24,000 nt of DNA from Oscillospiraceae bacterium (GTDB taxonomy: Bacteria; Bacillota; Clostridia; Oscillospirales; Oscillospiraceae), in contig CADARY010000049.1 of assembly GCA_902790375.1 (NCBI GenBank), forward strand, positions 5,963 to 29,962. The letters are read 5' to 3'. This document shows positions 1 through 24,000 of the stretch, piece by piece; the first letter of the stretch is position 1; each line of letters opens with the position of its first letter. The notes under the pieces were generated by a model that ran no database searches, had not been told where the DNA came from, and saw nothing but the letters and a program-made list of their open reading frames with translations. Both the position numbers and the translations under genes were made by a program.

Positions 1-615
1 TCCCAGGGCATCCGCGACACCTTCGTGAAGGAAGCCGAAGCCAAGGGCGTTTCCGTTGTCTATGAAGGCACCTTCACCGACGCCACCTCCACCGACTTCA
101 ACGTCCAGCTCACCGCTGCCCGCGACGCCGGCGCTGACCTCCTGTTCCTGCCCATCTACTACACGCCCGCTTCCGTTATCCTCCAGCAGGCCAACCAGAT
201 GGGCTACAAGCCCACCTTCTTCGGTGTGGACGGTATGGACGGCATCCTGACCGTGGAGAACTTCGACACCTCCCTGGCCGAGGGCGTTTACCTGCTGACC
301 CCGTTCTCCGCTGACGCTGAGGACGCCCGCACCCAGGCCTTCGTTGCCGAGTACCAGAAGCGTTACGGCGAGATCCCCAACCAGTTCGCCGCTGACGGCT
401 ACGACGCCGTGTACATCATCAAGGCCGCTCTTGAGGCTGCCAACTGCACGCCCGACATGTCCCCCGCTGACATCTGCGAGGCTGTCATCCCTGTGATGAC
501 CACCCTGAAGGTCGACGGCGTGACCGGCGAGGGCATGACCTGGGCCGCCACCGGCGAGGTCTCCAAGGCCCCCATGGCCATCGTCATCAAGGACGGCGCT
601 TACGTCACCCCGTGA
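1..615 (+). CDS. Branched-chain amino acid ABC transporter substrate-binding protein (LivJ/LivK family), C-terminal part; 5' end lies outside the window
   Basis: Frame 1 is open from base 1, so the tracked M at 25 is an internal GTG. The sequence is typical of type I periplasmic binding proteins (FLPIYYTPASVILQQANQMGYKP, DGYDAVYIIKAALEAA). It sits directly upstream of livHMGF. Confidence 0.85.
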   Translation, partial: SQGIRDTFVKEAEAKGVSVVYEGTFTDATSTDFNVQLTAARDAGADLLFLPIYYTPASVILQQANQMGYKPTFFGVDGMDGILTVENFDTSLAEGVYLLTPFSADAEDARTQAFVAEYQKRYGEIPNQFAADGYDAVYIIKAALEAANCTPDMSPADICEAVIPVMTTLKVDGVTGEGMTWAATGEVSKAPMAIVIKDGAYVTP

Positions 616-662
616 TCTGAGCGCGCAGCTTTAAGAACAACTTACGCAAACCCAAAACCACA

Positions 663-692
663 GGCTTCCCGGGGCGCATGCCCCGGGAAGCC
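663..692 (+). other. Perfect 13-bp GC-rich stem-loop after the binding-protein gene (intercistronic hairpin)
   Basis: ggcttcccggggc (663-675), loop gcat, gccccgggaagcc (680-692). There is no adjacent U-run, so it is more likely an mRNA stabiliser or partial attenuator than a full terminator. Confidence 0.6.
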
Positions 693-719
693 AAAACCGT
701 ATTTTCTGCCTTGAAAAAG

Positions 720-745
720 AGCGCGGAAACAGGCGATTCCGCGCT
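720..745 (+). other. Second intercistronic stem-loop (9 bp)
   Basis: agcgcggaa (720-728) pairs with ttccgcgct (737-745). It is followed by gctttcc, a weak U tract. Confidence 0.5.
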
Positions 746-783
746 GCTTTCCAAGGCAGAGACAATTAAGAGAGGTGTATCCT

Positions 784-1662
784 ATGAAGTTTCTGGCCTA
801 TCTGGTCAGCGGAATCTCCCTGGGCAGTATCTACGCCATCATTGCCCTGGGCTATACGATGGTCTACGGCATCGCCAAGATGCTGAACTTTGCCCATGGC
901 GACGTCATCATGGTCGGCGGCTATATCTCCTTCCTGGCCGCTACGAATCTGGGCCTGCCGGCGCTGCTGTCCGTACTGGTCGCGATGGCGTTCTGCACCG
1001 TGCTCGGCATCCTGATCGAGGGGCTGGCCTACCGTCCGCTTCGCTCCGCGCCGAGTCTTGCCGTTCTCATTACCGCCATCGGCGTAAGCTATTTCCTTCA
1101 GAACGCCGCCCTGCTGATCTTCGGCGCAAACCCCAAGGCATACACCCCTGTCGTCAGCGGCACGCTCAAGCTCTTTGGCGGTCAGCTTTCCATCTCCTAT
1201 GTCTCCCTCGTCACAGTGGTCTGCTGCATCGTCATCATGCTCGCCCTCACCGCCTTTACCGGTAAGACCAGAATGGGCAAGGCCATGCGCGCCTGCTCCG
1301 AGGATAAGGGCGCGGCCCAGCTCATGGGCATCAACGTCAACCGCACCATCTCCCTGACCTTTGCCATCGGCTCTGCGCTGGCGGCGGTCGCGGGGGCTCT
1401 GCTGTGCTCCTTCTCGCCCACCCTGATGCCGACCACCGGCTCCATGCCCGGTATCAAGGCCTTCACCGCCGCCGTCTTCGGCGGCATCGGCTCCATTCCC
1501 GGCGCTTTCATCGGCGGTATTCTGCTGGGTGTGATCGAGGCTCTGAGCCGTGCGTATATTTCCACGCAGCTTTCCAATTCCATCGTCTTTGCGGTGCTGA
1601 TCATCATCCTGCTGGTGCGCCCGGCGGGCCTTATGGGCAAGCGCACGCAGGAGAAGGTCTGA
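784..1662 (+). CDS. livH: Branched-chain amino acid ABC transporter permease LivH
   Basis: Tracked ORF 775-1662. The preferred start is ATG 784, 8 nt after the RBS aagagagg (768-775). The protein is a multi-TM permease with the LivH-type N-terminus MKFLAYLVSGISLGSIYAIIALGYTMVYG. Confidence 0.9.
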   Translation: MKFLAYLVSGISLGSIYAIIALGYTMVYGIAKMLNFAHGDVIMVGGYISFLAATNLGLPALLSVLVAMAFCTVLGILIEGLAYRPLRSAPSLAVLITAIGVSYFLQNAALLIFGANPKAYTPVVSGTLKLFGGQLSISYVSLVTVVCCIVIMLALTAFTGKTRMGKAMRACSEDKGAAQLMGINVNRTISLTFAIGSALAAVAGALLCSFSPTLMPTTGSMPGIKAFTAAVFGGIGSIPGAFIGGILLGVIEALSRAYISTQLSNSIVFAVLIIILLVRPAGLMGKRTQEKV

Positions 1663-1674
1663 GGAGGTGCCGAT

Positions 1675-2757
1675 ATGAATATGAAACGCTACTTCAAGGA
1701 TGCGCGCGCCGATCTGCTGACCTATGCCGGCGTCATCATCGCCTTCCTCGTCATCTCCGCCATGAAGGGCAACGGCATGCTCAACCGCTCCCAGACGGGT
1801 CTGCTGGTCCCGATCTGCTGCTACATCGTCATGGCCGTGTCCCTGAACCTCACGGTGGGCATCCTGGGCGACCTGTCCCTCGGCCATGCCGGCTTCATGA
1901 GCGTCGGCGCCTTCAGCGGCGTCATCACCGCCATGGGACTTATGAACGTGATCCCCTCCGCCCCCATGCGCCTCGCGCTGGCGATGGTCGTGGGCGCGCT
2001 CTGTGCCGCAATCGTGGGCTTTCTCGTCGGCATTCCGGTTCTGCGCCTCAACGGCGACTATCTCGCTATCGTGACGCTGGCCTTCGGCGAGATCATCAAG
2101 GAGCTCATCACCTGCCTCATCGTGGGCGTGGACTCCAAGGGCCTGCATGTGATTTTCAACGTCAACGGCAGCAAGACCGCCAATGACCTGACCCTCCTCG
2201 ACGGCGGGCGCATCATCATCAAGGGCGCGCAAGGGGCCACAGGCACCAAAACCATCGCCACCTTTACCGCCGGCTTTATCCTGATCATGATCACCCTCGT
2301 CATCGTACAGAACCTGGTGCGCAGCCGCCACGGCCGCGCCATCATGGCTGTGCGCGACAATCGCATTGCGGCCGACTCCGTGGGCATTCCCGTGACCAAG
2401 TACAAGATGATGGCCTTTGTCACCAGCGCCTCCCTGGCCGGCGCCGCCGGCGCCCTGTTCGGCCTGAACTACTCCAACCTCGCCGCGGCGAAGTTTGACT
2501 TCAACACCTCCATTCTGGTGCTGGTGTTTGTGGTGCTGGGCGGCCTCGGCAATATCTGGGGCTCCATCATCGCCACCGTCATCCTCTATATCTTGCCTGA
2601 GGCGCTGCGCGGCTTCTCCACCTACCGCATGCTGATCTACGCGATCGTGCTGATTGTCGTCATGCTGACCACCAACAACCCCATCCTCAAGAACTACTTT
2701 GCTTCTCTGCGCAGCAAATTCGGCAAGAACAGCGAGAAGGAGGCGAGCGCATCATGA
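1675..2757 (+). CDS. livM: Branched-chain amino acid ABC transporter permease LivM
   Basis: 360-aa polytopic membrane protein. RBS gaggagg lies at 1661-1667. Its position in the livHMGF order supports the call. Confidence 0.9.
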   Translation: MNMKRYFKDARADLLTYAGVIIAFLVISAMKGNGMLNRSQTGLLVPICCYIVMAVSLNLTVGILGDLSLGHAGFMSVGAFSGVITAMGLMNVIPSAPMRLALAMVVGALCAAIVGFLVGIPVLRLNGDYLAIVTLAFGEIIKELITCLIVGVDSKGLHVIFNVNGSKTANDLTLLDGGRIIIKGAQGATGTKTIATFTAGFILIMITLVIVQNLVRSRHGRAIMAVRDNRIAADSVGIPVTKYKMMAFVTSASLAGAAGALFGLNYSNLAAAKFDFNTSILVLVFVVLGGLGNIWGSIIATVILYILPEALRGFSTYRMLIYAIVLIVVMLTTNNPILKNYFASLRSKFGKNSEKEASAS

Positions 2758-3626
2758 GTGAACCCAAAAAACGCCGGGCCGGGCTGGAAAGCGTCTCCCC
2801 GGTCGTCCCGGTACAGACCACCTATTATGTGCCGGAACGCGACGTGGACAAGTCGCCCATTCTCCAGTGCATCAATCTCGGCATCTCCTTCGGCGGTCTG
2901 AAGGCGGTGGAGGACTTCAACCTCACCCTCGGCCGCACCGAGATCGCCGGCCTCATCGGCCCGAACGGCGCCGGTAAAACCACGATCTTCAACCTTCTGA
3001 CCAAGGTCTACCAGCCCACCCACGGCACCATTCTCCTGGACGGCAGGGACACCGCCAACATGACCACCGCTCAGGTCAACCGCGCCGGTATCGCCCGCAC
3101 CTTCCAGAATATCCGCCTTTTCCACAACCAGACCGTGGCGGACAACGTCCTCATCGGGCTGCACAATGAGATGGACTACGGCATGCTCGGCGGCATCCTG
3201 CGTCTGCCCGGCTACTGGCGTGCCGAGAAGATCGCAAGAAACCGCGCGATGGAGTATCTGGCCCTGTTCCATCTGGAGCAGCACGCGGACGAGCTGGCGG
3301 GCTCCCTGCCCTACGGCGCTCAGCGCCGGCTGGAGATCGCCCGTGCTCTTGCGACGAACCCGTCCCTCCTGCTGCTGGACGAACCGGCGGCGGGCATGAA
3401 CCCCTCCGAGACCGCGGAGCTCATGGAGAACATCGTCAAGATCCGCGACACCTTCCACATCGCCATTCTGCTCATCGAGCATGATATGAGCCTTGTCATG
3501 AATATCTGCGAGGGCATCGCCGTGCTGAACTTCGGCCGCCTGATCGCAAAGGGCAATGCCGAGGCCATCCGCAACGATCCCACCGTGGTCGAGGCCTATC
3601 TCGGCAGAAAGGGGGCCAAGGAATAA
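2754..3626 (+). CDS. livG: Branched-chain amino acid ABC transporter ATP-binding protein LivG
   Basis: Walker A GPNGAGKTT, signature LPYGAQRRLEIARAL, Walker B LLLLDEPAAG. The start overlaps the livM stop as ATGA. There are about 30 extra N-terminal residues relative to typical LivG. Confidence 0.9.
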   Translation: MSEPKKRRAGLESVSPVVPVQTTYYVPERDVDKSPILQCINLGISFGGLKAVEDFNLTLGRTEIAGLIGPNGAGKTTIFNLLTKVYQPTHGTILLDGRDTANMTTAQVNRAGIARTFQNIRLFHNQTVADNVLIGLHNEMDYGMLGGILRLPGYWRAEKIARNRAMEYLALFHLEQHADELAGSLPYGAQRRLEIARALATNPSLLLLDEPAAGMNPSETAELMENIVKIRDTFHIAILLIEHDMSLVMNICEGIAVLNFGRLIAKGNAEAIRNDPTVVEAYLGRKGAKE

Positions 3627-4327
3627 TGCTCAAGGCAGAGGATCTGAATGTATACTACGGCCCCATCCACGCCGTCAAGGGCGTGAGCTTTGAGGTCAAC
3701 GACGGCGAGGTCGTCACCCTCATCGGCGCAAACGGCGCCGGCAAGTCCACCTCGCTCAAGACCGTCTCCGGCCTGATGCGCAGCCGCGGCGGCAAGATCG
3801 AATTTATGGGCAAGAGCATTGCCTCCACCCCGGCCCACAAGATCGTGGAGCTGGGCATCGCCCACGTGCCCGAGGGGCGGCGCATCTTCACCAGCATGAC
3901 CGTGGAGGAGAACCTGGACATGGGCGCCTTTACCGTGCGCGGCGGCAACATCGACGCCGACAAGGAGCGCGTGTTTGAGCAGTTCCCCCGCCTCAAGGAG
4001 CGCCGCAGGCAGATCGCCGGCACTCTCTCCGGCGGCGAGCAGCAGATGCTGGCCATGGGCCGGGCCCTCATGTCCCACCCGAAGCTCCTCATGCTGGACG
4101 AGCCCTCCATGGGCCTCGCGCCGATTCTGGTGGAGCAGGTGTTTGACATCATCAGCGCCCTGCACAAGGCGGGCACTACCATCCTGCTGGTGGAGCAGAA
4201 TGCGGAAATGGCGCTCTCTATCGCAGACCGCGCCTACGTCATGGAGACGGGCCGCATCACCCTCAGCGGCACCGGCAAGGAGCTGGCCGCCAGCGAAGAG
4301 GTGCAGAAGGCCTATCTCGGCGGCTGA
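3626..4327 (+). CDS. livF: Branched-chain amino acid ABC transporter ATP-binding protein LivF
   Basis: Walker A GANGAGKST, signature LSGGEQQMLAMGRAL, Walker B LLMLDEPSMGL. The start abuts the livG stop (TAATG). Confidence 0.92.
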   Translation: MLKAEDLNVYYGPIHAVKGVSFEVNDGEVVTLIGANGAGKSTSLKTVSGLMRSRGGKIEFMGKSIASTPAHKIVELGIAHVPEGRRIFTSMTVEENLDMGAFTVRGGNIDADKERVFEQFPRLKERRRQIAGTLSGGEQQMLAMGRALMSHPKLLMLDEPSMGLAPILVEQVFDIISALHKAGTTILLVEQNAEMALSIADRAYVMETGRITLSGTGKELAASEEVQKAYLGG

Positions 4328-4349
4328 GAAAACAGAATCATGTATTACA

Positions 4350-4376
4350 GGGAACGGCACACGCCGTTCCCCTTTT
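4350..4376 (+). terminator. Rho-independent terminator of the liv operon, between convergent livF and sigG
   Basis: gggaacggc (4350-4358), loop acac, gccgttccc (4363-4371), then cTTTTaatt. It overlaps the sigG stop codon on the other strand. Confidence 0.75.
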
Positions 4377-5151
4377 AATTCCCAAGCTCCTTTTTGATCC
4401 TGCGGATCGCGTTCTTTTCGAGTCTCGAGACCTGGGCCTGGGAGATGCCGACGCATTTGGCCACCTCCATCTGGGTGCGCCCGTCATAAAAGCGCAGGGC
4501 CAGGATACGCTTTTCCCGCTCATCCAGGCGCTTGACGGCCTCCTCCAGCGCGATCTGCTCCAGCCAGTGCTCGTCGGTATTGCGGCTGTCGCCGATCTGA
4601 TCCATGACGGTGGCGTTCTCTCCGCCGTCGGAATAGATGGGATCATAGAGGGATACCGGGTCTGTGATGGCCTCGAGAGCGAAGACCACCTCCTGCCGCC
4701 GGATGCCGAGGCTTTTGGCGATCTGCTCCACATCCGGCTCCCGCCCGGTCTCGGCGGTCAGCTTCTCCTTGGCCTGCAGCACCCGGTAGGCGGTGTCCCG
4801 CATGGAGCGCGACACCCGCACCGCACTGTGGTCCCGCAAAAATCGCCGCAGCTCCCCGGCAATCATGGGAACGCCGTAGGTGGAAAACTGGACGTTCTGG
4901 CTCAGGTCGAAGGCGTCCACGGCCTTGATGAGACCGATGCAGCCGACCTGAAAGAGGTCGTCCATGCTCTCGCCGCGGCCGGAGAATTTCTGGATCACCG
5001 ACAGCACCAGCCGGAGGTTGCCGGCAATCAGCGCCTGGCGCGCCTCCCGGTCGCCGCCCCTGGCTTTTTCCAGCAGCGTGCGCGTCTCGGCGGCTTTGAG
5101 CACCGGCAGCTTCGCCGTGTTCACCCCGCAGATCTCGACCTTCCCCAGCAT
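4375..5151 (-). CDS. sigG: Sporulation sigma factor SigG (forespore sigma-70 family)
   Basis: The N-terminus KVEICGVNTAKLPVLK, then NLRLVLSVIQKF, DDLFQVGCIGLIKAVDAFD, FSTYGVPMIAGELRRFLRD and GISQAQVSRLEK closely follow B. subtilis SigG as I recall it. I prefer ATG 5151, with AAAGGAG 11 nt upstream, over the tracked GTG 5163. Confidence 0.9.
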   Translation of the reverse strand: MLGKVEICGVNTAKLPVLKAAETRTLLEKARGGDREARQALIAGNLRLVLSVIQKFSGRGESMDDLFQVGCIGLIKAVDAFDLSQNVQFSTYGVPMIAGELRRFLRDHSAVRVSRSMRDTAYRVLQAKEKLTAETGREPDVEQIAKSLGIRRQEVVFALEAITDPVSLYDPIYSDGGENATVMDQIGDSRNTDEHWLEQIALEEAVKRLDEREKRILALRFYDGRTQMEVAKCVGISQAQVSRLEKNAIRRIKKELGN

Positions 5152-5185
5152 GAAAAACACCACTCCTTTTTGAAAGAGTGGTGTT

Positions 5186-5214
5186 AGTATTTCCCGCCCC
5201 GGGAAATTTCATGC
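5186..5214 (-). promoter_or_regulatory. Candidate forespore (sigma-F/sigma-G type) promoter of sigG
   Basis: The minus strand reads GCATG-N15-GGAAATACTA, about 27 nt upstream of the sigG ATG. As I recall them, the B. subtilis sigma-F consensus elements are -35 GCATR and -10 GGnnAnAHTR. The spacer holds an inverted repeat, atttcccg/cgggaaat. Confidence 0.5.
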
Positions 5215-5269
5215 AGAGGTATGGAGGACGTTCTGGAAGCAAACGCAAAAATGGCCATTTTTGACCACT

Positions 5270-5320
5270 TTTGCATTTGAAAGTGAAAAATCGGTGCATC
5301 AAATGCAAATTTGCATTTGA
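5270..5320. repeat. Three copies of the 11-mer TTTGCATTTGA; two of them form a perfect 22-bp palindrome
   Basis: The palindrome tcaaatgcaaatttgcatttga spans 5299-5320. An identical half-site tttgcatttga lies at 5270-5280. Confidence 0.8.
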
Positions 5321-5330
5321 GTGCAAGTAG

Positions 5331-5358
5331 CCCCGAAGCCGTTGATAAAGCTTCGGGG
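5331..5358 (-). terminator. Stem-loop downstream of the RelE-family toxin gene (probable terminator; weak U tract)
   Basis: ccccgaagc (5331-5339) pairs with gcttcgggg (5350-5358). The structure starts 9 nt after the toxin stop codon. Confidence 0.45.
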
Positions 5359-5366
5359 AGAGATGG

Positions 5367-5693
5367 TTACTTTGTCAAATTGGCAATTCTGCGCTCGGCT
5401 TCGCGGTAAACGGCATCGTCATCACGGATGGAAATGACAATTACCTTCATGACATTTCCTTCCCGGACAAGACCATACACAACACGATAACCCAGATCGC
5501 GCAGCTTGATTTTATAATAGCCGCTGAGATTTGCAGCCGCATGATTGCCGAGAGGTTTTCCGACCCCATCCGGCGGTGACAATGGGCGCTGTGCTGTCTT
5601 TTCGATTGCTTTAAGGATGATCCGGCGATTATTAGCATCAAGCTTCTGCAGATCCCGTTGGGCTTCTTTGATGTATTCGATCTTCCAGTTCAT
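5367..5693 (-). CDS. Type II toxin, RelE/StbE(ParE) superfamily
   Basis: 108 aa. It overlaps the upstream antitoxin stop by 4 nt (ATGA). The sequence pattern is typical of RelE-like toxins (KIEYIKEAQRDLQKLD...YYKIKLRDLGYRVVYGL...VIVISIRDDDAVY). Confidence 0.8.
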   Translation of the reverse strand: MNWKIEYIKEAQRDLQKLDANNRRIILKAIEKTAQRPLSPPDGVGKPLGNHAAANLSGYYKIKLRDLGYRVVYGLVREGNVMKVIVISIRDDDAVYREAERRIANLTK

Positions 5694-6019
5694 TCCTCGA
5701 TCTCCACATCAATGGCGTCCAGTTCATCCTGGGTAATGCCGAGGCTTTGCATCATTTCCTCATGGCTCAAATTCTGCGTATCGTCGTTCATGGCCATGCG
5801 CTGTTCCGCCTCAGCCAGCAGGAGAGAATCAGAGAGCATTTCGATCATGGACTCGTACTGCTCCGGTGAGAGAAGAACACAGGCCGGACGATTGTTCTTC
5901 ATCACGATCTTGGGGCCGCCTATCTGCACCTCATCAAATATTTTGTTGGCTTCACCCTTATTGAAACGGGTAATGGGTACAATTTTCTTCATCATTCCCA
6001 ACGTAGAAAGCTGATCCAT
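5690..6019 (-). CDS. Type II antitoxin, Phd/YefM-like
   Basis: 109 aa. RBS gaaggaggg lies 6 nt before ATG 6019. The core VPITRFNKGEANKIFDEV...GPKIVMKNNRPACVLLSPEQYESM is Phd/YefM-like, followed by an acidic C-terminal tail. Confidence 0.75.
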   Translation of the reverse strand: MDQLSTLGMMKKIVPITRFNKGEANKIFDEVQIGGPKIVMKNNRPACVLLSPEQYESMIEMLSDSLLLAEAEQRMAMNDDTQNLSHEEMMQSLGITQDELDAIDVEIEE

Positions 6020-6053
6020 TGCGAGCCCTCCTTCACATTGTTCTCATGCTTAT

Positions 6054-6080
6054 ATTATATGCAACAGCAAATCATGTCAA
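6054..6080 (-). promoter_or_regulatory. Sigma-A type promoter for the Phd/RelE operon
   Basis: The minus strand reads TTGACA (6075-6080), then either N15-TATAAT (6054-6059) or N17-TAATAT. It lies about 35 nt upstream of the antitoxin RBS. Confidence 0.6.
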
Positions 6081-6134
6081 GAATATATTTGTAAATTTCA
6101 CGATATATTTATAGATAAAATGTGAGACTGCTAA

Positions 6135-6169
6135 CAAAAACCCGAAGCACATAAGCGATGGCTTCGGGT
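6135..6169 (-). terminator. Rho-independent terminator after the XRE gene
   Basis: acccgaagc (6140-6148) pairs with gcttcgggt (6161-6169). On the minus strand the hairpin is followed by TTTTTG (plus-strand A-run 6135-6139). Confidence 0.75.
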
Positions 6170-6381
6170 CAATTTTGAACTTCATCGGGGAGATGAAGAA
6201 CGACATCTGAAAGATCACACTGGAGAATCTTGCACAGCGCGTCCAGGGTATTTGTTGAGACAGAATCTCCGGCTTTGAGGCGGCGAATCGTGGAGCTGCT
6301 GATCTGACCTTTGACTTGCAGCGTATAGGTTGTTGCACCGCGTTCCTTCATCGTCTTCCACAACGGATCGTAAGAGATCAT
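6169..6381 (-). CDS. XRE/Cro-C1 family helix-turn-helix transcriptional regulator (70 aa)
   Basis: Typical short-HTH pattern: LWKTMKERGATTYTLQVKGQISSSTIRRLKAGDSVSTNTLDALCKILQCDLSDV. RBS gggaggg lies 6 nt before the ATG. Confidence 0.8.
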   Translation of the reverse strand: MISYDPLWKTMKERGATTYTLQVKGQISSSTIRRLKAGDSVSTNTLDALCKILQCDLSDVVLHLPDEVQN

Positions 6382-6406
6382 ACAGCACCCTCCCTTCTCA
6401 AAGCAC

Positions 6407-6434
6407 TTGCATTATCATCATTATTGCCTATAAT
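6407..6434 (+). promoter_or_regulatory. Sigma-A promoter for the 103-aa ORF
   Basis: TTGCAT (6407-6412)-N16-TATAAT (6429-6434). Confidence 0.6.
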
Positions 6435-6461
6435 GGTGGTGAAGTGTTATAGGCAATAATG
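6419..6461. promoter_or_regulatory. Perfect 15-bp inverted repeat (candidate XRE operator) overlapping the -10 box
   Basis: cattattgcctataa (6419-6433), 13-nt spacer, ttataggcaataatg (6447-6461). It lies in the divergent XRE / 103-aa ORF intergenic region. Confidence 0.65.
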
Positions 6462-6486
6462 TCTATATAGAATAGGAGTGCTATCT

Positions 6487-6798
6487 ATGGAGAAGAGTGG
6501 AAGCGTCTGCTTTATTCGATACCCGCGAACGATCGGCGATCTGATGCAACCGCACTTATTTGAAAAGGAACAGGAATACCGGATCGTGAAAACAATCGAG
6601 CTGGGAAAGATGGACTATGAAAACTTCATCACGGACATGCTGGCCGATCGTCAGTTTATTGAGGACAATGCAGCGCTGTGCTCGCGGGGCGAAGTCTGGC
6701 AATGTCTCCTGATCCGACAGCGCGGATGCAGAGAAGGGGTATTGGTGATGCCGGAGAACGGATGTTTTGTCTGCTGGGCAGCTCGCTTTCCGGGATAA
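6487..6798 (+). CDS. Hypothetical 103-aa protein, unknown function
   Basis: AGGAG (6474-6478) lies 8 nt before ATG 6487. The motif EVWQCLLIRQRGCREGVLVMPENG resembles small proteins I associate with Firmicutes mobile elements, but I cannot verify a family name. Confidence 0.6.
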   Translation: MEKSGSVCFIRYPRTIGDLMQPHLFEKEQEYRIVKTIELGKMDYENFITDMLADRQFIEDNAALCSRGEVWQCLLIRQRGCREGVLVMPENGCFVCWAARFPG

Positions 6799-6807
6799 AA
6801 CTTTCCC

Positions 6808-6836
6808 TTGCGAATATGATAATATTGTGATAGAAT
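6808..6836 (+). promoter_or_regulatory. Sigma-A promoter for the Phd/ParE operon
   Basis: TTGCGA (6808-6813)-N17-TAGAAT (6831-6836), about 30 nt upstream of ATG 6866. Confidence 0.55.
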
Positions 6837-6865
6837 TTTGATAGCGACAGAAAGGAGGGCGCATT

Positions 6866-7138
6866 ATGCTGAACATTCGCCCGGTATCGGATTTGAGAAA
6901 CAAATACCCCGAGATCGAAGAAGCTGTCTTGAAAAGCGGGGAGCCGGTCTTCCTGACAAAAAACGGCTATGGCTCCATGGTCGTCATGAGTCTGGAGCAA
7001 TATTCCGCCCTGACAGACGGGATCGAGCTTGCCTTGGATGAAGCGGATCGCGCGGCGGTTTCTTCCGATGTCCGCTATTCTGCCGACGAAGTATTTGGCC
7101 GCATAAGGAAGAATATCTATGGAAGAAAAGCGCTATGA
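6866..7138 (+). CDS. Type II antitoxin, Phd/YefM family (90 aa)
   Basis: MLNIRPVSDLRNKYPEIEEAVLKSGEPVFLTKNGYGSMVVMSLEQYSAL is a canonical Phd/YefM N-terminal domain. RBS aaaggaggg precedes the start. Confidence 0.85.
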   Translation: MLNIRPVSDLRNKYPEIEEAVLKSGEPVFLTKNGYGSMVVMSLEQYSALTDGIELALDEADRAAVSSDVRYSADEVFGRIRKNIYGRKAL

Positions 7139-7433
7139 GCTGAGAATCCTTCCGCTTTTTGAAGAGAAGCTCCAGGAAACGGCTGACTATATCGCGTTTC
7201 GCCTGCGCAATCCAATTGCAGCCGAGGATTTCGTTGATGCTGTGGAGGCGGCCATTCTTGAACGCCTGAAAGCGCCCGAGGCTTTTGAGCCGTACCGGTC
7301 AAAGAAAGATCGCAAGTATGTATATTATGCTATCCCGGTCAAGAACTATCTCGTGTTTTATGTGGTAATCGGACATGTGATGGAAGTGCGAACGCTTGTT
7401 TATGGCAGACGTGATCTGACCAAAATCATATAA
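7119..7433 (+). CDS. Type II toxin, RelE/ParE superfamily (104 aa)
   Basis: It overlaps the antitoxin by 20 nt. The size and pattern (YELRILPLFEEKLQETADYI...YYAIPVKNYLVFYVVIGHVMEVRTLVYGRRD) are typical of ParE/RelE-fold toxins. Confidence 0.8.
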   Translation: MEEKRYELRILPLFEEKLQETADYIAFRLRNPIAAEDFVDAVEAAILERLKAPEAFEPYRSKKDRKYVYYAIPVKNYLVFYVVIGHVMEVRTLVYGRRDLTKII

Positions 7434-7439
7434 TAGTAC

Positions 7440-7486
7440 CGGCCCGAATCCGAGGAAATCAAGCTCTCGGATTCGGGCCGATTTTT
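7440..7486. terminator. Bidirectional rho-independent terminator (15-bp stem)
   Basis: cggcccgaatccgag (7440-7454) pairs with ctcggattcgggccg (7466-7480), followed by aTTTTTc. It lies between the convergent ParE gene and the 58-codon ORF. Confidence 0.85.
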
Positions 7487-7488
7487 CT

Positions 7489-7665
7489 TCAGTACACCCT
7501 TCCGTCGGCGGCGATGATCGTCAGAATACCCCGCCGCAGGATGTACTCGTTTTCCGCCTCGTCGAGGAAGCACTGATACACATGCGTCGGCTCCGGCTCC
7601 CTGTGTCGAACCAGCGTCCCCACGATGCGAAAGCCCATGCTCTCTGCTTGTATTTGAATTCCCAT
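7489..7665 (-). CDS. Untracked small ORF, 58 aa (MGIQIQAESMGFRIVGTLVRHREPEPTHVYQCFLDEAENEYILRRGILTIIAADGRVY)
   Basis: My own translation; the ORF falls below the track size cutoff. ATG 7665 is preceded by AAAGGGG. A candidate promoter is TTGGTA (7706-7711)-N16-TATTAT (7684-7689). The stop lies just upstream of the 7440-7486 terminator. Third codon positions are GC-rich. Confidence 0.35.
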   Translation of the reverse strand: MGIQIQAESMGFRIVGTLVRHREPEPTHVYQCFLDEAENEYILRRGILTIIAADGRVY

Positions 7666-7730
7666 ATCTCATACCCCTTTCAAATAATAGTCTCAACAAA
7701 CACTGTACCAAATCTTTCCCGCGATCCTTG

Positions 7731-7932
7731 TATCTATGGAGAAGAGTGGAAGCGTCTGCTTTTTTCGGCACCCGCGAACAATCAGCGATCTGATGCAGCC
7801 GCACTTATTTGAAAAGGAACAGGAATACCAGATCGTGAAAACAATCAAGCTGCAGATCTTGCCGCTGCACGGTATTCCGCTGCGAAAGTGTTTGACCGCA
7901 TAAGGAAGAAGATATATGAACCAAAGACATGA
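7731..7932 (+). pseudogene. Decayed, internally deleted second copy of the [103-aa ORF - Phd antitoxin] cassette
   Basis: 7731-7852 matches 6482-6603 with 8 mismatches in 122 nt and no indels. 7870-7932 matches the antitoxin 3' end at about 7074-7137 at roughly 75-80% identity: RYSAAKVFDRIRKKIYEPKT* against RYSADEVFGRIRKNIYGRKAL*. The chimeric reading frame 7736-7903 stops after 55 codons, and no toxin homolog follows. Confidence 0.75.
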
Positions 7933-8020
7933 TAAATTAAGCGCTACTTGGCAACTCTGGCTCAACAGCAGCAACCTTTGCTATAAACTATAATTACACT
8001 TTTATTGCTGTTCCATAAGC

Positions 8021-8057
8021 AAAACAGGGAGTGGAACCGTTTTGTTTCCACTCCCTG
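8021..8057 (-). terminator. Rho-independent terminator of the LCP gene
   Basis: cagggagtggaa (8025-8036) pairs with ttccactccctg (8046-8057). On the minus strand it is followed by TTTTGCTT. Confidence 0.8.
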
Positions 8058-8091
8058 AAATAATCACGATATCCGCCGTGGTTTTGTATTG

Positions 8092-9348
8092 CTACAGCTC
8101 TGTGAGCCAGTCGTCGTCCGTGGGGGCGGTGTAGGGAACGGGCGCAGCTCCCGGAGCCTCCCCTGCCGGCGTCTCGGTGATCCAGCTCTCCGGCGGGGGC
8201 GGCAGCTCCTCCGGCAGCTCCTCGACCTCCTCGACATATTCCTCGGCGCCGCTCTGTGCCGGTGCGCTCTCGCGCCTGCCCAGAGAGAAATAGGAGATGC
8301 CCTGGATGGCGGTGGTGCAGCAGACCTCGCCGCCGCGCAGATAGACGAGGTCGAGCTGTCCCTCGCTCACAGGCCGGTCAGTGGGGTTGAGGCAGTCGTT
8401 GATCATCTGGATCCAGTTATACAGATCCAGGAAGGTGTAGCTCAGATCGTGCACGTAGGCCGGGGTGTTGGGCGCGGTGTAGAAGCGGACATCCTCACTG
8501 CGGCAGCGCAGGAACTGCCGGGCAAACCAGGCCATGTTGGAGGCTGTCATGTTGGTGTCCATGCTCTCGGCCAGGATGGCGGCCACCTCCGGGATGTTGG
8601 GGATGCTGCCGAGCTGCAGAAACTGGTCGGCGGCGGCCTTGAGGAAATCATGCTGGACCTCGATGCGGTCCAGATCCCCGTTGACATAGCCGCTGCGGAA
8701 GCGGCAGAGCCACATGGCCTGCTCGCCGTTCAGGAGCTGGTAGCCCGGCTGCAGGTCGATGACCGGGCCGTCCTCATAATACATGCGCCGGGGCACGTCA
8801 TACCAGATGCCGCCCAGGGCGTCCACCGCCCGCTGGAAGGCGTCGAGCTCAATCACGGCATAGCAGTCCACGTCGAAGCCGGTCAGCTTTTTTACATGCC
8901 GCCTGAGGGCCTCGCTGCCGCTGGCGCCGCTGTAGACCGCCGTCCAGTAGACGCCGTTTATCTTGCGGATGGGGCTGTCGATGTTGATGAGCGTGTCCCG
9001 CGGGATGCTGACGAAATTAGCCGTGTGGCGCACGGTGTCAAGCCTGCCCACCATGATGGTGTCGGTGTTGCCGGTGCCGTCGTCACTGCCGGCGAGCAGA
9101 AGGGTGTATACCCCGTCCTGCCGCGCGGTCTCGAAGGCGGTGCCCCGGTCCGGCGTGGGGCTGGGCGACGCCGCAGGCGAGGCCGCCGGCGTTGCGGCGC
9201 TCTGGTTCAGCTCTGTCAGCACCGGATTTCCCGCAGCGATCTCGGGCGGCCTCTCCCATAAAAAATAGCCGCCGACCACCGCCAGCATCAGGCCCGCAAC
9301 GCTGCCGCCGGCGATGATGAGCCAGCGCTTCCAGTTGTTCTTGTTCAT
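8092..9348 (-). CDS. LytR-CpsA-Psr (LCP) family cell-envelope glycopolymer transferase
   Basis: There is an N-terminal TM anchor (WLIIAGGSVAGLMLAVVGGYFLW). LCP core motifs are present: YTLLLAGSDDGTGNTDTIMVGRLD, FVSIPRDTLI and the IELDAFQRAVDALGG-type segment. The C-terminal tail is acidic and Pro-rich. Confidence 0.85.
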   Translation of the reverse strand: MNKNNWKRWLIIAGGSVAGLMLAVVGGYFLWERPPEIAAGNPVLTELNQSAATPAASPAASPSPTPDRGTAFETARQDGVYTLLLAGSDDGTGNTDTIMVGRLDTVRHTANFVSIPRDTLINIDSPIRKINGVYWTAVYSGASGSEALRRHVKKLTGFDVDCYAVIELDAFQRAVDALGGIWYDVPRRMYYEDGPVIDLQPGYQLLNGEQAMWLCRFRSGYVNGDLDRIEVQHDFLKAAADQFLQLGSIPNIPEVAAILAESMDTNMTASNMAWFARQFLRCRSEDVRFYTAPNTPAYVHDLSYTFLDLYNWIQMINDCLNPTDRPVSEGQLDLVYLRGGEVCCTTAIQGISYFSLGRRESAPAQSGAEEYVEEVEELPEELPPPPESWITETPAGEAPGAAPVPYTAPTDDDWLTEL

Positions 9349-9473
9349 TTCCCTCGCCCCTTTTTTAACCAGGAATCCCTATGGCAACACCGCACAATCC
9401 GCCTTCGGCATCTCCTGGAAAATTTGTGCCCTGATTTCGTCACTTTTTCTTGAGGTACACAAAGTACATCTGC

Positions 9474-9575
9474 GAAATGCCCTATATTTCCCTGTGACGG
9501 CACGGCCTTTCGCTCCCGCATCCGATCTGTCCCTGCAAGGGAGCGGCGCGCACGCTGCCGTCACATGTGCATTTC
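9474..9575 (-). ncRNA. Candidate structured 5'-UTR element (nested long hairpin) of the LCP mRNA; unclassified
   Basis: Three nested perfect helices: gaaatgc (9474-9480)/gcatttc (9569-9575), tgtgacggca (9493-9502)/tgccgtcaca (9556-9565), and cgctccc (9511-9517)/gggagcg (9539-9545). The outer helix begins about where the 9583-9611 promoter would start transcription. The strand assignment is inferred. Confidence 0.35.
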
Positions 9576-9582
9576 ACTCGGG

Positions 9583-9611
9583 AGTATTTCCCGTTTTGTG
9601 GGAAATCATAC
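9583..9611 (-). promoter_or_regulatory. Second copy of the sigG-promoter-like motif (candidate forespore promoter), about 235 nt upstream of the LCP start
   Basis: The minus strand reads GTATG-N15-GGAAATACTC. On the plus strand, AGTATTTCCCG-N13-CAT(A/G)CAG is shared with 5186-5216 at identical spacing. This copy also has an internal inverted repeat, atttccc/gggaaat. Confidence 0.4.
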
Positions 9612-9703
9612 AGGGCAGTGAAAAAACTCCACAAAAGAAGTTTTCAAGCGCTTTCAATTCCTGTACCTTTTTACCGAAAAGACGAAACAGGGAAAAAACG
9701 GCA

Positions 9704-9732
9704 TTGACTTTAGCGCCAAAAAGCGCTAAAGT
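9704..9732 (+). promoter_or_regulatory. Sigma-A promoter of the ABC importer operon
   Basis: TTGACT (9704-9709)-N17-TAAAGT (9727-9732). The spacer contains the palindrome tagcgc...gcgcta. Confidence 0.6.
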
Positions 9733-9761
9733 ACTGTCATCACCAAAGGGGAGATATGTTC

Positions 9762-9818
9762 ATGTTGAGATTTCGTCATGCATACGGACGGTATCCCTAT
9801 TCCTATTATAAGAGGTAA
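9762..9818 (+). CDS. Candidate leader peptide MLRFRHAYGRYPYSYYKR (18 aa; 20 aa as MFMLRF... if ATG 9756 is used)
   Basis: AAAGGGGAG (9745-9753) lies 8 nt before ATG 9762. Five Tyr codons fall within nine consecutive codons (9783-9809). Four of them are TAT, whereas the flanking genes mostly use TAC. Stop TAA is at 9816-9818. Confidence 0.35.
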   Translation: MLRFRHAYGRYPYSYYKR

Positions 9819-9876
9819 TAGGTGGTTCGTGCTGCACGGAAAGCTCTTATGAAGACGGGCAAAGCCCCGTGATAAG

Positions 9877-9913
9877 CGCCGCGCGGACCGAGCTCCGGGC
9901 GGCGTTCGATTTG
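9877..9913 (+). terminator. Candidate attenuator terminator in the leader of the ABC importer operon
   Basis: cgccgcgcgga (9877-9887) pairs with tccgggcggcg (9894-9904): 10 of 11 bp, with one G-G mismatch. It is followed by TTCGATTTG and lies 64 nt upstream of the SBP ATG. Confidence 0.5.
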
Positions 9914-9976
9914 CCCCTCCCTGCTGCTTTTCCCAGTACACACGCAGACAAAATACAATCAAAGGAGAACAGAACA

Positions 9977-10933
9977 ATGAAAAAGATTTTTGCACTCGCC
10001 CTCGCGCTGACCATGGTCTTCGCGCTGGCCGCCCCCTCCGCCTTTGCCGCTGACAGCTACACCGTCGGCATCTGCCAGCTCGTGCAGCACCCCGCGCTTG
10101 ACGCCGCCACCCAGGGCTTCAAGGACGCCCTGACCAAGGCCCTCGGCGACAAGGTCAGCTTTGTCGAGCAGAACGCCTCCGGCGATTCCGCCACCTGCGC
10201 CGTCATCTGCAACCAGTTCGTCTCTGACGATGTGAACCTGATCCTGGCCAATGCCACGCCCGCGCTGCTGGCTGCCCAGGCTGCCACCAACAAGATCCCT
10301 GTGCTCGGCACCTCCGTCACCGACTATGCCTCCGCCCTGGACATTGACAACTGGACGGGCAGCACCGGCGCCAATATCTCCGGCACCTCCGACGGCGTCC
10401 CCGCCTCTGAGCTTGCGGGCGTGCTGCATGAGCTGTTCCCCGATGTCAAGAACGTCGGTCTCCTGTACTGCTCCGGCGAGCCCAACTCCAAGTTCCAGGC
10501 CGATGAGATGCGCCCCGTTCTCGAGGAGATGGGCTACAAGGTCACGGACTTCACCTTTGCTGACTCCAACGATGTCTCCGCCGTCACCAACAACGCCTGC
10601 GACGACTGCGACGTGCTCTACATCCCTACCGACAACACCGCTGCCTCCAACGCCGAGCTCATCAACAACGTAGCCCTGGCCAAGAAGGTCCCCATCGTCT
10701 GCGGTGAAGAGAACCTCTGCGCCGGCTGCGGCGTGGCAACGCTCTCTATCTCCTACTACGATCTCGGCACCGTGACCGGTGAGATGGCCGCAAAGATCCT
10801 TGCCGAGGGCGCGGATGTGTCCACCATGAAGATCGAGTACGCCCCCTTCGCCAAGAAGTTCAACAAGACCAACTGTGACATTCTCGGCATCACCGTTCCC
10901 GAGACCTACGAGGCCATCGAGGCTGACGCGTAA
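9977..10933 (+). CDS. ABC transporter substrate-binding protein, COG2984 / ABC_sub_bind (PF04392) type
   Basis: The true start is ATG 9977, after aaaggag (9961-9967); the tracked 9869 start is an upstream extension. There is a signal peptide (MKKIFALALALTMVFALAAPSAFA). Family motifs are present: VGICQLVQHPALDAATQGFKDAL, NLILANATPALLAAQAAT, IPVLGTSVTDY and ISGTSD. Confidence 0.85.
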   Translation: MKKIFALALALTMVFALAAPSAFAADSYTVGICQLVQHPALDAATQGFKDALTKALGDKVSFVEQNASGDSATCAVICNQFVSDDVNLILANATPALLAAQAATNKIPVLGTSVTDYASALDIDNWTGSTGANISGTSDGVPASELAGVLHELFPDVKNVGLLYCSGEPNSKFQADEMRPVLEEMGYKVTDFTFADSNDVSAVTNNACDDCDVLYIPTDNTAASNAELINNVALAKKVPIVCGEENLCAGCGVATLSISYYDLGTVTGEMAAKILAEGADVSTMKIEYAPFAKKFNKTNCDILGITVPETYEAIEADA

Positions 10934-10974
10934 ATCCCGTCAAAGCAAGCTGATTTCCAAATGAATTAAATACG

Positions 10975-11112
10975 TTTTTGAGGGAGCTTTGCTCCCTCAA
11001 AAACACCCTGAGCCGAGCTCTGCGAGGCCTCGCGTCGACCAAACGCGGCGTGTCACGCACCGCCGCGTGCGATAAACGCGAGTCCTCAATTGCGAACATG
11101 GTTCGCAATTGA
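10975..11112 (+). other. Array of four strong stem-loops in the 199-nt SBP-permease spacer
   Basis: (1) tttttgagggagc/gctccctcaaaaa at 10975-11003. (2) The palindrome gcgaggcctcgc at 11022-11033. (3) cgcggcg/cgccgcg at 11044-11067. (4) tcaattgcgaac/gttcgcaattga at 11086-11112, a 12-bp perfect stem with loop atg, ending 8 nt before the permease RBS. Confidence 0.6.
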
Positions 11113-11132
11113 TTTAATCTGAGGTGTGATCT

Positions 11133-12077
11133 GTGACAATAACAAGCTACTTCGCTTCCCTGAATATACTGAAGCTCTTCCGCAATATGCCCGGCGGCGT
11201 GTCCCAGGGCATCATCTGGGGCATCATGGCCCTGGGCATTTACATCACCTTCCGCCTGCTGGACGTGGCAGACCTGACGGTGGACGGCTCGTTTACCACA
11301 GGCGGCGCCGTGACCGTCATGCTGATCCTCGCGGGCTGGCCTGCCTGGGCGGCGCTGCTGGTCGCCATGCTGGCGGGCATTCTCGCGGGCTTTGTAACCG
11401 GCATGCTGCACACGAAGCTCGGTATCCCCGCGATCCTTGCCGGTATCCTGACGCAGTTTTCGCTCTATTCGGTGAACCTGCATATCATGGGCATGGCTGC
11501 GAACAAGGCGGTCAGCGTGGATAAATACCACCTGCTTCTCTCCTCCCGCAACATCCCCTCCGCGATCCTGACCGGGGCTGTCATCGCCCTTGCGCTGGTG
11601 AGCGTGTTCTATTGGTACTTCGGTACCGAGCAGGGCTCCGCCATCCGCGCCACCGGCAACAACCCCGCCATGAGCCGCGCGCTCGGCATCAACATCGACA
11701 ACATGAAGGTGCTGGGCCTGTCCCTCTCCAACGGCATCGTGGCGCTCTCCGGCGGCCTGCTTGCCCAGTATCAGGGCTTTGCGGACATCAACATGGGCCG
11801 CGGCGCCATCGTCATCGGTCTTGCCGCCGTCATCATCGGCGAGGTGGTCGGCAACGCCATTCTCGGCAAGCGCCTGAACTTCTACGGCACACTGAGCTTC
11901 ACCGTCATCGGCGGCATCGTCTACTATCTTGTCATCGTCATTGTGCTCTGGCTGAAGCTCAACTCCAATGATCTCAAGCTCTTCACCGCGATCGTCGTGG
12001 CGCTGTTCCTGGCTGTGCCCTATCTGCGGAGCCAGCAGAAGAGCTCCTTCGCCAAGCTGAGAAAGAAAGGGGGCTGA
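11133..12077 (+). CDS. ABC transporter permease, COG4120 type
   Basis: 314-aa polytopic membrane protein with a GTG start 6 nt after gaggtg. It sits in the SBP-permease-ATPase order typical of the COG2984/4120/1101 system. Confidence 0.85.
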   Translation: MTITSYFASLNILKLFRNMPGGVSQGIIWGIMALGIYITFRLLDVADLTVDGSFTTGGAVTVMLILAGWPAWAALLVAMLAGILAGFVTGMLHTKLGIPAILAGILTQFSLYSVNLHIMGMAANKAVSVDKYHLLLSSRNIPSAILTGAVIALALVSVFYWYFGTEQGSAIRATGNNPAMSRALGINIDNMKVLGLSLSNGIVALSGGLLAQYQGFADINMGRGAIVIGLAAVIIGEVVGNAILGKRLNFYGTLSFTVIGGIVYYLVIVIVLWLKLNSNDLKLFTAIVVALFLAVPYLRSQQKSSFAKLRKKGG

Positions 12078-12081
12078 GGGT

Positions 12082-12876
12082 ATGCTGAAGCTTGAATCCA
12101 TTTCCAAAACCTTCAACCCCGGCACCATCAATGAGAAAAAAGCCCTGAACGGGCTGAGCCTGCACCTGAAGCCCGGCGACTTTGTCACCGTTATCGGCGG
12201 CAACGGCGCGGGCAAGTCCACGATGCTCAACGCCGTTGCCGGCGTCTGGCCTGTGGACGAGGGGCGCATCATCCTCGACGGGCACGACATCACCGCCCTG
12301 CCGGAGCATAAGCGCGCCCACCTGATCGGCCGCGTCTTCCAGGACCCGATGATGGGCACCGCGCCCAACATGCAGCTTGAAGAAAACCTCGCCCTTGCGG
12401 CCCGGCGCGGCCGGCCCCGCGGGCTCAAATGGGGCGTCACCAATGAAGAGCGCGAGGAATACCACGAACGGCTCAAGATCCTTGGCCTCGGGCTTGAGGA
12501 TCGCATGACCTCCAAGGTGGGCCTGCTCTCCGGCGGCCAGCGCCAGGCGGTCACGCTCCTGATGGCGGTGCTGCGCGAGCCGAAGCTCCTTCTGCTCGAC
12601 GAGCACACCGCCGCCCTCGACCCCGGTACGGCGGCCAAGGTTCTGGAGCTTTCCGACCAGATCGTGCAGGAGCATAATCTCACGACCCTGATGATCACCC
12701 ACAACATGAAGGACGCGATCCGCCACGGCAACCGCCTCATCATGATGAACGAGGGGCACATCATCCTCGATATCGAGGGGGAGGAGAAAAAGAAGCTCAC
12801 CAAGCAGCAGCTCATTGACCTGTTTGCCCAGAAGGGCGGCAGCATCGACTCTGACGAGACCTTGCTGACAAAGTAA
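12082..12876 (+). CDS. ABC transporter ATP-binding protein, COG1101 type
   Basis: Walker A GGNGAGKST, signature LSGGQRQAVTLLMAV, Walker B LLLLDEHTAALD. Confidence 0.9.
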   Translation: MLKLESISKTFNPGTINEKKALNGLSLHLKPGDFVTVIGGNGAGKSTMLNAVAGVWPVDEGRIILDGHDITALPEHKRAHLIGRVFQDPMMGTAPNMQLEENLALAARRGRPRGLKWGVTNEEREEYHERLKILGLGLEDRMTSKVGLLSGGQRQAVTLLMAVLREPKLLLLDEHTAALDPGTAAKVLELSDQIVQEHNLTTLMITHNMKDAIRHGNRLIMMNEGHIILDIEGEEKKKLTKQQLIDLFAQKGGSIDSDETLLTK

Positions 12877-12881
12877 AAAAC

Positions 12882-12933
12882 AAGCTTCCATAGAAGCAGA
12901 CAGACCTTGTCCTGTTTCTATGGAAGCTTTTTT
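12882..12933. terminator. Bidirectional rho-independent terminator (14-bp stem) between the convergent ABC ATPase and yjjW
   Basis: aagcttccatagaa (12882-12895) pairs with ttctatggaagctt (12916-12929). An A-run lies upstream and a T-run (12930-12933) downstream. Confidence 0.85.
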
Positions 12934-12943
12934 ACCTTGTATG

Positions 12944-13786
12944 CTATACCACGTATGCCTTTTTTGCGCCCAGGTCTCGGGCGAGCTGCGCATAGCGCTC
13001 GGCGTAATCCCTGTCCGTCTCAAACTCGCCCAGGAGCTTCTGCCACCGCTCCCGCACCCCGAAGGGGCGGTAGCGGATGATTTTATAGAAGCATCCGTCC
13101 CCGATATGCGCGGCCACATAACGGACGGTCTCCTCATTCTCCCGGTCCCGGTCCGGGAGGATGACGGTGCGCACCTCATAGAGCTTTCCGACCTTGAGCA
13201 GATAGTCGAGGTTTTTGAGCACCGTATCCCGGGGGTGAGAGATAAGCTGATCCGACCAGCGCTTCTCCACGGCCTTCACATCCAGCATCACGCCTTCGGA
13301 CACCCGGAGCACACGCGGGTCCTTTTCAAAATCAAAGGAGCCGTTGGAGTCGATGAGGCAGGTCTTGCCGAGCTTGCGAACCTCGGTGAAAAGCTCGATC
13401 AGAAATTCATTCTGCAGGGTACACTCCCCGCCGGAGGTGCTGATCCCCCGGATATAGGGCATGCTTCGCCGCAGCTCTGTCATCAGCTCCTCCACCGTCA
13501 TCCAGCGGACCTTCGGGGAGGCGTCATGCGGGCAGGTGCGGATACAGGTATCGCACTGGACACAGGCGGCGCTGTCCCAATGGACCGCGCCGTCCCCGCC
13601 AAGGGTGAGGGCCCCGGCGGGACAGGTTTTCACGCAGGCCCCGCAGCTTTGGCAGAGGTGGATCGTCTCCGGGTTGTGGCAGTAAAGGCAGTTGAAGGGA
13701 CAGCCCTGGAAAAAGACCGCCGTGCGGTTGCCCGGCCCGTCGACATTGGAGAAGGGGATGATCCTGTTGACCGGCGCTTTAAGCAT
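12944..13786 (-). CDS. yjjW: Glycyl-radical enzyme activase, YjjW family (radical SAM with two extra ferredoxin-like clusters)
   Basis: Radical SAM motif CPFNCLYCHN, plus CQSCGACVKTCP and CVQCDTCIRTCP. The preferred start is ATG 13786 (MLKAPVNRIIPFS...), which overlaps the yjjI stop by 8 nt; the tracked start is 13813. Confidence 0.85.
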   Translation of the reverse strand: MLKAPVNRIIPFSNVDGPGNRTAVFFQGCPFNCLYCHNPETIHLCQSCGACVKTCPAGALTLGGDGAVHWDSAACVQCDTCIRTCPHDASPKVRWMTVEELMTELRRSMPYIRGISTSGGECTLQNEFLIELFTEVRKLGKTCLIDSNGSFDFEKDPRVLRVSEGVMLDVKAVEKRWSDQLISHPRDTVLKNLDYLLKVGKLYEVRTVILPDRDRENEETVRYVAAHIGDGCFYKIIRYRPFGVRERWQKLLGEFETDRDYAERYAQLARDLGAKKAYVV

Positions 13787-15284
13787 GCTTCTGGATGCGG
13801 CGGTCCAGGGCATGGCCGCCGTCCTGCGCGCCCATGCCGAAGACGGTGACGTTGTTGAGGGACTGCTTTTTGGCGCGCAGCTTCTCGATCTCGCTCTTCT
13901 TCACGAGATAGCCCGTGACGCGCACCACGTCGTTATTTTCAAGATACCCTGAGAAGTAACGCAGGCCGCGTTCCAGCGACGCCTGGATGATCGGCAGAAC
14001 CGCCTCGGGGGTCTTGGCCCAGGTCTCCTCAAACTTGAAGATATCGCCGGTGCCGGTGGGGAAATAGGGATGGAAGATCTCATTGACCTCAAGCTGCTCA
14101 AGCATCGTGGGCTCCGCGCCGATGGGAATGCGGGTGCCGGGGGCGTCGTCCATGCCGTCGGTGTCGATGCCGACCTGGGCATGCAGGCGATAGCGGTGGC
14201 CGTAGGCTTCGCAGTAGGGGGCTTCATGTGCCCTGACGCGCGCGTCGATGGCGTCCATGATGCGCACGCCAAGCGCGGTGGCCTCCTTGTTCATGCCGAA
14301 GCCCTTCTTCTTGTCCTCGATGCCGAGAAGATAGTTGCAGCACTCCGCAAGGCCGACCACGCCGAACATGCCGGTGAAATTTTCCTGCTTGACAAAGCCC
14401 TCTGTCACGAGGAAATTCGTCTTGAAGAAGCTCGACTGCTCGACAATGAACTTTACGCGCTTGTCCATGTACTCGAGCTGCAGGTCGATGTGACGAGGCA
14501 GCTCGCGCTGCAGGAAGTCCTCCGGGCTCTTGGCGTCCAGGGCGCATTCATACAGGCGCATGCGGGGCAGAGTGTAACCGCCGCCCGCGATGTTCAGGCC
14601 GTTATAGCAGGAGGCGATGGCATAGCGCTCGCCCCACTCCCTGACGAACATACGGTGATTTGCAAAGGAGGGCTTGGCGGTCTTGAGCATGCAGCGGACG
14701 CAGGCAAGGGCAAAGTCCTCGCTGGTGCGCTCGGGATCGTATTTGAGGGTGATGTTCGGCACCGCAAGCTGCATCTCCTCAGTGAGTTCCAGCAGGAGGC
14801 GTCCGGTAACGCTGTCCTCCGGGCCGATGTCGGCATGGACAAAGGAGTCGGTCTGCACCCGGTCGATGTTCCGCAGGAAGAGGCCCAGCACCTTCTTGGC
14901 GTAGGCACGGTCTTCCTTGATCACAAAGGGCTCCAGCAGCTTGTCCAGATCCCCCAGATACACGGGGAAGGACGTGATGGAGGGCACGTGGCAGTAGAAG
15001 ATCTCCAGCACGTTCACCGCCTCGAGCAGATCCCTGGGCGGGTCAAGCGCCAGAAACTTGCAGCCCTTCTGAAACAGCAGCTCGTAGTCCGGGCAGATAT
15101 AACGGGGACGATAGGGCATGACGCCCTCGTTCAGGTCGCACAGCGCGCCCTTTCTCTTGGCCTCATAGTAGGCGTCGGAATAGCGCAGGGTATCGTCGGT
15201 GCTCTCGCCGAGGCGGGCCAGCGCCAGCAGCTCCTGCTTATAGGTGAGGGTCGGATCCTGAATGATTTTCAATGCTTCTGACAA
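13779..15284 (-). CDS. yjjI: YjjI-family glycine radical enzyme (DUF3029), function unknown
   Basis: There is a C-terminal glycyl-radical-type motif VVRVTGYLVK. The gene is paired with a YjjW-type activase. The preferred start is TTG 15284, 8 nt after aaaggagg (plus-strand cctcctt at 15293-15299), giving MSEALKIIQDPTL... (about 501 aa). Confidence 0.8.
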   Translation of the reverse strand: MSEALKIIQDPTLTYKQELLALARLGESTDDTLRYSDAYYEAKRKGALCDLNEGVMPYRPRYICPDYELLFQKGCKFLALDPPRDLLEAVNVLEIFYCHVPSITSFPVYLGDLDKLLEPFVIKEDRAYAKKVLGLFLRNIDRVQTDSFVHADIGPEDSVTGRLLLELTEEMQLAVPNITLKYDPERTSEDFALACVRCMLKTAKPSFANHRMFVREWGERYAIASCYNGLNIAGGGYTLPRMRLYECALDAKSPEDFLQRELPRHIDLQLEYMDKRVKFIVEQSSFFKTNFLVTEGFVKQENFTGMFGVVGLAECCNYLLGIEDKKKGFGMNKEATALGVRIMDAIDARVRAHEAPYCEAYGHRYRLHAQVGIDTDGMDDAPGTRIPIGAEPTMLEQLEVNEIFHPYFPTGTGDIFKFEETWAKTPEAVLPIIQASLERGLRYFSGYLENNDVVRVTGYLVKKSEIEKLRAKKQSLNNVTVFGMGAQDGGHALDRRIQKHA

Positions 15285-15332
15285 GGTTGATTCCTCCTTT
15301 AATATGCCGCGAAGCCCACAGTTTTCTATTTT

Positions 15333-15361
15333 AGTTATAACAAGAAACAAGCGGATTGTCA
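15333..15361 (-). promoter_or_regulatory. Sigma-A promoter of yjjI-yjjW
   Basis: The minus strand reads TTGACA (15356-15361)-N17-TATAAC (15333-15338). Confidence 0.65.
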
Positions 15362-15369
15362 ATCGGACG

Positions 15370-15401
15370 AAAAAACCACCGACCGGAGTCGGTGGTTTTT
15401 T
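15370..15401 (-). terminator. Rho-independent (bidirectional-looking) terminator after rplQ
   Basis: aaaaaa-ccaccgac (15376-15383), loop cgga, gtcggtgg (15388-15395)-tttttt. Confidence 0.85.
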
Positions 15402-15413
15402 CGTTTATACGAA

Positions 15414-15755
15414 TCAGACGAGCTCGATCACAGCGACCTCGGCTGCGTCGCCGCGGCGGGCGCCGATGCGGGTGATGCGGGTGTAGCCGCCGTTGCGGTC
15501 GGCATACTTGGGTGCGATCTCGTCAAAGACCTTCTTGGCCACGTCTTCGCGGGTGATGAACGCCAGCGCCTGACGATAGGCGGCCAGGTCCTTCGCCTTG
15601 CCGAGAGTGATCATCTTCTCGGCCAGGGGCGCAATCTCCTTGCAGCGGGTGACGGTGGTCTCCATGCGGCCGGTGGCCAGGAAATCGGTCACCTGCTGAC
15701 GGAGCATCGCCATGCGCTGGGAAGTGGTCTTGCCGAGTTTTCTTGTACCAGGCAT
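15414..15755 (-). CDS. rplQ: 50S ribosomal protein L17
   Basis: [22 protein letters not shown]... and ...RNGGYTRI. It is the last gene after rpoA, the conserved position. Confidence 0.95.
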
Positions 15756-15795
15756 AATATCGTTTCCTCCTAATTTGAGAGCTTACAGGTTGCGT

Positions 15796-16746
15796 TTACT
15801 GATTGTCGTCGCTGGCAAGGGACAGACCCATCATGGTGAGCTTGTGCTCAACCTCCTCCAGGGACTTGCGGCCAAGGTTGCGGACCTTGATCATCTCGTC
15901 CTGGGTCTTGCTTACCAGATCCTCAACCGTGTTGATGTTTGCGCGCTTGAGGCAGTTGAAGCTTCTCACAGACAGATCCAGCTCTTCGATGGTCATCTTG
16001 AGCATGGTGTCGGGCTCCTTCTCGACCTTCTCAACAACGGTGGAGTTGCTGCCGATCGTATCGGAGAGATTGGTGAAAAGCGTAAAGTGGTCGCAGAGGA
16101 TCTTCGCGCCCAAAGAGACGGCGTCCCTTGCGGTCATGGTCTTATCCGTCCAGACCTCGATGGTCAGCTTGTCGAAGTCGGTCTGATTGCCGACACGGGT
16201 GTTTTCCACCGTATAGTTGACCTTGAGTACCGGCGTATAGATCGAGTCGACAGGAATGGTGCCGATGGGCATCTGGGGGTTCTTGTTCTTGTCGGCGGAG
16301 ACATAGCCTCTGCCGTGGTCAAGAACGAGCTCCATGCTCAGTGCGCCGTCGGGGCCGAGTGTCGCGATGGGCTGCTCGGGGTTGAGGATTTCCACCTCCG
16401 CGTCGGGCTTGATGTCGCCGGCGGTGACAAGGCCCTCGCCGGAGGCCTCAATGTACACGGTCTTGGGGCCGGTGCTGTGGAGGCGGGCGATGATGCTCTT
16501 GACATTGAGCACGATCTCCGTCACATCCTCCTTGACGCCGGGGATGGTGGAAAACTCATGCTGAACACCGGCGATCTTGATGCTGGTGCATGCGATGCCG
16601 GGGAGGGAAGAGAGGAGTACCCTGCGAAGAGAGTTACCAAGCGTAGTGCCGTAGCCGCGCTCCAGAGGCTCGATGATATATTTGCCATACGAGCTGTCTG
16701 CAGGTGTTTCAATGCACTCGATACGCGGCTTCTTAATTTCGATCAT
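15796..16746 (-). CDS. rpoA: DNA-directed RNA polymerase subunit alpha
   Basis: 316 aa with a full-length NTD and CTD ([20 protein letters not shown]; [17 protein letters not shown]). Confidence 0.97.
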
Positions 16747-16826
16747 ATAATTATATAACCCTCCTTATAAGATTGCCCCACAAAGGGCTGCGGTGATTCA
16801 GCTTACCAATTTGAGGGTATCTGTCA

Positions 16827-17426
16827 TTACTTGGAGTACAACTCGACGATAAGACGCTCTTCAACGGGCAGATCGATATCTTCTCTGGTGGGGGCGGCGA
16901 CAACCTTGCCGACCATATTGTTTGCGTCGAACTCAAGCCACTTGGGGATGACGTGATAAGCATTTGCCTCGAGATTGACCTTGAAGCGCTCGATGCTGCG
17001 GCTGCTCTCCCTGAGGGCGATGACCATACCGGGCTTCACCTGGTAGCTGGGGATGTTGACCTTGCGGCCGTTGACGGTGAAGTGGCCGTGGTTGACCATC
17101 TGGCGCGCCTCGCGGCGGGTAGCGGCGTAGCCCAGGCGGAACACGACGTTGTCCAGGCGGTTCTCCAGCTGGAACAGGAGGTTCTCGCCGGTCTTGCCGG
17201 GCATACGCTCGGCCTTCTCGTAGTAACCGCGGAACTGCTTCTCCAGCACGCCGTACACGAATTTGACCTTCTGCTTCTCCTGCAGCTGCATGGCGTACTC
17301 GGACTTTTTACGCCTAACCTGGCTGTTGGAATTTCTGGTGGTTTCCTTCTTGTAGTAGCCCATGGTGGCGGGGCTGATGCCCAGCGCCTTTGCATGCTTC
17401 GCAATGGGCTCTCTGTTCTTAGCCAT
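16827..17426 (-). CDS. rpsD: 30S ribosomal protein S4
   Basis: 199 aa with an S4 domain ([42 protein letters not shown]). Confidence 0.95.
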
Positions 17427-17444
17427 TAGTCTATCCTCCCTTTC

Positions 17445-17817
17445 TTATACACGACGACGTTTCGGAGGACGGCAGCCATTGTGAGGAATGGGGGTGACAT
17501 CCTTGATCATCGTAACCTCGAGACCGGCGGTCTGGAGGGCGCGGATGGCGGCCTCACGGCCCGAGCCGGGGCCCTTGACAAAGACCTCGACGGGCGGCCG
17601 TCTCAGCTGCGGTCTGCGCGGCAAAGGGAGTGGACTTCTTGCTTCCGCGGAAGCCCAGGCCACCGGCGGAGGCCCAGGAAATAGCGTTGCCCTGGGTATC
17701 GGTCACCGTGACCATGGTGTTGTTGAAGGAAGAGCTGATATGAACCTGGCCCTTTTCAATGTTCTTACGCTCTCTTCTGCGGGTTCTGACTTTCTTTTTC
17801 GCGTTATTTGCTGCCAT
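17445..17817 (-). pseudogene. rpsK: 30S ribosomal protein S11, disrupted: about 10 internal codons missing plus a frameshift
   Basis: The N-terminal 75 aa (...[14 protein letters not shown]) read in the frame of ORF 17554-17817. The C-terminal 48 aa ([20 protein letters not shown]...[11 protein letters not shown]) read in the frame of ORF 17445-17663. The two halves are joined by a single nt at 17592. Compared with B. subtilis S11 as recalled, the K..IEHGLKT-type segment is absent, about 29 nt. Confidence 0.85.
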
Positions 17818-17832
17818 TGCTCATATCCCTCC

Positions 17833-18201
17833 TTACTTCTTCTTATTCGCGATGGTGCGTTTCGGACCCTTGCGGGTACGGGCATTGGTCTTGGAGCGCT
17901 GGCCGCGCACGGGCAGGCCGCGGCGGTGGCGCAGGCCGCGATAGCAGCCGATCTCGGTCAGGCGCTTGATGTCGAGCGCGGTCTGACGGCGCAGATCGCC
18001 TTCCACGATGTAGTTGTGGTCGATGCACTCACGCAGCTTGGCCTCTTCCTCGTCGGTGAGGTCCTTGACTCTGGTGTCGGGGTTGATCCCGGTCATCTCC
18101 AGGATCTTGTTTGCGCTGGTTCTGCCAATGCCGTAGACGTAGGTGAGACCGATTTCGATTCTCTTGTCCTTGGGCAGGTCAACGCCGGCTATACGTGCCA
18201 T
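17833..18201 (-). CDS. rpsM: 30S ribosomal protein S13
   Basis: [34 protein letters not shown]...; full length at 122 aa. Confidence 0.97.
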
Positions 18202-18446
18202 ACTAATTGATCATCCTTTCGAATTTTTTCCGCATTGATACGACGCGGGGACTTATTCCCGCCGGAGGGAGCCTCCGTGTCCATGCGGGATGAGTGTATA
18301 AGGACAGGATTTCTTTTATAATCCGTGTCGCTGAAGTTGATGTGAGGCATGCGCCTCGGGGACGCTTGCAGAGCGTGGAGTGCGGAGCCGAGGCAGAGGC
18401 GGATGCGCTCCTTCCCTGCGCTCTTCACTCTCAGCGCTGTTCTGCT
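18202..18446 (-). other. Unusually long (245 nt) structured rpmJ-rpsM spacer; candidate cis-regulatory leader
   Basis: No convincing ORF. Just upstream of the rpsM RBS is a three-way junction: ccgcat (18230-18235)/atgcgg (18283-18288) encloses gcggg/cccgc (18245-18262) and cggagg/cctccg (18263-18277). Further nested helices occur in 18330-18440. Confidence 0.4.
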
Positions 18447-18560
18447 TTAACCCTGTCTCTGCTTGTGCTTGGGGTTCTCGCAGATGACCATGACTTTGCC
18501 CTTGCGCTTGATGATCTTGCACTTTTCGCACATGGGCTTCACGGAAGGTCTGACTTTCAT
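18447..18560 (-). CDS. rpmJ: 50S ribosomal protein L36 (untracked, 37 aa)
   Basis: My own translation: [40 protein letters not shown] ggagg lies upstream. Confidence 0.95.
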
Positions 18561-18572
18561 TTGTTATACCTC

Positions 18573-18791
18573 CTACTTGCTTCTCCACACGATGCGGCCG
18601 CGGGTGATGTCATAGGGAGACATCTGCACCGTGACCTTGTCGCCGGGAAGGATCCTGATAAAGTTCATCCGGAGCTTTCCGGAAATATGGGCAAGGATAA
18701 TGTGGCCTTTGCCGATATCCACTTTGAACATGGTGTTGGGCAGAGACTCGACGACCGTGCCCTCAAGTTCGATTACATCGTCTTTTGCCAA
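18573..18791 (-). CDS. infA: Translation initiation factor IF-1
   Basis: [70 protein letters not shown]. Confidence 0.97.
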
Positions 18792-18813
18792 AGGTGATTC
18801 CTCCCAAGTCTCA

Positions 18814-19590
18814 TCAAATATCGTCTGCCATTGTAAGGATCTCCGGCTCGCCGTCGGTGATCAGAATGGTGTTTTCGTAGTGGGCTGCGAGAGAGCGATC
18901 CCGGCTGACGACGGTCCATCCGTCGCTGAGGATCTCCACATGCCAGTCGCCCGCGCAGACCATGGGCTCCACGCAGATGGTCATGCCCTTTACCAGGCGC
19001 GGATTCGGTCTTCCCCGCTCGGCGCGGTAATTGGGCACCTCGGGCGCTTCATGCATGCTGCGGCCTATGCCGTGGCCAACAAAGTCGCGCACCACGGAAA
19101 AGCCGTTTCCTTCCACGTACTCCTGTACCGCCGCCCCGATGTCGGAGATGCGGTAGCCGACCTTTGCAAAGCGGATGCCCTCAAAGAAGGCCTGGCGCGT
19201 GACCTCGATCAGCTTTTTGGCTTCCTCGCTCACCTCGCCGCAGGGATAGGTCCCCGCGCAGTCGCCCACGAAGCCCTTGTAGGTGGCGCAGAGATCAATG
19301 GAGACAATGTCGCCGTTTTTCACTGTGCGCCTGCCGGGGATGCCGTGGATAACCTGCTCGTTCACCGAGACGCAGGTGGCGGCCGGAAAACCGGCGTAAC
19401 CGAGGCAGCTTGGCTTTGCGCCGTTTTTTACAATGAACTCATGCACCGCCTTGTCGATCTGCCGGGTGGTCAACCCATCCCGCACAGCCTGGCGGCCCAT
19501 GGATCTTGCGCCGGCCGCGATTAAAGCGGCCTGACGCATGATCTCGATTTCTGATTTGGACTTGATATAGATTGTGTCGGACATGCTCAA
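18814..19590 (-). CDS. map: Type I methionine aminopeptidase
   Basis: MetAP metal-ligand context (VHGIP, DIVSIDL, FVGHGIG, EPMV). It occupies the conserved adk-map-infA position. The start is either TTG 19590, overlapping the adk stop, or ATG 19584. Confidence 0.93.
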
Positions 19591-20219
19591 ATACCGAGAG
19601 CTTCCCGGATCGCGGCCGTGGTGGTCTCGATGGTAGGCTGGTTCTGCACCTCACGGAGCTTGCCGCGCTCGGCGTAGAAGGCCTTGAGCGGCTCGGTCTC
19701 CTGATGGTAGGTGCGCAGACGGTTCTTGACGGTTTCGGGCGCGTCATCCTTGCGGATGGTGAGCTCGCCGCCGCAGAAATCGCACTTGCCTTCGACCTTG
19801 GGGGGATTGTTCTCCACGTGGAAGGTAGCGCTGCAGTCCTTGCAGGTCCTGCGGCCGGACATGCGCTTTACAATCACCTCGTCCTCCACCTCGATGGAGA
19901 GGGCGCAGTCGATCTCGATGCCCATGTCCTCCATGGTCCGGGCCTGGGGAATGGTGCGGGGAACGCCGTCGAGAATATAGCCGTTGGAGCAGTCCGGCTC
20001 TGCGAGGCGCTCCCGGATGATGCCGATGATGACCTCATCCGGGACGAGCTGACCGGACTCCACATAGCTTTTGGCCTTGAGGCCGACTTCCGTGCCGGCC
20101 TTCATGGCGGCGCGGAGGATATTGCCGGTGGAGATGGTGGGGATCCCCAGGAGCTTCGAGAGGATCTCCGCCTGTGTTCCTTTTCCTGCGCCGGGGGCGC
20201 CAAGGAGGATCAGTCTCAT
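19587..20219 (-). CDS. adk: Adenylate kinase (Zn-lid type)
   Basis: P-loop GAPGAGKGTQ. The lid cysteines are CKDC...CDFC. Confidence 0.97.
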   Translation of the reverse strand: MRLILLGAPGAGKGTQAEILSKLLGIPTISTGNILRAAMKAGTEVGLKAKSYVESGQLVPDEVIIGIIRERLAEPDCSNGYILDGVPRTIPQARTMEDMGIEIDCALSIEVEDEVIVKRMSGRRTCKDCSATFHVENNPPKVEGKCDFCGGELTIRKDDAPETVKNRLRTYHQETEPLKAFYAERGKLREVQNQPTIETTTAAIREALGI

Positions 20220-20234
20220 GCTGCGCTCCTTTCC

Positions 20235-21521
20235 TTAGTCAAGGAAGCCCTTGTAGTTCCGCATGAGCATCTGGGCCTCGAGAGCGCGGATGGTCTCAAG
20301 CGCAACACCGACAACGATGATGATGGAGGTGCCGCCGAGGGACAGGCCCGTCAGCGCGGCCGCGTTGGAGAAGTGCGAGATGAGGATCGGGGTCACGGCG
20401 ATGACGCCGAGGTACAGCGCGCCGAAGAGGGTGATCTTGTTGAGCACCTTCTGGATGAACTCGCTGGTCGGCTTGCCGGGACGGAAGCCGGGGATATAGC
20501 CGCCGTTCTTCTTCAGGTTGTTGGCAACCTCCACGGGGTTGAACTGAATGGTGGAGTAGAAGTAAGCGAAGAAGATGATGAGCAGCAGATAGATGATGGC
20601 GTAGGGGATGGAGTTGGTGCCGAACCAGGTGTTGACCCAGCCGCTCGTCTTGCCGGTGAAGGCCGCGATGGTTGCGGGAACAGAGGCAATGGACTGTGCG
20701 AAGATGATCGGCATAACGCCGGACATGTTCACCTTCATGGGCAGGTAGGTGCTCTGGCCGCCGTACATCTTGCGGCCCACCACGCGCTTGGCGTACTGGA
20801 CGGGAATGCGGCGCTCGGCGTCGTTCACGTAAACGATCAGGATTACGATTGCGAGAGCTCCGAGGAACATCAGCACGGCGACCCACCACTGGAGCTGGCC
20901 GCGGATGATGTTGGTGATGGTGGTGATGATGGCGGTGGGGAAGCGGGAGATGATGCTGGCAAACAGGATCATGGAGATGCCGTTGCCAATACCGAACTCG
21001 GTGATCTGCTCGCCCAGCCACATGATCAGTGCGGAGCCGGAGGTGAAGGTCAGGACGATGACGATCGCCGCCCAGATGTTGCCGTTGGCCTCAGGCTTGA
21101 GCAGGCCGTAGTTCCTGATCAGCATGAAGAAGCCAAAGCCCTGCAGCAGGCCGATGGCAACGGTGGCGTAACGGGTGATGGAGGCGATCTTCTTGCGGCC
21201 TTCCTCGCCCTCTTCCTTGCTCATGCGCTCAAGAGCCGGGATGGCAATGCACAGCAGCTGAATAATGATGCTGGCATTGATGTACGGCTGAATGGACAGA
21301 GCAAAGATCGTGGCCTGGGAGAACGCGCCGCCGGACATGACGTTCAGCAGCCCCAGCACGGTGTTCTGCAGGGAAGCAAAGTAGGCCTGCAGCGCGTCAA
21401 CATTGACATAAGGGACAGGGATGGCGTTGCCGAGACGGTAGAGCGCCAGGATCAGCAGCGTGAAGAGGATCTTCTTGCGCAGCTCCTCGATCCGCCATGC
21501 ATTCTTTAATGTCTGAAGCAC
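20235..21521 (-). CDS. secY: Preprotein translocase subunit SecY
   Basis: 428 aa with 10 TM segments in the typical pattern. The GTG start immediately follows the rplO stop, with agaggtgg upstream. Confidence 0.96.
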   Translation of the reverse strand: MLQTLKNAWRIEELRKKILFTLLILALYRLGNAIPVPYVNVDALQAYFASLQNTVLGLLNVMSGGAFSQATIFALSIQPYINASIIIQLLCIAIPALERMSKEEGEEGRKKIASITRYATVAIGLLQGFGFFMLIRNYGLLKPEANGNIWAAIVIVLTFTSGSALIMWLGEQITEFGIGNGISMILFASIISRFPTAIITTITNIIRGQLQWWVAVLMFLGALAIVILIVYVNDAERRIPVQYAKRVVGRKMYGGQSTYLPMKVNMSGVMPIIFAQSIASVPATIAAFTGKTSGWVNTWFGTNSIPYAIIYLLLIIFFAYFYSTIQFNPVEVANNLKKNGGYIPGFRPGKPTSEFIQKVLNKITLFGALYLGVIAVTPILISHFSNAAALTGLSLGGTSIIIVVGVALETIRALEAQMLMRNYKGFLD

Positions 21522-21939
21522 TTAAACCACCTCTGCCTTTCCGCCGGCCGCCTCTATCTTCTGTTTTGCGGTTTCGGAGAAAGCAGAAGCTTTTACGGTC
21601 AGCTTCTTGGTAACCTCGCCGTTGCCAAGGAACTTAATGCCGTACTTGCAGTGGGAGATGATGCCGGCGGCCTTGATGGCCTCGACGTCAACAACAGAGC
21701 CTTCCTCAAAGCGCTCCAGGACGGAGACGTTCAGGGAGTCGAGGGGCTTGGCGAAGATGTTATTGAAGCCTCTCTTGGGGATGCGGCGCGCCAGAGGCAT
21801 CTGGCCGCCTTCAAAGCCGATGCGGGTACCGCCGCCGCTGCGGGCCTTCTGGCCCTTGTGGCCGCGGCCTGCGGTCTTGCCGTTACCGGTGGCGTGGCCT
21901 CTGCCCTTGCGCGACGGGAGAAAGATCATGGATAAACAT
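21522..21939 (-). pseudogene. rplO: 50S ribosomal protein L15, N-terminal frameshift / short deletion
   Basis: ATG 21939, 7 nt after taaggaggg, encodes [10 protein letters not shown], which resembles the L15 N-terminus MKLHELKPSE. That frame stops at 21883. The rest of L15 ([28 protein letters not shown]...) is in the frame of ORF 21522-21929. The junction is near 21909-21912. About 6-7 codons plus 2 nt appear to be missing. Confidence 0.8.
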
Positions 21940-21952
21940 TCTCTGGCCCTCC

Positions 21953-22132
21953 TTATTCTTCTGTTACCTGGACGAGATAGCCGATCTTGGCGATCTTGCC
22001 GCGGGTCTGGGGATTGTCGGGCTGCAGAGTCTCGTTGCCGATCTTGTGCAGGCCGAGGGAATAGGCAGTTGCGATGTGCTTGTCGTGTCTGCCGTTGAGG
22101 CTCTTGACGAGCTTGATTCTGAGATTAGCCAT
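21953..22132 (-). CDS. rpmD: 50S ribosomal protein L30 (untracked, 59 aa)
   Basis: My own translation: [62 protein letters not shown] aaggaggg lies upstream. Confidence 0.93.
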
Positions 22133-22144
22133 CTTTCGCCCTCC

Positions 22145-22672
22145 TTAGCCCTGAACGTCTTCAGGATTCTTGCCTCTGACGGCGGCCACCTGCTGGGCGT
22201 TGCGCAGAGACTTGAGGCCCTCCATCGTGGCGGCGACCACGTTGGCGGGGTTGTTGGTGCGCAGGCACTTGGTACGGATGTTGGAGATGCCTGCCGCCTC
22301 GACGACCGCACGCACAGCGCCGCCGGCGATAACGCCGGTGCCTTCGGGGGCCGGCTTGAGCAGCACGCGGCCAGCACCGAACGCGCCGATGACCTCATGG
22401 GGAATGGTGGTACCCTGGAGGGTGACGGTGACGATATTCTTCTTGGCATCCTCGAGGCCCTTGCGGATCGCCTCGGAGACTTCGTTGGCCTTGCCCATGC
22501 CGAAGCCGACACGGCCCTTGCCGTCGCCGACGACGCAGAGCGCGGAGAACTTCGCCACGCGGCCACCCTTGACGGTCTTGCTGACGCGGTTGAGGGAAAC
22601 TACCTTCTCGATGAACTCAGAGGGAGCCTCTTCCTTATTGCGGCGATCCCGTCTGTCATTGTTGTAAGCCAT
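22145..22672 (-). CDS. rpsE: 30S ribosomal protein S5
   Basis: 175 aa, full length ([39 protein letters not shown]...). Confidence 0.97.
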
Positions 22673-22692
22673 GATTTCGTTATCCCCCTTCC

Positions 22693-23040
22693 TTAGAACT
22701 TCAGGCCGCCCTCGCGGGCGCCTTCTGCCAGTGCCTGGACGCGGCCGTGATAAATGTAGCCGCCGCGGTCAAACACGACTTCTTCAATGCCCTTCTTGAG
22801 GGCGCGCTCGGCGATCATGGCGCCGACCTTCTTTGCAGCCTCGACGTTGCCGCCGTTGCCGCCGAAGCCCTTCTCAACGCTGGAGGCGGACACGAGCGTG
22901 TTGCCTGCCACGTCGTCGATGATCTGGGCATAGATGTTGCACTCGCTGCGGAATACGCTCAGGCGGGGTCTCTCGGGGGTACCGGAGATCTTGCCGCGTA
23001 CTCTCTGATGGCGCTTGATGCGCTGGCCTCTGGTATCGGG
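22693..23040 (-). CDS. rplR: 50S ribosomal protein L18 portion of a fused L6-L18 ORF (first ~4 codons missing)
   Basis: [43 protein letters not shown]...[23 protein letters not shown] aligns to L18 from about residue 5. It has no start codon or RBS of its own. Confidence 0.8.
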
Positions 23041-23514
23041 GTAGGGTTCGGGAGGTCTCTTACCACGGACTTCGGCTGCAAACTGGCCGACCTTCTGCTT
23101 GTCGATACCCTTGATGATGATGTGGTTTGCGTCGGGAACGTCGATCTGGATGTCCTCATTCTCGGACATCGTGACCTGGTGGGAGTAACCCAGGTTCATG
23201 ACCAGGTTCTTGCCCTCCTTCTGGGCACGGTAACCGACACCGTTGATCTCGAGCTTCTTCTCAAAGCCCTTGGTCACGCCGACGACCATGTTGTCGACGA
23301 GGGTGCGGGTCAGACCGTGGAGAGAACGGTTCTCCTTGGTGTCGTCGGGGCGGGTGACGTGGATCACACCGTCCTGGATGTCGATCTTCATCTGGGGTAC
23401 GAGGGTGCGCTCGATGCTGCCCTTGGGGCCCTTGACGGTGATGTGGTTGTGCTCGTCGACCTTGACTTCAACGCCGGCGGGAACATGGATGGGTGCTCTA
23501 CCGATTCTAGACAT
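23041..23514 (-). CDS. rplF: 50S ribosomal protein L6 portion of a fused L6-L18 ORF (C-terminal ~20 aa and stop missing)
   Basis: [19 protein letters not shown]...[13 protein letters not shown] matches L6 for 158 aa. The usual KGKGIRY...GK tail, the stop codon and the intergenic RBS are all absent. Confidence 0.8.
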
Positions 23515-23526
23515 GTCTCTTCCTCC

Positions 23527-23925
23527 TTACCATACGAACGCCAGGACTTCGCCGCCGACATGCTCTTTGCGGGCCTGCTTGTCGGTCATGACGCCCTTGG
23601 AAGTGGAAATGATGGCGATGCCCAGACCCTTGAGCACGCGGGGGAGCTCGTCAGCGCCTGCGTAAACGCGCAGACCGGGCTTGCTCACGCGGCGCAGGCC
23701 CTGGATGGCCTTCTCTTTGCCGGGGAGATACTTGAGGGTAATGCGGATGATGCCCTGAGTACCGTCGTCGATCACCTGGTAGTTCTTGATGTAGCCTTCG
23801 TTGAGAAGGATCTCGGCGATGGCCTTCTTCATCTTGGAGGCGGGAACGTCGACGGACTCATGCTTGGCGCTTCCGGCGTTGCGGATGCGGGTCAGCATAT
23901 CGGCAATGGGGTCGGTGATCTGCAT
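23527..23925 (-). CDS. rpsH: 30S ribosomal protein S8
   Basis: [17 protein letters not shown]...GGEVLAFVW; full length at 132 aa. Confidence 0.97.
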
Positions 23926-23949
23926 GTGGTTTTCCTCCTGTATTTAGAG

Positions 23950-24000
23950 TTACCGGGATTTGCCCGGTGATGGCGATGAGGTTCCATGCCAATGCCTGAT
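23950..24000 (-). pseudogene. rpsN: 3' end of 30S ribosomal protein S14 gene (partial at window edge), apparently disrupted
   Basis: Codons at 23951-23965 encode GQIPG, and the next codon gives V, matching the conserved S14 C-terminal motif in the expected position upstream of rpsH. That frame lacks the terminal K-x-S-W and has no stop before rpsH. The only nearby TAA (23950-23952) is out of frame. Upstream residues in that frame are also poorly S14-like. Confidence 0.4.

Follow-up and report, generated by a model that had tools for sequence, protein, structure and literature searches.

A candidate tyrosine-reading leader-peptide attenuator upstream of a predicted tyrosine ABC importer operon in Oscillospiraceae

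The window analysed here, a stretch of 24,000 nucleotides from an Oscillospiraceae bacterium, contains an ABC importer operon preceded by a short Tyr-rich open reading frame and an intrinsic terminator, an arrangement that raises the question of whether this leader adjusts expression of the importer to the supply of tyrosine and, if so, by which mechanism. The operon comprises three genes:

9977..10933, + strand: substrate-binding lipoprotein of family PF04392 (Pfam E = 8.7e-54), a predicted tyrosine binder
11133..12077, + strand: permease, BPD_transp_2 (Pfam E = 8.8e-30), open reading frame as listed
12082..12876, + strand: ATPase, ABC_tran (Pfam E = 2.8e-28), last gene of the operon

Genes beyond the ATPase run convergent to the operon. 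The best solved relative of the binding protein is CD0873 of C. difficile (6HNI, E = 1.1e-43), in which Glu263 binds the tyrosine hydroxyl and Tyr279 excludes Trp, so that both residues select tyrosine (PMC6816091). Although CD0873 is a distant homologue, both tyrosine-selecting residues are shared: HMMER alignment to 6HNI, 3LFT and 3LKV, as well as a multiple alignment, placed Glu and Tyr at the equivalent positions of the window protein, and L071 is the only other full-length orthologue that does not keep the two residues, while three loci, truncated or frameshifted, were uninformative. On the basis of this residue-level comparison, the importer is predicted to be tyrosine-specific.

Upstream of the operon, the promoter and the leader ORF proposed in the original prediction were both found in place:

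9704..9732, + strand: promoter, with −35 TTGACT (9704-9709), a 17-nt spacer and −10 TAAAGT (9727-9732); 9 of 12 matches in a promoter scan
9748..9753, + strand: Shine-Dalgarno sequence GGGGAG of the leader ORF, read directly, with an SD-like core common to relatives
9762..9818, + strand: leader ORF MLRFRHAYGRYPYSYYKR*, 18 codons, with stop codon TAA at 9816-9818; an alternative start at 9756 adds MF

Transcription is predicted to start at about 9739-9741, and the peptide read directly from the window is M(FM)LRFRHAYGRYPYSYYKR. Translation probably starts at ATG 9762, located 8 nt from the SD core, since ATG 9756 lies too near to it (about 2-3 nt) and is not present in the closest relative, L057. 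As claimed, five Tyr codons (at 9783, 9792, 9798, 9804 and 9807) fall within nine codons, and four of them are TAT. The accompanying statement that tyrosine is mostly encoded by TAC nearby held for the binding-protein gene (TAC 8, TAT 1) and less so for the neighbourhood, where the TAC:TAT ratio over four genes was only 23:16.

In 29 further genomes at species level, the orthologous binding-protein gene has the same leader upstream, a recurrence which argues that the arrangement is more than chance; the leader was also seen on at least 66 metagenome contigs. The binding proteins associated with the 30 leaders are 59-96% identical to that of the window (best tblastn segment), and the leaders share the full set of elements, namely promoter, SD and ATG, an ORF of 15-30 codons, terminator and alternative helices. 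The TTGACT...TAAAGT promoter was likewise kept in class-A loci when related loci were compared. In a few short metagenome contigs the leader precedes other lipoproteins, the identity stopping exactly after the shared signal peptide; these contigs are probably assembly chimeras, and the suspected ones were left out of the counts.

The Tyr-rich ORF was found in 30/30 leaders, with 21.5% Tyr and 10.9% Phe among its residues. An SD-like core precedes the chosen ATG in 29/30 leaders, at a spacing of 5-11 nt in 28, counts in which the window was scored from ATG 9756 and in which the single leader without an SD (L034) had its ATG picked too far upstream. Over the 30 leaders, 138 Tyr codons fall in the ORF frame, whereas the other two frames contain 1 and 7, and the ORF frame is the Tyr-richest in every leader. 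TAT accounts for 54% of leader Tyr codons, compared with 17% in the binding-protein genes. Openness of the frame does not discriminate, as frame +2 is likewise stop-free in 27/30 leaders, and an open frame is therefore weak evidence when taken alone. From the initiation signals and the frame-specific Tyr codons we infer that the leader ORF is translated. The enrichment also in Phe codons implies that the signal may not be purely tyrosine.

The remainder of the leader consists of segments able to adopt mutually exclusive structures:

9780..9808, + strand: region 1, the 5' arm of the 1:2 hairpin in single-sequence folds, located inside the ORF and holding Tyr codons; its outer part spans about 9785-9791 and its inner part is CCCTATTCCTATTA (9795-9808)
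9815..9835, + strand: region 2, composed of GTAATAGG (9815-9822, including the stop codon) and GTTCGTGCTGC (9825-9835, region 2b)
9855..9870, + strand: small clade-specific hairpin ACGGGC-AAA-GCCCCGT in the variable spacer, read directly and seen in the fold
9876..9913, + strand: intrinsic terminator, with region 3 at 9876-9888, loop at 9888-9893, region 4 at 9894-9905 and U tract TCGATTTG at 9906-9913

A GC-rich hairpin followed by a U-rich tail had been described 64 nt before the binding-protein gene; it is present at 9876-9905 (−22.0 kcal/mol), and the gene itself starts with the ATG at 9977, not 9978. A terminator was found in 30/30 leaders, and in the covariance-model alignment its 3:4 stem is 91.6% paired, with changes on both sides in 7/11 pairs. 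The window copy has imperfections: its stem contains a 1x1 G/G mismatch and its U tract (UUCGAUUUG) is interrupted. A simple terminator consensus scan did not report the hairpin at 9876-9905. Region 2 is the best-conserved block of the leader and has either region 1 or region 3 as partner. In the antiterminator, 9825-9835 pairs with 9878-9888, the core of region 3 (GCCGCGCGGAC), and this 2:3 helix excludes the terminator by using its 5' arm. The existence of alternative folds was thus borne out, with strands other than those first suggested. The antiterminator originally proposed (9837-9846 with 9890-9897) exists only in the window and in L057, the spacer differing completely in other species, and 9826-9831, which had been regarded as a mere competitor of the proposed strand, belongs to the conserved antiterminator strand 9825-9835. 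The spacer between regions 2 and 3 is long and varies in length and sequence among loci.

Comparative evidence for the 2:3 helix is extensive. Across the 30 leaders, 97.0% of its alignment cells are paired and four pairs changed on both sides; on four of five measures, not one of 500 shuffles did as well as the real alignment, and the slid controls lay at 21-62%. When computed on 46 sequences, pairing was 98.1%, with slid controls at 18-61%. In the lineage of the window, a U-A pair of 2:3 became C-G where the terminator partner also changed. The complete termination fold (27 pairs) is 89.2% paired, with 20 pairs showing compensatory change, 0/500 shuffles and slid controls at 32-65%. Comparison of cognate with non-cognate duplex energies was significant for 2:3 (3/5000) and 3:4 (0/5000), and not significant for 1:2 (464/5000).

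The 1:2 hairpin gave more heterogeneous results. In the window, CCTATTA (9802-9808) and TAATAGG (9816-9822) are perfectly complementary, in line with the hairpin noted in the original prediction, and the inner 1:2 stem is 92% paired with changes on both sides in 9/11 pairs, a covariation that was shown on the covariance-model alignment at the cost of an alignment fitted to the structure. MAFFT with RNAalifold yielded neither consensus pairs nor covariation for this hairpin, as the UAUUAC units are repeated and their register differs from one species to the next. Shuffling of region 1 in single sequences gave a mean z of only −1.6, with 9/30 leaders below −2, so that 1:2 appeared moderately better than controls. 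On the whole, alignment of the orthologous leaders revealed that the mini-ORF, its Tyr run and the hairpins are conserved with covariation in 30 leaders.

The repeated UAUUAC units and the conserved hairpin might also provide a binding platform for a factor that chooses between terminator and antiterminator by recognizing the UAU/UAC repeats or the 1:2 hairpin, the ORF being incidental. The open frame +2 mentioned above would suit such a factor, and so would the fact that ribosome-mediated attenuation is uncommon in Bacillota (PMC2965389). We nevertheless regard this explanation as very improbable, since a well-spaced SD and ATG are conserved and always set the Tyr frame, the ORF always ends within or just past region 2, and the arrangement and number of Tyr codons shift among species while the pairing is maintained. 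Moreover, the leader alignment contained no conserved unpaired pocket outside the switching helices, and the Rfam scan produced no family match.

That scan yielded no match at gathering score in the window, the families Trp_leader, Phe_leader, His_leader, Leu_leader and Thr_leader included, and at E <= 10 the only three matches were at chance level. One of them, to the Rfam Phe_leader, lay on the opposite strand (9617-9714) with 18.7 bits against a cut-off of 55 (E = 2.2) and was discarded as chance. No known riboswitch or T-box covers the leader, RF00230 giving no match in the window even at E <= 10, whereas the same model detected T-boxes in L060 and L071. The orthologue L060 has a T-box in place of the leader ORF, whose specifier GAA-UAC-A corresponds to Tyr (UAC), which agrees with the original view that the leader stands where a relative has a T-box. 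In Clostridia, T-box and leader peptide would then be able to replace each other before the same gene.

A covariance model built from a seed of 8 of the 30 leaders and used to search 89 sources recovered 30/30 leaders and 16 metagenome copies, which together form the 46 sequences referred to above. Besides these, it returned only six weak reverse-strand matches overlapping the leaders' own hairpins, and no further copies in the window or in non-class-A loci. Orthologue leaders missed by the model, such as L072 (MARNGYSYYYYYC...), L033 and L053, still have a Tyr-rich ORF and a terminator. The model supplies a seed for annotating more leaders.

The position of the ORF relative to the switching helices fits a mechanism in which the ribosome itself selects the structure. 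The stop codon is located 5-16 nt before region 2b in 21/30 leaders and 11-23 nt past its first base in the remaining 9/30, the end of the ORF falls in all cases within or just after region 2, and the stop always lies 23-64 nt before region 3, while the last Tyr codon is 18-31 nt before region 2b. Folding of the leaders with ribosome footprints masked, which is a crude thermodynamic model, gave concordant results. With no ribosome, 1:2 was present and 2:3 absent in 28/30 leaders; with a ribosome at the stop codon, at most four of the 2:3 pairs formed in 30/30; and with a stall on at least one Tyr codon, the full 2:3 helix (8 or more pairs) appeared in 24/30, no antiterminator being obtained in the other 6/30. 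These simulations support an occlusion geometry in which a stalled ribosome would free region 2 and a terminating one would mask it. They were equally permissive for stalls at early non-Tyr codons.

Taken together, the ORF and terminator present in 30/30 leaders, the covarying 2:3 and 1:2 helices, the occlusion geometry and the predicted tyrosine importer lead us to favour, with a probability of roughly 0.8 and from sequence comparison, the trp-style attenuator of the original prediction: the leader would set expression of the tyrosine ABC importer, through ribosome-mediated transcription attenuation, according to the supply of charged tRNA-Tyr. Transcription would start from the promoter at 9704-9732, and a ribosome would load at GGGGAG/ATG 9762 and translate the 18-codon ORF with its five Tyr codons. 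When Tyr-tRNA is plentiful, the ribosome would reach the stop codon at 9816 inside region 2 and cover region 2b (9825-9835), allowing regions 3 and 4 to pair, so that the terminator at 9876-9905 with its U-rich tail would stop transcription before the binding-protein gene. When Tyr-tRNA is scarce, the ribosome would stall on the Tyr codons in region 1, leaving region 2 unpaired and uncovered; free region 2 would then pair with the emerging region 3, no terminator would form and the three importer genes would be transcribed. If there is no translation, 1:2 would pair and the terminator would form.

Both stalling at the Tyr codons and synchrony between the polymerase and the lead ribosome are assumptions of this scheme. 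The latter deserves attention, as Bacillota have been classed at the phylum level as organisms with runaway transcription, the polymerase outpacing the ribosome (PMC13323073), a condition that would hamper ribosome-mediated attenuation if the polymerase made no pause in the leader. By analogy with the E. coli trp leader, the 1:2 hairpin may be the pause site. A conserved ribosome-read attenuator in this phylum would predict local polymerase pausing or coupling, and this leader could serve as a compact system in which to examine it.

The permissiveness of the masking simulation, which does not favour Tyr codons, leaves room for a different sensor, in which the stall would be caused, in a TnaC-like manner, by the nascent peptide acting with a ligand inside the exit tunnel (free tyrosine or some other molecule), or by translation stress in general. 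A recurrent N-terminal Arg-Phe/Tyr-Ala motif, whose conserved Arg is encoded by synonymous codons (CGC, CGT, CGG, CGA or AGA), points in the same direction. However, base pairing between UUUGC in the Phe-Ala codons and GCAAA immediately past region 2 is possible in roughly half of the leaders, which provides an RNA-level reason for the motif. The peptides differ widely in length and sequence save for their Tyr/Phe content, and sequence-unrelated leaders have the Tyr run alone in common. Furthermore, the logic would be inverted, since a stall caused by abundant tyrosine would induce the importer at the time of least need. We thus regard a sensor based on the nascent peptide or on translation stress as improbable, and sensing of Tyr-tRNA charging by the translating ribosome is the reading retained here.

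A second layer of control might reside in the promoter, which is overlapped by the following element:

9707..9732, no strand assigned: candidate repressor operator, a perfect inverted repeat of 10+10 bp (ACTTTAGCGC-N6-GCGCTAAAGT) that shares bases with both the −35 and the −10 hexamer

The palindrome pattern has one match in the whole window versus 0.04 expected by chance, and the exact pattern, with conserved spacer bases, occurs at the same promoter in 16 related loci, features consistent with its being a repressor operator. Other palindromes were observed at the promoters of orthologues without terminators. Such palindromes, and a perfect repeat with conserved spacer bases across both hexamers, would be expected if the operon were controlled mainly at the promoter by a repressor, the hairpins being a constitutive leaky terminator or a stabilising 5' structure. 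Promoter control of this kind would leave unexplained the Tyr-rich ORF, the covarying antiterminator and the placement of the stop codon. In addition, the more distant class-A leaders L017, L021, L022 and L058 lack the palindrome but keep the attenuator, and the E. coli trp operon illustrates that the two kinds of control are compatible. We consider it very unlikely that the promoter accounts for the regulation by itself. A trp-like, two-layer control, in which a repressor bound to the palindrome at 9707-9732 would read free tyrosine and the leader peptide would read tRNA-Tyr charging, is a tentative idea that we find possible but rather doubtful. If true, it would demand a lead ribosome that does not fall behind the polymerase, in a phylum assigned to the runaway-transcription class, and the leader would be a natural probe of transcription-translation coupling or pausing in Oscillospiraceae. 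As for a bypass of the attenuator, a second promoter-like site (TTCCCA-N18-TACAAT, 9930-9959) was rejected, being a weak 9/12 match of chance frequency with a −10 motif already altered in L057 and located in a region that is not conserved.

On these data, the operon, which is widespread among uncultured Oscillospiraceae of the rumen and the human gut, receives a predicted function in the uptake of tyrosine, with induction when tyrosine runs short. Leader-peptide attenuation, although a textbook mechanism, has been described for only a few amino acids and chiefly in Proteobacteria and Actinobacteria. Like trpL of the E. coli trp operon and the other classical leaders (hisL, pheL, leuL, thrL and the ilv leaders), the leader presented here has a short ORF in which codons for the amino acid to be sensed are clustered, and an intrinsic terminator before the first gene; 1:2 and 3:4 pairing would terminate and 2:3 pairing would permit readthrough, the stop codon is sited where a ribosome terminating on it would mask region 2, and the attenuator may be combined with a promoter operator as in the trp operon. 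Unlike those leaders, it would read tyrosine, and its target would be an importer, neither a synthetase nor a biosynthetic operon. It belongs to Clostridia (Oscillospiraceae and relatives) and has no match among the Rfam leader families, either in sequence or in covariance-model searches, and the family displays two stop-codon geometries and a long, variable spacer between regions 2 and 3. Leader-peptide attenuators are rare in Clostridia, and the tyrosine version would add an amino acid to those known to be read in this way; in the literature searched, no described tyrosine leader peptide was found.

Tyrosine is among the amino acids listed under T-box control (PMC1262725). The T-box leaders of trpXYZ in S. 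suis and S. pneumoniae (PMC9382623) and that of L060 share with the window leader the input, tRNA charging, the gene family and the output, a terminator or an antiterminator before the binding-protein gene. They differ in the sensor, which here would be a ribosome on an ORF and not a direct RNA-tRNA contact, the window lacking Stem I, specifier loop and T-box sequence. Closer in mechanism are the His leader that precedes paralogues of hisS/hisZ in Bacilli (PMC2965389) and the Leu-rich peptide that attenuates the ilv-leu operon of S. aureus (PMC5794164), both ribosome-read and from the same phylum, where T-boxes are more usual; the window leader differs from them in its amino acid, its occurrence in Clostridia, its transporter target and the purely comparative nature of the evidence. 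Finally, the uORF candidates of the Breaker laboratory, which include a cysS Cys leader in Rhodobacterales and an aroF Phe uORF in Acholeplasma (PMC8632094), were likewise discovered computationally as conserved uORFs with cognate codons beside a terminator, although they differ in amino acids, genes and taxa and none of them is a tyrosine leader.

Judged from its sequence, the leader of the importer operon is best explained by classical ribosome-mediated attenuation answering to charged tRNA-Tyr, and every computationally testable defining feature of the trp-operon-style leader-peptide attenuator originally predicted was found. When 9400-10300 was read, the promoter, Shine-Dalgarno (SD) sequence, mini-ORF, Tyr codons, local hairpin and GC-rich hairpin each lay where they had been placed.

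Features of the leader and its neighbourhood (window positions)
8092-9348, minus strand: upstream gene, LytR_cpsA_psr family
9704-9709 and 9727-9732, plus strand: promoter, -35 TTGACT and -10 TAAAGT, read directly; 9 of 12 matches in a promoter scan
9707-9716 and 9723-9732: perfect 10+10 bp inverted repeat ACTTTAGCGC-CAAAAA-GCGCTAAAGT, overlapping the -35 and -10 hexamers
9748-9753, plus strand: leader SD GGGGAG, read directly
ATG 9756 or ATG 9762 to TAA 9816-9818, plus strand: leader ORF, peptide M(FM)LRFRHAYGRYPYSYYKR, read directly
9783, 9792, 9798, 9804 and 9807, plus strand: five Tyr codons, TAT in four, read directly
9802-9808 and 9816-9822, plus strand: complementary pair CCTATTA / TAATAGG, read directly
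9876-9905, plus strand: GC-rich hairpin, then TCGATTTG; -22 kcal/mol
9977, plus strand: start ATG of the binding-protein gene, read directly
12944-15362, minus strand: YjjI-like glycyl-radical enzyme and radical-SAM activase, convergent to the importer operon

ATG 9762 fits the SD spacing typical of these leaders; ATG 9756 is 2 nt from the SD core and absent in L057, the closest relative. A weak promoter-like site, TTCCCA-N18-TACAAT (9930-9959), sits past the terminator and ahead of the binding-protein gene; it is of chance frequency, and its -10 is already altered in L057.

A scan with the binding protein, taking one genome per species, returned 72 loci, mostly from metagenome-assembled genomes of rumen or gut Oscillospiraceae/'Ruminococcaceae' and Candidatus Limivicinus (Bacillota, Clostridia). 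Comparison of the 330 nt 5' of the gene showed that 29 of these loci have the window's leader, here called class A (30 leaders counting the window). Each class-A locus carries the promoter TTGACTTTAGCACCAAAAAGTGCTAAAGT, an SD, an ATG and a Tyr-rich mini-ORF, the block GTAATAG..GTTTGTGCTGC followed by a spacer of variable make-up, and the terminator GCGCCGCACAGAC-loop-GTCTGgGCGGCG-UUUU. A covariance model built on 8 seeds recovered all 30 leaders plus 16 metagenome copies, with the window matching at 9777-9912 (E about 4e-4); at non-class-A loci it gave no match except six weak reverse-strand ones overlapping the leaders' own hairpins. An exact-pattern scan of metagenomes yielded at least 120 matches, at least 66 of them complete leaders; among the matches listed, nearly all complete leaders with enough 3' sequence lay directly before an orthologue, and many copies came from human-gut samples. 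In some short metagenome contigs (L090/L091 versus L103, L120/L178/L186 versus L074) the class-A leader and the lipoprotein signal peptide are identical, but past the lipobox the sequences diverge abruptly into DctP-like, DUF4358, Redoxin or SBP_bac_5 mature proteins. These are probably assembly chimeras at the repeated signal-peptide sequence; alternatively, they may reflect real shuffling of a leader-plus-signal-peptide module.

Across the 30 class-A leaders the mini-ORF and its Tyr run are conserved, as are the hairpins, which covary, and the anticipated exclusive folds emerged as well, since terminator and antiterminator compete for the terminator 5' arm and both are conserved with covariation. 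The terminator (regions 3 and 4, 3:4) was detected singly in 30/30 leaders, and over 46 sequences in an alignment fitted to the model its pairing reaches 91.6%, with both sides changed at 7/11 pairs. The antiterminator joins GTTTGTGCTGC in region 2 (9815-9835) to GCCGCACAGAC, the terminator 5' arm (2:3), with one conserved U/C mismatch. In a plain MAFFT alignment 97.0% of its cells pair and four pairs show both-sided change; 0/500 shuffles reached the observed values on four of five measures. Slid controls paired at 21-62%. On the 46 sequences the figure is 98.1%, versus 18-61% for slid controls. In the window lineage the pair 9828 with 9885 went from U-A to C-G, its terminator partner being altered too, a second compensatory change of that kind occurs in L007 and L015, and in L058 all three strands are rewritten coherently.

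In single-sequence folds of nearly all leaders, region 2 pairs back to the Tyr-codon arm, region 1, forming an anti-antiterminator (1:2). Its inner stem, CUAUUAC/GUAAUAG with variants UUUC/GAAA, UUCC/GGGA and UUAU/AUAA, is 92% paired with 9/11 pairs compensated, its four outer pairs are 84-90% paired, and the whole termination fold is 89.2% paired with 20/27 pairs compensated (0/500 shuffles; slid controls 32-65%), all in an alignment fitted to structure. A sequence-only alignment gave no consensus 1:2 pairing because the Tyr repeats shift register, and per-sequence z-scores for 1:2 are modest (mean -1.6).

All 30 leaders contain an ATG-initiated ORF of 15-30 codons, preceded in 29 by an SD-like core (spacing 5-11 nt in 28). 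A stop-free frame by itself does not discriminate a leader ORF; Tyr codons over the ORF spans number 138 in the ORF frame versus 1 and 7 in the others, the ORF frame being richest in 30/30. Tyr makes up 21.5% and Phe 10.9% of the residues. The number and arrangement of Tyr vary by species (YGRYPYSYY, YAYSYYSYY, YYYRYYF, YYYYYFF and others), and five synonymous codons are used for a recurrent Arg. TAT accounts for 54% of Tyr codons in leaders versus 17% in the binding-protein genes, an excess that the CUAUUAC/GUAAUAG pairing may partly force.

Two stop-codon geometries coexist within class A. In 21/30 leaders the stop lies 5-16 nt ahead of the first base of region 2b (9825-9835); like the window, most of these use the TAA within GTAATAG. 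In the other 9/30 the frame is shifted, region 2 is read as ..NSGLCC.., and the stop falls 11-23 nt past the first base of region 2b. GTAATAG is conserved whichever the frame, so the constraint on it is at the RNA level. The last Tyr codon lies 18-31 nt upstream of region 2b, and the ORF ends 23-64 nt before region 3 in every leader. The proposed switch supposes that the leader ORF is translated, that ribosomes stall on it and that polymerase and ribosome move in synchrony. A crude simulation blocked the bases from -15 to +12 relative to the A-site codon as a ribosome footprint and folded each transcript as far as region 3 extends. With no ribosome, 1:2 was present and 2:3 absent in 28/30 leaders; with one on the stop codon, no more than 4 pairs of 2:3 formed in any of the 30. 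In 24/30, a stall on at least one Tyr codon let 8 or more 2:3 pairs form. The model treats Tyr and other early codons alike; Tyr specificity would depend on the codons at which ribosomes really stall.

The operon downstream comprises three genes, for a PF04392 binding protein, a BPD_transp_2 permease and an ABC ATPase, and ends there because the genes that follow are convergent to it. Beyond the YjjI-like enzyme and activase genes lies a rpoA, rpsD, rpsM, map, secY cluster. Among solved structures the binding protein is nearest to 6HNI (E = 1.1e-43), which is C. difficile CD0873, a tyrosine binder. The selectivity of CD0873 has been assigned to Glu263, which hydrogen-bonds the Tyr hydroxyl (Ala in 3LKV and 3LFT, which bind Phe and Trp), and to Tyr279, which excludes Trp (Gln in the Trp binder) (PMC6816091). 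Glu and Tyr occupy these positions in the window protein and in all other full-length orthologues but L071, the most distant one, where Tyr replaces the Glu263 equivalent; L016, L058 and L070 are truncated or frameshifted and uninformative on these residues. Tyrosine is therefore the predicted substrate.

Rfam gave no match in the window at gathering score and chance-level matches only at E <= 10 in 9300-10050; its covariance models thus place no T-box or other known family in the leader. T-boxes lie directly upstream of two orthologues, on their strand: one at 2623-2843 of L060, with specifier GAA-UAC-A (Tyr), the codon presumably following the S-turn GAA directly as in glyQS T-boxes, and one at 2605-2838 of L071, reading GAAGUUCA (Phe or Val). 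The idea that a leader peptide replaces a T-box here gains from the Tyr T-box of L060. In streptococci the homologue TrpX imports Trp and is governed by a Trp T-box (PMC9382623). Hence the gene family is controlled via tRNA charging elsewhere, the present clade being its tyrosine branch.

Six non-class-A orthologues (L023, L033, L053, L072, L049, L038) follow Tyr- or aromatic-rich leader ORFs with terminators, and such unrelated leaders support the Tyr run as a selected feature. The leaders of L023, L033 and L053, at about -240 to -40 relative to the binding-protein start, share the motif ACAGAACGATAA; peptides of other leader types include ..GRFYYAYYCFF.., ..GRFSYAYYYFF.. and MARNGYSYYYYYC... 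L024, L032 and L030 likewise have an SD-preceded Tyr- or Phe-rich ORF and a terminator immediately ahead of the orthologous gene; the class-A covariance model detects none of these other leader types. Terminator-less orthologues carry TTTAAAGC-type palindromes instead, which suggests that a DNA-binding regulator controls the gene there; the promoter regions of L026, L045, L051, L055 and L050 hold CGCTTTAAAGCTTTAAAGCG or GCGCTTTAATGC..GCATTAAAGCGG. The palindrome at the leader promoter (9707-9732), sole copy in the window, exact in 16 loci and with spacer bases conserved across species, is likely a repressor operator, a candidate second control layer on the importer operon.

Further upstream, about 110 nt (9573-9683) are conserved in seven loci (L001, L002, L003, L005, L007, L009, L015), including a terminator-like hairpin (9579-9593) followed by TTTTG and a conserved TTTTTACCGAAA motif ~25 nt ahead of the -35. 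The divergent intergenic region also holds a long, imperfect inverted repeat, GTGACGGCA...TGCCGTCAC (9492-9567; inner arms CGCTCCC/GGGAGCG), which the window has in common with L057 only; together with that hairpin (9490-9605, 116 nt) it folds at -48.6 kcal/mol. A Phd/YefM antitoxin and ParE toxin pair lies at 6866-7433.

The main tension with ribosome-mediated attenuation is that Bacillota are classed, at phylum level, as showing runaway transcription (PMC13323073). Precedents reported in the phylum are a His leader in Bacilli (PMC2965389), an attenuator peptide rich in Leu in S. aureus (PMC5794164) and, in B. subtilis, stalling of the ribosome together with NusG-dependent polymerase pausing (PMC6851288). 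An older survey assigned tyrosine to T-box control and Phe, His and Thr to attenuators (PMC1262725), and comparable uORF discoveries continue, two examples being the cysS Cys leader and the aroF Phe uORF (PMC8632094). In the full-text literature, whose coverage is incomplete so that an earlier description is possible, we found no tyrosine leader peptide, and Tyr codons never appeared alongside leader-peptide attenuation. What is new is the amino acid, the type of target and the class, not the mechanistic principle. The leader matches no Rfam leader family nor the T-box family, and it would work like the trpL, pheL and hisL attenuators.
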